In this document: positions 1-64,000 of the stretch, in pieces | How the letters are laid out: each line of letters starts with the position of its first letter | How positions within the stretch are numbered: the stretch's first letter is position 1 | DNA from: a virus | DNA: 64,000 nt | Direction: 5' to 3' (one strand) | IMG/VR virus record: IMGVR_UViG_3300043570_000998 | Coordinates: 1-64,000 of that record | Notes under the pieces: generated by a model | Seen by the model: the letters and a program-made list of their open reading frames with translations, nothing else | Databases searched by the model: none | What the model was told of the DNA's origin: nothing | Program-made: the position numbers and the translations under genes

Positions 1-201
1 GGTATTTATATTGGCAATGGCAAAGTTATTGACGCACTAAATCCTACTTATGATACTCAAATACGCAGTCTATCTTGGTTAAAAAGATCTGTTGGTCCAG
101 CAGTATTTGTTAGAGTTATTGAACCAGACAGAGATTTTAATCCAGATAAAATAACTCAAGAAATTATAGATGGCACTATTGAATTAGATTTCACTCGCTA
201 G
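1..201 (+). CDS. C-terminal part of NlpC/P60-family peptidase (5' truncated by window)
   Basis: Frame 1 reads GIYIGNGKVIDALNP... to TAG at 199-201, matching the NlpC/P60 (HV)GIY.G.G..I.A motif. Confidence 0.7.
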   Translation, partial: GIYIGNGKVIDALNPTYDTQIRSLSWLKRSVGPAVFVRVIEPDRDFNPDKITQEIIDGTIELDFTR

Positions 202-203
202 TC

Positions 204-276
204 TGTTATAATTAAACAATGGCTGGCACTCAGGCTCGTCTCTCATACCCACCATCCTGAGTGTCAGTCTTTAATT
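204..276 (+). ncRNA. Candidate small hairpin RNA / 13-codon leaderless mini-ORF unit
   Basis: TGTTATAAT at 204-212; 14-bp stem 221-234/256-269 with two G-U pairs; 21-nt loop; T-rich tail; ATG219..TGA260 gives MAGTQARLSYPPS. Confidence 0.4.
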
Positions 277-277
277 A

Positions 278-286
278 TGTTATAAT
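278..286 (+). promoter_or_regulatory. Extended -10 promoter, probably leaderless transcript
   Basis: TGTTATAAT 6 nt upstream of ATG293, no Shine-Dalgarno. Confidence 0.65.
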
Positions 287-292
287 AAATGT

Positions 293-664
293 ATGGCACT
301 TCAAGAATTCTTTGGCTCTGACCCTGCTCGTATTACCTGGAAAATTGTCCGTGGTGATACGTCAGCTATTACAGTTTCATTTCTACAAGATAATGAAACC
401 ACAGCATACACAACTACTGGTTGGGACTTTGTAGCAATTGCATACAACCCAAAAACAGACACAGAGTACGAGCTTGAAACATCTATGGCATCTAACGTAT
501 TGACTATTACCGCCCCATCAGATATCACTGTTGAGTGGGGTAGCACATACGGATCAATCGTAGCAGAGTTATTATTCGACCTACAGGTAGATACTGGTAC
601 AGAAATCTGGACTCCTATCGTTGGAACTATTAGTGTAGTTGGAGATGTTGGGGGTAGCCTCTAA
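293..664 (+). CDS. Virion structural protein, BppU-like N-terminal fold; paralog of 2200..2604
   Basis: TW.IVRGDT motif, beta-rich, lies in fibre cluster. Confidence 0.55.
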   Translation: MALQEFFGSDPARITWKIVRGDTSAITVSFLQDNETTAYTTTGWDFVAIAYNPKTDTEYELETSMASNVLTITAPSDITVEWGSTYGSIVAELLFDLQVDTGTEIWTPIVGTISVVGDVGGSL

Positions 665-777
665 TGGCAGTAGTTAAAATTGTAGATTCTAAGTCTTCAT
701 TACCCCCAGTAATTGAAGTAACCGTTGGCGGTATACCAACTATTTATAAAAACAAAACTACCTCTTTAGTTTTCTGA
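664..777 (+). CDS. Small hypothetical protein (37 aa)
   Basis: TAATG overlap with upstream gene; MAVVKIVDSKSSLPPVIEV...; fills the gap; absent from ORF track. Confidence 0.55.
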   Translation: MAVVKIVDSKSSLPPVIEVTVGGIPTIYKNKTTSLVF

Positions 778-783
778 TATAAT
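775..783 (+). promoter_or_regulatory. Extended -10 promoter, probably leaderless
   Basis: TGATATAAT 6 nt before ATG790. Confidence 0.65.
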
Positions 784-789
784 TAATCT

Positions 790-1176
790 ATGGCAACATA
801 CTTATCTTCTAATATTACCGCTACCGTTCCAGCATTAACAGATGATGCAAACGTTGTTGCGGCATTTCAAGACTATCACGCCAGCATAGCTGACGATATT
901 GATAGCAGAGCTAGTAAGACTAGTCCATCTATTACTGGAACTATAACAGCTTCTGGAATCATTACAGCAAACGCTGGAACTATTACCGCAAGCACAGTTA
1001 CTCTTGTTGGTCAGGCAAACGCTGCTATTGCTGCTGGCAGATACATTGCTGGAACTGGTACTGCAAATGTATTAGCAAATACTTCTAGTGCGGTAAGAGT
1101 ATTTATTTCACAGGCAAATCCAAATGGCTGTACAACAGCACTAACAACAGGGGATCTCTGGATTAGTTGGACCTAA
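790..1176 (+). CDS. Short tail-fibre-like protein
   Basis: Thr/Ala-rich; ends GDLWISW, like the end of 4745..6472. Confidence 0.55.
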   Translation: MATYLSSNITATVPALTDDANVVAAFQDYHASIADDIDSRASKTSPSITGTITASGIITANAGTITASTVTLVGQANAAIAAGRYIAGTGTANVLANTSSAVRVFISQANPNGCTTALTTGDLWISWT

Positions 1177-1177
1177 T

Positions 1178-2179
1178 ATGTCAAAAAATAATGTAACACT
1201 TGGCGATGGACTAACGGATATTGGATATAGTTATTCATTAAGCACTACTACTGGAACAGACTTTACTTCCTTGTGGAATACCCCATTAACATATTTAAGT
1301 GGTGGCTATACAAGTTCTGGAACAGTAGCCTCAACAGCAAGACCAGGAATAGTTTCTAATCTTCAATTAAGGCTTGGTGGAACTTATGGTGGATATTCTG
1401 GAACAAATGATGGTTCATTACAAATGTCAACAGAACAAGATGGGGCTGGAGGAATAACCCTTACATATGGATCATACGCTCAAACTGGAACAACAAAAAC
1501 TTTTAGTTCTGGAACAATTGATTATCCAATAGATACTTCAAGAGATTATTATTATGGGGCAGATTCTGGATCAAACGATGGAAACTTTCTTTTTGCAAGG
1601 GCTGTTAGTGCTGGAGACACATACAGGGACGGTGTGGCTATTGCATCATCAGAAATGTCTGGTCAATTAACATATGAAACAATTCCGTCTAAACCAGTAA
1701 GTATTTCTGCAAGCAACGTTCTTCAAACTACACTAACACTAGATTGGACAGCACCACTTGATGATGGTGTTCAAAACCCTTCTGGATACTCTGCTGCAAA
1801 TATTAAAGGCTACAGAATCGCATACAAAGCAAACGCATCACCAACCTGGGTTGTTTATACGGCAAACACTGGAACATCAGCCTTAACAGGATCAATAACA
1901 GGATTGTCAGTAAATACTAAGTATGACTTTCAAGTTTCTGCACTTAATAGCATAACTGATAGACACGCAGCATTTTATTCTGTTGCATACGCAGATATTG
2001 CAGCAGCTGTTGGAGAAAGAAGTGATATTCTTACTGTTACAACTCTTGCGTCTGCCCCAAAACTTTGGAATGGAACAGCTTGGACTGCAACAACTCTAAG
2101 AGTTTGGAATGGATCATCTTTTAGTAATGCAGACATTAAAGTATGGAATGGTTCAGCTTGGACTCCACTAATTCTATAA
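1178..2179 (+). CDS. Fibronectin type III domain virion/adhesin protein
   Basis: LDWTAP..DG...GYRIAYK...GL...TKYDFQVSALN FN3 signature; three C-terminal WNG..(W/F) repeats. Confidence 0.7.
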   Translation: MSKNNVTLGDGLTDIGYSYSLSTTTGTDFTSLWNTPLTYLSGGYTSSGTVASTARPGIVSNLQLRLGGTYGGYSGTNDGSLQMSTEQDGAGGITLTYGSYAQTGTTKTFSSGTIDYPIDTSRDYYYGADSGSNDGNFLFARAVSAGDTYRDGVAIASSEMSGQLTYETIPSKPVSISASNVLQTTLTLDWTAPLDDGVQNPSGYSAANIKGYRIAYKANASPTWVVYTANTGTSALTGSITGLSVNTKYDFQVSALNSITDRHAAFYSVAYADIAAAVGERSDILTVTTLASAPKLWNGTAWTATTLRVWNGSSFSNADIKVWNGSAWTPLIL

Positions 2180-2199
2180 TGTGATATAATTTAATTACT

Positions 2200-2604
2200 A
2201 TGGCAACACGTAAAAATTATCCTGTTGGAAATGTTCCACCACTTGTAACGTGGACAGTTGTCCGTGGGGATACCGCAGCATTTCGTGTTTATGTAACGGA
2301 CGATACAAAGACTGCACTCAATGTTACATCTTGGACTAAATCAATGCAGATTAAACGTCCAACTGTAGAGCAAACAGTTCCAGAAATGACAGATGCTGCA
2401 ACACTTATTACAACCGTCACACCTGCTGCAGTTGCAGGAGATGGCACTGGAGAGTTTACAGTAAAGCTAACTTCTACACAGACCAACCTTTTAGAAACAG
2501 GTGATCTTTTTGATATTGAAATCAAAGACGCAACCAGAATTTGGACAGTCTGCCAGGGCAGTATGATCGTAATTGAGGATATTACTAATTCAGGAATGAG
2601 CTAA
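2200..2604 (+). CDS. Virion structural protein, BppU-like; paralog of 293..664
   Basis: TWTVVRGDT motif; TGATATAAT at 2182-2190. Confidence 0.55.
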   Translation: MATRKNYPVGNVPPLVTWTVVRGDTAAFRVYVTDDTKTALNVTSWTKSMQIKRPTVEQTVPEMTDAATLITTVTPAAVAGDGTGEFTVKLTSTQTNLLETGDLFDIEIKDATRIWTVCQGSMIVIEDITNSGMS

Positions 2605-2912
2605 TGGCTAAAGCAGTTATTAGTGACATTAAGCCTGGCTACCTTGGTTCCGTAGCACAAACCTCATATTCAAACACTTCTGTAACAGGCGAAGCACACT
2701 CTGCAAAGATTACAGATATTATTCACGATGCAAAAGTTACATCTACAAGTTATCCACTTACTACAGTTCGTGATATTGTCTATACAGCAAAAGCTATTGA
2801 CGTTATTCCTTTTTACGTAAGATTTACAGACATTGGAATTGCAGGGTATGGACCAGGAAATCCAGCACCTATCGGTATTGCTATTATCGGTGTAAGTAAC
2901 TACATTTTATAA
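2604..2912 (+). CDS. Hypothetical virion-associated protein
   Basis: TAATG coupling; structural gene cluster. Confidence 0.5.
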   Translation: MAKAVISDIKPGYLGSVAQTSYSNTSVTGEAHSAKITDIIHDAKVTSTSYPLTTVRDIVYTAKAIDVIPFYVRFTDIGIAGYGPGNPAPIGIAIIGVSNYIL

Positions 2913-2939
2913 AAAGATTAATGATATAATTAATGTATT

Positions 2940-3386
2940 ATGGTTAGAGCTACCCTCTCAGAAATTAAAGCTAAGTTTGAAACTGGTGACGTACCTACAG
3001 GTGCTGACTATGCACAACTTATCGATACACTTGCTGCACAAGCAACTGAGCTTGGGACACTTGGTAACAATGAAGAAACAATTTCTGGAATTGAGAATGC
3101 AACAACAGTAGATAGTTTTCCAGCAACTAGTTGGAGAATGATCAAATACCTAGTTTCTATTTCTAAAATTACAGGTGGTGCAAATAAGTTTTTTGCAACC
3201 GAATTAACAATTCTTATTGACGGAACAAATGTTAGCGTTAGTCAATATGGAACAATAGACAATGATGGGGATATTGGAACCGTTAGCGTCTCTCAGGTAG
3301 GAGCAAACGTAACTCTTGTAGTTACCCCAAATCCTGCCGTAACGCCAATCACTGTGCGGTACGCTCGTATGGGATTAAAGGCATAA
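2940..3386 (+). CDS. Virion structural protein (fibre-associated)
   Basis: KFETGD.PT..DY..LID motif; C-terminal domain similar to the C-terminus of 3402..4691. Confidence 0.55.
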   Translation: MVRATLSEIKAKFETGDVPTGADYAQLIDTLAAQATELGTLGNNEETISGIENATTVDSFPATSWRMIKYLVSISKITGGANKFFATELTILIDGTNVSVSQYGTIDNDGDIGTVSVSQVGANVTLVVTPNPAVTPITVRYARMGLKA

Positions 3387-3401
3387 TAAGGAGATAATAA
3401 A

Positions 3402-4691
3402 ATGGCAACAGTCAATAAAAACTTTAGAGTCAAGAATGGCTTAACTGTTGAAGGTAACGTAACCATTACAGGTACTAACGGAACCATCAATAGCTCAAAC
3501 ATTCTTACCGAAGCTACCGTAGCATATCCAAGCATTCCTAACGTGTTTGGAACAATTAGTGCTAACGGAACATCAGTCGTTGCAGATACCAGCACTGATA
3601 CACTTACACTCACACCAAGTACTGGAATTACAATTGAGGCTAATGCAACAAGCGATACCATTACAATTACAAACTCAGATCCTGGTTCAGCACAAAATAT
3701 CTTTAAAACAATTAGTGCAAATGGTACATCAATTGCTGCTGATTCTAATACTGATACTTTAACTATTACGCCAAGCACTGGTATTACAATTACTGGAGAT
3801 GCAGGTACTGATACAGTAACAATTACTAACTCTGGTGTAACAGGTCTTACTGGAACTGCAAATGAGGTTGAAGTTTCTGGGTCTACTGGTTCAGTAACAA
3901 TTGGTCTTCCTAATGACGTAACAATTGGTAACAACCTTACCGTTACAGGAAACTTAACAGTTAGTGGTACAACTACAACCCTTAATACAGATACCCTTGC
4001 TGTAGAAGACAACATCGTTGTTCTTAATAGCAACATTACTGGAACACCAGCTCTTGACGCTGGCATTGAAGTTGAGCGTGGAGATTACACCAATGCAAAG
4101 ATCTACTGGAATGAGACAGACAATGCCTGGTATGTTTCAACACCTGGAGATAGTGCAGGTGCTGCAACTAACGCTGCAATTGCAACTGGTGGAAGCACCA
4201 ATCTATTTAATACTATTTCAGATGGTTCAAATACAGCTACCCCAGATTCAGCAACGGATACTTTAACATTTGCTGCTGGAACTGGTCTAACAGTAGCGGT
4301 AAATGGTACAACAGATACAGTCACATACGGACTTGACGCAAGTGCAACTGCTTCAGTTTTGTCTGTAACACTTCCAAACTCTAAAATTGAGGACGGTACA
4401 GTTACAGCAGCTGGAACAAGTGTAAATATTGATACCTTTACACTAGCCACTTACAAGTCAGCTAAGTATGTTGTTCAAATGACAAACGCTGGTGGCGATG
4501 CACACCTTGTTGAAGTTCTTGTCACAGCAGTTACAACAAATGCATATGTTGTTGAATATGCAGAACTTATCACAAATGCCTCACTTGGTGATGTTACTGC
4601 AGACAGTGACGGAACAACCGTTACAGTTTCTGTCGGTAGCACAGCATCTGGAGTTGTTGTAAAACACTCAGTGACATACATCGAAGCCTAA
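3402..4691 (+). CDS. Tail fibre / tropism-determinant-like protein with internal repeats
   Basis: RBS AAGGAG; three N.F.TIS.......D...DTLT repeats; GNLTV.GTTTTLNT..L.VEDN and AGIEVERG motifs of phage fibres. Confidence 0.65.
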   Translation: MATVNKNFRVKNGLTVEGNVTITGTNGTINSSNILTEATVAYPSIPNVFGTISANGTSVVADTSTDTLTLTPSTGITIEANATSDTITITNSDPGSAQNIFKTISANGTSIAADSNTDTLTITPSTGITITGDAGTDTVTITNSGVTGLTGTANEVEVSGSTGSVTIGLPNDVTIGNNLTVTGNLTVSGTTTTLNTDTLAVEDNIVVLNSNITGTPALDAGIEVERGDYTNAKIYWNETDNAWYVSTPGDSAGAATNAAIATGGSTNLFNTISDGSNTATPDSATDTLTFAAGTGLTVAVNGTTDTVTYGLDASATASVLSVTLPNSKIEDGTVTAAGTSVNIDTFTLATYKSAKYVVQMTNAGGDAHLVEVLVTAVTTNAYVVEYAELITNASLGDVTADSDGTTVTVSVGSTASGVVVKHSVTYIEA

Positions 4692-5090
4692 TTAGTTAGT
4701 CGTCGGGTATCATTATCTGGTATAATTTACTAAGGTGATGATACTTGACTACTATTAATAAAGACTTTAGGATCAAAAATGGTCTGATAGTCGATGGTGC
4801 TAACGCTACTGTAAATGGTAGTAGCGTTCTTACTACCGCATCTTCTATAGATGCTCTTAACGATGTAACGATTACAACACCAAGCTCTGGGCAAGTTCTT
4901 AAATGGAACGGTACTGCCTGGATTAATGATACTGATGCTACTGGTGCTGGCGGAGGAGGAAATGTATTTGAAACCATTTCTGCAAACGGTACTTCAGTAG
5001 TTGCTGATTCTTCTACAGATACCCTCACAATTACTCCTGGTAGTGGAATGTCAATTGTTGGCAATGCAACATCAGACACAGTAACATTCT
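3541..5090 (+). repeat. Dispersed ~40-codon repeat, four copies across two genes
   Basis: Copies near 3541, 3697, 4201 and 4961 (NVFGTISANGTSVVADTSTDTLTLTP and variants). Confidence 0.75.
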
Positions 5091-6472
5091 CAGTTGATTA
5101 TGCTGAAAAAATTTATTACTTAGTTCGTAACAACACTGGCTCAACAATTCCCAAGGGAACACTAGTATCAGCTTCAGGTGCGGAACCAAGTGGTCGCATT
5201 GACGTAGCACCACATTCAACTACTGGAACACAAGACTCTGAACTTCGTGTAATGGGAATGGCAACAGCAAACATTTCTAATGGTGTGAATGGTGAAGTTA
5301 TTAGTTTTGGAACTCTTGTTGGAATAGACACAAGAGGAGATACTGCCAGTGCTATCGCTGTTGGTGACGAAACTTGGGCAGAGGGGGATATTCTTTATGC
5401 ACACCCCACCGTTGCAGGAAAACTAACTAATGTTCGTCCACAGCACGACCTTGCAGTTGCATTTATTACTGTTAGACACGCATCAACTGGACAGATTGCT
5501 GTACGTATTATTCCAGGAAATCACCACCTTGAGTGGTTACACGACGTAGCGATTGACGGTACGCCAGCAGACAACGAACTTTTAGCTTATAACTCTGCAT
5601 CTAGTCTTTGGATTAATCAAACAGCTGAAGAAGCAGGGGTAGCTAATCTTTCAGGTGCTACATTTACTGGCAATGTTGCTGGTACTAATATAAGCGTAAC
5701 TGGTAATGTTAATGCCACAACTGTTAATGCAACTACCCTGGTCGGAAACACAAACGCTTCTACAATAACAACAGGAACTATTCCATCTGGAATCCTTGGA
5801 AATTCAACGGTATATGTTGGAACAACAGCCGTAGCACTTAATAGAACTACTGCATCACAAACACTAACAGGCGTATCCATTGATGGTAATGCTGGAACAG
5901 TTACTAATGGTGTTTATACAACAACCACATCTTTGCCAAATGTTACCTCTGTAAATAGCACGACTATTCCCAATGCCGCAACTCTTTTAACTACATCAAA
6001 TATTGGTGGATCTGTTCAAGCGTATGACGCTGATCTCACTTCAATTGCTGGTCTTACAAATAGTGCAGGGTATTTATACAATGATGGAACTGGTACATTT
6101 ACATATAATAGTCTTGGAACAAATGTTGCAACATTCCTTGGAACGCCAAACTCTTTAAATTTACTTAATACCGTAACTGATGAAACAGGGTCAGGATTAT
6201 TGGTTTTTGCAACAAGTCCAGTTTTAACTACTCCAAATATTGGGGCAGCAGTTGGAACATCTCTAACTATAAGCGGAACAATTAACGCAAATACAATTAC
6301 TGTTGCACAACAAAAGAATGCAGCCGTTGTCTCTGGGTATAACAGTGCTTCTGGTTCATTTGCCCACGCAAGCAAAGTGATTATGTCTGCTAACGCTACA
6401 GCATCTGCAGCACCAACGCTAAGACCTGATGGAACATCTCTTGCTGCAGGAGATGTTTGGATTAGTTGGTAG
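4745..6472 (+). CDS. Tail fibre protein (TTG start)
   Basis: N-terminus paralogous to 3402..4691 (NK.FR.KNGL.V.G); L.DV.I..P...QVL.WNG..W.N and DETGSG.LVFATSP.L.TP fibre motifs. Confidence 0.7.
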   Translation: MTTINKDFRIKNGLIVDGANATVNGSSVLTTASSIDALNDVTITTPSSGQVLKWNGTAWINDTDATGAGGGGNVFETISANGTSVVADSSTDTLTITPGSGMSIVGNATSDTVTFSVDYAEKIYYLVRNNTGSTIPKGTLVSASGAEPSGRIDVAPHSTTGTQDSELRVMGMATANISNGVNGEVISFGTLVGIDTRGDTASAIAVGDETWAEGDILYAHPTVAGKLTNVRPQHDLAVAFITVRHASTGQIAVRIIPGNHHLEWLHDVAIDGTPADNELLAYNSASSLWINQTAEEAGVANLSGATFTGNVAGTNISVTGNVNATTVNATTLVGNTNASTITTGTIPSGILGNSTVYVGTTAVALNRTTASQTLTGVSIDGNAGTVTNGVYTTTTSLPNVTSVNSTTIPNAATLLTTSNIGGSVQAYDADLTSIAGLTNSAGYLYNDGTGTFTYNSLGTNVATFLGTPNSLNLLNTVTDETGSGLLVFATSPVLTTPNIGAAVGTSLTISGTINANTITVAQQKNAAVVSGYNSASGSFAHASKVIMSANATASAAPTLRPDGTSLAAGDVWISW

Positions 6473-6480
6473 GAGTTTAA

Positions 6481-8433
6481 GTGGTAGCACAATCATTCAC
6501 TCTTGGAGGAACAACAAGTTCCCCATTTAGTGGTGTTAACAACGCTGATTATGTTTCTGAATATAGACCTCAAGCCCAATATGTCTCTCCTTTATCTGGA
6601 GCATTCTTAGCAAATGGAACACCAGGATATGCTACTGGAGCAGGTGTTGTAGGAACTAGCGAAGTACTTAGAAGCGATGGACTTTATTATAGACCGCTTC
6701 TTTGGACTTCAATTTCAATGACTATGAGTGCTGGCAGCAGTACAGTTCAACTGCAAATTGCTAGTAATTCAAATGGTAGTGGTGGAGGTAATGGACCAAA
6801 TCAAGGAGATGCATCAACTGTAACTTGGAACTCAGCAAATGCAACAGAACCTCTTCAAGATATAGGGTTTTCCTGCACAACGACTGGGGCAAATGAAAAC
6901 TACTATCCTGGTTTTGAAAAACAAGATACAAATACAACTACGTTCCGACGAGGAGTATCATCTAATACAACTATTGCACCAAATGGCATTTATTTCAACG
7001 GAACGTTAGTTTCAGCTTGGGCAGGGAACTCTTTGAGGGCTACCGTTTCCTGGTGGCACGTTCCAAATCATCCAACATCATTAACTGCAACTGGTGGAAC
7101 TAATCCTGGAGAAGTCAACCTGTCTTGGACAGCCCCTGACGATAATGGAGGTGATGCAGTTTATGGATATCGAATTGCGTACAAAAAGACTGGAACTGCA
7201 ACGTGGTTTGTATATGGAACAAGTACCTATCAATCACCATCAAATACAACATCAACTTCAGAAACTCTAAGAGGGCTTGATCCAGGATCTGAATATTCTT
7301 TTGTTGTAGCAGCACTCAACATTGTAACTGATAGACATAATGGACCATCAGCTTATCCAAGTAGAATTTATGCAGACTATTCAGCAACTACAGCTCACAC
7401 AGGACAGAATTCAAACATTGCTACTGGAACAGCTACTGCACTTGCAGACGTTGCTCCTGAATTTGGGGCATACAGTGAGGTTCTTGCTAAATTTGTAGCA
7501 GCAAACCCTCAAGTTAGAGGAACTTCCGCTTGGTTCGATGGTACGCCTTGGATTTATGATGGATCTAAATGGAATCGACCTCTTCAAGTAACTGGCGGAA
7601 ATACTGCTACATACACCTCTGCAGGAATAACCTATACTGTTCATACTTTTTCTTCTTCTGAAAATTTTTATGTAAAAGAATGTCAAGCAGGACTAGCAAT
7701 TAGCTACCTCATTGTTGGTGGCGGAGGCGGCGGTGGTGGTAGATATATGGGTGGCGGAGGAGGAGCAGGAGGAGTTCTTTCTGGAACTGCCACTCTGACC
7801 TCTAATACAAACTACGGCATAGTAGTTGGCACTGGCGGTGCTGGTGGTTCTGCAGAAGGAGTTAAAGGTGTTACAGGAAAAGATAGTTCTTTTAATAGCA
7901 TAATCGCTAAGGGCGGTGGTGGAGCAGGGGCTTGGGTCTTTGCAGCAGGTGCAGCAGCTGGAGACGCACAGGGTCTTCCTGGTGGATCTGGTGGTGGTAA
8001 TTCTGGATATCTTGCAACAGCTGGTGGACTTGGTACAGCTGGTCAAGGTAATAATGGTGGTGTAGGTGCAACCTATGGTGCTGGAGGAGGTGGTGGAGCA
8101 GGGGCTGTAGGCTCTAACGGAACTGCAACTGTTGGTGGTGCTGGTGGTGTAGGAGTTTCTAATTCAATTACAGGTTCTGCTGTATTCTATGGAGGCGGTG
8201 GTGGTGGAGGTTCTTACAGCTCTGCAACTGTTCCTCAAGGTGGTAATGGTGGTGGAGGTAATGGAGCTCCTGGTCCAGCCAATACATCTGGTGGCGTTCC
8301 AACAGCTGGCACGAATGGTCTCGGTGGCGGCGGAGGTGGAGCTAATGGATACGGAACTACTGGAGCTACAAATGCTGGTGCTAGTGGTGGTAATGGCGTG
8401 GTAATTATTAGCTATATTTCAAGTATTACATAG
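6481..8433 (+). CDS. FN3 + glycine-rich domain tail fibre/adhesin
   Basis: FN3 paralogous to 1178..2179; C-terminal YLIVGGGGGGG...GGNGVVIISY glycine-rich domain. Confidence 0.7.
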   Translation: MVAQSFTLGGTTSSPFSGVNNADYVSEYRPQAQYVSPLSGAFLANGTPGYATGAGVVGTSEVLRSDGLYYRPLLWTSISMTMSAGSSTVQLQIASNSNGSGGGNGPNQGDASTVTWNSANATEPLQDIGFSCTTTGANENYYPGFEKQDTNTTTFRRGVSSNTTIAPNGIYFNGTLVSAWAGNSLRATVSWWHVPNHPTSLTATGGTNPGEVNLSWTAPDDNGGDAVYGYRIAYKKTGTATWFVYGTSTYQSPSNTTSTSETLRGLDPGSEYSFVVAALNIVTDRHNGPSAYPSRIYADYSATTAHTGQNSNIATGTATALADVAPEFGAYSEVLAKFVAANPQVRGTSAWFDGTPWIYDGSKWNRPLQVTGGNTATYTSAGITYTVHTFSSSENFYVKECQAGLAISYLIVGGGGGGGGRYMGGGGGAGGVLSGTATLTSNTNYGIVVGTGGAGGSAEGVKGVTGKDSSFNSIIAKGGGGAGAWVFAAGAAAGDAQGLPGGSGGGNSGYLATAGGLGTAGQGNNGGVGATYGAGGGGGAGAVGSNGTATVGGAGGVGVSNSITGSAVFYGGGGGGGSYSSATVPQGGNGGGGNGAPGPANTSGGVPTAGTNGLGGGGGGANGYGTTGATNAGASGGNGVVIISYISSIT

Positions 8434-8440
8434 GAGAAAA

Positions 8441-8587
8441 ATGACAAAGTATAAAATTACCGTTTCAGAAACAGGCTCTGAAGAATTTATTGTTGAAGCA
8501 GACTCTTCAAATGAAGCAATTGAGTTAGTTAAGATTCAATTGGGTATTTTAGAAATATCTGGCGATATTGAAACTATTGAAGAATAA
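8441..8587 (+). CDS. Small acidic hypothetical protein (48 aa)
   Basis: RBS AGGAG; MTKYKITVSETGSEEFIVEADSSNEAIELV...; absent from ORF track. Confidence 0.65.
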   Translation: MTKYKITVSETGSEEFIVEADSSNEAIELVKIQLGILEISGDIETIEE

Positions 8588-8604
8588 AACAATATATAAA
8601 TAAA

Positions 8605-8630
8605 GGGGAGCTTTCGCTCCCCAATATTTT
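8605..8630. terminator. Intrinsic terminator between convergent genes
   Basis: GGGGAGC-TTTC-GCTCCCC with A/T-rich flanks. Confidence 0.75.
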
Positions 8631-9402
8631 ATTTCTTTTTAACTCTAGGCTTGGGTTTTGGTTCTTCAATTTTTTCTGCGGTAAGCATAATCTGGTGAGC
8701 AAACTTACCATTAAAGATATACTCTCCTGCGTGTACAATGTCTACCCAAGGAGCAGCAAATACTTCTCCCCCAAGTTCACGGTATTTACGGCAGAAGTGG
8801 TAATCCTCTGATAACAAGATACCCTGCTCAGTAATACTAGTAGCAAAGTATTCAGTAACCATCTGATTTGCATCAAATGCTCCAGTAGATGTGTTAAGCA
8901 TATACTGTGGGCAATGAGGCTTCATCATTTCAAATACCCCTTTCTTAATGAAAAGCATTCCAGTACCAACTTCGGTTACAGGAACTGGCTCATTAAGTTT
9001 AAAGGTAGTTTCGCCAGGTAGCATATTCATAGCAAAATATCCAGAGTAGTCAGAAAGATTCTCTTTACCGCCAATAGCAGCCTGTCGTACTTGTTCCCAG
9101 TTAATGTTCTTCATTGGATAAATAGCACCAATAACATCTTTGCCAGACTCAATCATATTGATAACATCCATATGGTTAAATCCTTCATCTGCATCAATGA
9201 ATAGTAGTGCGTCAGCACCAGACTTCTCAAACTCATAAACCAGGTTGTTACGAGCACGAGTGATTAGGCTTTCGTTGTAGATCTTAGAAAAAGATACTTG
9301 ATACCCTTTTCTGGCAAGCTCAAAGGTAAGAGCCATTAGACCGTCAACGTAAACGCCTTTACAGTTTCCCCCATACATAGGGGTAGCAATGTGTAAATGC
9401 AT
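8629..9402 (-). CDS. Glycosyltransferase (GT-A fold)
   Basis: IATPMYGG, ESLITRARN, LFIDAD (DxD), GTGMLFI and LSEDY.FC motifs; start placed at ATG9402 after GGAGAG. Confidence 0.8.
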   Translation of the reverse strand: MHLHIATPMYGGNCKGVYVDGLMALTFELARKGYQVSFSKIYNESLITRARNNLVYEFEKSGADALLFIDADEGFNHMDVINMIESGKDVIGAIYPMKNINWEQVRQAAIGGKENLSDYSGYFAMNMLPGETTFKLNEPVPVTEVGTGMLFIKKGVFEMMKPHCPQYMLNTSTGAFDANQMVTEYFATSITEQGILLSEDYHFCRKYRELGGEVFAAPWVDIVHAGEYIFNGKFAHQIMLTAEKIEEPKPKPRVKKK

Positions 9403-9430
9403 TGTCTCTCCATCTGTTAATTGTTCTAAT

Positions 9431-9461
9431 AGTATACCACGAAACACGTGTGTGGTAAACT
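9431..9461. promoter_or_regulatory. Back-to-back divergent extended -10 promoters
   Basis: Minus strand TGGTATACT (9431-9439) and plus strand TGGTAAACT (9453-9461). Confidence 0.55.
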
Positions 9462-9475
9462 TAATTAGGAGAAAA

Positions 9476-12400
9476 ATGGCTAATTTATATGCAGACGCAA
9501 TCTTTACAGATCACCCAACTTGCTTGTGGGCTTTAGACGAAACGATTTCTTTAGTAAGCGTACCTTCAATATCCGCACTTAATATTGCTGTAAGTAATAC
9601 TTATGGAGTAAAGGCAAATGCTTATGGCAATACCAGGTTTCCAGGATATTATCTTTCAGATAGCACAGAAGTTTATGTTAGAAATAACGGTATGCCGTTA
9701 GTCTTTGGATCATCATCGGTAACAAATATTTTGCCAAATGCCGACCACTCTGGTGAACCATCCCTGATTATTCCTGGATTTGGTTTTTTAAACAATGACG
9801 GCAGAGCAAAGAATCTAACTCTTGAAGTTTGGATTAGAGTAACATCATCAACACACTACCCTAGAAAAATAATTGGTCCTATTACTGGAACAGATGGACT
9901 ATATGTTAATGGACCATTTCTTACCTTAAAGGTAGACGACTATGTGGGGTCTCACTATGTTGGCGAGTGGGGTAGACCAATGCTTGTACAGATATACTAC
10001 ACAGGCAGCGGTGCTGGTGTTATCTTAAATGGTGAACAGGTTATATCCCTCACTTTTGACTACAAGAAAATTATTCTTGCATCAAAAACTTCAGTTGGCG
10101 GTGCTGATCAAGACTGGATTGGTTTTTACGCATATTCAAATGTCCCAATTATGCAGGTAGATTGTGTTGCAATTTATCCATATAAAATGTCAGCTCAAAA
10201 AGCAAAGCTTCACTATGTAAAAGGGCAGTCAGTTGACTCACCAGAAACTAGAAATACTTCTTATTCAGATGTCCCAATAATCTTTGACTATCAATTCTCT
10301 AAATATGCAAATAACTATATTTATCCTGGTAGTGGCAGATGGCAAAATGGAATAATTAATAATATTTCTACAGATAATAACTTGCTATCTGTACCAAATT
10401 ATTCTTTACCAGAAATTATTTTTCAGCAAACATCTACGCAAGAGCCAAAAACTGTTGATGGATGGTATGACTTACAAGAAACACTAACAGGTCAAAGTAT
10501 GACAACAACTCTAGTTGACGGTGATTTGCTTGATGATGAGGCTTTCTTTTCAATAAACCCAACAGAATCTGTTATAACAGAAAGTTCAGATGGTGGTACG
10601 CAAACAACAACAATAGAATCTATGTGGTCAAATGGATACCTAGTCTTTAATGAGTTTAATGTTTTATCGGGTAATAATGTAGAAGCTGTTTATGGAGTGT
10701 TTAAGATATTGACTCTGCCAGCAACAAAACAGGTACTATTTAAAATAGTTAATAACCTTGGACAATACTTTGAAGCATCACTACTTGACAATGACATATC
10801 TTATGTATTTGGATCTAGTGCAGGAGTAATTGAAACATTTACATCATCTAATGTGGTTATAGCAAATACTAAGTTTGTAGCAGGTATAGACATTAAAACT
10901 ATAGTTAGTCAGTCAACATCGCAAGATCTTACTGGATTTTTTGCAAATAGATCTTCGTTAAAGATGTATGTTGGTGGAACTTCAACATTTGAAAATACTT
11001 TTACTGGGAATATTTATAAAATTGGATTCTGCAATCAACAAAACTTTGCAAAAATATCAAGCAAGTTTTCAAGCGGTAAAGCAACTAATGCAGAACTAGC
11101 AACATTTGAGTCACACTTTGCATCATATACTCTTATAGGGTCAACTACGTTTGGCTCATTCGGACTTGACATTGCGGTTAATTCTACTTGGGAAGATTAC
11201 GTTCCGCTCTCACTACTCGGAAAAAATGTGGTAAATGATTCTTCTGGAAACCTTGACTACAGGCTTGACTTTATTCAACACAATATTGATTATCCAAATA
11301 TCTCCAATGTGACTAATGCAATAGTTAGATCATATGTAGAGTTTAAAGAAGTTGCTACATCTATTATTGATGTCAGTCAAACAGAAAAAACAAGTGTAAA
11401 CTTATCTTCACCAAATACATACATTGTTGCACCAGATGGCTCTTGGCAAAATAAAAGATATGAGGTTCAAAACAATACAGTTATTAAACTTCCAACTGGA
11501 GGATATGATGATTTTGAAGACCTTGCACTTACAACGTATATAGAATTTTTTATTCCTGGCATTATTAGAAATCCTGTTTCAATTAGATCGCTTCATATTT
11601 CTGCACAAGCACTAACTTATGAAATTCCTACAGAAATTGGTACTAAGCTTGGAAAAGATATTTACTCTTATGGAACAGATAGTGGAAACATCGCCTATAG
11701 ACCTTCATCTATTAACACTTATACTGTTTATAAAAATAGCACTCCATATTTATATCTAAGCAATTATACTGGAATAAAACTTTTAGGGACAACTGATGGC
11801 ACAAGAGGAATTGAGATTCCAATTAATAAAAATCTTAATGATGTATATAAGGTTAATTATGTTCAAATGTCTATGCTCAGTGAGATTGATTTTCCAAATA
11901 CTGCAGCAGAAATTTTTAGAGTAAAAGATTCAACTAAAGAGTTGATTGTTAAAACTGTTAGAGTAGATGCAAATTCTGCAACACTGTCTGTAACTTTAAA
12001 TGGATCTGCCTATGCGGATGCAGATGTATTTGTTGACGGTATACAAAATGGAACAATATATAAAAATCAATGGCATATGATTGGTATTCAATGCGATCCA
12101 CTTCTTACATTTGATAACTTTGGCACTGGCTACATTAGAATTACTGGTCCATTCTTGATTAATAATGTTTCAGATTATCAAATTCCAGCAGACCTTATAC
12201 GAGATAATCAAATCTATGATACTTGGAATGAGTATGTTGTGCCAGCAGATGCAGATAATAACTGGGCAAACGTCTTAACGGTATCGGCAACAACGCAAAA
12301 ATGGCAAGATGCATATATAGACTCTATTCAACAAGTTGGTGCAGTATTAAGTCCATCACAAATATACAACACATATCTTGGCAATAATAGAATAACATCG

Positions 12401-12493
12401 GACGAACAGAACACAAAACTTTCGGTATATTCTGATAGTTATAAAGTTTATCTAGACAACAGGTGGCAAACATATAACATCCTACCCCTATAA
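9476..12493 (+). CDS. Large virion protein with LamG/concanavalin-like N-terminal domain
   Basis: RBS AGGAG before ATG9476; D.P...W.LDE and TLEVWI motifs; beta-rich. Confidence 0.55.
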   Translation: MANLYADAIFTDHPTCLWALDETISLVSVPSISALNIAVSNTYGVKANAYGNTRFPGYYLSDSTEVYVRNNGMPLVFGSSSVTNILPNADHSGEPSLIIPGFGFLNNDGRAKNLTLEVWIRVTSSTHYPRKIIGPITGTDGLYVNGPFLTLKVDDYVGSHYVGEWGRPMLVQIYYTGSGAGVILNGEQVISLTFDYKKIILASKTSVGGADQDWIGFYAYSNVPIMQVDCVAIYPYKMSAQKAKLHYVKGQSVDSPETRNTSYSDVPIIFDYQFSKYANNYIYPGSGRWQNGIINNISTDNNLLSVPNYSLPEIIFQQTSTQEPKTVDGWYDLQETLTGQSMTTTLVDGDLLDDEAFFSINPTESVITESSDGGTQTTTIESMWSNGYLVFNEFNVLSGNNVEAVYGVFKILTLPATKQVLFKIVNNLGQYFEASLLDNDISYVFGSSAGVIETFTSSNVVIANTKFVAGIDIKTIVSQSTSQDLTGFFANRSSLKMYVGGTSTFENTFTGNIYKIGFCNQQNFAKISSKFSSGKATNAELATFESHFASYTLIGSTTFGSFGLDIAVNSTWEDYVPLSLLGKNVVNDSSGNLDYRLDFIQHNIDYPNISNVTNAIVRSYVEFKEVATSIIDVSQTEKTSVNLSSPNTYIVAPDGSWQNKRYEVQNNTVIKLPTGGYDDFEDLALTTYIEFFIPGIIRNPVSIRSLHISAQALTYEIPTEIGTKLGKDIYSYGTDSGNIAYRPSSINTYTVYKNSTPYLYLSNYTGIKLLGTTDGTRGIEIPINKNLNDVYKVNYVQMSMLSEIDFPNTAAEIFRVKDSTKELIVKTVRVDANSATLSVTLNGSAYADADVFVDGIQNGTIYKNQWHMIGIQCDPLLTFDNFGTGYIRITGPFLINNVSDYQIPADLIRDNQIYDTWNEYVVPADADNNWANVLTVSATTQKWQDAYIDSIQQVGAVLSPSQIYNTYLGNNRITSDEQNTKLSVYSDSYKVYLDNRWQTYNILPL

Positions 12494-12511
12494 TATGGTA
12501 TACTGGTGGTT

Positions 12512-12895
12512 ATGGAACAGGAAAAGATAGATCCAATTGAGCAAGCTCTTGGTAAAGCAAAACTAACAGTAGTCAAAGAAGAATACTCAGACTTTGGTAC
12601 ATATATTTGGGTAAAGGCAAACGGAAAACCTTTTACTGATGGAAGCAACAATGTTTTGTCTATTGAGTCAATGAAAAATGACCGTGAGCGTATTAAAAAA
12701 CTTATGGATGCCGCTGCATACTATGGAGAAGCAGAAGGTCAGGCTATTTTCTATCCAAACACAAAACAGATTTCAGACGAAACACACTCTGAGCAGATTG
12801 ATCGTATGAAGCAAGGACTAATTCCAAATATGAATGATCTTGGTGCAGTTATTGCAGCAAAGAATACAATAAATGTATACGGAGATGAAGACTAA
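12512..12895 (+). CDS. Hypothetical protein preceding the portal
   Basis: TGGTATACT 7 nt upstream of ATG12512; coupled to portal by TAATG. Confidence 0.6.
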   Translation: MEQEKIDPIEQALGKAKLTVVKEEYSDFGTYIWVKANGKPFTDGSNNVLSIESMKNDRERIKKLMDAAAYYGEAEGQAIFYPNTKQISDETHSEQIDRMKQGLIPNMNDLGAVIAAKNTINVYGDED

Positions 12896-14499
12896 TGAGT
12901 GAAGAGCCTAGGGAATACATTATCCGTGCAAAGATGGATAATTTTGCAGAGGAAGAAAATGTGTTTAAAGCACAAGATCCATTTATTAAAGACTGGGATG
13001 GTATTAAATCGCTTTCGGGTCTTAATGCAAACTTTAAGCGTCGTGCAACAAGAATGGCAAAAGCTGTAGATATAACACCTGCGTATCTTGATAGTGCAAT
13101 GGCTACAAGTTCAGGTGTTAATGGAGCACGTTCAAAGGAAATTAATCCTGGAACTGTCTACCACAACGGCTATGGTCTCTTTGATGTAATTACCCCACCC
13201 TGGAACCTTTACGAACTTGCAAACTACTACGACACATCATTTGCTAACCACGCCGCTATTGATGCAAAAGTAGAAAACATTGTTGGTCTTGGTTATGACT
13301 TTCAGCCAACAAAAAGTACAATGTTTGCTATTGAGGGGTCTACAGATTCAGCTGCAGAAAAAGCACGTAAGCGTATTGAACGTGCAAGAATTTCAATGCG
13401 TGAATGGATAGAAACACTCAACGACGATGATTCTTTTACAAACACAATGATGAAGTTTTATACAGATGTTCAGGCTACAGGAAATGGATACCTTGAAATT
13501 GGTCGCACCGTGACAGGTGAGATTGGATACGTTGGTCACATTCCCTCAACCACAATGCGAGTCCGTAGACTAAAAGATGGCTACGTTCAGATTATCGGTA
13601 ACAAGGTTGTCTACTTCAGAAATTTTGGGGCAGTTAACCCAAACCCAGTAACTGACGACCCACGACCCAATGAGATTATTCACTACAAGGAATACTCTCC
13701 ACTCAACACATACTACGGAATCCCAGACATTATGTCTGCAATCTCTTCTCTTCACGGAGACCAGCTTGCCTCACAATACAACATTGACTACTTTGGAAAT
13801 AAAGCTGTGCCTCGTTACGTTGTAACCCTTAAGGGTGCAAAACTTTCGGACGATGCAGAGGACAAGATGTTCCGCTTCCTACAGACAAGCCTAAAGGGAC
13901 AGTCACACCGCACATTATATATTCCTCTTCCTGGCGACTCAGAGACCAATAAGGTGGAGTTTAAGATGGAGCCAATTGAGAATGGTGTACAAGAAGCATC
14001 ATTTAATCAGTATCGTATCCGCAACCGTGACGACATTCTTGTTGCTCATCAAGTTCCTTTGTCAAAAATTGGTGGTGGGGATGCTGCAAGCATTGCTGCT
14101 GCTCTTGCACAAGATCGCACATTCAAAGAACAGGTTGCACGTCCTGCACAAACTAATCTTGAAAAAGTTCTTGGCAAAATTATCAGAGAAAAGACAGACA
14201 TTCTTGAGCTTAAGTTTAATGAACTAACACTTACAGATGAAATTGCACAGTCACAGATTCTAGAGCGTTATGTTAAGACACAAATTCTTACACCTAATGA
14301 GGCTCGTGAAAAGCTTGGTCTTGGTCAACGTGCAGACGGTGACGAGGTGTTTCAAATGACACCACGTCAAGCAACTGATGCTCGTGCAAACACTGCACAG
14401 AACAGACAACGCGATACAGAGCGTACAAACAATAATTCAGATAGCACATCAACCACCACTGGAAGAAACGCACAGGGCGAAGGAAGAGCATCTCAATAG
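12895..14499 (+). CDS. Portal protein
   Basis: TGNGYLEI, EIIHYK.YSP...YYGIPD, YF.N.AVP and LTPNEARE.LGL motifs of HK97/PBSX-type portals. Confidence 0.9.
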   Translation: MSEEPREYIIRAKMDNFAEEENVFKAQDPFIKDWDGIKSLSGLNANFKRRATRMAKAVDITPAYLDSAMATSSGVNGARSKEINPGTVYHNGYGLFDVITPPWNLYELANYYDTSFANHAAIDAKVENIVGLGYDFQPTKSTMFAIEGSTDSAAEKARKRIERARISMREWIETLNDDDSFTNTMMKFYTDVQATGNGYLEIGRTVTGEIGYVGHIPSTTMRVRRLKDGYVQIIGNKVVYFRNFGAVNPNPVTDDPRPNEIIHYKEYSPLNTYYGIPDIMSAISSLHGDQLASQYNIDYFGNKAVPRYVVTLKGAKLSDDAEDKMFRFLQTSLKGQSHRTLYIPLPGDSETNKVEFKMEPIENGVQEASFNQYRIRNRDDILVAHQVPLSKIGGGDAASIAAALAQDRTFKEQVARPAQTNLEKVLGKIIREKTDILELKFNELTLTDEIAQSQILERYVKTQILTPNEAREKLGLGQRADGDEVFQMTPRQATDARANTAQNRQRDTERTNNNSDSTSTTTGRNAQGEGRASQ

Positions 14500-14563
14500 T
14501 ATGTTATACTAAATGTAACAACAATATAACATTGTTGTAAAAAACGGTATATAATTAATTAAT

Positions 14564-15817
14564 ATGACTATTTCTAAAGCCCACTGGGACACTGAAGGCG
14601 AAAACGTTCGTCTATCAATGCCGTTCTCAAAAGTTGACGAAGAGCGACGTATCGTCTCTGGTTTTGCAACGCTTGATAACCTTGACAAGCAGAATGACAT
14701 TGTTACTCCAGAAGCTTCAGTCAAAGCTTTTGAAAAGTTCCGTGGTAACATTCGTGAAATGCACCAACCAAAAGCGGTAGGCAAAATGGTTTCATTTAAA
14801 GAGGACAAGTATTTTGACCCAGAGTCAAAGAAATTTTATTCAGGTGTTTATGTTTCAACATACATCTCAAAGGGTGCTCAGGACACTTGGGAAAAGGTTC
14901 TAGACGGAACACTATCAGGATTCTCCATTGGTGGCAAGATGAACCAGTGGGACGATGCCTTTGACGAGAAGATGGATGCTACTATTCGTATTATTAAAGA
15001 CTACGACCTCGTAGAGCTTTCACTAGTTGATACCCCTGCAAATCAGTTTGCAAATGTTCTGTCTGTCGAAAAGGTAGACGGTGTTGACGTAATCACAGGA
15101 GATTCCGTGGATGTAGAAATTGAAAATGTTTTCTGGGACGAAGCAAACGGTATCGTAATGCTCTCAGTAAACGAGTCCGAACTCAGCCCAACAACTGGTG
15201 CTGAAATGAAAAACATCGGCTTTGTAGAAAAGTCAGATGCAGAAAAACCAGAAATGGTGAAGTTCTTAGTAGATAGTGCTAAAGGCATTAATACTTCTAA
15301 GATAACTAAGGAGGTAAGTCCTATGACTGATGAAGTAAATGAAGCAGTCGCTGAGACAGTAGAAGAAGTCGCTGTCGAAGCTGAGGTCGCTCCAGAGGCA
15401 GATGTTGAAGTAGCAGAAGAGGCAACAGAAGAGGTTGCAGTTGAAGAAACTGTGGCTGATGAAGAGGTTGCCGAAAAGGTTGATTCAGTATCCACGTCAG
15501 ACGAAGTTCTTGTAGACGCAGTTGCTGAAATCAAGGATACCGTTACAAAAGCCTTTAGCGATCTAACAGCAGTTGTTCAGGCACAAGCCGAACAAATTGC
15601 ACAATTAAGCAAGTCAATTGACTCTGTAAAAAATGAGGTAACAGAGACAAAGGGCGAGTTTAACGAGTTTGGAAAGAGAGTTGACGCTGTTGAAGCCGAT
15701 ACCGCTTTCCGCAAATCTGGCGATCTAGGCGAGATCGTACAGGAAAATCAATCAGATAAGATTGAGAAATCCCTATGGGACGGACGTTTCCTCAAAACTG
15801 CCGATCTATTCAAATAA
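14564..15817 (+). CDS. Prohead protease fused to acidic scaffold domain
   Basis: IREMH, GFSIGG and ELSLVD.PAN protease motifs; Glu-rich coiled-coil C-terminal half. Confidence 0.88.
   Translation: MTISKAHWDTEGENVRLSMPFSKVDEERRIVSGFATLDNLDKQNDIVTPEASVKAFEKFRGNIREMHQPKAVGKMVSFKEDKYFDPESKKFYSGVYVSTYISKGAQDTWEKVLDGTLSGFSIGGKMNQWDDAFDEKMDATIRIIKDYDLVELSLVDTPANQFANVLSVEKVDGVDVITGDSVDVEIENVFWDEANGIVMLSVNESELSPTTGAEMKNIGFVEKSDAEKPEMVKFLVDSAKGINTSKITKEVSPMTDEVNEAVAETVEEVAVEAEVAPEADVEVAEEATEEVAVEETVADEEVAEKVDSVSTSDEVLVDAVAEIKDTVTKAFSDLTAVVQAQAEQIAQLSKSIDSVKNEVTETKGEFNEFGKRVDAVEADTAFRKSGDLGEIVQENQSDKIEKSLWDGRFLKTADLFK
15323..15817 (+). CDS. Probable nested scaffolding protein (in-frame internal start)
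   Basis: AAGGAGGT then ATG15323, in frame with the protease. Confidence 0.6.
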   Translation: MTDEVNEAVAETVEEVAVEAEVAPEADVEVAEEATEEVAVEETVADEEVAEKVDSVSTSDEVLVDAVAEIKDTVTKAFSDLTAVVQAQAEQIAQLSKSIDSVKNEVTETKGEFNEFGKRVDAVEADTAFRKSGDLGEIVQENQSDKIEKSLWDGRFLKTADLFK

Positions 15818-15841
15818 AAAAATCACTTAGGAGGTGACAAA

Positions 15842-16945
15842 ATGTCGGAAGAAATTATTAAAAACTATCCAGCCGCAGCTGGCTTCGGAGCCGCAGAAGT
15901 AAACGGTGAAGGAGCATTCGCATCTGGTGGAATTGGTGGTGTTGCAAGCCCTGGAGCAGACACTCTAGGTAACATCCCCACCGCAAGCTTTGGTGTTACA
16001 ACTGGATCAAACGCCGTAAACCCTTCGGGTGATGCAGGTAGTGGTATTCTACGACCTGAACAGGCTCGTAGATTTATTGACTACGTTTGGGACGGTACTA
16101 TTCTCGCTAAAGATGGTCGTCGTGTCACAATGAGAGCCAATACAATGGAACTCGAAAAAGTCAACGTTGGAGAACGAGTTATTCGTGCTGCAAACCAGGC
16201 TGATGCGACATATACAAACGCAGGTGCAACCTTTGCTAAGGTTGAACTAACAACAAAGAAGCTTCGCCTTGACTGGGAAGTTTCTGCTGAGGCATTAGAA
16301 GACAACATTGAAGGTGCAGCCCTTGAGGACCACCTTGTTCGTCTAATGACCAACGCATTTGCAAATGACATTGAGGACCTTGCCGTTAACGGTACAGGTA
16401 CTGGAGGGAACTCATTCCTTAACATTATGGAAGGATTCGTTCGTAAGGTTCGTTTCGGTGGAGATGCTCACGAGTATTCTGCAACCGTTACAAGCGGTGC
16501 GTGGACTCCAGAGGTTCTTCAGGGTGTTATTTCTGCTCTACCAAGAAAGTATCGTGCTCTTAAGAACGGTCTTAAGTTCTATGCAAGTACTGATACCTTT
16601 GCTGACATCGTTAAGCAAAATGGTACAGCATCAAGCAACATCTGGACCGAGCAGTACCGTAACGCATACCTTGCAGGTACTGACCAGGTTCTAGGAGAGG
16701 CTCGTGCAACTCGTGTACTAGGTATTCCAGTAATGGAAGTTCCTTACTACCCAGACAACTACGTTGACCTTACATTCCCCTCAAACCGCATTTGGGGTTT
16801 CCAGCGAGATATCACTGTAAACCGCGAATACGTTGCGAAGAAAGACACAATCGAATACACCGTATTCGTTCGTTTCGGACTTCAGTGGGAAGAGGAAGAC
16901 GCTGTAGCTTGGGTTGATAGCGATAGCCAGGACTCATCTTCATAA
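15842..16945 (+). CDS. Major capsid protein (HK97 fold)
   Basis: Follows protease; RBS AGGAGGT; GIL.PEQA..FID and E.LEDNIEG motifs; codon bias of a highly expressed gene; terminator follows. Confidence 0.9.
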   Translation: MSEEIIKNYPAAAGFGAAEVNGEGAFASGGIGGVASPGADTLGNIPTASFGVTTGSNAVNPSGDAGSGILRPEQARRFIDYVWDGTILAKDGRRVTMRANTMELEKVNVGERVIRAANQADATYTNAGATFAKVELTTKKLRLDWEVSAEALEDNIEGAALEDHLVRLMTNAFANDIEDLAVNGTGTGGNSFLNIMEGFVRKVRFGGDAHEYSATVTSGAWTPEVLQGVISALPRKYRALKNGLKFYASTDTFADIVKQNGTASSNIWTEQYRNAYLAGTDQVLGEARATRVLGIPVMEVPYYPDNYVDLTFPSNRIWGFQRDITVNREYVAKKDTIEYTVFVRFGLQWEEEDAVAWVDSDSQDSSS

Positions 16946-16961
16946 TCTGAGTTCAACTCTT

Positions 16962-16996
16962 AGGGGAGGCAGGGATTTCGGTCCTTGCCTCTCTTA
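16962..16996 (+). terminator. Stem-loop terminator after major capsid gene
   Basis: GGGGAGGCAGGGA-TTTCGG-TCCTTGCCTCTC. Confidence 0.7.
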
Positions 16997-17028
16997 CTAT
17001 CTGATATAATTATTGAAGGAGGTTTCTA

Positions 17029-17493
17029 ATGTCAAATGAAACAATTATCGAAACAGTCGAAGAGACAGTTGAAGAAGTACTAGAAACAATTGAAGAAGTA
17101 ATAGAAAATTCTGTAGAAGCCCTAGAGGAATCAATTGCAGATTTAAAACAAAAGTCAAAAGGTATGCCAGAAACAGATGAAGATAACGTAATCGGTTCAT
17201 CTCGTACAGTTGCCAAAGGTGGCAAAAAGTCTGGTGCAATTACACAAACACCAAGTGGTGCTATCGGCTCAGGAGCCGCAAGTAAGTCACCAAAAGTAAA
17301 GGCGGTAGAGCCTAAAGTTATTAAGAAAGAAACAGTAGCAGTATTCTCTACACGAAATGTCTTGTGGGAAGGCGTAGGGAAGATTGATAAAGGGTACAAC
17401 ATTGTAGACAAAGCAGAGGCTGAGAAATGGCTTAAGCGAGATCACGTGCGTACCGCAACCCCAGAAGAGGTTGCAAAGGAGTACGGAATTTAA
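17029..17493 (+). CDS. Hypothetical head-associated protein with acidic N-terminus
   Basis: Own promoter TGATATAAT at 17002-17010 and RBS AAGGAGG. Confidence 0.6.
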   Translation: MSNETIIETVEETVEEVLETIEEVIENSVEALEESIADLKQKSKGMPETDEDNVIGSSRTVAKGGKKSGAITQTPSGAIGSGAASKSPKVKAVEPKVIKKETVAVFSTRNVLWEGVGKIDKGYNIVDKAEAEKWLKRDHVRTATPEEVAKEYGI

Positions 17494-18404
17494 TGGAATT
17501 ACTAAGGTTATCGCCATATACTAGCGTTGGGTTTACATATACTATCCCAGCGACTTATACAACTAATGAGGTGTTTACAGCAACCATTACTGACTTGGCA
17601 GACCTTAGTTCAACCACACAAACCGTAACAGATAATGCAGCCTATGTGTGGACAATCACATTGTCAGGAAAGTATGACTCAGATTATAGAGTTGTAATTA
17701 CGGATGCGTCAGGAGATGTTCTTCAAGATGATACCTACCAAGTCCGTAGACCATACCTAAACCCAAACACACTAGCAGACACAGCGTCTGACATAACTGC
17801 AAAAACACTTAATGAAGAACTAGCAAGAGCAATTGTTGATTCTGTAATTCCACAAGGATTTTACTACAAAAAAACAACTTTTGAAACTACTGGTCTTGGA
17901 GCAGACTACTTGCCACTATGGGTAGATGCAAAGAAACTTTTGCAGGTGTACGAAAACAATGTTTTGATTTATGATGCAAGTGATCCAACAGCTTATATAC
18001 GAAACTTTGAAATTACAAAAGATAAGACTGCTATAACTCAAACCTATACAGGAGAGTTAAATAGAAACGAAGGTGCAAGCCTTATTCTTCCTGCTGGAAG
18101 CACAGATTACTTAGACTTAAACTTTGGAGTGTGGGGAGGCTTTCCTCAAACATACGACTACAGAGTTGTTGTAGAGTCTGGATACACATCCGTTCCATCA
18201 GATATTGCTCGTGCAATCGGACTATTAATAACAGACATTGAGTGCGGTCAGTTCGACTATTACAAGCGATATGTCACAGCATACAATACCGATCAGTATA
18301 AGCTACAGTTTGATAAGCGATCATTTGAGGGAACAGGTAATATTCTTGTAGACAAAATACTTTCTAAGTATGCTAAGTCTATTACAAGACTAGGGGTGTT
18401 GTAA
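17493..18404 (+). CDS. Head-to-tail adaptor (putative)
   Basis: Position; GY..VP.DI..A...LI motif; ILSKY near C-terminus. Confidence 0.6.
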   Translation: MELLRLSPYTSVGFTYTIPATYTTNEVFTATITDLADLSSTTQTVTDNAAYVWTITLSGKYDSDYRVVITDASGDVLQDDTYQVRRPYLNPNTLADTASDITAKTLNEELARAIVDSVIPQGFYYKKTTFETTGLGADYLPLWVDAKKLLQVYENNVLIYDASDPTAYIRNFEITKDKTAITQTYTGELNRNEGASLILPAGSTDYLDLNFGVWGGFPQTYDYRVVVESGYTSVPSDIARAIGLLITDIECGQFDYYKRYVTAYNTDQYKLQFDKRSFEGTGNILVDKILSKYAKSITRLGVL

Positions 18405-18853
18405 TGTCTATTTGCGAATCCCCAGATTTTATGTTCCCAATGATGGCAGACGTTTACTATCCAATTGCTGAAACAGGTGCATATGGGAATGTAATAAAGT
18501 CTTGGATTCTAGACAAAACAATTGTTTGCTCATTTAATGAAGCTGGGGTTTCATATAAAGAAGACATTAAACCAGATCCAGACATTAAGACCGATACGTT
18601 ACTTCTTGGAAGAGTCAAAAAAGATATTCGCATTTCAAGCGTTGATGCAAAAAATGCAACAACTAATGTTCTTATAACAAATATTCGGGATAAATTTGGA
18701 AACTTAATTTACCTTGAAACATCTGGACCAAGAAATGGAAAGTCCACCTTATTTGAAATTGCAACACAGGCTCCATTTGTTAATCCGTTTGGTTCTGTAG
18801 AATATTATAAGGTAGTTCTACGCCGCTCTGAAAATCAGGGGGCAGACGTATAA
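18404..18853 (+). CDS. Head-to-tail stopper (putative)
   Basis: Synteny, size, beta-rich. Confidence 0.5.
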   Translation: MSICESPDFMFPMMADVYYPIAETGAYGNVIKSWILDKTIVCSFNEAGVSYKEDIKPDPDIKTDTLLLGRVKKDIRISSVDAKNATTNVLITNIRDKFGNLIYLETSGPRNGKSTLFEIATQAPFVNPFGSVEYYKVVLRRSENQGADV

Positions 18854-19527
18854 TGAAAACAAAATTCAATGACACTCTATTTCTTAAAGAAATGAATAAT
18901 ATGATTCAATATTCTTTTGGATTTACCGAAGGCGTTAAGCGAGGAAGAAATCATATTCTTAATGCTGTTGGCAAGGATGCTATTGAATTAATTAAACAAT
19001 ATGTTGATTCATCTGCCAGAACAAATCCTGGACTTCTTCATCATATGTATGAATGGAATCAAACTGGAAGTCCAAATGCAAGATTATTTGATATTGATTA
19101 TACAATATCTGGAGTCGGACTGTCTATTAAAACAACATTTAGACAGTCAACATCCATAAAAAATGGCTCTACCGTTCCATTTTATGACAAGGCAAGAATT
19201 ATAGAAAACGGTATTCCTGTTACAATCCGACCTCGTAAAGCATCGGTACTTGCATTTGAAGATAATGGAGAACAAGTTTTTACTAAAGGTCCAATAGTAA
19301 TTGATAATCCTGGAGGAGTTGAATCTTTAGGCGGATTTGAAAAAACATTTGACTCATTCTTTAATAGCTATTTTTCACAAGCCTTTTTAAGAATTAGTGG
19401 TGTAATGGGTTATATTCAAAATCCTACAGTCTTTGCAAAAAATCTATCAGCAGGAAAACGTGGCGGTAGATCAGTAGGTATTTCAACAGGCTACACTTGG
19501 GTAGCAAACATAGGAGTTAAACGATAA
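18853..19527 (+). CDS. Neck/tail completion protein (putative)
   Basis: Synteny; E.G.PV.IRP.KA.VLAF motif. Confidence 0.5.
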   Translation: MKTKFNDTLFLKEMNNMIQYSFGFTEGVKRGRNHILNAVGKDAIELIKQYVDSSARTNPGLLHHMYEWNQTGSPNARLFDIDYTISGVGLSIKTTFRQSTSIKNGSTVPFYDKARIIENGIPVTIRPRKASVLAFEDNGEQVFTKGPIVIDNPGGVESLGGFEKTFDSFFNSYFSQAFLRISGVMGYIQNPTVFAKNLSAGKRGGRSVGISTGYTWVANIGVKR

Positions 19528-20111
19528 TGGCAATTTACTATCCCCCAATCTTTATAAATAAATACCTACAGGAAAAACTTGCAGGTAGAGGGTTTGGAGC
19601 AGTTCCAATGTTTCCAACATACCCCAGTGACTTTAGTGTTGCAGAAAGCTTTAGTCTCGATATTCTAACATCTGGCGGTACTTCAAGATACCAGTTCCAG
19701 GGACAAGCAGCGGTATTTGATAGAATGTTTAAAATGCGTAGAGGACCATTCCCCTACATCAAGTGTGAACAGTTACTATACTACTTTTATGCACTAACAG
19801 AAACAGCTGTAGTAAATCTTATTGAAATGACACAAGAGATACAAGACCTTCTTGATAGTGGAGATGATTCAGCAAAAGATCTAAATGCTTGGATTGCTTC
19901 AAAGGTAAGCGGCACAGTAACTGTTGATGGTAAAGTACATAAGAAAGTTACTTTTGATGGAACAGACTTCCTGCTTCCTTATTTTCATCAGATTAAAATA
20001 TACCAACTTGAAGAAACTCGTGACATTATAGATTTTGGTACTGCTCGTACATATGCAGGGAATAAAATAATTATTGACTATGACTGGCACAAATCAGATT
20101 CATTTGTATAA
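19527..20111 (+). CDS. Tail terminator (putative)
   Basis: Immediately upstream of tail tube. Confidence 0.45.
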   Translation: MAIYYPPIFINKYLQEKLAGRGFGAVPMFPTYPSDFSVAESFSLDILTSGGTSRYQFQGQAAVFDRMFKMRRGPFPYIKCEQLLYYFYALTETAVVNLIEMTQEIQDLLDSGDDSAKDLNAWIASKVSGTVTVDGKVHKKVTFDGTDFLLPYFHQIKIYQLEETRDIIDFGTARTYAGNKIIIDYDWHKSDSFV

Positions 20112-20179
20112 TAAGCCTGTATACTTATAAAGAGGAAACACCCACCCAAAATCTATAACAAGAAAGAGGTGAAATAATT

Positions 20180-20890
20180 ATGGCATATTCACGTGGTACA
20201 AGTGCTAACATCATCGTTGGTGCAGCAGCACTTTTCACATACGAAGATGGTCCAATCGGTCAGGACACAAGTGGTGGTATTACCAACACTCAAGCTGAAC
20301 TCGATCTTCCCAACTTCCAAACCAACATTTCGTACAAGGATACTCTCGCAAATGCAACAAACGAGGTTGACTATCGTAACGTTGGTTACACAATGAACGG
20401 TCTTGAAATTGTCTTCCAGCCTGACTTCGGTGAGGTACAGGTTGACCAGGTTCTTGACGTTGCAAAGCTTTACAAGCAGGGAATGCAGGTTAACCTTAAC
20501 ACAGCATTCGCTGAAGCAACACTTGATAACTTGCTTTTTGCAATCGCAGGACAGACAACTGACCTTTCAAGCACATACACCAGTGTTACATCCCAGAGTG
20601 CATTCGGAACACCAACTTACGACGGTGACCGAGTTCTCAATATGGGTGCAGGAAACATTGGTGAGTGTCCAGTAGAGCGTGGTCTCGTTGCTGTTGGTCC
20701 AGGAACAGGAGACTGTGCAGCTGGATCTTCAATCGAACGCATCTACATTGCATACCGTGCTCTTTCAATCGAAAGCGTTACAGTATCAGCAAAGCGTGAC
20801 GAAGCTACAATGTTTGAAGTATCATTCAGACTTCTTCCCAATGACAACGCGTCATACGGTAAGATTGTAGATCGTACACTCGCATCATAA
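20180..20890 (+). CDS. Major tail tube protein
   Basis: NIIVGAA, VGYT.NG, EV.VDQ and T.FAEATL.NL motifs; strong RBS; terminator follows. Confidence 0.85.
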   Translation: MAYSRGTSANIIVGAAALFTYEDGPIGQDTSGGITNTQAELDLPNFQTNISYKDTLANATNEVDYRNVGYTMNGLEIVFQPDFGEVQVDQVLDVAKLYKQGMQVNLNTAFAEATLDNLLFAIAGQTTDLSSTYTSVTSQSAFGTPTYDGDRVLNMGAGNIGECPVERGLVAVGPGTGDCAAGSSIERIYIAYRALSIESVTVSAKRDEATMFEVSFRLLPNDNASYGKIVDRTLAS

Positions 20891-20903
20891 TTTAATATAA
20901 TCA

Positions 20904-20942
20904 GGACTGCTCAGAGTTTCGGCTCTGGGCAGTTTTGTTTTT
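20904..20942 (+). terminator. Intrinsic terminator
   Basis: ACTGCTCAGAG-TTTCGG-CTCTGGGCAGT followed by T-run. Confidence 0.8.
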
Positions 20943-20956
20943 GGTACAATAGATGT

Positions 20957-21646
20957 ATGGCAACAGAAATTTATGAAACAGGAACTACTACGTTAGTAGA
21001 CGGAACAGAGATATATTTAACACCGCTAAAGATTAAATACCTTAGAGAATTTATGAAAGAGTTTGAGAATGTTAAACTTGCAAAAGATGATGCAGAAGCC
21101 GTGTCAGCATTAGCACAATGTGCCAGGGTATGTATGAAACAATTTTATCCATCTATAAAAACAATAGAAGAACTAGAAGATAGCCTTAATCTACCAGCTA
21201 TCTATAGAGTATTAGATATTGCAGCTGGAATTAAGATTGATGGTAATGATGAAGAAGAGCCAGTAAAAGATCAAGCAGTTGATAGCGGATCTAGCTGGGA
21301 CACCCTTGACCTAGCAACATTAGAAACAGAGGTGTTTCTTTTAGGAATATGGAAAGATTTTGAAGAGCTTGAATCATCAATATCTATGCCAGAACTAACA
21401 TCAATACTTAATGTAAAAAGAGACTTGGACTACCAGGAAAAAAAGTTTATGGCTGGAATCCAAGGGGTAGATCTTGACAAAGAAAGCGGTAGTCAAGACC
21501 TTTGGGAGCAAAAGAAAGCTAAGTTCTTTAGTGGTGGGGCAACAAGCGATGCAAATGACGTTGTAGCCTTACAAGGACCAAATGCGGCAAACGCTGGATT
21601 CGGAATAGGTATGGGACTAGGTTATGAAAAACTGGTCGAAAACTAA
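20957..21646 (+). CDS. Tail assembly chaperone, long (GT-like) form
   Basis: Between tube and tape measure; first ~95 aa paralogous to 21692..22009; TGGTACAAT 6 nt before ATG. Confidence 0.7.
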   Translation: MATEIYETGTTTLVDGTEIYLTPLKIKYLREFMKEFENVKLAKDDAEAVSALAQCARVCMKQFYPSIKTIEELEDSLNLPAIYRVLDIAAGIKIDGNDEEEPVKDQAVDSGSSWDTLDLATLETEVFLLGIWKDFEELESSISMPELTSILNVKRDLDYQEKKFMAGIQGVDLDKESGSQDLWEQKKAKFFSGGATSDANDVVALQGPNAANAGFGIGMGLGYEKLVEN

Positions 21647-21691
21647 ACTGCTTCTGTGATATAATTTAAGAAGCCTAACAAGGAGGAAATA

Positions 21692-22009
21692 ATGGCAACA
21701 ACAATTAATGAAGCTACACAGCTTACGCTTATCGACGGAACAGTTATTATGGTTCGTCCACTAAAGATCTCACTACTTCGTGACTTTATGAAGGAGTTTG
21801 AGGGAATTGCTAAGGTAGCAGAAGACAACGAAAAATCAATGAACATTCTTATGAAGTGTGTTCAAATTGCAATGAAGCAATACAGTCCAGAACTAGCAGC
21901 TGACGTAACTGCTCTTGAGGATAATATTGATCTACCAACCGTTTATAAGGTGGTAGAAGCAGCATCTGGAATTAACCTTTCCGATACTGTAGCTGGTCTT
22001 ATGGGCTAG
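21692..22009 (+). CDS. Tail assembly chaperone, short (G-like) form
   Basis: L.DGT....PLKI..LR.FMKEFE shared with upstream gene; own promoter 21657-21665; RBS AAGGAGG. Confidence 0.75.
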   Translation: MATTINEATQLTLIDGTVIMVRPLKISLLRDFMKEFEGIAKVAEDNEKSMNILMKCVQIAMKQYSPELAADVTALEDNIDLPTVYKVVEAASGINLSDTVAGLMG

Positions 22010-22034
22010 ACTCTAAAAAAGGAAGTGTTAATGA

Positions 22035-25000
22035 ATGGCTGAAGATGCAAATGCTAATATCCGCATAGATATTGACACTACCGCTGCTACTGCAGCACTT
22101 AAAACACTACAAAGTCAAATCGCAAGATTTCACACAGAGATGGCTCGTGGTGGAGCAGTAGCTGGTCAAAATGCTGCTAAACTACAACAAAACTTAATAA
22201 ACTCTATTAATGCTGGTGGTCAGTTCCAAGCAGGAATGACTAAAGTTCAGTCAACTACCGAAGCATTCACTACTGCCCTTGAGAAAAATAAACTTTCGAT
22301 GGGGCAGTATTTTAGATATGCTGGGGCATCTACAAAAACATTTGGAAGAATGTTTCGTGGTGAATTTGAAACAATTACAAAGGTAGCTACTGAAAGAGTT
22401 AAAGACCTTCAAACCCAATATATCTCAATGGGTCGTGATGCAAATGGAGCATTAAGATCAATCAAGATTAGACCCCTAACTCTTGATATGCAAAATCTTG
22501 CTACACAGTCAATGATTACTGCACAAAAACAGCAACTATATAATCAACTTCTTAAGCAAGGTTCTACGAACCTTCTAAACTTTGGTAAAAACACACAATG
22601 GGCTGGTCGTCAGCTTATGGTTGGTTTTACCCTTCCCCTTACAATGTTTGCATCAGTTGCTGCAAAATCATTTATGGACATTGAAAAACAAATAATTAGA
22701 ATTCGTCGTGTTTATGGAGACTTCTCTACAACCGTTAAAGAAACAGACGATATGATTGCGTCCATCAAATCTCTTGCAGGAGAATATACTAAGTATGGTG
22801 TTGCTGTAAAAGATACCATTGGTCTTGCTTCAGAAGCTGCCGCTGCTGGTAAGACAGGTCAAGAACTTCTTGCTCAAGTAGCACAGGCAACTCGCCTTGC
22901 AGTTCTTGGTAACGTAGAACAATCACAAGCTCTTGAAACAACAATGTCTGTTACCAATGCATTTGGTGTTGCCACTGAAGATCTTGCTAGTAAAATTGAC
23001 TTCCTTAACGCAGTTGAAAACCAATCCGTTACGTCTATCGAAGACTTAACGGTAGCTATTCCAAAGGCTGGACCTGTTGTTCAACAACTTGGTGGAGACG
23101 TAGAGGACTTGGCATTCTTCCTTACAGCAATGAAGGAAGGTGGGATTAACGCATCTGAAGGTGCTAACGCACTCAAATCTGGTCTTGCTGCACTTATTAA
23201 TCCAACTGGTAAAGCAAAAGAAATGCTTAAAGGTTTTGGTATTAATATTGAGAAGATTGTTAATTCAAATAAGGGAGATATTAAAGGACTTGTTATTGAT
23301 TTTGCGTCTGCACTTGATACCCTTGATCCACTTAGCCGTGCTCGTGCAATTGAGCAACTTTTTGGTAAGTTCCAGTTCTCACGTCTATCAACACTTTTTC
23401 AGAACGTAATTGGCGAGGGTACACAAGCAGCTCGTGTCCTTGAACTAACCAAAGCAACTACACAAGAGCTTGCAATCCTATCACAACGAGAACTTAAAAA
23501 GGTGGAAGACACAACTACCTACAAGTTTGAAAAAGCATTTGCTGACTTCCAGGCAGCAATAGCACCTGTTGGAGAACAATTCTTAAAAGCAGTTACACCA
23601 ATTATTGAGTTTGGTACAAAACTACTTAATCAGTTTAATGGTATGAGTGATGGTGCAAAGAGTTTTGCGGTTATCCTTACTACCGTAGTTGCAGGTATTG
23701 GTCCTGTGCTACTTATGACTGTTGGTCTTGTTGCTAACGGTGTAGCTAACCTTATTAAGATGTTCCAGGCACTTGGAACTATGTTTAAAAAGTCTGGGGC
23801 AGACACATCAATTCTTGGTATGCAAACAGAGTATATGACTCAACAACAGCTTGAAGCAGCAGCAGTAGCAGCATCACTTAATCAGTCACACAGCAGACTT
23901 ACTCAAACATTTAGCGTAGAGGCTGCAGCACTCAACTCTTTGACAGCAGCTTACCAAAAAGCAGTAACGGCACAACGTGGGTTTACAACACCTGGAGGTA
24001 GAGTCGCTGCAGGAAGTACAAAACCAAAGAAATTTGCTAATGGCGGAATGATTCGTGGTCCAGGATCAGGAACGTCGGACTCAATTCCTGCAATGCTTTC
24101 AAATGGCGAAGCTGTCATTCCTGCAAAACAAGCTAAAAAATATAGTGGTCTTATTAAAGAAATAATTTCTGGAAACGTTCCTGGATTTGCTGGCGGCGGT
24201 ATTCTTGGAGGAATGAAAAATATTCTTGGTGGAATGCTTGGTAGATCTAAAATTGCAACAAGGCTCCCCTCTGACGTACTTCTTAAAATGCTTTCATCTG
24301 GAAACACAAAGTATCAAAGTGGATTAGGAACAGGTGCTGGTGTAGATGCACAAAGTTTAGGCACTAATGTATATCAAAAAATGATTTTTGAAAGAAAACT
24401 TGCAGAAAATGCTGGTTTGGGTATTCCAATGGGTGCAGGTAATAATGCAAGACCAACCTATGGATCGGTTGCAACAGTAGGTCCAATTGCAAAATTCTTA
24501 AATAAACTTTTTGGTGGAAAAGTTGCTGGAAAGAATTTTAATGACATAACAAATCCACTTTCAGAACTATTAGATCAATATGGAGATGTTTCTCTTATTG
24601 CTAGAAATAGTGTAAAGAGTCAGTCAAGTATTTATCACGGAGATACTTTAATGGACAGTGTTAGGGGAGTTGGGTTTGGACAAAATGCTGGTCCAGTACC
24701 ATTCAATAACCTAGATCAAAATGCTGTAAATAAGTCTAGATTAAACAATATGTTTTCTGAATATGGTCAAACTAGAGTTGGAAATAGTATATCGGTTAAC
24801 AAAAAACCATCATATATAGAATCGCAAACTGCTGGTGGATTTGATGTTACTAAAGATATTGAAAAAATTCTTATCAAAAATCCAGAACTTCTTCCAGTAA
24901 TTCAACAAGCCCTAGCAGCAAGAGGTCTAAAAATACCAGTTAAGGTTGGTAAATATGCCAGGGGTGTAGTTAGTGTTCCTGGTCCCAAGGGTAAGGGTGA

Positions 25001-28000
25001 TGTTGTACCAGCAATGCTCTCTCCAGGAGAGGCAGTTATTCCTGCAAAGATGGCTAAGAAGTACGGACCTCTTATTAATGGAATGGTTGCTGGCAATATT
25101 CCTGGGTATCAAGAGGGAATTAACGCACCAGAATCGTGGAATCTTTCAGAACCTGGAGCAAGAAGAAGAGCCAGTCTTCAACAAAATTTTGATAATTTAT
25201 CTGCACAAGGATATAAGCCACAAATAAAACAAGTTATAGATTCCCTGAGTGGACTAAGAGTTTCTACAGAACAAGCAAGACAAATTTTTTCAAATATGAA
25301 CACAGCAGCAAAACTTGGACCAGAGCAACTTACTTCCTGGATTGCAGCATTAAAAGAAAATGCAACACTAACATCATCTGCTAGTGAACTAATTAAAACA
25401 CAAAAACTAAAAACTGGTGTGGCTAGTGGCGGTGCATCAACAAACTTTACACATATTGGTGCAGGAACAATTGTACCTGCACAACAAATACTAGATCAGT
25501 ATGGAACAGAAGGTCTTTCACAGGGGCAAGCAAACAACCTAAGAAATTTTGCACAACAAGGTAAAGATGTGCCTGTTAAGGGTATGCTTGGAATGGATAA
25601 TTTTAGTGCAGATGTAAATAGAAAACTTGCAACAAGTGGTGGAGCTACAATGAAAGAATTCTCAGACGCATTTGACACAGCAGGAATTCAGAAATGGAAC
25701 ACTAGTGTTATTTCTGGTGGCGGAAATATTCAAAAACTAGGTGCAGATATCTTAGCATTTGACAATAAGTTTAAAACACTAATTGCTGGTGTAAGTAAAT
25801 CAACCGTAATTTTTGATACAATGGGACAATCACAAACATATATGGCAAAAAATGCTAATGCTGCTGCAATATCTCTAGAACAGCTATATGCAACTGCAAG
25901 AGCATCTGCAACACAAGAATTGCGTCAGGCACTTGATACTGCACATACAACTCCAGGAGAGTTAAGATTTCAATCAAGTAGGCAGGGAAATCAAAAGTTC
26001 CCAGAAAGATTTAAAGGACTTTTAGCAAAGCAAGCAGAAACTGAATCAAAAAACTTTAGTTCACAGCTAGAACGTTTTGCTCAAACAGCATCTCCATCAA
26101 AACGTACAAAAAAAGTTGCAAAAGATACTGTTGATGGCTATGTTCAAGGTCTAAAAGAAGGAGAAAGCCAGATAAGAAAAGCTGGTAGAACAACAGGACG
26201 ACGTGTAACACAAGCTACTGGTGGACCAATTGTTGTTGATCAAACAGGAACTCAAGCAATGCCTACAGCAACCAGAAAGCCAAGACGTGCCACACGAGCA
26301 CAAGGATCTCCTGGACCAATAGTATACTCTCCAGATAATATGTTTGGTCCAGAGCCAGCTCCTAAGAAAAAGCCAGGACGTATTGCTAGTGCTGTTAAGG
26401 GTATGGGTGGTATGGGAGCAGGTATGGGTGTTGCTATGGCTGGTGGAGCATTAGCTATCGTCCCTGGTCTTGAGGGGCTAGGAACTGCTGCAGGTCTTGC
26501 TGGTAGTGCAATGATGATGATTCCTGGACCAATTGGAATTGTGGTTGCTGCCCTCATAGGATTTGTTGGTATTATAATGTCTGTAAAAGATGCGGTAGAC
26601 AAACAAAAACAAGCAGCTATTGATCTTGCAAACGCTCAAATAATGAGTATGGAAAAACTTAATACAATGGCTGAAGATTTTGGAACTGTTAGTGCAACAG
26701 AGGCAAGGGTAGCAGCAGAAGATGCCGCTGCCGCAGGAGTTTCTGAAAAACAAATGTCTGCTGGCACACAATATCTTACAGAAATGGTTAGTGGTCAACA
26801 GTTTGTTTCAGATGTAAAAACACAACAAGCTGCTGGAATATCTTCTGCAGAAATTGGAAAAAATGTTGCTGCAGATATGGCTACTGCTGTTGCACAAGGT
26901 GTTGTAACTCAGGAACAGGCTACAGAAATTATTGCTGCTCTTGGTTCTATGGTTGGAGACCGTGCAATTACTGCTGGGGCTTCTCAGCAATTTGGAACCT
27001 ATATGGAAGATCCTACAAAGGCTTCTGGTTTGATTGGTCAGGATAGGCTTACTCAACTACAAGGACAGTTTGGTGCTGCATCTCAGACAACAACCACTGC
27101 AGGTGGAAAAGGTGTTGTAACAACTATGGCAGATCCAAATGCTGCTTTAGGAGCAGTCTCTGCAACAATGAGTGCTTACGGTCAAACTGTTGGCGGTGTT
27201 GATGCAATTAATGCACAGTATGATGCTAAAGTAGCAGAGGCAACAACTCTAAAAGAAATTAATGCACTAGAGGCACAAAGGACTATAGATGTTAATGCTC
27301 AAAGAGATCTTGCAGCAGCAACATATGCTGAACTTGAAAAACAAAAAACTGCAATTGGTGCTGTAAAGTTTAATGAAGCATTCTTAAAGTCATTCGACAA
27401 AGATAGTGAAGCATACAAAACAGCAGAAAAGATTAATGCCCTTGAGGATAGTGAGTTTAAAACACAATTCCAAGCAGATTTTGCTGGTGGAAATATGAGC
27501 CAGGCAACTGCAGAAGCACTTGTTTTGCGTGGTAATAAAGGCGTTACAGCACATTATAAGATTAAAGCAAATGTTTCAATTAGCAAACAAGATGCTGCAA
27601 TGCTAAACAGACTAGAAGAACAGTATGGTACTGGTGTTACTGGTGGTACTACGCCGCCAAAAAAGAAAAAGAAAAAAGAACCTGTTACTACTACTGGTGA
27701 TAGTGGATCAGGAGCACCACCAGAAGATAAAAAACTTGCTAAATATAATAAAAAACTTGACAAACAACAAAAAGCACTTAGTGTCATTAATCTAGAAGAA
27801 GATGCAATTAACAAAAAATACCAAGACCGTGCAAAAGCTCTTGAGGATATTGCAAAGCTTAATGAAAGAATTGCACAGGGACAAAAAGATCAGCTTGCGG
27901 TTGCAAATGCTTTGGCTTCTGGAGATATTGCTGCTGCAGCAAGTGCTGTGCAGTCTGCAAGAGAATCTTCAGCACAACAATCTGCACAAGCACAAAAAGA

Positions 28001-28451
28001 AGGACTTGACAAAGCAAAACAAAATGAATTAGATGCAGTTTCATTTGGTGGAATGACAAGAAAATCGCTAGAAGCTTCTATGGCAGCTTTACAAATGGCA
28101 ATAGCTAGAAGAGAATACAAGTTAGCATCTAGCGGAGGTATGATGAGGGGATACTCTGTTGGTGGTAAGGTTATGTCATACTTTGCTGCTGGTGGAAAGC
28201 CACGAGGAAGTGATACAATCCCTGCTATGCTTACTCCTGGAGAGTTTGTTGTTAAACGACCTGCCGTGCAAAATTTTGGGGTAAAGAACCTACAAGCAAT
28301 CAATAGTGGTAAATCTCCTAACGCTTCAGTGTATAATTATAGTGTGACCGTTAATGCTGGAAGTAATGCAAATGCAGATCAAATTGCAAGCACCGTTATG
28401 TCTAAGATTAAAAAGGTAGAAGGATATAGGATTAGGGGAAATAGTCAATAA
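22035..28451 (+). CDS. Tape measure protein with inserted domains
   Basis: 2138 aa; TP901-type core (ENQSVTSIEDL..AIPKAGP, ASEGANALKSGL); hydrophobic segments; three D.(I/V)PAML(S/T).GE.V motifs. Confidence 0.92.
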   Translation: MAEDANANIRIDIDTTAATAALKTLQSQIARFHTEMARGGAVAGQNAAKLQQNLINSINAGGQFQAGMTKVQSTTEAFTTALEKNKLSMGQYFRYAGASTKTFGRMFRGEFETITKVATERVKDLQTQYISMGRDANGALRSIKIRPLTLDMQNLATQSMITAQKQQLYNQLLKQGSTNLLNFGKNTQWAGRQLMVGFTLPLTMFASVAAKSFMDIEKQIIRIRRVYGDFSTTVKETDDMIASIKSLAGEYTKYGVAVKDTIGLASEAAAAGKTGQELLAQVAQATRLAVLGNVEQSQALETTMSVTNAFGVATEDLASKIDFLNAVENQSVTSIEDLTVAIPKAGPVVQQLGGDVEDLAFFLTAMKEGGINASEGANALKSGLAALINPTGKAKEMLKGFGINIEKIVNSNKGDIKGLVIDFASALDTLDPLSRARAIEQLFGKFQFSRLSTLFQNVIGEGTQAARVLELTKATTQELAILSQRELKKVEDTTTYKFEKAFADFQAAIAPVGEQFLKAVTPIIEFGTKLLNQFNGMSDGAKSFAVILTTVVAGIGPVLLMTVGLVANGVANLIKMFQALGTMFKKSGADTSILGMQTEYMTQQQLEAAAVAASLNQSHSRLTQTFSVEAAALNSLTAAYQKAVTAQRGFTTPGGRVAAGSTKPKKFANGGMIRGPGSGTSDSIPAMLSNGEAVIPAKQAKKYSGLIKEIISGNVPGFAGGGILGGMKNILGGMLGRSKIATRLPSDVLLKMLSSGNTKYQSGLGTGAGVDAQSLGTNVYQKMIFERKLAENAGLGIPMGAGNNARPTYGSVATVGPIAKFLNKLFGGKVAGKNFNDITNPLSELLDQYGDVSLIARNSVKSQSSIYHGDTLMDSVRGVGFGQNAGPVPFNNLDQNAVNKSRLNNMFSEYGQTRVGNSISVNKKPSYIESQTAGGFDVTKDIEKILIKNPELLPVIQQALAARGLKIPVKVGKYARGVVSVPGPKGKGDVVPAMLSPGEAVIPAKMAKKYGPLINGMVAGNIPGYQEGINAPESWNLSEPGARRRASLQQNFDNLSAQGYKPQIKQVIDSLSGLRVSTEQARQIFSNMNTAAKLGPEQLTSWIAALKENATLTSSASELIKTQKLKTGVASGGASTNFTHIGAGTIVPAQQILDQYGTEGLSQGQANNLRNFAQQGKDVPVKGMLGMDNFSADVNRKLATSGGATMKEFSDAFDTAGIQKWNTSVISGGGNIQKLGADILAFDNKFKTLIAGVSKSTVIFDTMGQSQTYMAKNANAAAISLEQLYATARASATQELRQALDTAHTTPGELRFQSSRQGNQKFPERFKGLLAKQAETESKNFSSQLERFAQTASPSKRTKKVAKDTVDGYVQGLKEGESQIRKAGRTTGRRVTQATGGPIVVDQTGTQAMPTATRKPRRATRAQGSPGPIVYSPDNMFGPEPAPKKKPGRIASAVKGMGGMGAGMGVAMAGGALAIVPGLEGLGTAAGLAGSAMMMIPGPIGIVVAALIGFVGIIMSVKDAVDKQKQAAIDLANAQIMSMEKLNTMAEDFGTVSATEARVAAEDAAAAGVSEKQMSAGTQYLTEMVSGQQFVSDVKTQQAAGISSAEIGKNVAADMATAVAQGVVTQEQATEIIAALGSMVGDRAITAGASQQFGTYMEDPTKASGLIGQDRLTQLQGQFGAASQTTTTAGGKGVVTTMADPNAALGAVSATMSAYGQTVGGVDAINAQYDAKVAEATTLKEINALEAQRTIDVNAQRDLAAATYAELEKQKTAIGAVKFNEAFLKSFDKDSEAYKTAEKINALEDSEFKTQFQADFAGGNMSQATAEALVLRGNKGVTAHYKIKANVSISKQDAAMLNRLEEQYGTGVTGGTTPPKKKKKKEPVTTTGDSGSGAPPEDKKLAKYNKKLDKQQKALSVINLEEDAINKKYQDRAKALEDIAKLNERIAQGQKDQLAVANALASGDIAAAASAVQSARESSAQQSAQAQKEGLDKAKQNELDAVSFGGMTRKSLEASMAALQMAIARREYKLASSGGMMRGYSVGGKVMSYFAAGGKPRGSDTIPAMLTPGEFVVKRPAVQNFGVKNLQAINSGKSPNASVYNYSVTVNAGSNANADQIASTVMSKIKKVEGYRIRGNSQ

Positions 28452-29347
28452 TGGCAACATATACATATTTAGACGCTCGTCAAAAATACAGTCGTCCACA
28501 GGCGATGCTTTGGTCTGACAATGCAGGACGTGAAGATGTAAACAATGGCAACAAAATTGTTCCATATGGATACGAAGTTAATGCAGCTACTGGTGCTGGA
28601 TCTGGCGTAACAATTACTACCCAAGATCCAATTAATGCCTTTATGATACTTCCAGACCACAACAGGAGTCCTATTGATGTACAAATAGAAAGACTTGGAC
28701 AACAGCAAAGAATGGTAAATGGTCGTATGCGTTCATTCTATAATGCAGACAAAAAGAGTATATCTCTTTCTTGGGAAATGCTTCCGTCAAGATCTTTTGT
28801 TAGTCCCCCAAACTTTGAGGCAAGAGTTGGATCTATTACAGCTGTGTCTGGAAATGGAACAACAATAACTTATACAGCAAACGGAGATTTTTGTAATTCA
28901 TTAACTGCAAATATAACTACGGTAAATATAACTGGAATTCTTCCAACAACATATAATCTTAGTAACGCATTGGTTACAGCAGCAAATGCAACAACGTTTT
29001 CTGTGACTAGCAATGTTACTACTACTGTTACCTTGGCAACTGGTACTGTAACATCTACAGAAATTGGAACATCACCAGTTGCAACAAATCCATCTAATCA
29101 ATACATTGTCGATGGAGGTGCAGGAGCAGTCGATATCCTTGACTGGTATGAAAAACATACTGGTCCATTTTACGTCTATCTTGCATATGATAAACTTGAT
29201 AATTTTTCTGGTAACGATTACAACAGACTTAATGAATATAACGAAGTTATTGAAATGTATATTACAAGTTTTTCTTATGACATTGCTAGACGCGGCAGCA
29301 ATAACTATGATTTTTGGAATATCTCTGTTACGTTGGAAGAGGTATAA
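28451..29347 (+). CDS. Distal tail (Dit-like)/minor tail protein with inserted beta domain
   Basis: Directly after tape measure; RMVNGRMRS...K...SW..LP and W.ISVTLEEV motifs. Confidence 0.6.
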   Translation: MATYTYLDARQKYSRPQAMLWSDNAGREDVNNGNKIVPYGYEVNAATGAGSGVTITTQDPINAFMILPDHNRSPIDVQIERLGQQQRMVNGRMRSFYNADKKSISLSWEMLPSRSFVSPPNFEARVGSITAVSGNGTTITYTANGDFCNSLTANITTVNITGILPTTYNLSNALVTAANATTFSVTSNVTTTVTLATGTVTSTEIGTSPVATNPSNQYIVDGGAGAVDILDWYEKHTGPFYVYLAYDKLDNFSGNDYNRLNEYNEVIEMYITSFSYDIARRGSNNYDFWNISVTLEEV

Positions 29348-32300
29348 TGTATAACAATGCATCACTAAACACTCATTTAAAAAGTCAATCGGTTATTGAG
29401 TCTCAGGCAGGTATTTATGCAGAAATAAATATGAACTCTGCAGAAAATATTAAAGTTATTGGAAACTATCGCAACAGACCAGTAGTTCCTGAGACTATTA
29501 AAAGTACTTTTGTAGAAGAAACAGCCTCAACTCCAGCAGTGGATGCAAAATATTTTGGCTATACCGACTCAGACGTTGTTGTTGATGGAGCGTCAGTTTC
29601 TGATGCTAACGTACCGCTTGCTTACGCATCAATTGATGAAAAGAAAAACTTGTTATTTTCTCTTGAGGATTGTTTTGGTCGTTTTCGTCCACGATCTGGA
29701 ATCAATAAAGCAGTATTTTATGGTGGTGTTGGTGGACACTATCTTCATCACACAAATCAGTTTATGATGAATCGTCCACGATATTATATGCCAAGTAAAA
29801 ACGATCCATTTAAATACTGGACATCTTTTAGAAAAGAAGCAGTAACGTCTGGAACATCAACAGTTGAGGTTGAACGAGGAATTTCAAATAAACTTAAAGC
29901 AGGAACATCTGAATGGTATATTGATGATGTTGCACCATTTATTGTTTATAAAGAAACAATACCAGTAAATAGAATCATTCTTAAAATGCAAACTCACGTT
30001 GGTACAGTTGATCTTGGTGCTAAATATGACGGTGTAAGTTTAGTAACAGATCCACTTTATGATATAGAAAATACTGCAACAAATAGATCAGTTCCAATTG
30101 GATGGAAAATTGAATACCTTGACGGAGCAGACAGTACTTGGAAAACAGCAAAAGCCTTTACCAGTGCAAACACACCAATTCCAAGAGACGGATATCTTGA
30201 GCTTCAATATCAATCAGGAGTTTGGTCTGTGGCAACAACAGAGACAACCTCCTCAACACCATTCTTTACGGAATTTAGTAATAGCTCTTCCTCACAAATA
30301 ATGTATATTAAGGGTCTAAGAGTGGTTGTAGACACAATGAATAAAAAAGACGCAACCTTTGATCTTATTGAATTATCTCCAAGACTATCAATGGACATAA
30401 CTGATCTTACAGTAGACTATAACATTAGCAAAATTGCTTCAGATCTTGGTGTAAGCGGAATGCCAGTTGGTCAACTGCTCGCCTCAACAGGATCAATTAC
30501 TATAGCTGACTATGACCAGGTATTAAATTTAAACAATACTGCTAGTGTTATTGCAAAGTATGTTAAGCGTAATGTACAAATTAAGTTCTTTGAGATTATT
30601 GAAAAAGTTCCAGTAACAGTAGAAGGAACTACAACACTGCAATCTTTTTATGTTCCGTTAAAAACATTATATGTAGAATCATTTCCAGAAATTAAAAATG
30701 AAACTCGTATGGCAAGTCTTCAACTTAGAGACCTATACGTATATCTAGAGTCATTGACAGCCCCAGAACTTTTAATTACAAATACATCACTTAGCTATGC
30801 CCTTGCTATGATATTTGACTCAATAGGTTTTTCAAATTATCTTTATTTAAAATCTGACAGTGACAAAGAACCAATTATTCCAAACTTCTTTGTTGCTCCA
30901 AATACAACTGTGGCACAAGTATTACAAAGCCTGGCAATTGCAACACAAACGTCTATGTTCTTTGACGAGGATAACAACTTTGTCTTTATGAGTAAAAGCT
31001 ATATGCTTGCAAATCCTGGAGACAGACTTGGAGACGCAAATGCTGCATCAGAAATTAACTCAGTTCTATATGGAACAATGGATAGCGAAAAAACTAAGGT
31101 ATATACTAACAAGCCGACTACAGCAAACTTAGCAAATATTATTGAAATAAGTAGTAAGAAGGATAACGTATATAATGATGGAAAAATTTCATACAAGTCT
31201 CGTTATATTCAAAAGAGTTATACGGAAACACGACAAGCAAGCCTAATAGATGAAGAAAAAGTCTGGCAGTATAAGCCAGCATTATTATGGGAAGTGGCTC
31301 CAGGAGAAACAACTAAATCCATCAATGAGGAAAAAGCTTCACAGTCTGCATATTCTCTTTCAGCAATACCACTTAACTCTACACTAACAAGCACAGCTCC
31401 CACAGTTACTGGCGGTGTTGTTATAAATAATACAATGGATCTTGGAGAAGGTATTTATTGGATTAGTAGATACAACGGTTACTTTTATGCTAACAGTGAG
31501 ATCATTCGTTATGATGCGGTAGAATATAGTATTCCCCAGCCATCACAAACTGACATTCTTGAAACTACCGCAAATCTTGCTGCTGGAAATGTTGTTACTG
31601 TAGCAAGTACTGCAACTCTTCAGGTTGGTCAAAAACTTTCTAAAATATCTGGTGATGGTGCATTCGGTGCAGGAGCAAAAGTTGCCAGTATTACAAATGC
31701 AACATCGTTTATAACAACAGTAAGTCATTCAGTAACAGGTGATGGGAAAACAGTTAAATTTGTAGGTCGTTCTGCAATAACAAACTATTGGATTAGCAGT
31801 CAAGAAGAATATCAAAAATACTTTGCAAGAATTCCATTTAATGGAAAGATGTACCCTACTGGTCGTGTAAGAATTTATTCAGAACCAAACTATACAGATG
31901 ATACTACTTTAGCAGAAGGTGCTGTTGCTCGTCACGGACGAGGACAGTTTGGATCTACTATTTCAGAGCATAGAGTTGGGCTTCCATCGTGGGTTACAGA
32001 TAATACTGGCACAACTATTGCTGGGTGTGAAATGAGATCAGAACTACTTTTTAATGATAAGGTAACAACATCTTTTAAGATTTCTACGCTTACAGCTCAG
32101 CCGACTGGACCAACAGCAAAAGTTCACGTTGACTCTGCCTATAGAAAATATTTAAGGGTTGGTCAGAGTGTATCTGGAACTGGTATCCCCTCTGGTGCAA
32201 AAATTTCTGTAATTATTGCTCAAGGTTTTAAAATGAATAAGAATAGAACATCAGCTCCCAGAAATGTAAACTTAACTATATCTGGCATAAACGTATATGA

Positions 32301-34050
32301 TAGTAGCTTAATTACAACAGAGACTGGTAAATCTGGATTTGTTGATACTTCATTAACAAAAGACTCAACAAGCATTGCAAAAAAATCTTCTCGTACATCA
32401 ATCATTCGAAATTTTATGAGCAGTGCTTACTATTCTGAGAACACACTTAATTCTTTAAAATCTACACAGACAGGAACTATTCAATCTTCTGGACTAGTTA
32501 TGACTGGAACAACTTTAGACAAGCCTATGGATTTTATATCTTATGTTCAAAAAGATTTAAATGATAAAATGTATACCCACTTTGGAACTAGGGTAAGAAT
32601 TATTGGTGTTGCAGAAAATAATAGCAGCGTTTATCAAACACCAAGCGGATCTAGCGACTATTATTCACTTACCTCTACAGATGGAACAAACTCTACAACT
32701 ATTAAGGGTGCGTCTGGAGGAATTGGTGTGCTTGTAAATAGGAATTATAATAGTGGTTATTTCTTTGAAATAGCTGCACTATCAGTTAACAACACAGAAG
32801 CATATGGCGATACAAATGATTTATTTAATGTTGTTTTTTATAAAACTAAAAAAGAAACTGGCTCAACAGATATAGCTAAATCTATTCCAATTAAACTTTG
32901 GACAGGAAGAACAAACATCCTAGTAGATGATGGAAGATTTACTGGTCAGTATAGGGTAAGTGGTGAAACAAATCCAACAGTCTACGACCTTGCGGTAGAG
33001 TATGAAGTATTAAAAGATGGAGCTTTACACTTTTATCTTTACATTAATAATAGAATGGTTGGATCAGTTATTGATACAGATCCAATTCCAGCAACACATA
33101 GACAAAATAACTTATCACTATTTGTTCGTGGTAGCTCAAAACTAATTTTTGAAAATGCCTATGCGTTAAAGCCAAATGAATCAGCTAACTATGTTAATGC
33201 TTCAGAGGCAGTTCTTAATGGTGCATCAAGTATAAATAAAGAATATGAAGTAGATGATGCATTTAGAAGATATGCCCTACCAGAAGCAATCCAGAATACG
33301 TATTTGTCAAAGTTGAGTCCAATAGGACCTAGAGGAAATGATCTGTACTTTGAAGAGTTTGGAACAATTATGCGTGAGTGTGCATATTTTGATATTAAAT
33401 ATGATAAGGCATACCCCACTCTATATGCAAAGATTGCACCTACGTTTAATAAACTAAGGGGGTATGCAGTTTCTGGATTTGTTGCAGGTGCATATGGTGC
33501 AGAATTCCTTATATTTAATACAACAGATAAAGCTATTAGCCTAGATAGTTCGAGTGGTAATTACTTAAGAATTCTTGGCGTAACGTTTACCCAGGAATCA
33601 ACGCACGATTACTCAGTTGACGAATACTTTCAACAGAAAGCAGATCTTTCAGATCCTGCTATGTATAAAAATACTGTAACAAATCAACCACTAACAAACA
33701 AGCGTAACTATTTATCAATTAAAAATAGTAGAATGACATATGGTAATAATGAGTTTAATATTTCTTCAGACTATATTCAAAGTCAAGATGCCGCAGAAGA
33801 CCTGATGGGATGGATGATTTCTAAAATTATGCAACCAAGAATTTCTGCTGGTATATCTATATTCCCAAATCCAGCATTACAGCTTGGAGACATTGTTACA
33901 ATTAATTATAAGACTGGCAATACCCTTATCGATGAAATTGCAGGAACGTCTTCACGTTTTGTAATCTATAACATTGAATATTCAAGAAACTCATCTGGTC
34001 CAACTATGACAATATATGTTAGTCAGATTGCTTCGGAGGTGGCGGCATAA
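29347..34050 (+). CDS. Large tail tip / baseplate hub protein
   Basis: C-terminal YIQSQDAA..L..W and P.LQLGDIVTI motifs; start ATG29347 coupled by TAATG. Confidence 0.7.
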   Translation: MYNNASLNTHLKSQSVIESQAGIYAEINMNSAENIKVIGNYRNRPVVPETIKSTFVEETASTPAVDAKYFGYTDSDVVVDGASVSDANVPLAYASIDEKKNLLFSLEDCFGRFRPRSGINKAVFYGGVGGHYLHHTNQFMMNRPRYYMPSKNDPFKYWTSFRKEAVTSGTSTVEVERGISNKLKAGTSEWYIDDVAPFIVYKETIPVNRIILKMQTHVGTVDLGAKYDGVSLVTDPLYDIENTATNRSVPIGWKIEYLDGADSTWKTAKAFTSANTPIPRDGYLELQYQSGVWSVATTETTSSTPFFTEFSNSSSSQIMYIKGLRVVVDTMNKKDATFDLIELSPRLSMDITDLTVDYNISKIASDLGVSGMPVGQLLASTGSITIADYDQVLNLNNTASVIAKYVKRNVQIKFFEIIEKVPVTVEGTTTLQSFYVPLKTLYVESFPEIKNETRMASLQLRDLYVYLESLTAPELLITNTSLSYALAMIFDSIGFSNYLYLKSDSDKEPIIPNFFVAPNTTVAQVLQSLAIATQTSMFFDEDNNFVFMSKSYMLANPGDRLGDANAASEINSVLYGTMDSEKTKVYTNKPTTANLANIIEISSKKDNVYNDGKISYKSRYIQKSYTETRQASLIDEEKVWQYKPALLWEVAPGETTKSINEEKASQSAYSLSAIPLNSTLTSTAPTVTGGVVINNTMDLGEGIYWISRYNGYFYANSEIIRYDAVEYSIPQPSQTDILETTANLAAGNVVTVASTATLQVGQKLSKISGDGAFGAGAKVASITNATSFITTVSHSVTGDGKTVKFVGRSAITNYWISSQEEYQKYFARIPFNGKMYPTGRVRIYSEPNYTDDTTLAEGAVARHGRGQFGSTISEHRVGLPSWVTDNTGTTIAGCEMRSELLFNDKVTTSFKISTLTAQPTGPTAKVHVDSAYRKYLRVGQSVSGTGIPSGAKISVIIAQGFKMNKNRTSAPRNVNLTISGINVYDSSLITTETGKSGFVDTSLTKDSTSIAKKSSRTSIIRNFMSSAYYSENTLNSLKSTQTGTIQSSGLVMTGTTLDKPMDFISYVQKDLNDKMYTHFGTRVRIIGVAENNSSVYQTPSGSSDYYSLTSTDGTNSTTIKGASGGIGVLVNRNYNSGYFFEIAALSVNNTEAYGDTNDLFNVVFYKTKKETGSTDIAKSIPIKLWTGRTNILVDDGRFTGQYRVSGETNPTVYDLAVEYEVLKDGALHFYLYINNRMVGSVIDTDPIPATHRQNNLSLFVRGSSKLIFENAYALKPNESANYVNASEAVLNGASSINKEYEVDDAFRRYALPEAIQNTYLSKLSPIGPRGNDLYFEEFGTIMRECAYFDIKYDKAYPTLYAKIAPTFNKLRGYAVSGFVAGAYGAEFLIFNTTDKAISLDSSSGNYLRILGVTFTQESTHDYSVDEYFQQKADLSDPAMYKNTVTNQPLTNKRNYLSIKNSRMTYGNNEFNISSDYIQSQDAAEDLMGWMISKIMQPRISAGISIFPNPALQLGDIVTINYKTGNTLIDEIAGTSSRFVIYNIEYSRNSSGPTMTIYVSQIASEVAA

Positions 34051-34532
34051 TGGTAGAAGCAACAAATCAATTTTTACCAGTACCAATTTATGTAACAAAT
34101 AAAGCTGGAACAAAAACAGCAACACCAGACCTTCTTATTACTGAAGATCAAATATCAATTGATACAATGGCTGATTATATTTTTCCAATGATTGGTGGAC
34201 AAGAAATTCTTTCGGTATCAAGATCAGATTTAATTAATAGTCCACTAAATAATAACTATACCCCAATGCTTGATGCAGGTAGTGCCTTTACAAATGAACT
34301 TCCAATTAGATTTATTGACGCATCTCCAAATATTTTTAATACATACCTTATTAATCTTAATGACCACATTCCGCAGGGTACAACATTAAATCCGATAAGC
34401 CCAGTAGAGTCCGACACAACAAATGGAACAATAAGCATTAGCCTAAAGAATCTTAGACCAAACTACCGCACTGAGGTAGAAATTGTAAAAGATGGCAGTA
34501 TCGTTAGTGGTACAATAGAAGGAGGAGTTTAA
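34050..34532 (+). CDS. Minor tail protein (putative)
   Basis: Coupled gene in tail-tip cluster. Confidence 0.5.
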   Translation: MVEATNQFLPVPIYVTNKAGTKTATPDLLITEDQISIDTMADYIFPMIGGQEILSVSRSDLINSPLNNNYTPMLDAGSAFTNELPIRFIDASPNIFNTYLINLNDHIPQGTTLNPISPVESDTTNGTISISLKNLRPNYRTEVEIVKDGSIVSGTIEGGV

Positions 34533-36407
34533 ATGATTACAAATGACGGAAAGTCCATTGTTGGCAAATATTTAATTAACCAAGCACCAGCATACGCTGG
34601 GTTTATTGCTGTTGGTTGTGGGGCAGACCCAAAGCAAACATCTTCATCCAATATTACATCATTTTCTATTTCTGGTAGCACTGTAACAGTTACTGCAACA
34701 AATACCTTTAATGCAAATACGTCAGTCATAGTTTCTATTCCTGGAAATAGGTTTACTACACTAACCAATATTGCATCTGCCAATACAACAAGTTTTACCT
34801 ATGCCTATGGGTCTACGCTACCAGCAATTACCAATGCAGTATCTTCTGCAAATGTTGTAACCTACACAACAGCAACAGCACACGGATTAAGATCTGGAGA
34901 TCGTGTAACTGTAGCAAATATTACAGCAGCATACATTGCAACAAATGCAACAGTTAATGTTATAAATACAACAAGTTTTTCTACATATGTTGCTGCAAGT
35001 GGTACAGCAACTGCAGCAGATGGAGCAGGAGATTTTACTATGGAATTTACTCCACCAACAAACTCTATAGTTATTAAAGATAATGCAGACAAGACAACTC
35101 TTGATTATGAAATGTTTAGAATTCCAATTACTTCAAGAGGGTTTGATTCTGAATCTGCAATTAATAAAGTTATTCTAACTGGAGAACTTCCTACACAGGA
35201 TAGATACTTAATGACAGAAATTGGGGTATTCTCTTCTGGAACTAATCCCACAGCAACAACATCAGATAGCAGAGCAGTATTTACATTTACTGAAGGAGAA
35301 GGCTGGGAACATCACGCAGCAACTTCAGTATTAGTTACAAGTCCAATCCAGTTTCAATCAAATGTATCTGGAACAGTTAATACTGCAAGTACTTTAACAG
35401 CAAGTGAAGATGTATTCACATTGAATTCTACAGACTCAATTTTTGATGCAGATGCACACAAAATATCAAATGCAAAGCCAAGAAATCTTTCTAATTTTAT
35501 TGTAGTTAGGACAGATTTATCACAAATAGATACTGCCAATACACTATGGACTGCAACTGGACAGCCACACATTCACCTAACTAATCAAAGATTTGCTTTT
35601 GATGCCAACTCATCAATCGATCAACTTAAACTTGCGTTTTCTGTAATTAATAGAAATCCACTTTCAGGAGCTAATGCTGCAGTTTCCCCAGATAATCTAT
35701 ATGTTATGGTAGAGTTTTCTAGTTCTGAAAGTGAAACAGATTCTGAAAATCAATATGCAAGAATGCAGCTAACATTAACCTCAACAGATTTTAATAATTC
35801 AACTGGAACAAGATATTTTGTTGCAACTAAAACATTTGGAGAACTTTTAACAAGTGTTGGATTTACGTGGGACTCAGTAAAGGTTGTTAAGATGTATATT
35901 GAGGCAGGAGCAGTATCAACAATAGATAATACAGTTACGTTTAAAGCTTTGTCTGGCACAGGAAACGTAACCGCAAACCTAACTCTTGGAACTCTTTCGC
36001 ACAAGTTTGATGTCGGTGATTTTGTAACAGTATCTGGTGTTGGGTCGCCATTTGATGGAACATTTGTAGTTAATGCTAAGTCCTCAGACGTTAGTAATTC
36101 AGCTAACAATTATATTGTATATACTGTTCCAGCTCAAACAAGTGCTATTGCTAGTACAGCAGTATCTCCTGCTGGAGTAGCATCTTTTCGTGCAAACTAT
36201 TACGTTCTTTTGGACGGTATGAGATTTGAAAATATTTCCGATATGGAAAATAATCCACTTTATGGTATGACTGCTTATTCAACAATTCAAGGTACAAGTA
36301 CATTAGCAGATAATGTGACAAGCACAATTGTTCCAGTAACAAAAGATACCAACACAAACAGTCTTTTGGAGTTTAAGCTAAATCTAGAGCTTAATGCGGA
36401 GGGGTAA
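34533..36407 (+). CDS. Baseplate/tail protein with inserted HG...GD.V.V beta-barrel modules
   Basis: MITN.GK....YL...(F/Y)IAVG.G start; EIGVF motif; RBS GGAGG. Confidence 0.6.
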   Translation: MITNDGKSIVGKYLINQAPAYAGFIAVGCGADPKQTSSSNITSFSISGSTVTVTATNTFNANTSVIVSIPGNRFTTLTNIASANTTSFTYAYGSTLPAITNAVSSANVVTYTTATAHGLRSGDRVTVANITAAYIATNATVNVINTTSFSTYVAASGTATAADGAGDFTMEFTPPTNSIVIKDNADKTTLDYEMFRIPITSRGFDSESAINKVILTGELPTQDRYLMTEIGVFSSGTNPTATTSDSRAVFTFTEGEGWEHHAATSVLVTSPIQFQSNVSGTVNTASTLTASEDVFTLNSTDSIFDADAHKISNAKPRNLSNFIVVRTDLSQIDTANTLWTATGQPHIHLTNQRFAFDANSSIDQLKLAFSVINRNPLSGANAAVSPDNLYVMVEFSSSESETDSENQYARMQLTLTSTDFNNSTGTRYFVATKTFGELLTSVGFTWDSVKVVKMYIEAGAVSTIDNTVTFKALSGTGNVTANLTLGTLSHKFDVGDFVTVSGVGSPFDGTFVVNAKSSDVSNSANNYIVYTVPAQTSAIASTAVSPAGVASFRANYYVLLDGMRFENISDMENNPLYGMTAYSTIQGTSTLADNVTSTIVPVTKDTNTNSLLEFKLNLELNAEG

Positions 36408-37102
36408 TGGCTGAAGATATTAAAAAAAGTTTTATCTTTGCAGATGAACTCCCCTTAGCAGGACCAGGAAATACTCACAGCTTAAGATATAGAATTGTTT
36501 CTGACGACGGACTTCAGATTTCTGCTTGGTCCCCAACCTATACAGTAGCAGGGCAAACATTTTCTAGCTTAACAGGAAGTCTTGTTGCTGCAAGTACTAC
36601 AACTTTTCAGGGTACGTGGGACGATGAATTTAACAGACCACTCTATGACGTATTTGTTGCATTTGGTATTCCAGTAACATATAGATCATTAACAAACAAT
36701 ATTTGTACAATCATTACATCTACAGCACACGGATTTGTTGTAGGAGATATGGTAAATGTTGCAGGTACTGGGTCTACAAGTATTAATAAAACAGATGCAG
36801 TAATTACATCTGTACCAAACACAATAGCAATTCAATATGCAAATACTGCTGCTAATGTTGCTAACGCTGCAGCAACAGCTGGAGCATCTGTTCACGGATC
36901 AGATTCAGGAACATTGGCTCAATCAAACTATGTATATCACGGAAGTCCATCTGTACATTCATACTCCTTCCTTGCTGGACCAGATGTGGCAAATTCATCA
37001 TATTATACTAGTGCTCAATTAGTTGTTCAGGTTGCAGGAATTAATAAAGAACTTGATAGTACATTGCAAATTTTTAAGTCAGCACGAGTCAATAAAGCCT
37101 AA
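36407..37102 (+). CDS. Minor tail protein
   Basis: LRYRIVS.D...S.WSP motif; AHGFVVGD module. Confidence 0.55.
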   Translation: MAEDIKKSFIFADELPLAGPGNTHSLRYRIVSDDGLQISAWSPTYTVAGQTFSSLTGSLVAASTTTFQGTWDDEFNRPLYDVFVAFGIPVTYRSLTNNICTIITSTAHGFVVGDMVNVAGTGSTSINKTDAVITSVPNTIAIQYANTAANVANAAATAGASVHGSDSGTLAQSNYVYHGSPSVHSYSFLAGPDVANSSYYTSAQLVVQVAGINKELDSTLQIFKSARVNKA

Positions 37103-37131
37103 CGTCTGATATAATATTTATAGGAGAAAAA

Positions 37132-37569
37132 ATGAAATTACCAGTGCCACAACGAGGACAGCCTCTAGACGTATCATTTGTATACGATATTGTTAACTCA
37201 ATTAATGAGTTATGGAATAGGGTTGCTGTTAATGTATCTGCCTATGCATCATTATGGACTGTAGATGGTAGAAAAAGTGTTAGGGCAACAGAAATTAAAT
37301 TTGTTACTGGACAAATTCCACTGAGCAAGACAGCTATTACTGCAAACTCGTTCCAAGATTTTTCTTATAACTTTGATATTTCTTTTAAATATCCACCAGT
37401 TGTAACAGCAACACCAATTTCAATTGCGTCAGTAACGGATGCATCAAAAGCTTGTTATGCCATTATTACTGAAGTAACACCAAGTGGTGTCAAGGGTGTA
37501 GTTAAATTTGAAATTGCTGGCACAGTATCTATGGCAGTTAACGTTATTGCTGTTGGTGTACCAGTATAA
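37132..37569 (+). CDS. Tail-associated protein with H-type lectin/gp53-like C-terminal fold
   Basis: F...FKYPPVVTAT...VNVIAVG pattern; promoter 37107-37115. Confidence 0.5.
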   Translation: MKLPVPQRGQPLDVSFVYDIVNSINELWNRVAVNVSAYASLWTVDGRKSVRATEIKFVTGQIPLSKTAITANSFQDFSYNFDISFKYPPVVTATPISIASVTDASKACYAIITEVTPSGVKGVVKFEIAGTVSMAVNVIAVGVPV

Positions 37570-38090
37570 TGGACAGGGAGCAGTATAACTCTGCCCCAGT
37601 CATTCCAGGAAGCAAAAAAGTTTGGTTTCTTAATGGTGATCTAGTTCGCATTCATCACTTCAACAGATCAAATGGAATTATGTCTGTCTATAACATTATA
37701 AAAGATCAAATTGAAAGTTGTTTAGTTACAGATTTTAAACGGAATCGTGAAAGAGCCTACACAGTAGGTGAAACAGCAATTCTAGTAAATAGACATAAAA
37801 AATATATGCCAAGCCTTATGAAGCGTGGAGTAATCCCTGAGCCTATGGGGTCTCAAAAGGGCGGAGAGCGTGGCTGGCAGGTTCGATGCTATTACTCAGA
37901 ATCTCAAGTACGCGACATTCGTGATATACTTGCTACCTACCATATTGGTAGACCAAGAAAAGACAAGTTAGTTACTAATGACATTACACCTTCACCACAG
38001 GAACTTACTAGAAGAATGGGTGATGGTATACTTACATATACAAGAACTGAAGACGGCAGGTTTGTCCCTGTGTGGTCAGAGAGTATTTAA
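37569..38090 (+). CDS. MerR-like HTH DNA-binding protein
   Basis: YTVGETA.LVNR....... ..RGVIP.P and R.YSESQV motifs. Confidence 0.6.
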   Translation: MDREQYNSAPVIPGSKKVWFLNGDLVRIHHFNRSNGIMSVYNIIKDQIESCLVTDFKRNRERAYTVGETAILVNRHKKYMPSLMKRGVIPEPMGSQKGGERGWQVRCYYSESQVRDIRDILATYHIGRPRKDKLVTNDITPSPQELTRRMGDGILTYTRTEDGRFVPVWSESI

Positions 38091-38488
38091 TGGATAATTT
38101 CTATGACAAAGTTGATAAAACCGATACTTGCTGGAATTGGTTTGGATCAACAAATGAAAAAGGTTATGGGTTATTTAGATTTAATGGTAAAACATCAAAA
38201 GCACATCGTGTATCTTATATCTTAGCTAACGGATCAATTGATCCTCATCTTGTTATAGATCATTTATGTAAAAATAAAAAGTGTGTTAATCCAGATCATC
38301 TAGACTTAGTTACACAAAAAGAAAATGTTATTCGTGGATTAGCTGGAAAAGTTAATAATCCACAATCGATTAAAACACATTGTCCAAATGGACACGAGTA
38401 TTCTAGAATAGATAAAAATGGATATAGACTATGTGGTAAGTGTAGGTCTATTCAAACAATGAAGTCTAGAAAAAATAAAACACAGTAA
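38090..38488 (+). CDS. HNH homing endonuclease with C-terminal Zn finger
   Basis: CW.W.G....GYG, AHRVSY, DHLC.N..CVNP.HL..VT..EN, KTHCPNGHEY...C..C. Confidence 0.88.
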   Translation: MDNFYDKVDKTDTCWNWFGSTNEKGYGLFRFNGKTSKAHRVSYILANGSIDPHLVIDHLCKNKKCVNPDHLDLVTQKENVIRGLAGKVNNPQSIKTHCPNGHEYSRIDKNGYRLCGKCRSIQTMKSRKNKTQ

Positions 38489-38517
38489 TTGACAAACACT
38501 AATTGCTGTGCTACTAT
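38481..38517 (+). promoter_or_regulatory. Sigma70-type promoter overlapped by inverted repeat
   Basis: TTGACA (38489)-17 nt-TACTAT (38512); CACAGTAATT/AATTGCTGTG inverted repeat. Confidence 0.7.
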
Positions 38518-38549
38518 TAGTAAACAACAACAATCCATAAGGGAGACAA

Positions 38550-38759
38550 ATGGAAAACGAAAACACAAAGATTAACATTGCATTGGGCTACACGCTCAAT
38601 CTTGGTAACTTTCAATCACTCCGCATTGACTTAGGCGTTGAGGATTCACGCCGTGAGGGAGAAACGGTACAACAGGCATTTGACCGTGTGTATGAGTTTG
38701 TAGAAACAAAGCTTGTTGAAAAAATCAACGAGTCAAAAGAAGAGATCGATAGCAAGTAA
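38550..38759 (+). CDS. Hypothetical phage protein
   Basis: GYTLNLGNFQSLRID motif; RBS GGGAG. Confidence 0.65.
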   Translation: MENENTKINIALGYTLNLGNFQSLRIDLGVEDSRREGETVQQAFDRVYEFVETKLVEKINESKEEIDSK

Positions 38760-39067
38760 TGGCTGAACGCAAAGACCGTATGGCTTTGCTCAGTAGATAC
38801 TCTAAACTTTATCTTATAAAGTATGAGGAAAAGCCATTACTAAACTTAAACGTAGAACAGTGGGCTGCAGATGCACTCATTGAGTCATATGGAATATCTA
38901 TGTGCTACGACCTACTAGAGTATTACTTTGATGTAGCAGAGAAGCCAACTTGGAAATATTTTGCACACTACACAGACAACCTAATCTCTGCAAGACAACA
39001 ACAAAAAAATGACATATCAGAAAGAGCAATCCGCCGTGAACAAGCAAGGAAGTGGTTAAGTGAATGA
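38759..39067 (+). CDS. Hypothetical protein upstream of helicase
   Basis: Coupled on both sides. Confidence 0.6.
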   Translation: MAERKDRMALLSRYSKLYLIKYEEKPLLNLNVEQWAADALIESYGISMCYDLLEYYFDVAEKPTWKYFAHYTDNLISARQQQKNDISERAIRREQARKWLSE

Positions 39068-40280
39068 TTCAGAAGCAAAACTTATTTCAGCAGTACTACA
39101 AGACAAGCAGGTACACGTACTTTTACAAGCCAACGTGGAGAACATTCTTCGCACTCACAATGACATATGGCAGTTTATTAGGAACTACTCTGAGCATAAC
39201 GGCACTGTCCCACCTATTACCCTTGTAGTAGACAAGTTCCGTGACTTTCATCCTATTGATGGCATAGGTGCAACCAAGCACCACCTAGAAGAATTACAGG
39301 CAGAGTATCTTAACGACAGCCTGAAGGATATCCTACGCAACACTGCTGCAGACGTACAGGGTGGCAAGGGTACAGAAGCACTAGAGTCACTTATTCAAAT
39401 GACTTCAGAGCTTAAGAAGAACACTGCCTCAATTCGTGACATTGATGTTACAGATATTGACGATGCACTTGCATACTACGAGAATGTACAGAGGCAGAAC
39501 GAGCTAGGGCAGATTGGTATCAAGACTGGTCTTCCTGGATTTGACAACTATCTTCCTGCTGGAATTATGCCAGGACAACTTGGTGTATTCCTTGCCTATC
39601 CAGGTATCGGTAAGTCGTGGCTATCGCTTTATTTTGCTGTGCAAGCTTGGAAGCAGGGTAAGTCACCAATGGTTGTAAGCCTTGAAATGAGCGAGACAGA
39701 GGTTCGCAATCGTGTCTACACAATTATGGGTAATGGTCTATGGTCACACCGTAAGCTATCCTCTGGCGAAGTAGAGCTAGATATGCTTAAGTCTTGGCAC
39801 GAGAAGAACCTTCAGGGCAAACCTGAGTTCCACATTATCTCTAATGATTCTGGTGGAGAAGTTACTCCCTCAGTTATGCGAGGGAAGATTGATCAGTACA
39901 AGCCAGACTTTGTAATTGTAGACTACCTACAACTAATGTCACCAAATCAGAAGTCAGACAATGAGACTGTTCGTATGAAGAACCTTTCTCGTGAACTAAA
40001 ACTAATGGCTATTTCTGAAGAAGTACCCATTATTGCTATCTCGTCTGCTACACCCGACGACGTTAACAAGTTAGATACAGTTCCTACACTTGGACAAACT
40101 GCTTGGTCACGTCAGATTGCTTACGATGCTGACTGGGTAATGGCTCTTGGTCGTGGTGCTAACTCAGATGTTATTGAGTGCGTATTCCGTAAGAACCGTA
40201 ATGGGTTTATGGGTGAATTTATGGTTCAGGTTGATTTTGACAAGGGGCTATATAAATACAAGGATTTTGAAGATAACTAG
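39060..40280 (+). CDS. dnaB: Replicative DNA helicase (DnaB-like)
   Basis: AYPGIGKS Walker A, SLEMS, IVDYLQLM, SRELK..A, IAYDAD, KNRNG. Confidence 0.93.
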   Translation: MNDSEAKLISAVLQDKQVHVLLQANVENILRTHNDIWQFIRNYSEHNGTVPPITLVVDKFRDFHPIDGIGATKHHLEELQAEYLNDSLKDILRNTAADVQGGKGTEALESLIQMTSELKKNTASIRDIDVTDIDDALAYYENVQRQNELGQIGIKTGLPGFDNYLPAGIMPGQLGVFLAYPGIGKSWLSLYFAVQAWKQGKSPMVVSLEMSETEVRNRVYTIMGNGLWSHRKLSSGEVELDMLKSWHEKNLQGKPEFHIISNDSGGEVTPSVMRGKIDQYKPDFVIVDYLQLMSPNQKSDNETVRMKNLSRELKLMAISEEVPIIAISSATPDDVNKLDTVPTLGQTAWSRQIAYDADWVMALGRGANSDVIECVFRKNRNGFMGEFMVQVDFDKGLYKYKDFEDN

Positions 40281-40292
40281 TTATAATGGAGT

Positions 40293-40619
40293 ATGCAAAA
40301 TCAACATCACAAAGCAATCAAACGATTTGGTTTGGATGGCATTATTCACGATGAAGCTGCAATACCAAGGCTAAAACAAGAATATATTAGACTACTAAAA
40401 ACTGAGATGATTCTAACTGGGTACGCACCTAGACTAGATATTGACCCAGACTTTACAATTTTTTATCTCCACGAGAAAGAAATCTTTGAATTTCAATTAT
40501 CACTATATGGAACATACCTAGGAAAGAATAAAACACAATGGATAACAGGAATAGACGGAACACAAATAGTTCCTACACACAAGAGCAAATCAAAAGAGTC
40601 CTTGCAGGATCAGGCATAG
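40293..40619 (+). CDS. Hypothetical protein
   Basis: TATAAT 5 nt before ATG; overlaps primase by 82 nt. Confidence 0.55.
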   Translation: MQNQHHKAIKRFGLDGIIHDEAAIPRLKQEYIRLLKTEMILTGYAPRLDIDPDFTIFYLHEKEIFEFQLSLYGTYLGKNKTQWITGIDGTQIVPTHKSKSKESLQDQA

Positions 40620-41482
40620 ATATTGAATCAGAAGTAGATTCAGATTACATTATCTTCTGCCCTTTTCACGCTAATCATAGATCACCAGCAGGTGAAATTG
40701 ATAAGCGTAATGGAACATTCTTTTGCTTTTCCTGTCACCACGTCGCAGACCTAGTTGAAGTTGTAGTAAAAACATCTGCTCGTACATATTTTGAAGCGGT
40801 ACGTTTTATTAAGTCTAAGGGTACAGAGTCAGACCTTACATCTGAGATTAATCGTCAACTCTATACAAAGCCAGACTATGTACAGTTTGACGATGTACTT
40901 GTTAAAAGACTAAATCAACAAGCATTAGAGTCACCTCGTGCTATGCGATATTTTGCTGGACGGTTTGTGACAGAGGCATCCGTAAAGAAGTTTGCACTTG
41001 GATTCTCTGAAAAACAGGATATGGTAACTATTCCTGTACAAGCCCCAGATGGTATGTCGATTGGCTTTGTAGGTCGTTCCATTGAAGGCAAGGAGTTTAA
41101 GAATACTCCAGGAATGCCTAAATCAAAACTTCTGTTTAACCTGCATAGGGTCAAAACAGCAGACAGGGTATATGTAGTCGAATCATCTTTCGATGCCATA
41201 CGCCTTGATCAAGTTGGATTTCCAGCGGTAGCAACTTTAGGTTCTAACGTATCCAACATACAGATTGAATTGCTTAAGAAGTATTTCAATAACATAATCG
41301 TTATTGCAGATAATGATGAAGCAGGAGGAAATATGAAGTCCAAGATCATTGAGAAGCTTGGGTCTCGTGTATCCGTAATCACACTAGAAAAACAATACAA
41401 GGATATCGGAGATATGACGGATGAAGATATTGCAAAGCTGGATGTTGCATTTGACAAAACCATCATATCTATGCTAAACTGA
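40538..41482 (+). CDS. dnaG: DNA primase (CHC2 Zn finger + TOPRIM)
   Basis: CPFH...CFSC; VVES.FDA; IADNDEAG; KDIGD. Confidence 0.9.
   Translation: MDNRNRRNTNSSYTQEQIKRVLAGSGIDIESEVDSDYIIFCPFHANHRSPAGEIDKRNGTFFCFSCHHVADLVEVVVKTSARTYFEAVRFIKSKGTESDLTSEINRQLYTKPDYVQFDDVLVKRLNQQALESPRAMRYFAGRFVTEASVKKFALGFSEKQDMVTIPVQAPDGMSIGFVGRSIEGKEFKNTPGMPKSKLLFNLHRVKTADRVYVVESSFDAIRLDQVGFPAVATLGSNVSNIQIELLKKYFNNIIVIADNDEAGGNMKSKIIEKLGSRVSVITLEKQYKDIGDMTDEDIAKLDVAFDKTIISMLN
41451..41480 (+). promoter_or_regulatory. Sigma70-type promoter for SSB gene
   Basis: TTGACA-18 nt-TAAACT with TG extension. Confidence 0.55.
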
Positions 41483-41509
41483 TAACCTCAACAATACAAG
41501 GAGAAAACA

Positions 41510-42160
41510 ATGAGTGCAATTAAGGGATTAAAAAATCTAAACGCCCTACTCGAAAAACCAAAGTTCGAAGGAACAAAAGTTCGTTGGCTTAAGCTTGCTG
41601 ACGGACAGTCTGCTGCGATTCGTTTCGTAGAAGAACTAGATGCAGATTCACCCTACTACGATGAAAGTCGTGGAGAGGCTTGTGTATTTGCAGAGCACAC
41701 CAACCCAAAGGACTACAAGCGTAAAGCTGCTTGTACAGTGGATTCGGAAGGTCGCTGCTACGGCTGTGAAATGGCTCGTAAGGAGCCTAAGTCTGGCTGG
41801 AGAGCACGTAACCGCTTCTATTGCAACGTCCTCGTTGAAGACGGTCTTGAAGACCCTTACGTGGCTGTATGGTCACAGGGTATTTCAAAGCAGTCTGCTG
41901 TACCCACATTGATGGAGTACTTTGACGACACCAAGGGTATTTCAAATGTTGTTTGGAAGATCAAGCGTAACGGTCAGGGAACTGAAACAAGTTACACACT
42001 TCTTCCAAAGGGACCTGACACAGAGCCTTTTGACTGGTCAACACACGAGTTCCACAACTTGGAAAACGTTCTTCGTGAGATTCCTTACGCTGAACAGGAA
42101 GCATTCTACTTCGGTTTTGATGCTCCATCAATTACCTCAGCAACTAATACTGACTGGTAA
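41510..42160 (+). CDS. Single-stranded DNA-binding protein (gp32-like, Zn-binding)
   Basis: WLKL.DGQS..IRF; H...C...C..C; KR.G.GT.TSY; acidic/aromatic C-terminus; between primase and polymerase. Confidence 0.7.
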   Translation: MSAIKGLKNLNALLEKPKFEGTKVRWLKLADGQSAAIRFVEELDADSPYYDESRGEACVFAEHTNPKDYKRKAACTVDSEGRCYGCEMARKEPKSGWRARNRFYCNVLVEDGLEDPYVAVWSQGISKQSAVPTLMEYFDDTKGISNVVWKIKRNGQGTETSYTLLPKGPDTEPFDWSTHEFHNLENVLREIPYAEQEAFYFGFDAPSITSATNTDW

Positions 42161-42227
42161 TATCCATAGTGCTGGGCATCACTATAATCTGCCCAACTTA
42201 AACTTTCACCTCTAACATAAGGATCTT

Positions 42228-45200
42228 ATGAGTTACGCTGGGCTACACGTTCATACACACTATAGTCTCTTTGACGGAATAGCTACCCCACAGGAATATG
42301 TGGATCGTGCGGTAGAGCTGGGTATGCCAGCAATTGCAATCACAGATCACGGAAGTCTCTCAGGACACCGTGAGTTATATCGCTCTGCTAAAGAAGCTGG
42401 CATCAAGCCAATTCTTGGCATTGAGGGGTACATCACTAAAGATCGCCTAGACCACACAGATAAAAAATATAAGCACGACCCCCTAGATCTTAACTATAAT
42501 CACCTTATTATTCTTGCAAAGAACACTATAGGTCTAGAGAACTTAAATAAGCTTAATGAGCTTGCTTGGACAGAAGGATTCTACAAGAAGCCTCGTATTG
42601 ATTGGAAGATTCTTGAACAATACAAAGAGGGGCTTGTTATTACTTCTGGCTGTTTGTCTGGGGTATTGGCTAAGGCAATCGAATCAGACAACCTAGCCTA
42701 TGCCAAGGAACACATCAAGTGGTGTAAGGATACTTTTGGTGACGACTACTACATTGAGGTAATGCCTCACAATCCTGCAGAAGTAAACAAGATGTTGCTT
42801 GAGCTTGCAGACGAGTTTGGTATTACACCTGTTGTTACACCTGACTGCCACCACTCCGATAAGAGCCAGAAAGAAATCCAGGAACTTAAACTAATCCTTA
42901 ACTCATACTCAAATAAAACTGTTGGAGATGCAACATATAACGGTACAAAGAAGTATGATAACCTTATGGACAAGCTAGACTACCTCTACGGGGCTGACCG
43001 CCAGATGTCATTTAACAAGTTTGACATTCACCTTTTGTCAGATGAAGAGATGCACAATGCAATGAAGGCTCAGGGTATTGACCGTGAGGATATGTACGAA
43101 GCAACTCTTGAGATCGTAAACAAGATTGAGGATTATGATATCCAGGACTACCGTGACTTGCTTCCTGTGCAGTACCAGGACCCTGACGGAGAGCTCCTCA
43201 GCCTCGCTCTAGAGGGCTTAAAGGCTAAGGGACTAGACCAGAACCAGGAATATATTGACCGCCTTAACGAAGAGCTGATGATTATCAAGGATAAGAACTT
43301 TGGTCCATACTTTTTAGTTGTACGGTCTATGATTTCTTGGGCAAAGAAGGAAGGCATTATGGTTGGACCAGGACGTGGTTCATCTGCTGGTTCGCTTTTG
43401 TGCTATTCACTTGGCATCACTGACATTGATCCTATCATACACGGCTTGCTATTCTTCCGATTTATTAATCCAGAACGTAATGACTTCCCAGATATTGATA
43501 CAGATATCCAAGATACACGCCGTGAAGAAGTTAAAGATTACTTGGTTCGTCAGTATCGTCACGTTGCTTCTATTGCTACGTTCTTGCAGTTCAAAGATAA
43601 GGGTGTGGTACGAGACATTGCTCGTGTGCTAAACATCCCTCTTCCTGACGTTAATAAGGTTATGAAGCTTGTAGATACTTGGGAAGACTACTGCTCTTCA
43701 TCATCTACAGCAGAGTTCCGTGAGAAGTATCCAGAGATTGAATTATATGGAGAGCAACTGCGTGGTCGTATCCGTGGTACTGGCATCCACGCTGCAGGTG
43801 TTGTTACATCCAAAGAGCCTATCTTTAAGTTTGCTCCAATGGAAACTCGCACAGCACCAGGAACTAAAGAGCGTATCCCTGTTGTTGCAGTAGATATGAC
43901 AGAGGCAGAGCGTATCGGTCTTATTAAGATTGATGCCCTTGGTCTAAAAACTCTTTCTGTTCTACAAGACACACTTGCAATTATTAAAGACCGTAGTGGC
44001 AAAGACATTGATCTTCTAAAGATTGATATGGATGATAAGAATGTTTACGATATGCTTTCTAACGGATTTACTAAAGGTGTCTTTCAGTGTGAAGCAACAC
44101 CATACACTAATCTACTTGTAAAAATGGGTGTAAAGAACTTTGCAGAACTTGCTGCTTCTAATGCTCTAGTCCGTCCAGGTGCAATGAATACAATTGGTAA
44201 AGATTACATTGCTCGTAAACACGGCAAGCAAAAGATTACCTATCTTCACAGTGTTATGAAAGAGTTTACAGACGAGACCTATGGATGTGTTCTATATCAA
44301 GAACAGGTTATGATTGCTTGTACAAATCTTGGCGGTATGACAATGGCAGAGGCTGATAAAGTTCGTAAGATTATTGGTAAAAAGAAAGATGCTCGTGAGT
44401 TTGACGTGTATAAAGATCAGTTTGTAAGAGGAGCTTCTCGATATGTAACTACCTTCCAAGCAGAAGAACTTTGGCACGACTTTGAGGCTCACGCAGGTTA
44501 CTCTTTTAATAAGTCACACGCCGTAGCATACTCAACACTTTCTTACTGGACCGCTTGGTTAAAGTATCACTACCCAATTGAGTTTATGTTTGCACTTCTC
44601 AAGAACGAAAAAGACAAGGATGCTCGCACAGAGTACCTTATCGAAGCAAAGCGTATGGGTATCCCAATTAAGTTGCCACACGTTAATGATTCAGATGCTG
44701 ACTTCAAGATTGAGGGCAAGGGTATTCGGTTTGGTCTTAGTGGTATCAAGTTCATTAGTGATAACATTGCAGAAAAGTATATCGCTGCTCGCCCCTTTAA
44801 CTCTTACAAAGAACTAGAAGAGTTCTCGTTTGGCAAGGGTAACGGAGTCAACTCTCGTGCATTGTCAGCACTAAGACTAATTGGTGCTGCTACATTCCCT
44901 GACCAGCCTCGTAATGATGAAGAGATTCGTGAGAACCTGTACGAGTACTTAAACCTACCAGAGTTCAACACATCAATTCCACAGCACTATCACGCATTTA
45001 TTAATGACGTTGAGGAGTATGAGGAAAAGGGAGCTTTTGTTATTATGGGTATTGTCAAGGGTATCAAACGAGGCAAAGGCTGGTCACGAGTAGAGGTACT
45101 AGATAAGACAGGGGCTATCGGTATCTTTGACGAAGAACAGTCTAAGGTTGAGGCAGGACGTACATACCTTATTCTTGCAAGTGACAATCGTATTGTTACA

Positions 45201-45506
45201 GCAATCCCTGCGGATGAAATTAAGGGTAATGATTCAGGTCTTGTAAAGATTCTTAACTACCGTATGCTACCCTATACAGACGACCAATTAATGGTTGTGT
45301 CATTCAGACCACGTATCACTAAGGCTGGTAAAAAGATGGCATCAATGGTGGTGGCAGACTCTTCACGAGAACTGCACTCAATCACAATCTTTCCAACTTC
45401 ATTTCCTAAAGCATATATGAAGATCAAGGAAGGCAATGTATATAAATTCTCTTTGGGTAAGACCAAAGATGGAACAACAATTATGGAGGATGTATTCGAT
45501 GTTTGA
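42228..45506 (+). CDS. dnaE: DNA polymerase III alpha subunit
   Basis: LHVHTHYSLFDG, AITDHG, GPGRGSSAGS, PDIDTD, GIHAAGVV, KIDALGL, YSFNKSH. Confidence 0.96.
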   Translation: MSYAGLHVHTHYSLFDGIATPQEYVDRAVELGMPAIAITDHGSLSGHRELYRSAKEAGIKPILGIEGYITKDRLDHTDKKYKHDPLDLNYNHLIILAKNTIGLENLNKLNELAWTEGFYKKPRIDWKILEQYKEGLVITSGCLSGVLAKAIESDNLAYAKEHIKWCKDTFGDDYYIEVMPHNPAEVNKMLLELADEFGITPVVTPDCHHSDKSQKEIQELKLILNSYSNKTVGDATYNGTKKYDNLMDKLDYLYGADRQMSFNKFDIHLLSDEEMHNAMKAQGIDREDMYEATLEIVNKIEDYDIQDYRDLLPVQYQDPDGELLSLALEGLKAKGLDQNQEYIDRLNEELMIIKDKNFGPYFLVVRSMISWAKKEGIMVGPGRGSSAGSLLCYSLGITDIDPIIHGLLFFRFINPERNDFPDIDTDIQDTRREEVKDYLVRQYRHVASIATFLQFKDKGVVRDIARVLNIPLPDVNKVMKLVDTWEDYCSSSSTAEFREKYPEIELYGEQLRGRIRGTGIHAAGVVTSKEPIFKFAPMETRTAPGTKERIPVVAVDMTEAERIGLIKIDALGLKTLSVLQDTLAIIKDRSGKDIDLLKIDMDDKNVYDMLSNGFTKGVFQCEATPYTNLLVKMGVKNFAELAASNALVRPGAMNTIGKDYIARKHGKQKITYLHSVMKEFTDETYGCVLYQEQVMIACTNLGGMTMAEADKVRKIIGKKKDAREFDVYKDQFVRGASRYVTTFQAEELWHDFEAHAGYSFNKSHAVAYSTLSYWTAWLKYHYPIEFMFALLKNEKDKDARTEYLIEAKRMGIPIKLPHVNDSDADFKIEGKGIRFGLSGIKFISDNIAEKYIAARPFNSYKELEEFSFGKGNGVNSRALSALRLIGAATFPDQPRNDEEIRENLYEYLNLPEFNTSIPQHYHAFINDVEEYEEKGAFVIMGIVKGIKRGKGWSRVEVLDKTGAIGIFDEEQSKVEAGRTYLILASDNRIVTAIPADEIKGNDSGLVKILNYRMLPYTDDQLMVVSFRPRITKAGKKMASMVVADSSRELHSITIFPTSFPKAYMKIKEGNVYKFSLGKTKDGTTIMEDVFDV

Positions 45507-45834
45507 TGAAGTAACAAAACACCTGCACGAGATTGCAGTAGAGAAAGGTTTCTGGGATGTAATTAAAGATGCATCACAGGAGCAAAAAGATATATTTATG
45601 GCTAAACAGTTAATGATGATTGTGTCAGAAGCAGTTGAAGTTATGGAAGCTATTCGCAAGTCAAAGGGTCCAGAAGATGTAGCAGATGAAATGGCAGATA
45701 TTGTTATCCGCACACTTGACCTGTATGCTGGATTAGTGGAGCACGAATACACACACGTATCGCTTGACGATGCATTTGAAAAAAAGACGACTTTCAATAA
45801 GTCCCGACCAGAAAAGCACGGAGTAAAGTTCTAA
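45499..45834 (+). CDS. MazG-like nucleotide pyrophosphohydrolase
   Basis: SE..E..EA.RK and DEMAD..IR.LD; RBS GGAGG before ATG45499. Confidence 0.75.
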   Translation: MFDEVTKHLHEIAVEKGFWDVIKDASQEQKDIFMAKQLMMIVSEAVEVMEAIRKSKGPEDVADEMADIVIRTLDLYAGLVEHEYTHVSLDDAFEKKTTFNKSRPEKHGVKF

Positions 45835-46058
45835 TGACAGTAACAGTATATACAAAAGACAATTGCGTACAATGTGAAGCAACTAAGCGTCACCTTGACA
45901 AGCTAGATGTTCCTTACGAGGTAATCAACATCACTAATAATGTTAGTGCTCTTGACAAGTTAATCTCACTTGGATATCGTTCAGCCCCTGTAGTTGTTGC
46001 AGGTAGTGATAGTTGGGCAGGATATGTACCAGACAAGATCGATAAGTTGGCTGAATAA
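45834..46058 (+). CDS. nrdH: Glutaredoxin-like NrdH redoxin
   Basis: VYTK..CVQC..TK, APVV, W.GY.PD. Confidence 0.92.
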   Translation: MTVTVYTKDNCVQCEATKRHLDKLDVPYEVINITNNVSALDKLISLGYRSAPVVVAGSDSWAGYVPDKIDKLAE

Positions 46059-47068
46059 TGACAACAATGGAAGAGGCACTAGCACAGCTAGACCCAAGAA
46101 TTCGCAAACGCTTGTCTAATGGTGCAGGGTTTAAGACAGACTTTCAGCCCACTCCCAGCTTTGGACTCAACCGTGCTCTAGGCGGTGGGTTGCCATATGG
46201 TCGTCAAGTTCTTATTTGGGGAAGCAAGTCTTCGGCAAAGTCTTCTCTATGTCTTCAGATGGTTGGTCTTGCACAGGCAGAAGGCAAACTCTGTGCTTGG
46301 ATCGATGCAGAAATGTCATACGACGAAGCGTGGTCGAAGAAACTTGGGGTAGATACAGAAAACCTTATTGTCTCACAGGCTCGTACTATTAACGAGATGG
46401 TAGACGTAGGCACAGCACTAATTAATGCAGGTGTAGACCTAGTGGTAGTTGATTCAATTACCTCACTACTTCCTGCTATCTACTTTGAAAAAGACTCTGA
46501 CGAACTCAAGCAACTTGAGAACACTAAGCAGATTGGTGCTGAGTCACGAGACTTTAGCAACGCCTGGAAGATGATTAACTATGCTAACAACAAAGTCAAG
46601 CCAACACTGTTCGTCCTGATCTCTCAGTCACGAAACAACATTAGTGCTATGTACACACAGCAACAGCCTACAGGTGGACAAGCAACTAAATTCTATTCAT
46701 CAACAGTCATTAAGTTGTTTAGTTCGGAGTCGGATAATCAAGCCATCAAGGGCAAAATTCCCATAGGAGATAAACTAATTGAACAAAAGATTGGTCGCAA
46801 GGTCAAGTGGGAATTACAGTTCTCTAAGACCTCTCCAGGCTTCCAGAGCGGTGAATATGACTTTTACTTCCGTGGGGATGGGGTAGGAATTGACAGCGTT
46901 GGTGACCTTGTGGACACCGCTGAGATGGCAGGTATTGTATCTCGTACAGGTGCTTGGTACATTGTATCGGAAGATAAAAAAGTTCAGGGCAGGGAAGCAT
47001 TTATTAACTATGTCAAGGAAAATGACGACTTCCGTAAATCTATTGAGGACCAGCTAAATGTCAGCTAA
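46058..47068 (+). CDS. recA: RecA-like recombinase
   Basis: LGGGLP.GR, WIDAE, VVVDSI, GG.A.KFYSS, GAWY; Walker A variant GSKSSAKS. Confidence 0.9.
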   Translation: MTTMEEALAQLDPRIRKRLSNGAGFKTDFQPTPSFGLNRALGGGLPYGRQVLIWGSKSSAKSSLCLQMVGLAQAEGKLCAWIDAEMSYDEAWSKKLGVDTENLIVSQARTINEMVDVGTALINAGVDLVVVDSITSLLPAIYFEKDSDELKQLENTKQIGAESRDFSNAWKMINYANNKVKPTLFVLISQSRNNISAMYTQQQPTGGQATKFYSSTVIKLFSSESDNQAIKGKIPIGDKLIEQKIGRKVKWELQFSKTSPGFQSGEYDFYFRGDGVGIDSVGDLVDTAEMAGIVSRTGAWYIVSEDKKVQGREAFINYVKENDDFRKSIEDQLNVS

Positions 47069-47246
47069 GTATGATGTTCACAAAGGTAAGTTTAATTGTC
47101 ATACCTGCAAAACAGAAGTATCGTCAATTAGATGGTACTGGACGTTAAAAGAGTTAACTTGGCTATGTCCAGAAGGACACCTTAGCAAAGTTGATCTTAA
47201 CACTAAAAAAAGTAAGGGTAATTATGAGCGAGAAGAACGAAAGTAA
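47058..47246 (+). CDS. Small Zn-ribbon protein
   Basis: CHTC...CPEGH. Confidence 0.6.
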   Translation: MSAKYDVHKGKFNCHTCKTEVSSIRWYWTLKELTWLCPEGHLSKVDLNTKKSKGNYEREERK

Positions 47247-47511
47247 AAGAATCGGTGCGAAACAACATAAAAATTCTGGACGTAATACGACCAAAGGTGA
47301 TGCTACTTGGGGACAGTTTGTTGTTGACTTTAAAGAAGTATCGAAATCATTTACTATCAATAGGGAGGTTTGGGCTAAAGCTACGACTGACGCAATACGT
47401 GGTAACAAAGACCCAGCAATTATTATTGTACTTGGCGAGGGTAATTCTAAAGTAAGACTAGCAGTCATTGAGCTGGGTATCCTAGAACAATTGACTGAAT
47501 CATCAGAGTAG
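47224..47511 (+). CDS. PD-(D/E)XK Holliday-junction resolvase-like protein
   Basis: NSGR...KGD......D.K pattern. Confidence 0.6.
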   Translation: MSEKNESKRIGAKQHKNSGRNTTKGDATWGQFVVDFKEVSKSFTINREVWAKATTDAIRGNKDPAIIIVLGEGNSKVRLAVIELGILEQLTESSE

Positions 47512-47519
47512 TGTATAAT
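47491..47519 (+). promoter_or_regulatory. Sigma70-type promoter
   Basis: TTGACT-17 nt-TATAAT. Confidence 0.65.
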
Positions 47520-47544
47520 AGAAGGATAGTAGAAATTGGAAACA

Positions 47545-47850
47545 ATGGAAGAAACAAAAACAACATTAGAACGAGTCAATGGTCTCACTGAGATCGCTGA
47601 CTTTATGAACGATGAAGAGCTTACTGAAGCCCTCACGTTTATTGCAAAGGTTATTTTCAAGCCAGAGATTCCTGCACAGGTAGCCTCTATTGAGATCGTT
47701 CGCTTGCAAGCCATTGCTGCTAAAATGTCATTCAAGGCTACTTGGATGGCTAACGTAGATAAGGGAGATAGAGCGAAGAAGAATATTTATTTTACTGCTG
47801 CTAGTTCAATTAATGAACTTGTTGCTGCACTTAAATATATTACTCGTTAA
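47545..47850 (+). CDS. Hypothetical helical protein
   Basis: ORF downstream of promoter. Confidence 0.6.
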   Translation: MEETKTTLERVNGLTEIADFMNDEELTEALTFIAKVIFKPEIPAQVASIEIVRLQAIAAKMSFKATWMANVDKGDRAKKNIYFTAASSINELVAALKYITR

Positions 47851-47857
47851 ACATACT

Positions 47858-48661
47858 ATGACTAAAAATTTACTAAACCAAGTTATGCTCAAGGGTGCAT
47901 CAGATAAGAAAAGATCATTCCTAGATACTGACGAGCTTATTAAAAAGATTCAGCACGGATACATTATTAACCGTGTTGACAAGCACCAGCAGAAGAAAAC
48001 TTTTGCACCTAGTACAATTGCATTCTCCCACGGAGAGTGTCCTCGTTACTGGTACATTGCCTTTGAGGGTGCAACATTTACAGACAATGCAGATGCATAT
48101 GGCGGAGCTAATATGACTGCTGGAACCAAGTCGCACGAACGTATCCAGTCAGCTATGGCAAATGTGCCAGACCTGCTCGTTGACTCTGAGTTTAAAATTA
48201 CAAGTCAGGACCCACCTATCTTTGGTTACGGTGACGTAATCCTCAAGTGGGGTGGAGAAGATTTGCTTGGCGAAATTAAAACAATGCCAAACGAAGGATT
48301 CGAATATCGAAAAGCAGCAGGGAAACCAAAGCTTGGTCACCTCGTACAGTTGCTTATCTATATGAAAATTCTGGGGAGAGAACGTGCAGTACTAATCTAT
48401 GAGAACAAGAATAACCACGAGTTGCTTGTCCTTCCAGTAGTACTAAACGATTATCTTAAAGGGTGGGTAGACAGTACATTTGATTGGATGAGAGAAGTTC
48501 GTAGTGCTTGGGAGAATAAAACTCTTCCCACCAAGAACTACCGATCAAATTCGAAGATTTGCAAGACTTGTCCAGTAAGGTCAACTTGTGATATCGCTGG
48601 TCCAGGGACGCTACAAATAAAGTCTATGGAGCCAATCAATGAAGCATTGTCAATGGTGTGA
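47858..48661 (+). CDS. Cas4-like PD-(D/E)XK exonuclease
   Basis: CPR, GT..H, G..D...EIKT, QL..Y, C..CP....C. Confidence 0.85.
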   Translation: MTKNLLNQVMLKGASDKKRSFLDTDELIKKIQHGYIINRVDKHQQKKTFAPSTIAFSHGECPRYWYIAFEGATFTDNADAYGGANMTAGTKSHERIQSAMANVPDLLVDSEFKITSQDPPIFGYGDVILKWGGEDLLGEIKTMPNEGFEYRKAAGKPKLGHLVQLLIYMKILGRERAVLIYENKNNHELLVLPVVLNDYLKGWVDSTFDWMREVRSAWENKTLPTKNYRSNSKICKTCPVRSTCDIAGPGTLQIKSMEPINEALSMV

Positions 48662-48932
48662 TAACCAATTTAAACCAAATGTATCTTATCAGATATATTG
48701 TTCTGCTGACTGTAGGGAACACGCAACTAGAGAGAAAATAGCTGAACGCTATGCTAGAAATCGTTTGCAAAAGCCCTCTCGAAAGAACAGAAAATGCAAA
48801 AATTGCGGATCAAAACTATCTATTTATAATGATGAAGAAACCTGCTCCATATGCGATATTAATCCTTCAGAAGTAAATAAAATATTAAAAGAGTTAAAGG
48901 GGATAGCCGATGGTAAAATTGAGCTTAATTAA
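48639..48932 (+). CDS. Zn-finger protein
   Basis: Four CxxC/CxxxC pairs. Confidence 0.65.
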   Translation: MKHCQWCDNQFKPNVSYQIYCSADCREHATREKIAERYARNRLQKPSRKNRKCKNCGSKLSIYNDEETCSICDINPSEVNKILKELKGIADGKIELN

Positions 48933-49485
48933 TCCAAAACCAAAAACAGTTTGCTCAATTGATGCAAGCACAAACAGCCTAGCCTTTGCTATTTTTGAGG
49001 ACAAGTCTTTAATTAGATTTGGCAAGATTAATTTTACTGGTCGTAATGCATATGAAAAAGTTGGAGATGCTGCAAAGAAGTGTCTATCTTTCTTTAAACA
49101 ATTTAATATTGATTCTATTATTATTGAGCACACGGTATTTATTAACAGCCCTAAGACTGCTGCAGATCTTGCACTTGTTCAAGGAGCGATGCTTGGGTCA
49201 GCTCAAATTAATGGCATAAAGATTGCTGGATCAGTTAATCCAATTACTTGGCAATCATTTATTGGCAACACAAAACTCTCGGCGGTAGAAAAACAACAAC
49301 TTCGCAAAGAGAATCCTAACAAATCCGAGTCTTGGTATAAGGGGCAAGAACGTGAAATTAGAAAACAAAAAACAATACGTTATGTTGGTACGTATTATAA
49401 TAAGTCTATTAGTGATAATGACGTGGCAGACGCTATCGGAATTGGTCACTGGGCTATCCACAATTGGGAAAAGGTTGACAAATAG
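48910..49485 (+). CDS. RuvC-like resolvase (RNase H fold)
   Basis: SIDAST...AF, IIE, W...IG, D.ADAIGI. Confidence 0.8.
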   Translation: MVKLSLINPKPKTVCSIDASTNSLAFAIFEDKSLIRFGKINFTGRNAYEKVGDAAKKCLSFFKQFNIDSIIIEHTVFINSPKTAADLALVQGAMLGSAQINGIKIAGSVNPITWQSFIGNTKLSAVEKQQLRKENPNKSESWYKGQEREIRKQKTIRYVGTYYNKSISDNDVADAIGIGHWAIHNWEKVDK

Positions 49486-49489
49486 ACTT

Positions 49490-49645
49490 ATGGCTGCTAA
49501 ACTATATCAAAGCGAGGCGTGGCTTCGCAAACGCTACCACCTTGATCGCAAGACTCCAGAAGATATTGCAAAAGAGTGTGGCACTAGCGTTGAAACAATT
49601 TATGTATACCTTGCAAAGTTTGGACTAAGAAAGAGTAAAAGATGA
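49490..49645 (+). CDS. Small HTH protein
   Basis: WL...Y....T..IA.ECG.S..TI...L..FG; start ATG49490. Confidence 0.7.
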   Translation: MAAKLYQSEAWLRKRYHLDRKTPEDIAKECGTSVETIYVYLAKFGLRKSKR

Positions 49646-49884
49646 GTGAAAACCTTAAAATCACGGTAGACCAAGTTAACCATCCACCACACTATACAAA
49701 GGATCCTAGTGGTGTTGAGTGTATTGAGATTACACGTCACCGCACCTTTAACATTGGGAATGCTTTTAAGTATCTTTGGAGAGCTGGCATTAAGGACGAA
49801 TCAAAGACCATCCAAGATCTTGAAAAAGCTATCTTCTATATTCAAGATGAAATCAAACGACTACAAGGAGAATACCGTGGCTAG
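49642..49884 (+). CDS. DUF3310-like protein
   Basis: VNHP.HY...ECI, GNA.KY.WRAG.K, DL.KA..Y. Confidence 0.85.
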   Translation: MSENLKITVDQVNHPPHYTKDPSGVECIEITRHRTFNIGNAFKYLWRAGIKDESKTIQDLEKAIFYIQDEIKRLQGEYRG

Positions 49885-50179
49885 ACTTCGCAAGACAGAG
49901 TATAATAAGACTATGATTAAAGATCCTTATGAACGTGTCTATGAGATGCCATTTGGCAATTTTGTAATTGAGCGTGGGGACTTAATTAAAGTTGCTGGAG
50001 AATATGGAACTAAATTTAAATTTGAGTCCATTACCACTAACCCCAAGAACGGTGCTGTGTGGGTAGATTGTTTTGAGACGTGGAGAGGACGAACAGGGGC
50101 ATACCGTTCATTCTCTATTGACCGTATAAAGCGTATTCCAAAACGTAGACCAAGGAAGGTTAAGCTAAGTGTCGTTTGA
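49877..50179 (+). CDS. Hypothetical SH3-like protein
   Basis: GTG49877 after AAGGAG; GD.IKV.GE and RSF..DRI. Confidence 0.55.
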   Translation: MARLRKTEYNKTMIKDPYERVYEMPFGNFVIERGDLIKVAGEYGTKFKFESITTNPKNGAVWVDCFETWRGRTGAYRSFSIDRIKRIPKRRPRKVKLSVV

Positions 50180-50702
50180 AGATCTTACAGTAGAACACCT
50201 TGACGAAGTAAACAAGGTTGTTGAAAAGTATCTACAGGGCAATGAACCTACCCAGATTTCAAAAGAACTATCGATTCCTCGTCAAAAAGTTGTTGCTCAT
50301 ATTAAAGAGTGGCAACTTATGGCTGCAGATAATGCGTTAATTCGTGCTCGTGCAAAGGAAGCACTTGTTGCTGCAGACACTCACTATAATAAACTAATCA
50401 GTAAAGCATATGAGGTTATTGACGATGCAACTACGCTTGCTAATTTAGGTGCAAAGACCGCAGGTATTAAGTTAGTCTTGGACATTGAGTCTAGGCGTAT
50501 TGATATGCTACAAAAAGCTGGACTGCTTGAAAATAAAGAACTGGCAGAAGAGATGCTTGAGATTGAACGTAGGCAAGACATTCTTAAAGATATCCTTAAA
50601 GACATTGCTGCAGAACATCCAGAGGTGCGTGACAAGATTATGCGTAGACTATCTGAGGTATCACGCAATGACGAGGTGATTACTGTTGTCAGAGATGTTT
50701 GA
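50169..50702 (+). CDS. Terminase small subunit (putative, HTH)
   Basis: N-terminal HTH, helical, directly upstream of TerL. Confidence 0.6.
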   Translation: MSFEDLTVEHLDEVNKVVEKYLQGNEPTQISKELSIPRQKVVAHIKEWQLMAADNALIRARAKEALVAADTHYNKLISKAYEVIDDATTLANLGAKTAGIKLVLDIESRRIDMLQKAGLLENKELAEEMLEIERRQDILKDILKDIAAEHPEVRDKIMRRLSEVSRNDEVITVVRDV

Positions 50703-52470
50703 TGATTTCTTTGAAGTTTTAAAAGATAACAACTTTGAGGAAACGCCAGTAGACGCTAAGACGTTTGTTGAGGGTGAGGCATACCTTGGACAGCCACCAC
50801 TATCTCAAATTCAGTATGACATTGTAGAGGCTATGAGCCAGATCTATAAGCTTGAAGACCTAATTGATATTATGGGTACAGAAGAAGGTACACGCTATTA
50901 CAAGAAGTACACCAAGAATGAGATTATTCTTCAGCTTGGTAAGGGTAGTGGTAAAGACTTCGTATCTACTGTAGCGTGTGCCTACATTGTATATAAACTA
51001 TTATGCCTTAAAGATCCAGCTCGTTACTTTGGAAAGCCATCTGGCGATGCTATTGATATTATTAACGTGGCTATCAACGCACAACAGGCTAAGAACGTTT
51101 TCTTCAAAGGATTTAAAACAAAGATCGAACGCTCTCCTTGGTTTGCTGGCAAGTTTTACGCAAAGGTAGATAGTATTGAGTTTGATGATGCTATCACTGT
51201 TTACTCTGGTCACTCTGAAAGAGAATCTCACGAGGGTCTAAACCTTATCCTTGCCGTACTTGATGAAATTTCTGGCTTTGCACAAGAAACAAATACTGGC
51301 AACGACCAGGGCAAGACCGCAGACAACATCTACAAAGCCTTCCGTGCCTCTGTAGACTCTCGTTTTCCAGACTTAGGGAAAGTAGCACTACTATCATTCC
51401 CTCGCTATCCTGGAGACTTTATCTCACAACGATATGATGATGTGATTATGGATAAAGAAATTATTACAAAGACTCATAAGTTTATTATGAATCCAGACCT
51501 TCCAGAAGATGCAGATGGAAACACTCTAGAAATTTCGTGGGATGAAGATACAATCATTAACTATAAGTATCCTGGTATGTTTGCAGTAAAGAGACCAACG
51601 TGGGTAGTAAACCCTACTCGTAAGGTTGACGACTTTAAATTAGCATTCTATACGGACCTTGGAGACGCTATGATGCGATTTGCCTGTGTACCTACCTATA
51701 GCTCAGATGCATTTTTTAAGCAGATTGAGAAGGTTCAAGGTGCAATGACACTTCGTAATCCGCTAGACAACAATCGTCGTTTTGACGAGACATTTGTGCC
51801 AGATCCAGATAAGATTTATTACGTCCACGCCGACCTCGCACAACGACACGACAAGTGTGCTGTGGCAATTGCTCACGTAGATAAGTGGGTAAATATTCAA
51901 GTGATTAAAGATTACCAGCAAGTAGCACCAGTAGTTGTAGTAGATGCTGTAGCGTGGTGGGAGCCAAAGGTAGAAGGTCCAGTTAACCTTTCAGAAGTCA
52001 AGCAGTGGATTCAAAACCTTCGTCGTGTAGGATTTAATCTGGGTATGGTAAGCTTTGACCGCTGGCAATCATTTGATATCCAGAATGAACTTAAACAAGT
52101 TGGCATTAGAACAGAAACTGTTTCAGTTGCCAAGAAGCACTATGAAGATATGGCAATGCTTATTTATGAAGAGCGTCTCGCTATGCCATCCATTGATCTT
52201 TTATTTGAAGAATTAACAGAGCTTAAAATTATGAGAAACAATAGGGTTGACCATCCTCGCAAGAAATCTAAAGACCTTGCAGACGCTGTGTGTGGAGCTG
52301 TCTTTGGTGCTATCTCACACACACCAAAAGACCTTAACCTTGAGGTAGAGATTCATACGTTTAAACAAAAACCAAAGAATGCTATTGCGGATCGTCCTAA
52401 AGATGTGATAGAATATAAATCCATACCAAATGATGTCAAGGGCTATCTTGATCAGTTCAATTTAATTTAG
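50695..52470 (+). CDS. terL: Terminase large subunit
   Basis: GKGSGKD Walker A, VLDE Walker B, HADLA...D nuclease, FDRWQS, DHP...SKD.ADA. Confidence 0.9.
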   Translation: MFDDFFEVLKDNNFEETPVDAKTFVEGEAYLGQPPLSQIQYDIVEAMSQIYKLEDLIDIMGTEEGTRYYKKYTKNEIILQLGKGSGKDFVSTVACAYIVYKLLCLKDPARYFGKPSGDAIDIINVAINAQQAKNVFFKGFKTKIERSPWFAGKFYAKVDSIEFDDAITVYSGHSERESHEGLNLILAVLDEISGFAQETNTGNDQGKTADNIYKAFRASVDSRFPDLGKVALLSFPRYPGDFISQRYDDVIMDKEIITKTHKFIMNPDLPEDADGNTLEISWDEDTIINYKYPGMFAVKRPTWVVNPTRKVDDFKLAFYTDLGDAMMRFACVPTYSSDAFFKQIEKVQGAMTLRNPLDNNRRFDETFVPDPDKIYYVHADLAQRHDKCAVAIAHVDKWVNIQVIKDYQQVAPVVVVDAVAWWEPKVEGPVNLSEVKQWIQNLRRVGFNLGMVSFDRWQSFDIQNELKQVGIRTETVSVAKKHYEDMAMLIYEERLAMPSIDLLFEELTELKIMRNNRVDHPRKKSKDLADAVCGAVFGAISHTPKDLNLEVEIHTFKQKPKNAIADRPKDVIEYKSIPNDVKGYLDQFNLI

Positions 52471-52479
52471 GAGCAAGAC

Positions 52480-52870
52480 GTGAGCTTTGACATTGTTTAT
52501 TTTTCTAACTATTCTGGAAACACCAAAAGATTTGTAGATAAATTAGATTTAAATTCAATTAGAATTCCGATAAGTGATTCTAATGACCCCATACTGGTGC
52601 AGAATAAGTTTGTATTATTTGTTCCAACTTATGGTGGTGGAAATGAAGGACACGCTATTCCAAAGCAAGTCCGTTCCTTTCTCAACGTAGCAAGCAACAG
52701 AGATAAAATTATTGGCGTTGTTGGATTAGGAAACACAAACTTTGGAGAACACTACTGCAAGGCTGCAGAAATGATTGCAGCTAAGACAGGCGTACCAATT
52801 ATAGGCAGGGTAGAAATATTCGGCACAGAAGAAGATGTAAATACAATTAATGAAAGGCTGGCGATGCTAG

Positions 52871-52881
<11 letters not shown>
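52480..52881 (+). CDS. nrdI: Flavodoxin NrdI
   Basis: [22 protein letters not shown]. Confidence 0.93.
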
Positions 52882-55947
<3,066 letters not shown>

Positions 55948-55964
55948 CCTATTACATAAAAGAT

Positions 55965-55992
55965 TGGGCTACTTTGGTAGCCCTTTTCTTTT
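55965..55992 (+). terminator. Intrinsic terminator
   Basis: GGGCTAC-loop-GTAGCCC followed by TTTTCTTTT. Confidence 0.8.
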
Positions 55993-56054
55993 GCAATAAA
56001 ATGGTATAATTAGATAGTTAAGCTTCCCCAGGTTTAACAAAGGAGTGAAGGGAA

Positions 56055-57308
56055 ATCAAAAAATTAGTCTCGTATTTGAGTCTTATATTTTTAATGACAA
56101 TTTACATTGTTGTTGCCTTTGCCGTACCTGCAAGAGCTGAAGGGTGCGTGTATGATCACGAAATTTATACCCCTGCGTCTGGCGAGGTAGCAACATTCAA
56201 TACTTGTGGTGGAGATGATTCATCCTACAGAATTCCACTAGCAACACCAATCGTATTTGATGGAGTAGAATACTCAACGATTTATGCAACTACAAACTCA
56301 ACAATAACATTCGGAACCCCCGACGGTACTTATTCTGATTACCCAATGACACCATCACTATCAATTATGTCAATGGACTGGGTTGTATACCCACAAACTA
56401 GAGCAGATGAACATTTAATTATTACAGTTAGCGATGCAGGATTTCAAATAGCTATTTCAGCTAGACCAATTTGGAATCAAGGAACGCCAGATACAACAAA
56501 CATTACAGTTACAGCAATTAAAAGAACAGATAGCTCATACGAATTAACATATACAATGAATGGAACAGACTGGAGCCAACAAGCTCAATTAAGAACTGGT
56601 GCTCGTCTACACGACAGAAGTATTGTTAGTCTAGAAGAAGCAGGATTTACTCAGGTAACAGAGCCTCCAGTCGTTCCTCCAACACCAGAACCAACACCTG
56701 AGCCAACAATAGAGCCTACCCCAGAACCCACTGTAGAGCCTACACCAGAGCCTACGGTAGAACCTACACCAGAGCCTACGGTAGAACCTACACCAGAACC
56801 AACTGTAGAGCCTACTGAAGAGCCTACAGAGCCTCCTGTGGACCCTGAGCCACCAATAGATCCTCCAGTAGAGCCAGAAGTTCCTATTAAAGTAGACCCA
56901 CAAACTGAAGAGGTAATAGAAGAACCAACAACAGAAGAACTTCTATCAGAATCTCCACAAGATCTAACAGCACAAGAAGTAGTCCAAATTATGAGCGAAG
57001 CATACGAAACCTTAAACACATCTGAGCCAGGGTCTCAAGAATATGAAGAAGCCCTAGACGCAATATTTTTTGTTGCACAAGCAGACGACATTGTTCTTGA
57101 TGAAGAGTTATTGGCAATTCCAATTGTTGGTAATATTGCTCAGGGATTAACAGATTTGATTAACTTTGCAGGAAACGTAGGATCGGACATAAGTCCAAAA
57201 GTACGTGAATCTGCAAAGAAAACAATTGTTGCAGCAGTCATTGTCGGACAAGTAGCACAAATTAGCACAATGTCAGCAATGTCTTCCGCATCGCTAAGGA
57301 GGATATAA
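56055..57308 (+). CDS. Exported/surface protein: signal peptide, beta domain, Pro/Glu/Thr linker, C-terminal hydrophobic segment (start uncertain, possibly ATC)
   Basis: KK + hydrophobic stretch + ARA cleavage site; PTPEPTVE repeats; KKTIVAAVIVGQV near C-terminus. Confidence 0.65.
   Translation: MKKLVSYLSLIFLMTIYIVVAFAVPARAEGCVYDHEIYTPASGEVATFNTCGGDDSSYRIPLATPIVFDGVEYSTIYATTNSTITFGTPDGTYSDYPMTPSLSIMSMDWVVYPQTRADEHLIITVSDAGFQIAISARPIWNQGTPDTTNITVTAIKRTDSSYELTYTMNGTDWSQQAQLRTGARLHDRSIVSLEEAGFTQVTEPPVVPPTPEPTPEPTIEPTPEPTVEPTPEPTVEPTPEPTVEPTPEPTVEPTEEPTEPPVDPEPPIDPPVEPEVPIKVDPQTEEVIEEPTTEELLSESPQDLTAQEVVQIMSEAYETLNTSEPGSQEYEEALDAIFFVAQADDIVLDEELLAIPIVGNIAQGLTDLINFAGNVGSDISPKVRESAKKTIVAAVIVGQVAQISTMSAMSSASLRRI
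56685..56835 (+). repeat. 24-nt coding tandem repeat (PEPTVEPT)n
   Basis: CCAGAGCCTACGGTAGAACCTACA twice exactly plus degenerate copies. Confidence 0.85.
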
Positions 57309-57500
57309 ATGAAGAAATTTTTTGCAGATTTACTCAAAGATATGATTGAGCAATCTTGGACACTTTTAGGTATGGCAATCGCCTGGCTAGTACTAGAAGG
57401 GTCTGCCAGAGAGTTAACAGGATATCTAATCTTAATAACTATCTCAGTTTGGATAATAACATTCAGACTACGCAATCCAAAAAATAAAGGGAAGGAGTGA
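57309..57500 (+). CDS. Small two-TM membrane protein (holin-like)
   Basis: Two hydrophobic helices, basic tail. Confidence 0.55.
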   Translation: MKKFFADLLKDMIEQSWTLLGMAIAWLVLEGSARELTGYLILITISVWIITFRLRNPKNKGKE

Positions 57501-57505
57501 TATAT

Positions 57506-57751
57506 ATGGATAAAGAAACAACAATGAGCATCATCGGAAGAATGGTCGCACTATTCCTAGTTTCAGCATTAACAACCGTTGGTGCTGGTGCAATCATCGG
57601 AATTGACACCGTACAGACTGCAATTCTTGCAGGTGTAATGGGAGTTGCAAATGTTGTTGAGGATCTTTCTCGTAGCTACCTAAATGATGGTAAGCTTTCA
57701 AAGACAGAAATCAACGATGCATTCGCCGCAAACACACCAGATCCAAGATAG
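57506..57751 (+). CDS. Holin-like membrane protein
   Basis: Two TM segments then DGKLS..EIN.AF; near endolysin. Confidence 0.55.
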   Translation: MDKETTMSIIGRMVALFLVSALTTVGAGAIIGIDTVQTAILAGVMGVANVVEDLSRSYLNDGKLSKTEINDAFAANTPDPR

Positions 57752-57755
57752 TAAC

Positions 57756-57784
57756 TTGACACCCCTCTTAGGTTCCTGTATAAT
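57756..57784 (+). promoter_or_regulatory. Consensus sigma70 promoter for tRNA cluster, embedded in inverted repeat
   Basis: TTGACA-17 nt-TATAAT. Confidence 0.8.
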
Positions 57785-57813
57785 AGGTATATAACTTAAG
57801 AGGGTTTGTCTAT

Positions 57814-57885
57814 TCCTCCTTAGCTCAGAGGCAGAGCAGAGAGCTGTTAACTCTAAGGTCCCTGGTTCGATCCCAGGAGGGGGAG
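57814..57885 (+). tRNA. tRNA-Asn(GTT)
   Basis: Cloverleaf; loop CTGTTAA; GGTTCGATCC T-arm. Confidence 0.9.
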
Positions 57886-57889
57886 CAAA

Positions 57890-57962
57890 GGTCCTGTAGC
57901 TCAGTGGTTAGAGCACTACCCTGTCACGGTAGGGGTCGCCAGTTCAAGTCTGGTCAGGATCG
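57890..57962 (+). tRNA. tRNA-Asp(GTC)
   Basis: GGTCCTG/CAGGATC acceptor; CTACC-CTGTCAC-GGTAG. Confidence 0.92.
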
Positions 57963-57966
57963 CAAA

Positions 57967-58039
57967 GCCGCCTTAGCTCATTTGGTAGAGCAACGCACTT
58001 GTAATGCGTAGGTGCAGAGTTCGAATCTCTGAGGTGGCT
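57967..58039 (+). tRNA. tRNA-Thr(TGT)
   Basis: ACGCA-CTTGTAA-TGCGT anticodon arm. Confidence 0.92.
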
Positions 58040-58040
58040 C

Positions 58041-58127
58041 GGAAATATGGCTGAGAGGTCTAAAGCACGTCACTGCTAATGACGAGTAGGGGAAACTCTA
58101 CCGTAGGTTCGAATCCTACTATTTCCG
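58041..58127 (+). tRNA. tRNA-Ser(GCT)
   Basis: CGTCA-CTGCTAA-TGACG; long variable arm. Confidence 0.92.
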
Positions 58128-58133
58128 CACCCA

Positions 58134-58206
58134 GTCCCTCTAGCTCAGTTGGTAGAGCAACAGACTTTTAATCTGTGGGTCCACAGTTCGAATCTGTGGG
58201 GGGACA
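58134..58206 (+). tRNA. tRNA-Lys(TTT)
   Basis: ACAGA-CTTTTAA-TCTGT. Confidence 0.92.
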
Positions 58207-58249
58207 CAAAGAATCCTGGTATACTTGTATATAAGGAGGTCATATAACT

Positions 58250-59047
58250 ATGGCAAAAACACAATTCCCCATTGATGGGAAACCTGGGAAAGACTGGAAA
58301 GTTACTTCCCTTATGGGTTGGAGAGTTCATCCAATCAAAAAAGTAAAGAAACATCACAATGGAACAGATATTGTTTCTAAGCACGAACCTTGTTGGATCG
58401 AAGCCCCTTACGATGGTACTGTTATCAACGTTGGAAATAATCCAAATGGTTTTGGTAATTCAGTAACAATTGCTCACAGCATTAATGGAGTAAGATACGT
58501 AACACTCTATGCTCATATGAAGAATGGATCTATTAAGGTTAAAAAGGGACAAGCAATTACTGCTGGAACCCCACTTGGCAAAATGGGTACAACTGGTATG
58601 TCAACTGGGAAGCACCTTCACTGGGAACTCCAGAAGGGCAAGAAGTGGGTATGGAACGATAATGGCAAGAACTTTATTGAGCCTGTTGCATTTTTCAAAG
58701 CACTAATGGATCTAGAAGCATCAGTAGCTACAGCACCACTTGTTACACCAGTAGATGCTCCTGTACAAGAAATGCCAGCACACTCAACAGTTGCAGAACC
58801 AGTAACTGAACCAAAGCCAGATGCAGTAGCTACACCTGCACCTGTTGCAGCTGCTCCAAAGGCACGTGCAACTCTTAAGGTTGGGTCTAAAGGAGCAGAC
58901 GTTAAGTATCTACAGAAGAAACTTAAGATCACTGCAGACGGAGATTTTGGTCCTAATACAAAGAACGCAGTAGCTGCTTTTCAAAAGAAAAATGGTCTAA
59001 CAGCTGATGGTATTGTTGGTCCAAATACTTGGAAAGCTATTGGATAA
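58250..59047 (+). CDS. Endolysin: M23 peptidase + peptidoglycan-binding domain
   Basis: HNGTD, YAHM, STG.HLHWE; L..GS.G.DV..LQ, DG.FGP.T..AV..FQ...GL.ADGIVG..TW. Confidence 0.9.
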   Translation: MAKTQFPIDGKPGKDWKVTSLMGWRVHPIKKVKKHHNGTDIVSKHEPCWIEAPYDGTVINVGNNPNGFGNSVTIAHSINGVRYVTLYAHMKNGSIKVKKGQAITAGTPLGKMGTTGMSTGKHLHWELQKGKKWVWNDNGKNFIEPVAFFKALMDLEASVATAPLVTPVDAPVQEMPAHSTVAEPVTEPKPDAVATPAPVAAAPKARATLKVGSKGADVKYLQKKLKITADGDFGPNTKNAVAAFQKKNGLTADGIVGPNTWKAIG

Positions 59048-59072
59048 ATAGCAATTTTATAGTATAATAGTA

Positions 59073-59106
59073 TTCCCCCTAGATTTTTCTGGGGGGATTA
59101 CTTTTT
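59073..59106 (+). terminator. Intrinsic terminator
   Basis: TCCCCCTAGA/TCTGGGGGGA stem followed by T-run. Confidence 0.65.
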
Positions 59107-59116
59107 AAGGATTAGT

Positions 59117-59293
59117 ATGGCTTATTACGACTATAGATGTCAAGACTGTGAGAATACCGTAACGGTTAGTCGTGGGATGACAGAGGATGACCCTGGATAC
59201 ATCTGTGACACTTGCAATTCTGCACTAACTAGGGTATACTCTAATGTAGGAGTTAGTTTTAAAGGCTCTGGTTTTTATTCCACTGATAAGTAG
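59117..59293 (+). CDS. FmdB-family Zn-ribbon protein (58 aa)
   Basis: Y.Y.C..C...C..C...R.YS....FKGSGFY.TD; absent from ORF track. Confidence 0.85.
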   Translation: MAYYDYRCQDCENTVTVSRGMTEDDPGYICDTCNSALTRVYSNVGVSFKGSGFYSTDK

Positions 59294-59302
59294 GAGATCC
59301 CA

Positions 59303-59539
59303 ATGATTGAGACTGAAGCAAAAGAATTTATCCTTTCCGCAACTGATAGATGTGATGCCTGTAACTCAGAAGCATACGTTAAAGCTACTGGAGTAACTGG
59401 AGATCTGTTCTTTTGTGCTCACCACTTTGGAAAGATTGAAAACGATCCAGTTGCATCAGCCAAGATGCTGACATTTGCATTTGACTTAGTGGACGAGCGT
59501 GAAAAGCTTATTGAGAATCGATTGAAGGGTGATAACTAA
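59303..59539 (+). CDS. Actinobacterial-type small Zn-binding protein
   Basis: L.A.DRCD.C...A....L.FC.HH...DER. Confidence 0.7.
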   Translation: MIETEAKEFILSATDRCDACNSEAYVKATGVTGDLFFCAHHFGKIENDPVASAKMLTFAFDLVDEREKLIENRLKGDN

Positions 59540-59868
59540 TGAATGAAAATCTTACTAAGATTGATGAGTTAATTCTTGGCGGTGCAGTAGAAGTTGCAAG
59601 CCTCACAGAGTCTGGCGATTTTTTATATAAATTTACAGACAAACTAAAAGACATTGATCCAGAAGTTTATGACAAAGTTATACAGATGATGTATAAAGAA
59701 ATTATATTTCTTTGGGAAAATGGATTTATTTCTATGGATATTACTGCAAACAACCCATCGGTAACTCTAACAGATAAAGCATCCGATGCAGAAGCAATTT
59801 GGGCATTACCAGAGTCTATGCGACTAAATCTTCTTGCAGTAATTAAATCAATTACAGAACAATCGTAG
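59539..59868 (+). CDS. Hypothetical protein
   Basis: Coupled ORF. Confidence 0.6.
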   Translation: MNENLTKIDELILGGAVEVASLTESGDFLYKFTDKLKDIDPEVYDKVIQMMYKEIIFLWENGFISMDITANNPSVTLTDKASDAEAIWALPESMRLNLLAVIKSITEQS

Positions 59869-59886
59869 TATAATTAATTAGGTGCT

Positions 59887-60282
59887 ATGTTAGAATATTT
59901 TCTTGGTTCAATAATTACTGCAACAACTATGTTTTTTACATACAGATGGTTGCAAAAAAATAGTGGGCATATGGTAAAGCCACTGAAGATTGTTATTTCA
60001 CAAAGCAATAATAATGAATTATTAAAAAAAATGTTTACGGAAGATCAGTCATTTCCAAAAGCAACAACACAATCTACCAAACACTTTGACAGCGTAAGTC
60101 TACGTATACTCATAGTAGATAGCCAAGCCTATTGGATCAAGAACAACAGTGTCTTTATGGCTGATGTAGTAAATGGAGAAGTTGAAAAAGATACAGCCAG
60201 AGAGGTTGACACAATGGCTATGGATAAGGTACAATTAAACAAGATGATGTTCATTGTTGAGAAACTAAAAGAAGGATTGTAA
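59887..60282 (+). CDS. Hypothetical protein with N-terminal TM segment
   Basis: Hydrophobic N-terminus; TATAAT at 59869. Confidence 0.6.
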   Translation: MLEYFLGSIITATTMFFTYRWLQKNSGHMVKPLKIVISQSNNNELLKKMFTEDQSFPKATTQSTKHFDSVSLRILIVDSQAYWIKNNSVFMADVVNGEVEKDTAREVDTMAMDKVQLNKMMFIVEKLKEGL

Positions 60283-60283
60283 A

Positions 60284-60634
60284 ATGAAGGTTGGTATTCA
60301 GGGGACGAGAGCCTTTGAGGACTACAATGTATTCCTACGTGCAATGCGTGTTGCTCTTTCAGAAATCAAAGAGGGCGATGAAGAATTTTTTATTTATACT
60401 GCTGGACCTGCTAGGACTAATGCCTTTGCAATGGAGTTTATCAATATAACAGAACGTAGTCTAAAAGCTCAGGGCATCCGTACCAGAGTATTTAAGTTAC
60501 CACCAAAGGCATTGAAGGACGCTATCCATACCCTAGACTACTTTGCATTCTTCAGCAAGCCAAAAGAATCTACATCTGATCTTGTGCGTGAAGCAGAGGA
60601 TAAAGATATTGAAGTTGGGATTTTTAGATACTAA
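60284..60634 (+). CDS. SLOG/YspA-like protein (putative)
   Basis: MKV.I.G.R.F.DY motif. Confidence 0.5.
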   Translation: MKVGIQGTRAFEDYNVFLRAMRVALSEIKEGDEEFFIYTAGPARTNAFAMEFINITERSLKAQGIRTRVFKLPPKALKDAIHTLDYFAFFSKPKESTSDLVREAEDKDIEVGIFRY

Positions 60635-61014
60635 TGGAGTATGACCTGAGTAACAGAGAAAAAGCTTATCTTTCTGTTGCACGATACTTTGCTTCGAAGT
60701 CGAAGTCTCGTAGAATGCACGGAGCGGTAGTAGTAAAGTCTGGACGAGTAATCGGTACAGGCTATAACAAGGATCGTAATAATCCTTATTATGTATCACC
60801 TGAGCACATCAAAACACATTGTTCTGTTCACGCAGAAGTTGATGCAATCAGAGATGCAAATTGGAATGTCAAGGGTGCTATTATTTATGTAGCCAGAGTA
60901 AATAACAAAGGTCTAGATAGAGATAGCAAGCCTTGCATCCGATGCCAGTCAGTAATTGATGCGGCAGAAATTAAAAAAGTAATATACACAATAGGAGAAG
61001 ATAATGAAGATTAA
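60634..61014 (+). CDS. Zn-dependent cytidine/dCMP deaminase-family protein
   Basis: HGAVVV...GYN, HAE, SKPC..C. Confidence 0.85.
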   Translation: MEYDLSNREKAYLSVARYFASKSKSRRMHGAVVVKSGRVIGTGYNKDRNNPYYVSPEHIKTHCSVHAEVDAIRDANWNVKGAIIYVARVNNKGLDRDSKPCIRCQSVIDAAEIKKVIYTIGEDNED

Positions 61015-61225
61015 CTCTCTAGAACAAATGGAGACCATTGTAGAAAACAATAAGTCTCTTCTATGGGATGGCTGGAATGTAAAAGAAATTACACAGTCAC
61101 CAACTGGATGGATGAAGCCAAACGGTGTTTTCCGTAAGGGAGAATGGTTCGTTCAGAAAAACTACGATCTTAAATATGAAGGTTGGGAGATTCCCAATAA
61201 GTTTGTGGGGAATGATGCAAAGTGA
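61004..61225 (+). CDS. Hypothetical Trp-rich protein
   Basis: RBS GGAG; overlaps neighbours. Confidence 0.6.
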   Translation: MKINSLEQMETIVENNKSLLWDGWNVKEITQSPTGWMKPNGVFRKGEWFVQKNYDLKYEGWEIPNKFVGNDAK

Positions 61226-61496
61226 AAATTGGAAAAATGATGCACGATGCGAAGGTTATGATACCAACTTATTCTTTGACAAATATGAAGAAGATCTTAA
61301 TCTTAGAGTAGGGATAGATAATCTTTGTTCGGGCTGTCCTGTTGCAAGATTATGTTTTGCTACTGGAGTCTCTCAAAAAGGTTGGGGAGTCTGGGGCGGA
61401 GTCTATCTTGAAAATGGAAAGATCTCACGAGAATTTAATAGGCATAGGTCAAAAGCTGATTGGGCTGAGACTTGGAAAAATCTAACAAACGATTAG
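61212..61496 (+). CDS. whiB: WhiB-family Fe-S transcription factor
   Basis: W...A.C.....LFF, C..CPV...C, GVWGG. Confidence 0.88.
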   Translation: MMQSENWKNDARCEGYDTNLFFDKYEEDLNLRVGIDNLCSGCPVARLCFATGVSQKGWGVWGGVYLENGKISREFNRHRSKADWAETWKNLTND

Positions 61497-61504
61497 GAGG
61501 TATT

Positions 61505-61750
61505 ATGTATACAGATGAAATGAAACGTGCCGTTCACTCAATTACTGCACCAAAGGGATTTGGGCTAGATATTGTTGAGCATAATACTGAGGGTATTGGC
61601 TGGATTGAGTTAGTAGCAGATGAAATTAAGTTTATGAAACTACTTGACACAGACAAACGTGCTGCTGTAGAATATATGGTAAGAGTAAAATCTGCACTAG
61701 AAGATAATGGTGCAATTGTACAGTTAACACGAAAGGCAGTACCGCAGTGA
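61505..61750 (+). CDS. Hypothetical protein
   Basis: RBS AGGAGGT before ATG61505. Confidence 0.65.
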   Translation: MYTDEMKRAVHSITAPKGFGLDIVEHNTEGIGWIELVADEIKFMKLLDTDKRAAVEYMVRVKSALEDNGAIVQLTRKAVPQ

Positions 61751-62160
61751 TTGAACTAATTGCAATTGCAACATTGCCAACAATAATTATAGCGTTGACA
61801 GGATTACTTACTAAAGAAAAGCTTCTTACAAAAAACTTAGCAGGTAAAGTAATTCAGTTAACTATTGATAATAAAATAATACTGGATAATATACAAGACA
61901 AGCCTTTTGAAAACAATATTGAACAAACAGAAGGCTTTGTAACATTTTTATCTGAATCACGAGAATGGGCATTTGAATATATTGAAAATGTTCAGAGTGG
62001 TTTAAATAAGTTTGTCGAACAAGCAGGTCCACGACTTGAATACTTTGACAAATATGGCAGGGTAATACCAAGTCCACATAATGATGGATTAGAAGATATT
62101 CTAACCGCATACCGTGAACTACAAAAATTACTACCTGAAACAAATAACAAGGAGAAATAA
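61747..62160 (+). CDS. Hypothetical protein with N-terminal TM segment
   Basis: GTGA overlap; FLSESREWAFEYIE motif. Confidence 0.6.
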   Translation: MIELIAIATLPTIIIALTGLLTKEKLLTKNLAGKVIQLTIDNKIILDNIQDKPFENNIEQTEGFVTFLSESREWAFEYIENVQSGLNKFVEQAGPRLEYFDKYGRVIPSPHNDGLEDILTAYRELQKLLPETNNKEK

Positions 62161-62161
62161 A

Positions 62162-62392
62162 ATGAACACAAAGCAATTAGTAGAACTACTTGCATCATAC
62201 GGACGCAGCCTCTTGGCTGCTGGTCTCGCACTCTATGCTGCAGGAGTCACAGACCCAATGCAGCTTGCTAATGCACTTTGGGCTGCATTGCTTCCAGTAG
62301 CTATTCGCTACGTCAACCCTAACGATCCAGCATTTGGTCGTGTCCCATCGGCTGAAGATGTTGCTGCTGCAGTTAAGACTGCAAAGAAGTAA
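62162..62392 (+). CDS. Holin-like membrane protein
   Basis: SYGRS.LAA...two TM...P...R..NP.D.AFG. Confidence 0.6.
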   Translation: MNTKQLVELLASYGRSLLAAGLALYAAGVTDPMQLANALWAALLPVAIRYVNPNDPAFGRVPSAEDVAAAVKTAKK

Positions 62393-62406
62393 TCTAACAC
62401 TAGAAG

Positions 62407-62433
62407 GTGGGCTATTTCGGTAGCCCACTTTTT
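62407..62433. terminator. Terminator between convergent genes
   Basis: GTGGGCTA-TTTCGG-TAGCCCAC followed by TTTTT. Confidence 0.8.
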
Positions 62434-63466
62434 ATTGTCCTAAAATCTCTAAATATTTAGACTTTAATACGTTTGGAGAAAATGACTTATATCCAATATT
62501 AAATGCACGTTGCTTTTCACTTTTCTTGTCAGACATTCCTATATAATAATCAATATTCTCTGCAAGCTTTTGTGCATTAACATCATAATAAATAACAGGA
62601 GCAGCTAATCTCATTATCCCAAGCTCTTCAGAGACAGTTAGCCATTCTTTTGGAAGGATTAAATTGTTTGGAGAAATGTCTGTCATAAAAACTGGTAGAC
62701 CACTAAGCAAAGCTTCGTTCATAGGTAAACATAAACCAGCATATCTTCTAGGCAAGATCATACCGTCAAAGCCAGTATACATATCCTGTCTATGTTTTAC
62801 ATTATCAATTTCAATAGTGATGCGTGAGTCTAATCCTTTAGAGCTAATCGGTGTTTGACTTTTTATGACTAATTCAAAGTCTGCCTTAGAGTGTCGCATC
62901 ATTTCAAGAACACTTTCTGTTCCATTACGATCATTTGCAGCAGCTTTACCAGCAATATGTAGCATACGCTTGTGATCTTTTGATGTATTTACTTCTAGTG
63001 CTTTTTCAAATAGTTCTGGTCTTGTGGGTGGAGGAAGATGTAGAACTTTTGCATAATTATAAAATCTATTATATACTTTTTCAATCATCCAGGGGCTTGG
63101 AGATATAAGAACATTCGCAACAGGTTTTTTCTCTCTCCTTAAGTTTCCAAATAATTCATAGTTATACTGAAGATATGTCCTTACTTCTTTTTTTCTTGCA
63201 AGTGCTGGGGTATTATCATTATAAAATGTTTCACAACTTAATAAAACATCAATATCGTCAAGAAAATTATTCATTTCTTCATCAGTTGGAATGCCTTTAC
63301 ATATAGTATAGTCACGTTCTGCATACCACTCAAAGTGCTGTTGATTACCGTTATAAGATGTAAAATCAATAATCATAATTTTGTACGGATTTAACATTTG
63401 TGTCAGTTCATATGTTTGATTACCAAGACCAGTATTGTCTGCCCTTACAATCATTCCTAGCTTCAT
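62432..63466 (-). CDS. Glycosyltransferase (GT-B / GT4-like)
   Basis: D.TGLG.QT N-terminus; PRRYAGLCLPMNEAL.SGLPV..TD donor-binding motif. Confidence 0.8.
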   Translation of the reverse strand: MKLGMIVRADNTGLGNQTYELTQMLNPYKIMIIDFTSYNGNQQHFEWYAERDYTICKGIPTDEEMNNFLDDIDVLLSCETFYNDNTPALARKKEVRTYLQYNYELFGNLRREKKPVANVLISPSPWMIEKVYNRFYNYAKVLHLPPPTRPELFEKALEVNTSKDHKRMLHIAGKAAANDRNGTESVLEMMRHSKADFELVIKSQTPISSKGLDSRITIEIDNVKHRQDMYTGFDGMILPRRYAGLCLPMNEALLSGLPVFMTDISPNNLILPKEWLTVSEELGIMRLAAPVIYYDVNAQKLAENIDYYIGMSDKKSEKQRAFNIGYKSFSPNVLKSKYLEILGQ

Positions 63467-64000
63467 TCTGTATACCCCCAACTAATATCATCAGATGTAA
63501 ACTTCTGCGTTCCATTCCTTCCATCTAAGTGATACGATCTCTTAATATTCTTTCCTTCATCTGGATAGTAAATCCAAAGTTTACTTTTGTCCCATTTGCG
63601 GTCTTGAACATATCCGTGAAAAGTATCTTCAATAAAAGTTTTTTCTGGAACATTTTTAAGCACCTGTGACCTATAGTAAGAGACAAGGCTAAGGTGTGGT
63701 CGTTGACTCCATTGTAATGTTTTTAAAAACCCATCCTCTACATTAAACATAAGGTGATAGTGTGGCTCTGGTATTACTGACTCAAAATGAAATCTAATAG
63801 TAAAAGCCTTATTAGAATCAATCATATCTAAACAGGCTTGCCAATCAATAGGTAAATCTGGAGTTAGTGGAGTGTCAGACTCTACATAAAGAAGTGTAGG
63901 TGTCTTAATTAAATCAATAGTTCTTTGCATCATACCTGTCTGATGTAGATGCTCATCAAATATTATTGGAAGAACGTTGGTCCACTCGTGAAGTGATTTC
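63463..64000 (-). CDS. Glycosyltransferase (GT-A-like), 5' end beyond window
   Basis: Frame is open to the window end; LLYVESD (DxD-like), WSQRPHL and HLDGR motifs; overlaps the next GT. Confidence 0.6.
   Translation of the reverse strand, partial: KSLHEWTNVLPIIFDEHLHQTGMMQRTIDLIKTPTLLYVESDTPLTPDLPIDWQACLDMIDSNKAFTIRFHFESVIPEPHYHLMFNVEDGFLKTLQWSQRPHLSLVSYYRSQVLKNVPEKTFIEDTFHGYVQDRKWDKSKLWIYYPDEGKNIKRSYHLDGRNGTQKFTSDDISWGYTE

Follow-up and report, generated by a model that had tools for sequence, protein, structure and literature searches.

Phage lambda makes its tail assembly chaperones gpG and gpGT through a -1 frameshift of the chaperone genes, and this frameshift is conserved in long-tailed phages according to the account given in PMC5009743. 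The same account cites Levin 1993 and Xu, Hendrix & Duda 2004, 2013 and 2014 for the lambda frameshift work, and it describes the G:GT ratio of about 30:1 as crucial. The G/G-T frameshift ranks among the most widely conserved recoding events, with the usual rationale that it fixes the ratio of the two chaperones. In the lactococcal phage TP901-1, a permanent gpG-gpT fusion without free gpG leads to non-infective particles, as described in PMC4493119. Another solution is reported for T4-like phages, whose two-gene tail chaperones are credited in PMC10885494 to Vladimirov, Gautam & Davidson 2022 (Virology 566:9).

The window analyzed here, a stretch of DNA of 64,000 nucleotides, belongs to an uncultured lake phage whose host is probably actinobacterial, as indicated by a WhiB gene and by kinship with Streptomyces phages. 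Its predicted tail chaperone genes resemble those of lambda in their place, with the tail tube gene on one side and the tape measure gene on the other, and in giving a short and a long product with a G part in common, the long one with a T domain. Unlike lambda, the window makes no use of a frameshift: it encodes the long form in an ordinary open reading frame (ORF) and the short form in a second, diverged gene (44% identity), and each gene has its own promoter and a different type of start. The overlapping -1 layout of lambda finds an exact match in the window's relatives, namely Streptomyces phages and the metagenomic loci L061-L065. Streptomyces phages of the Stanwilliamsviridae (Targaryen, Coruscant, Kenrey and Moab), which belong to clusters BE and BK, have the same order of tube, chaperones and tape measure; they carry one G gene with T in the -1 frame, whereas the window carries a fusion and a second G gene.

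The architecture reported for T4-like phages in PMC10885494, in which a short gene is accompanied by a long gene joining the short part with a C-terminal part and no frameshift is used, is also that of the window. However, T4-like phages are myoviruses of Proteobacteria, while the window represents a siphovirus lineage akin to Stanwilliamsviridae. Close homology to the T4-like chaperone genes is unlikely, since all 130 matches in the phage collection are Streptomyces or Rhodococcus phages. The window further differs from the T4-like case in that its long gene comes first, its start signals and codon adaptation show a conserved contrast between the two genes, and its sister lineages still use the frameshift, which allows the switch to be positioned on a tree. 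As for TP901-1, the fusion there was engineered in a mutant and is not a natural arrangement, and a second G gene is absent; the need for free G that it reveals is a constraint that a second G gene could relieve. A literature search returned no report of a two-gene or duplicated chaperone layout in siphoviruses or actinophages. Because T4-like phages are reported to have a similar two-gene solution (PMC10885494), the locus is a well-supported independent case of that solution and not a new principle. Our preferred reading, which we consider likely, is that this phage, a long-tailed siphovirus, has a separate gene for each of its two tail chaperones, without recoding, and that the ratio of the two products is set by expression.

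Two paralogous genes flanked by the tail tube and tape measure genes

All features described here lie on the plus strand. The gene for the major tail (tube) protein (20180-20890, 236 aa) is assigned from a match in Streptomyces phage Targaryen to a protein annotated as major tail protein (41% identity, 231 aa, E 3e-50), together with a match to phrog_2175 and a weak match to phrog_885 'major tail protein'. This gene has the highest codon adaptation among the 60 ORFs scored in the window. A hairpin with a T run, resembling an intrinsic terminator, lies 3' of it at 20902-20937 and is the sole terminator-like site within 19500-22600; the related loci inspected have a GC-rich hairpin and T run at the equivalent place. 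Next come the 229-aa and 105-aa ORFs, in the same reading frame: the G-T fusion gene (20957-21646) and the short chaperone gene, G2 (21692-22009). From the ORF, PHROG matches and T-domain homology, the fusion divides into a G domain (about 20957-21241, aa 1-95), a linker (about 21242-21292) and a T domain (about 21293-21643, with the stop codon next). The tape measure protein gene (22035-28451, 2138 aa) is recognized from a short nucleotide match on annotated tape measure genes in 16 Streptomyces phage records. It starts 25 nt past the G2 stop, in keeping with a preliminary description of this DNA in which the short gene adjoined the tape measure. A tape measure gene stands next to G2 in every related locus long enough to show it, and related loci share the order of tube, chaperones and tape measure.

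BLASTP analysis confirms the claim, made in the same description, that the two ORFs share their N-terminal part: 42 of 96 aligned residues are identical (44%), with 71% positives and an E value of 9e-28. The phrog_10504 profile, which corresponds to the G part, matches both the long protein (E 2.2e-21) and the short one (E 4.9e-17). The G parts of the two products are paralogous, not identical. The long ORF was also correctly described as running in frame into a distinct domain. This C-terminal domain of about 117 aa is matched at residues 131-177 by the T-part profile phrog_10474 (E 5.7e-15), and relatives have homologous T ORFs, among them the second 'tail assembly chaperone' ORF in 130 phage records (127 Streptomyces, 3 Rhodococcus). 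In these records no single-piece match covers 80% or more of the 229-aa query, and the Streptomyces-phage homologues of the G and T parts show about 44% identity across the matched parts. Both PHROG families are listed as having unknown function, and the G family overall contains 3628 protein clusters.

The assignment of both genes as tail assembly chaperones, proposed earlier, is a prediction supported by their position between tube and tape measure and by Streptomyces homologues annotated as tail assembly chaperones. Searches of curated collections were also carried out. Neither window protein matches a Pfam Phage_TAC model above its gathering score, and among 36 diverse members of the G family, one touches PF23857 (Phage_TAC_19) at E 0.0088. 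An NCBIfam profile search gave no match for the chaperone proteins, and the best E values in PDB profile searches were 0.27 and 0.074. A Pfam Arc-like domain (E 0.04) and PDB matches to prion proteins (E 0.27-1.4) and to four unrelated chains (E 0.07-0.66) were taken as chance. Many G2 homologues carry the JGI name 'inhibitor of KinA sporulation pathway (predicted exonuclease)', which we take to be a misannotation in view of their size and context.

The absence of significant hits among curated chaperone families and solved structures, along with the JGI name, would fit genes that are not tail chaperones at all, such as small regulators or structural proteins located there by chance. We consider this very improbable. 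The genes hold a conserved place between tube and tape measure, the hallmark -1 overlapping ORF and slippery heptamers occur in relatives, and the GenBank annotation of the Streptomyces homologues agrees, down to a joined coding sequence (CDS) in Kenrey. Moreover, the nearest named clusters in the Atlas are the chaperone families PF23857, PF11836 and PF09550, a lead at 0.83-0.84 only.

Recoding and start signals among relatives

Genome comparison shows that the two-gene layout is common among IMG/VR relatives. An in-frame G-T fusion is present in 58 of 63 loci, followed in 56 of these 58 by a separate G and then the tape measure, and the other two end at the contig end. Since it recurs in 58 of 63 independent loci, the layout is not an assembly accident. 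The frameshift layout is retained in the other five of the 63. The T ORF of the Streptomyces phages and of L061-L065 is read in the -1 frame, with an overlap of 43-79 nt at the end of G, and T homology in frameshift-type relatives starts upstream of any start codon. Slippery heptamers of the form X_XXY_YYZ occur in six of the eight single-G loci examined (L061, L062, L064, L065, Kenrey and Moab). All 124 Streptomyces phage records have a single G place, and this single G has a promoter and a Shine-Dalgarno sequence, as does G2 of the window. The chaperone of Kenrey (OQ995430) is annotated as a joined frameshifted CDS, while Targaryen (MZ958750), Coruscant (MT711976) and Moab (MT114162) are annotated with two separate genes. 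This survey bears out the suggestion of a two-gene arrangement in place of a frameshift. Judged from these sequences, the window's lineage has swapped the frameshift for two genes, and its closest relatives still shift.

Recoding signals were counted in 32 representative loci of two-gene relatives. In the window, G2 has no in-frame X_XXY_YYZ heptamer, as first noted, and ORFs in other frames overlapping its end reach 30 aa at most. The fusion gene of the window does contain an in-frame A_AAA_AAG at codon 161 (21439-21445), and a canonical heptamer seems not to be needed for shifting in related Streptomyces phages of the BE cluster, so the absence of a heptamer does not equal the absence of shifting. 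Both points would suit a scenario in which recoding persists, with one of the two genes giving an extra product through a frameshift or a stop-related event. Yet AAAAAAG is found at codon 161 in only 4 of the 32 representatives, which led to its rejection as a conserved frameshift site, and a shift there would merely truncate the T domain. Of the 32 loci, 10 lack any in-frame X_XXY_YYZ motif in the fusion gene and 26 lack one in G2, and no slippery heptamer is conserved in either gene across these loci. Together with the short ORFs at the end of G2, these counts make persistent recoding highly unlikely.

The start signals of the two genes contrast, and this contrast is conserved across loci. 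An extended -10 promoter element (TGGTACAAT, 20942-20950) ends 6 nt before the fusion ATG, as in the leaderless type, and no Shine-Dalgarno sequence lies upstream of that ATG in the window. Leaderless-type extended -10 elements ending 5-10 nt before the fusion ATG are present in 30 of 32 loci, and a Shine-Dalgarno-like motif ahead of the fusion in none of the 32. For G2, an extended -10 element (TGATATAAT, 21657-21665) is followed by the Shine-Dalgarno sequence AAGGAGG (21680-21686), 5 nt before the ATG. Every one of the 32 loci has an extended -10 within 15-45 nt upstream of the G2 start, and 31 have a Shine-Dalgarno-like motif 3-12 nt upstream; in the exception, L040, GGAGG precedes an ATG four codons downstream. 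The preliminary description read the signals correctly, with the fusion first behind a leaderless-type promoter and G behind its own promoter and AAGGAGG. The motif TGNTAYAAT has 17 occurrences, all on the plus strand, against 8.56 expected for both strands combined, and six of the 17 sites are of the leaderless type.

Expression level and the chaperone ratio

Codon adaptation, scored relative to tail-tube genes, places G2 second and the fusion 52nd among the 60 window ORFs, and G2 scores above G-T in all 32 loci. In frameshift-type relatives, used as a control, G scores above T in 6 of 7. On the basis of these ranks, G is very probably far more abundant than G-T. Actinobacteria can translate leaderless mRNAs well, so the missing Shine-Dalgarno sequence alone is no proof of low G-T output.

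Metatranscriptomes were searched as Logan contigs, matched at 85% likeness. In two freshwater RNA runs from different studies (X23 and X24), contigs of relatives cover the tube gene, ending at about 20878-20897, and part of G2 (21753-22012), with none on the fusion, where contig gaps count as no finding. This pattern is at most a weak hint. Another RNA run (X22) has a contig of 5887 bases that spans the entire stretch and may be DNA carried over in the library. G2 is the more conserved of the two genes and hence the easier one to match by RNA contigs.

Under the two-gene reading, gene 1 would be a permanent in-frame G-T fusion, the counterpart of the rare frameshift product gpGT, with a G part that would hold the tape measure and a T part that would recruit the tail tube protein. 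G2, with its 105 aa, would be the abundant short chaperone gpG. The G:G-T ratio would be fixed by gene expression, with initiation strength as a probable setter, where other phages rely on the efficiency of the -1 slip. G-T would be translated from a leaderless mRNA starting just past the tail-tube terminator, and the lack of a Shine-Dalgarno sequence combined with poor codon adaptation would keep its output low. The output of G2 would be high, given its own strong promoter, a consensus Shine-Dalgarno sequence and codon usage as adapted as that of the tube gene, and G2 would also be carried on transcripts from the G-T promoter.

Both genes are under purifying selection, with dN/dS values of 0.06-0.19 for the fusion's G domain, 0.03-0.20 for the T domain and 0.02-0.23 for G2; in 12 of 13 pairs, dS is lower for G2 than for the G domain of the fusion. 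Such selection on both copies since their divergence would also fit if the paralogues had specialized, so that stoichiometry depended mainly on binding specificity and expression level was secondary, for example through different sites on a very long tape measure or through a fixed assembly order. In the tree, a long stem (0.54 changes per column) leads to a single clade of the fusion G domains (support 98/90), whereas G2 lies near the single G of frameshift-type relatives, and four columns are conserved in each paralogue with differing residues (for example PLKI-KY-L versus PLKI-SL-L). The G domains, 44% identical, may no longer be interchangeable. However, 16 conserved core columns carry the same residue in the two paralogues, which indicates that the fold and probably the partner are retained, and the contrast in expression signals and codons shows that level is selected in any case. 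Specialization as the main determinant of stoichiometry is therefore unlikely in our view. A more specific form, to which we assign a similarly low probability, is that the fusion's G domain recognizes its own tape-measure site or a G2 oligomer, and that the number of G-T copies per tail follows from this binding specificity and not from the ratio in which the two proteins are produced. If true, a binding-specific G domain would explain how the lineage could drop an otherwise conserved frameshift, and the lineage would become a natural test of why other phages keep it.

Origin and significance of the two-gene layout

Gene duplication was originally proposed as the event that replaced the frameshift. 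The part of this proposal that stands is the presence of two paralogous genes without recoding; for the origin of the second copy, in place or acquired, neither tree is rejected (p 0.285 and 0.341, respectively). It is possible, though on balance doubtful, that recombination with a related, diverged phage brought in the second G-type gene, one parent supplying the G-T unit and the other supplying G. Function would be unchanged and only the origin would differ. In the tree, G2 groups with the single G genes of the frameshift-type loci L062 and L061, clustering with that of L062 at support 98/87, and the fusion's G domain does not. The KY motif is common to the fusion's G domain and the single G of L061, and SL is common to G2 and L062; L061 is also the nearest single for the T domain (support 93, quick tree). 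In addition, an HNH-type endonuclease gene separates T from the tape measure in L061, and L039 has an insert between its two chaperone genes, so this site takes up DNA. The approximately unbiased (AU) test does not reject a tree joining the fusion G domains with L061 (p 0.341), nor does it reject one with the paralogues as a single clade (p 0.285), and rapid change after duplication could account for the long stem leading to the fusion's G domains. These trees and AU tests rest on about 100 columns.

This locus reveals a large natural lineage (58 of 63 retrieved contigs) that lives without the frameshift beside relatives that keep it. The contrast between leaderless and Shine-Dalgarno starts, together with the codon contrast, points to how the ratio is kept. 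It also offers a practical rule for annotation: in such phages no frameshift should be sought, and the second gene should not be treated as an inconsequential duplicate. Frameshift-type Streptomyces phages and two-gene lake phages together provide a paired system for asking what purpose the frameshift serves.

The chaperone locus and its identity

The late-gene row on the plus strand runs from a 236-aa tube protein gene (20180-20890) through a 229-aa ORF (20957-21646) and a 105-aa ORF (21692-22009) to the tape measure gene (22035-28451), which encodes 2138 aa. The IMG/VR virus record to which the window belongs has 89,842 bases and is estimated to be 83% complete. The longer ORF encodes a G domain (residues 1-95), a linker and a T domain, while the shorter one, G2, adjoins the tape measure gene. 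The preliminary description had proposed that the two are related, and pairwise comparison bears this out, with 44% identity across 96 aa (E 9e-28). Both proteins match phrog_10504, and the C-terminal half of the 229-aa protein matches phrog_10474. A terminator-like hairpin behind the tube gene and ahead of the fusion gene (20902-20937) is the sole such site within 19500-22600.

A tblastn search of 50,697 phage records with the 229-aa query matched 130 of them, comprising 127 Streptomyces and 3 Rhodococcus phages. Among the matches listed, the alignment was always split in two across two neighbouring annotated ORFs, and in none of the 50,697 records did at least 80% of the query align at one place. 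The phages Targaryen, Coruscant and Moab carry tail assembly chaperone annotations on both homologous ORFs, with the major tail protein gene on one side and the tape measure gene on the other, and Kenrey has the long form annotated as a joined two-piece CDS, representing a programmed frameshift. Identity between the tube protein of the window and the annotated major tail protein of Targaryen is 41%. Judged from sequence by the classic marks, namely gene position and an overlapping -1 ORF in relatives, the window family is the G/G-T chaperone family, as originally suggested. Curated family libraries and solved structures searched with the family gave no significant match. Many G2 homologues (database proteins P0012, P0019, P0024 and others) carry the JGI name 'inhibitor of KinA sporulation pathway (predicted exonuclease)', probably a propagated misannotation because it is ill-suited to a 105-aa protein encoded between tube and tape measure genes.

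Frameshifting relatives and the two-gene clade

Both the Streptomyces relatives and five metagenomic loci (L061-L065) encode T in the -1 frame, with an overlap of 43-79 nt at the end of G. Resemblance of this ORF to the T domain of the window, in the motif around SW..LDL, sets in ahead of any start codon. The overlap holds in-frame heptamers of X_XXY_YYZ type, reading C_CCA_AAA in L061, G_GGA_AAC in L062, C_CCA_AAC in L064 and L065, and C_CCA_AAT in Kenrey and Moab. Where relatives have C_CCA_AAN, Targaryen (L001, 3286-3345) and Coruscant (L002, 2286-2345), both of cluster BE, have GAC CCG GAA, which is no canonical heptamer. Their T ORF is open in the -1 frame for 58 nt ahead of the G stop and two separate chaperone genes are annotated; a non-canonical, unannotated shift is likely in both phages.

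Whereas its relatives keep this lambda-type G/G-T frameshift, the window has an in-frame fusion and a separate G2 instead. The proposed lack of recoding holds up: among 32 representatives, namely the window and 31 non-identical loci picked from a 63-locus survey, neither gene has a conserved slippery heptamer. In-frame heptamers are wholly absent from 10 of the 32 fusion genes and, in G2, from 26 of 32, with no conserved position, and at the end of the window's G2 other-frame ORFs reach 30 aa at most. One candidate within the T domain of the window's fusion gene, A_AAA_AAG at 21439-21445 (E161-K162-K163), was rejected as a conserved site, AAAAAAG occurring at codon 161 in only 4 of 32.

The survey, an IMG/VR scan with the fused 229-aa protein and so biased towards fusions, returned 63 distinct loci, of which scripted ORF analysis assigned 58 to the in-frame fusion and five (L061-L065) to one G plus T in the -1 frame. 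A separate G and then the tape measure gene lie downstream of the fusion in 56 of the 58; the remaining two (L015, L060) stop at a contig edge. A profile of 31 fusion proteins matched 701 proteins (E<=0.001) among 1.84 billion representatives, and the best 150 of these comprised 3 full-length fusions, 7 proteins with parts of both domains, 49 with G only and 91 with T only. This make-up indicates that split layouts are more diverse and that the fusion marks a single clade. All 124 phage records matching G2 have a single G copy. In metagenomes the G family is very common (3628 clusters at E<=0.001), and the window stretch itself occurs in lake-water runs from 21 studies. In two of the representative fusion proteins, P0124 with 295 aa and P0130 with 286 aa, the match gives way to unrelated C-terminal sequence at about residue 178 or 161. 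Either chimeric contigs or real variants with the T-domain end replaced may account for this.

Start signals, codon usage and the G:G-T ratio

The start signals are present as first described: the fusion gene has the extended -10 element TGGTACAAT (20942-20950) 6 bases upstream of its ATG, without a Shine-Dalgarno sequence, and G2 has TGATATAAT (21657-21665) followed by AAGGAGG. Across the 32 representatives, the element ends 5-10 nt upstream of the fusion ATG in 30 and lies 15-45 nt upstream of G2 in all. A Shine-Dalgarno-like motif precedes none of the fusion genes and 31 of the G2 genes; the sole exception, L040, has GGAGG ahead of another ATG four codons downstream. Since the fusion gene sits past the tube terminator and 19500-22600 holds no other terminator-like site, transcripts from the fusion promoter should also carry G2. 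In L062, a TGATATAAT extended -10 element stands straight after the T stop and upstream of where the tape measure starts (~4693-4720); the stretch between G2 and the tape measure gene in the window has no such element.

The extended -10 promoter pattern TGNTAYAAT occurs at 17 sites in the window, all on the plus strand (range 204-56010, including 204, 278, 775, 2182, 2922, 17002, 20942, 21657, 34508, 37107 and 56002), against 8.56 expected on both strands, and none of 100 shuffles reaches 17. Leaderless starts appear to be a regular device of this phage, because six of the 17 sites are followed by an ATG at a distance of 6-9 nt, five of these opening ORFs of 123-229 aa; some further sites are followed by a leader that contains a strong Shine-Dalgarno sequence. 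Leaderless mRNAs are common in actinobacteria, and WhiB genes are a frequent mark of actinobacterial phages. A WhiB-family gene at 61230-61403 (39.8 bits, above the Pfam cut-off) and the kinship with Streptomyces phages point to an actinobacterial host.

Pairwise dN/dS (NG86, 13 pairs) spans 0.06-0.19 in the G domain of the fusion, 0.03-0.20 in the T domain and 0.02-0.23 in G2, and such low values in all three parts argue that both genes are functional. G2 has a lower dS than the G domain of the fusion in 12 of the 13 pairs. Codon adaptation, scored against a reference set of tail-tube genes, is higher in G2 than in the fusion gene at all 32 loci (means: tube 0.679, G2 0.611, fusion 0.477). 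When the window's own tube gene is kept outside the reference, that gene ranks 1st among 60 ORFs (0.734), G2 2nd (0.708) and the fusion 52nd (0.471), around a median of 0.53. As a control, the G part scores above the T part in six of seven frameshift-type relatives, L064 being the exception. Codon adaptation and the lower dS of G2 agree with abundant G2 and scarce G-T. The G:G-T ratio is probably set by the start signals and expression level of the two genes, with codon usage as the strongest indirect support.

Origin and relation to known systems

When 71 G domains are placed in a tree, the 32 from fusions fall on one side of a branch (98/90) with a long stem of 0.54, G2 joins the single G copies from L062 and L061 (98/77), and the Streptomyces singles with L064 form a separate clade (100/99). 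A quick T-domain tree places the fusions' T domains with the metagenomic singles (97), closest to L061 (93). Neither a tree constrained to unite both G paralogues in one clade (p 0.285) nor one uniting the fusion G domains with L061 (p 0.341) was rejected, and the motifs are divided, KY being common to the fusion and L061 and SL to G2 and L062. For these reasons in-place duplication is a plausible origin of the two G genes, and a serious alternative is that the second G was acquired when diverged phages recombined, favoured by the putative HNH-type endonuclease gene that L061 has where G2 sits in the window clade. That gene is a 198-aa Cys-rich ORF (4700-5296) that separates the T ORF from the tape measure gene, its HNH-type motif being recognised by eye. 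In L039, a 1.2-kb insert (4682-5902) separates the fusion gene from G2, whose promoter and Shine-Dalgarno sequence are retained behind it; the insert encodes a 204-aa 2OG-Fe(II)-oxygenase-like ORF (23.9 bits, under the cut-off of 27) and a 154-aa DUF6817 ORF (62.5 bits).

The lambda G/G-T frameshift is described as giving a ratio of ~30:1 and as widely conserved (PMC5009743). When gpG and gpT are permanently joined in a TP901-1 mutant, the particles made are reported to be non-infective (PMC4493119), which agrees with the need for a separate G gene. Some T4-like phages are described as having a short gene alongside a longer, fused one without a frameshift (PMC10885494, citing Vladimirov et al. 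2022). On that description the two-gene solution itself is already known, and the window would be an independent member of it; a full-text literature search found no report of the layout in siphoviruses or actinophages. The preliminary description's observation is confirmed and its reading supported, with two chaperone genes sharing related G parts, lacking a recoding signal and differing in start signals. As seen in these genomes, a two-gene tail chaperone pair is conserved across a large clade of phages from lakes, all uncultured, and frameshifting persists in their relatives; what is new here is the conserved pairing of leaderless and Shine-Dalgarno starts together with an extreme codon contrast.

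Follow-up and report, generated by a model that had tools for sequence, protein, structure and literature searches.

A putative SopF-type ADP-ribosyltransferase in a variable slot of a phage tape measure protein

Why does a phage tape measure protein (TMP) carry, between two copies of a conserved motif, a stretch that resembles an ADP-ribosyltransferase (ART), and do these repeats border a cassette that can be exchanged for other domains? The question is raised by the window, the 64,000-nucleotide stretch of DNA analysed here (positions 1 to 64,000 of IMG/VR record IMGVR_UViG_3300043570_000998), whose source is an uncultured, roughly 90-kb siphovirus-type phage.

The tape measure protein, its repeats and the slot between them

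The landmarks of the tape measure gene are the following.

22035..28451, plus strand: tail tape measure protein gene P0002, a single open reading frame of 2138 aa
23655..23762, plus strand: first hydrophobic (membrane-type) segment, aa 541-576 (Kyte-Doolittle, 19-aa window, maximum 2.23)
24027..24200, plus strand: repeat R1, aa 665-722, motif PAMLSNGE (repeat HMM envelope)
24201..24953, plus strand: predicted SopF/DUF3626-like ART module P0003, aa 723-973, 251 aa (hhalign, predicted fold)
24948..25121, plus strand: repeat R2, aa 972-1029, motif PAMLSPGE (repeat HMM envelope)
25122..26354, plus strand: variable segment after R2, aa 1030-1440, absent from the relatives P0104 and P0005
26490..26600, plus strand: second hydrophobic segment, aa 1486-1522 (Kyte-Doolittle maximum 2.52)
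28152..28334, plus strand: repeat R3, aa 2040-2100, motif PAMLTPGE (repeat HMM)

P0002 matches PF10145 at aa 253-444 (Pfam, E 9.8e-27), TIGR01760 at aa 201-557 (NCBIfam, E 2.7e-36) and the PHROG tape-measure families, and its gene lies between two chaperone-like ORFs on one side and minor tail protein genes on the other; a Gly/Ala/Met-rich stretch lies ahead of the second hydrophobic segment. The gene position, the family domain and the hydrophobic segments all fit, and P0002 is thus a TP901-type tape measure. The protein contains one recognisable effector domain; the 410-aa variable segment after R2 gave no Pfam match and no significant sequence match in the PDB, and its Atlas neighbours are viral hypothetical proteins.

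The two paralogous blocks reported in the first-pass annotation are real: R1 and R2 lie in the same 2138-aa frame and are identical at 31 of 57 positions (BLASTP, E 2e-15, with a search space the size of P0002), with block 1 at aa 667-722 and block 2 at aa 974-1028; read in frame, block 1 stops at 24200 and not at 24198. A third copy, R3, which was absent from that list of blocks, lies about 40 aa upstream of the C-terminus of P0002 and is more divergent (BLASTP, E 4e-5 against R1 and 9e-5 against R2). At the DNA level R1 and R2 are little alike, with 100 of 174 aligned columns identical and a longest shared run, judged by eye, of ~11 nt, which points to an old duplication maintained at the protein level. 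AlphaFold modelled the repeats as one strand and two short helices at a pLDDT of about 65-73. The motif also matches tape measure genes in 69 GenBank phage records, which are ordinary TMPs of cultured phages with many hosts, and a repeat HMM found 2-5 copies in 137 of 138 long relatives, the first copy lying around aa 662-740 in most full-length proteins and the last near the C-terminus.

Such a distribution raises the possibility, to which we give less than an even chance, that the repeats are functional elements of the TMP itself, neither cleavage sites nor recombination junctions, and that their adjacency to modules is secondary; they may contact the tail tube, the hub or a chaperone, act as trimerisation points or aid membrane insertion. 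Their spread among ordinary TMPs, their regular first and last positions and their conservation as protein in spite of divergence as DNA all favour this explanation, as does the trimer that the C-termini of the T5 and 80alpha TMPs form in the hub, according to the part of PMC10038345 available to us. However, the pLDDT of the modelled repeats leaves a binding role without support from an independent fold, and the way in which related TMPs diverge at the repeat edges argues for a role in exchange.

The homologues came from public protein collections, and 28 loci from IMG/VR and metagenome contigs; homology breaks coincided with repeat edges in all three related TMP pairs examined. P0122 is 66% identical to the window TMP over aa 1-716, then diverges and is 67% identical again at aa 957-1029; P0104, the closest relative, shares 90% identity over aa 919-1028, and from aa 1029 onwards the two are unrelated. 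Homology with both proteins stops exactly at the repeats, starting again at R2 for P0122 and ending at aa 1028 for P0104. P0020 and P0089 show 83-100% identity as far as aa 660 but hold unrelated modules in their R1-R2 slots, where the identity is 15-23%. The inter-repeat region is not invariant in this alignment of related tape measures, and the earlier proposal of a swappable cassette between the repeats is supported by it: P0122 carries a kinase-like module and a HAD phosphatase in place of the ART, and across related TMPs at least eight further sequence types occur besides the kinase-like module and this module with the HAD phosphatase. Of 137 proteins, 92 carried the ART downstream of the first repeat, 9 the kinase-like module and 36 other sequence, a split biased towards the ART because the set was fetched with ART-containing queries. 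The predicted fold of the kinase-like module resembles CotH (Z 11.2), CtkA (10.2) and PI4K (9.7), and all of the 50 structural matches listed for it are kinase-like.

Judged by these alignments, the slot is bounded by a conserved 57-aa motif and is polymorphic across related TMPs. Among 120 occurrences of the ART module, repeats flanked both sides in 36, one side in 74 and neither side in 10; with both-sided flanks in so few cases, the repeats are not obligatory cassette ends. They most likely serve as recombination junctions for cassette exchange, and they may additionally be docking or processing sites.

Family, fold and active site of the insert

No PF12294 (DUF3626) match was obtained when P0001, P0002 and P0003 were compared with Pfam, even at E<=10 (gathering threshold 27 bits), and the window's own module sequence had no sequence match in the PDB. 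A PF12294 search of the genome was also empty, a result that carries little weight because its control gave a signal in 0 of 14 genomes. Profile-profile comparison of 14 TMP modules with 19 proteins bearing a precomputed PF12294 annotation gave a match of 99.5% probability (hhalign, E 1.3e-22, 195 columns) that covers module positions 13-248. In addition, five of 16 relatives match PF12294 directly; P0146 reaches 40.7 bits, above the Pfam cut-off of 27, and P0148 (24.8 bits) and P0143 (20.7 bits) fall under it. When 1.84 billion proteins were searched exhaustively, P0146 itself was matched to the window's module with E 3e-5. When the module profile was compared with the PDB, it gave a weak match (E 0.021) to SopF, the DUF3626 (PF12294) effector (PDB 7DN8/7DN9).

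The AlphaFold model of the module has a pLDDT of 80-95 over most of its length, falling in a few blocks to 62 and to 77-79, and is a mixed alpha/beta domain, so that the earlier description of the insert as non-helical applies only in part. An ART fold was predicted when the model was searched with Foldseek, the best matches being SopF (7dn8_A, E 8.1e-6) and then DarT. In VIA, residues 56-306 of the model align on SopF 120-374 (Z 12.7, rmsd 3.2, 191 residues) at an identity of only 12-14%. The six DarT entries listed come next at Z 8.8-10.9, five of them at 10.0-10.9 (best 10.9), with 174-181 residues aligned in the top matches, and Tpt1 scores 8.7; all of the 26 VIA matches listed are ARTs or Tpt1. 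By homology and predicted fold, the insert is a divergent DUF3626/SopF-type ART, in agreement with the DUF3626/ART likeness that had been proposed from its motifs.

DarT modifies thymidine in single-stranded DNA, and the best DarT score is near that of SopF, with Tpt1, an RNA 2'-phosphotransferase, not far below. Since the module would also enter alongside DNA, it might be a DarT-like ART that acts on host DNA or on incoming DNA or RNA, not on protein, for example stalling host replication or marking DNA. We consider this unlikely, however, because hhalign places the sequence family with DUF3626/SopF and because the substrate of SopF is a protein glutamine (PMC10333799, accessible part).

The putative active-site positions of the module are as follows.

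24459..24461, plus strand: Tyr809 in RPTYG, predicted equivalent of SopF Tyr224; Y in 41 of 42 family members and F in one
24579..24581, plus strand: Tyr849 in QYGD, predicted equivalent of SopF Tyr240; Y in 41 of 42 members
24819..24821, plus strand: Glu929 in YIESQ, predicted equivalent of the catalytic Glu325 of SopF; E in 42 of 42 members

The motifs quoted at first reading were found in place (RPTYG from 24450, QYGDVSLI, SIYHGDT and YIESQTAGGFDVTKDIEKI from 24813). RPxYG is matched to RPIYGY in the DUF3626 profile (hhalign), Tyr849 aligns onto the SopF chain (HMMER), and YIESQ aligns with YIEAH of the SopF chain (HMMER) and with YVEAQ of the DUF3626 profile (hhalign). Mutants Y224A, Y240A and E325A of SopF lost activity, according to the accessible part of PMC11937434, through whose primer table the SopF residues were located. 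On the strength of these alignments, Y809, Y849 and E929 are the retained NAD+-contacting Tyr/Tyr/Glu of SopF. The catalytic triad of SopF is I-Y-E instead of H-Y-E (PMC10333799, same part), and the residue ahead of the first Tyr of the module is Thr, not His; in our own reading this Thr, before Tyr809, occupies the Ile position of the triad, in keeping with I-Y-E.

Among the 42 members, which were drawn from representatives clustered at 50% identity, R787, E791, P807, G850, D870 and G935 are also invariant or nearly so, with R787, E791 and D870 kept in all 42. The same module forms the C-terminal domain of a head protein, the MuF-domain protein P0148. Every carrier found is uncultured, and a search of 50,697 phage records in GenBank at E<=0.1 yielded no copy from a cultured phage. 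The lack of a direct Pfam match, the low identity to SopF and the fact that many TMP regions play no catalytic part would suit a pseudo-enzyme or a purely structural spacer adding length or bulk to the TMP, but the constancy of three NAD-contact and six further positions and the terminal location in a MuF protein make this very improbable.

Delivery model and comparison with known systems

We lean, with some reserve, towards a model in which the insert is a divergent SopF/DUF3626-lineage ART that is held in a TMP slot and delivered early, with the repeats as cassette junctions; the phage tail would thus probably carry into the cell an already finished enzyme that modifies the host. The TMP would fill the tail tube and be the first to exit at infection, so that the ART would reach the host together with the DNA or before it. 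One point against this route is that, by our own estimate, three copies of a folded 28-kDa domain are unlikely to fit the lumen of a siphovirus tube; the ART would have to travel unfolded. It would then fold in the host cytoplasm, where NAD+ is present. There it would ADP-ribosylate a host target, either a protein, as SopF does, or a nucleic acid, as DarT and Tpt1 do, and this modification would serve takeover or counter-defence prior to phage gene expression. The repeats would provide conserved in-frame junctions for recombination of TMP genes and exchange of cassettes; neither a protease or peptidase domain (Pfam, NCBIfam) nor a known cleavage motif was found in P0002. Action late in the producing cell, within unassembled TMP and not in a newly infected cell, would draw on the late abundance of the TMP, on the ability of a folded domain in free TMP to work there and on the absence of matches to a macro domain or other reversal enzyme in the 89.8-kb record (0 matches; control positive in 10 of 14 genomes), but that the module recurs in two different carriers inside the virion, TMP and MuF, fits delivery better and makes late action a poor candidate.

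We speculate further, as a possibility short of an even prospect, that the giant TMPs of this uncultured lineage deliver effectors as a polymorphic platform, a counterpart in the tail to the Rhs/T6SS or MuF polymorphic toxins. In it, the 57-aa motif would serve universally as the in-frame junction and might also signal release or docking; enzymes such as the SopF-type ART, the CotH/PI4K-like kinase, the HAD phosphatase and others would be exchanged between copies of the motif, enter the host ahead of the DNA, and neutralise its defences or take over the cell before transcription begins.

Virion-delivered ARTs and enzyme-bearing TMPs are already known kinds, and because virion-delivered enzymes act before phage gene expression, they bear on host takeover and on how phages escape bacterial immunity. 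To our knowledge, such enzymes have been head-internal (T4 Alt and MuF fusions), apart from a few muralytic TMPs and one TMP with an RNA polymerase, and work on the SopF family has so far concerned only its role as an effector against eukaryotic cells; our literature search found no paper tying SopF/DUF3626 to tape measures. If our model is true, a swappable TMP slot for cytoplasm-acting enzymes adds to the ways in which siphoviruses are known to deliver proteins, the SopF family gains a context in the bacterial world, and the PAMLSPGE motif becomes a simple sequence handle with which metagenomes can be searched for new effector modules.

Alt and VIP2 are members of the R-S-E clade. T4 Alt and the MuF-fused ARTs are synthesised late, packaged into the virion and delivered together with the DNA, and the known MuF fusions are VIP2-type (PMC5512222 and PMC7302621, accessible parts); the module studied here is itself also MuF-fused in P0148, but it is SopF-type, and its carrier in the window is the tail tape measure whereas Alt and the MuF-ARTs are head-internal. 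The likeness to SopF, a Salmonella T3SS effector, lies in the homologous family, the best structural match and the predicted equivalents of Y224, Y240 and E325. In contrast to that free secreted effector, the module is built into a phage tail protein and has no equivalent of the SopF N-terminal region. DarT of the DarTG system (7OMV-7OMY, 7YK3, 8BAQ) shares a same-clade ART fold in which nearly the whole DarT chain is covered, although no sequence-family link to the module was found. DarT acts on DNA and is paired with a macro-domain antitoxin; in contrast, the phage record (89.8 kb searched) has no macro domain. The activator of SopF, ARF GTPases, and its target, the V-ATPase, are both eukaryotic (PMC10333799, same part), so neither is applicable in a bacterium.

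Among tape measures, gp96 of Thermus phage P23-45 is fused to a virion RNA polymerase (PMC10770324), and T5 pb2, with its muralytic domain, is cut after R1127, between the hydrophobic stretch and the enzyme domain (PMC10038345). Both resemble P0002 in bearing an enzyme for penetration or afterwards; the enzymes differ, and the available parts of these two papers do not describe repeat-bounded interchangeable slots. The polyvalent proteins of Iyer et al. 2017 (PMC5512222) are likewise single giant delivered polypeptides with variable effector domains in series, but they usually include a processing metallopeptidase, which Pfam and NCBIfam did not detect in P0002, and the term 'tape measure' has 0 occurrences in the main text of that paper as available to us. 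The CIS effector Sle1 (PMC13277306, accessible part) belongs to contractile injection systems and not to a phage tail, yet it too has a TMP-related scaffold with exchangeable functional domains.

The tape measure gene and its repeats

A single open reading frame of 2138 codons (22035-28451, + strand) holds both repeat blocks together with the insert, and by its sequence it is a tape measure protein (TMP), with matches to PF10145 (E = 9.8e-27), TIGR01760 (E = 2.7e-36) and the PHROG tape-measure families. Two chaperone-like ORFs and the gene for an Ig-domain tail protein precede it, minor tail protein genes follow, and its product has two hydrophobic segments (aa 541-576 and 1486-1522) with the insert between them. 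The IMG/VR parent record comprises 89,842 bases, has a completeness estimate of 83% and a G+C content of about 35-42%, and the window also encodes a portal, a prohead protease, an HK97-type capsid protein and two genes of nucleic acid metabolism:

42228-45506, + strand: DnaE-type DNA polymerase III alpha, with PHP, NTPase, finger and HHH domains
52871-54988, + strand: ribonucleotide reductase large subunit, with an RNR_N domain

The chaperone-like ORFs, directly 5' of the TMP gene (20957-21646 and 21692-22009, + strand), each begin with a phrog_10504 match (E = 2e-21 and 5e-17), and the longer additionally has phrog_10474; judged from these matches, they look like paralogous tail assembly chaperones and not like the G/GT pair that frameshifting usually yields. 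Elsewhere, a 1034-aa ORF (9389-12493, + strand) with packaging genes on one side and the portal on the other had no PHROG match at E ≤ 1e-5 and no Pfam match at E ≤ 1e-3, and the 650-aa product of an ORF in the head/packaging region (6481-8433, + strand) combines a fibronectin type III domain with a glycine-rich one (PF21722, E = 2.3e-18).

The first-pass annotation had described two paralogous blocks within the TMP, and BLASTP confirmed their relationship (aa 667-722 against 974-1028, 31/57 identities, E = 2e-15). Both blocks and the motifs quoted with them lie where they had been placed, save that the first block (R1, aa 665-722) ends in frame at 24200 and not at 24198. A third, weaker copy (R3) lies near the C-terminus (aa 2040-2100; E = 4e-5 against R1 and 9e-5 against R2, aa 972-1029); these comparisons were made piecewise, and a self-BLASTP of the whole TMP returned the self match alone. 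R1 and R2 agree in 100 of 174 columns at the DNA level, on which ground a recent DNA duplication and att-like DNA repeats were both rejected; on the sequence evidence, they are an old duplication retained through protein-level selection. A weak likeness of R2 to dihydroxy-acid dehydratases (E = 0.06-0.8) was taken as chance.

Among 138 stored proteins that reach 1000 aa (the window's TMP counted), the repeat HMM found two to five copies in all but one (137). The first copy lies near aa 662-740 in most full-length proteins, directly after a conserved N-terminal core, and the last lies roughly 40-190 aa from the end in all proteins with a complete C-terminus. With repeat, module and repeat as the query, tblastn also detected the motif in TMP genes of phages with many different hosts (69 GenBank records), where the matches covered the repeat part only (best coverage 38%, none reaching 80%). 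From this distribution, therefore, the repeat is recognizable as a general TMP element and not one peculiar to the insert. The C-terminal repeat also matched weakly, at two internal sites, the chain 8zdo_S of the PDB (whole-sequence E = 0.012, each stretch E > 10). This chain is the 1699-aa tape measure protein gp16 of a solved tail entry, with PAML-type stretches at residues 968-1012 and 1416-1460, and it might reveal how the motif is seated in the tail if those residues were modelled.

The insert as an ADP-ribosyltransferase

We demonstrate that a SopF-family ADP-ribosyltransferase (ART) with intact NAD-site residues forms part of the TMP polypeptide. Direct searches gave nothing: the insert alone (aa 723-973, 251 aa) had no Pfam match even at E ≤ 10 and no PDB sequence match, and a PF12294 search of the whole 89.8-kb record, likewise without a match, is uninformative, its control having been silent as well (0/14 genomes). 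A related-locus search with the single module as query yielded 18 pattern matches and no confirmed one, and tblastn of the module against 50,697 GenBank phage records gave nothing at E ≤ 0.1; megablast of the TMP gene against the same records matched nothing beyond a patch of 44-58 nt in TMP genes of 13 Streptomyces phages. HMMER, run exhaustively over 1.84 billion representatives, detected the module in 52 clusters, 39 of them at E ≤ 1e-10; 41 of the 52 are proteins of about 2000-3400 aa and the other 11 shorter proteins or fragments.

The family of the insert emerged through its relatives. The stored protein P0146, related to the window's module at E = 3e-5, scores above the Pfam threshold for PF12294/DUF3626 (40.7 bits, E = 1.9e-10), and further relatives score slightly under it. 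Fourteen TMP modules, the window's own and those of 13 loci, were taken from DNA references and combined in a profile, which hhalign aligned with a PF12294 profile of 19 proteins carrying the precomputed label, at a probability of 99.5% and E = 1.3e-22 over 195 columns (module positions 13-248). In the Salmonella effector SopF, DUF3626 is described as spanning residues 178-338 (PMC6682159), and this effector is reported to be an ART with an I-Y-E triad (structures 7DN8/7DN9; PMC10333799).

The fold agrees with this assignment. An AlphaFold2 model of repeat, module and repeat, built from 25 aligned sequences, had a mean pLDDT of 76; most ten-residue blocks of the module scored 80-95, a few falling to 62 or 77-79, the repeats reached about 65-73, and both linkers and the termini of the chain were under 50. 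Foldseek of the model against the PDB placed SopF at the top (7dn8_A, E = 8.1e-6; 7dn9_A, E = 1.3e-5), followed by DarT (E = 5e-3 to 5e-2); next in rank were CteC, Tpt1, pertussis S1 and PARP1. VIA-align gave Z = 12.7 for SopF (191 residues aligned at rmsd 3.2, model 56-306 on SopF 120-374), with DarT at 8.8-10.9, Tpt1 at 8.7, CopC at 6.3, CteC at 5.6, pertussis S1 at 3.8 and PARP1 at 2.4; among the matches listed, all 26 were ARTs or Tpt1. The DUF3626/ART likeness that the first-pass annotation had proposed was thus borne out by both the profile alignment and the structural matches.

In SopF, mutation of E325 (N-ribose contact) or of Y224 and Y240 (nicotinamide contacts) to alanine is reported to block activity largely, and the corresponding motifs YIEAH, RPIY and AYGK can be placed from the primer table of the same source (PMC11937434). 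HMMER aligned the module's QYGD with AYGK and its YIE with YIEAH, and hhalign aligned RPTYG with RPIYGY of the DUF3626 consensus. Across 42 aligned family members (the window and 41 representatives), Y809 and Y849 are each Y in 41 and F in one, E929 is E in all 42, and R787, E791, P807, G850, D870 and G935 are invariant. These conserved NAD-site residues argue for a working enzyme. Because the model resembles both SopF and DarT, its target may be either protein or nucleic acid; no macro-domain partner was found in the 89.8-kb record.

Slot content differs between related phages

The first-pass annotation had also suggested that the content between the repeats is swappable, and comparison of related TMPs upheld this: in three pairwise comparisons, the breaks in homology fall on repeat edges. 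In the relative P0122, identity to the window's TMP is 66% over aa 1-716 (through most of R1) and 67% over aa 957-1029 (R2); between these stretches the protein has a different module followed by a HAD phosphatase (PF03767). P0104, a fragment and the nearest relative, matches at 90% over aa 919-1028, has no match to aa 1029-1440 and matches farther on at 44% and 63%. Up to aa 660, P0020 and P0089 share 83-100% identity, which falls to 15-23% between R1 and R2, where one carries the ART and the other an alternative module, and returns to 65-83% from R2 on. The content of the repeat-bounded slot therefore differs between related phages.

Classified by what immediately follows the first repeat, 137 proteins divide into 92 with the ART, 9 with the alternative module and 36 with other content (eight sequence clusters); these counts are skewed to the ART by retrieval, and in fragments cut at the N-terminus the "first" repeat need not correspond to R1. 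Among the 138 stored proteins of at least 1000 aa, 117 contain the ART module; its 120 occurrences have a repeat on both sides in 36 cases, on one side in 74 and on neither in 10. Single-linkage clustering of inter-repeat segments merged unlike segments and was replaced by module-level HMM and BLAST classification. Pfam recognized in P0004, P0020 and P0122 the TMP domain only, plus the HAD phosphatase of P0122. Judged by eye from sequence motifs, P0020 may also carry a nucleotidyltransferase-like module, and P0004, P0012, P0121 and P0122 may carry PARP-like modules.

The alternative module, of roughly 290 aa, occurs in 20 stored relatives (e.g. P0122, P0152 and P0060) and was modelled inside P0152 as repeat, module and repeat (pLDDT about 67-97 over residues 160-440, mostly > 75). 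Foldseek with this model gave nothing at E ≤ 0.001 (best E = 2.7e-3), and its top rows were overwhelmingly kinase-like. VIA scored CotH at Z = 11.2, CtkA at 10.2, MavQ at 10.1, PI4KII at 9.7 and HipA at 8.6, and among the matches listed 50 of 50 were kinase-like folds.

A further stretch of the TMP follows the second repeat:

25122-26354, + strand: segment after R2 (TMP aa 1030-1440, 410 aa), without counterpart in the closest relatives

It had no Pfam match and no significant PDB sequence match; a relationship of aa 1030-1400 to Na/K-ATPase was rejected, the best PDB sequence matches (E = 0.035-0.5) being taken as chance, and the atlas neighbours of this stretch were unnamed viral clusters. 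The segment may be a second cargo module. By eye, a conserved pattern is common to it and to segments of P0004, P0016 and P0020.

Proposed delivery and comparison with known systems

The exchange of cassettes at conserved, in-frame junctions best accounts for the repeats, which may also serve in docking or processing; Pfam and NCBIfam searches found no protease domain in the TMP. By analogy with other TMPs, the protein would fill the tail tube and be expelled at infection, so that the module would travel in the tail, reach the cell interior together with the DNA or before it, and there ADP-ribosylate a host component using cytoplasmic NAD+. A SopF-family ART in a repeat-bounded TMP slot, together with TMPs elsewhere that carry enzymes acting either on the host or inside it, makes delivery the most likely reading, and we regard the whole chain, from tail carriage to modification of the host component, as reasonably probable.

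The ART module also occurs in other proteins. In P0148 (649 aa), a Phage_Mu_F domain (E = 2.7e-14) is combined with the module at the C-terminus (HMM E = 8.6e-46), with no repeats, and P0146 (742 aa) has more than one copy, a full one (aa 127-354) and another, detected as two HMM hits, at aa 518-741. MuF proteins are reported to carry toxin or ART domains that the virion delivers (PMC7302621, PMC5512222), and the term "tape measure" is absent from the main text of the polyvalent-protein paper among these (PMC5512222). We found no paper joining tape measures with SopF or DUF3626, and among the papers listed for tape measure proteins together with ADP-ribosyltransferases, none took up this combination.

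The kinds of system to which this TMP belongs are already known. Reconfigurable effectors related to TMPs are described in contractile injection systems (PMC13277306). The TMP of Thermus phage P23-45 is reported to carry the virion RNA polymerase (PMC10770324), and pb2 of T5 to be cleaved after R1127, between a hydrophobic stretch and an enzyme domain (PMC10038345); like these two, the TMP described here bears a predicted enzyme.
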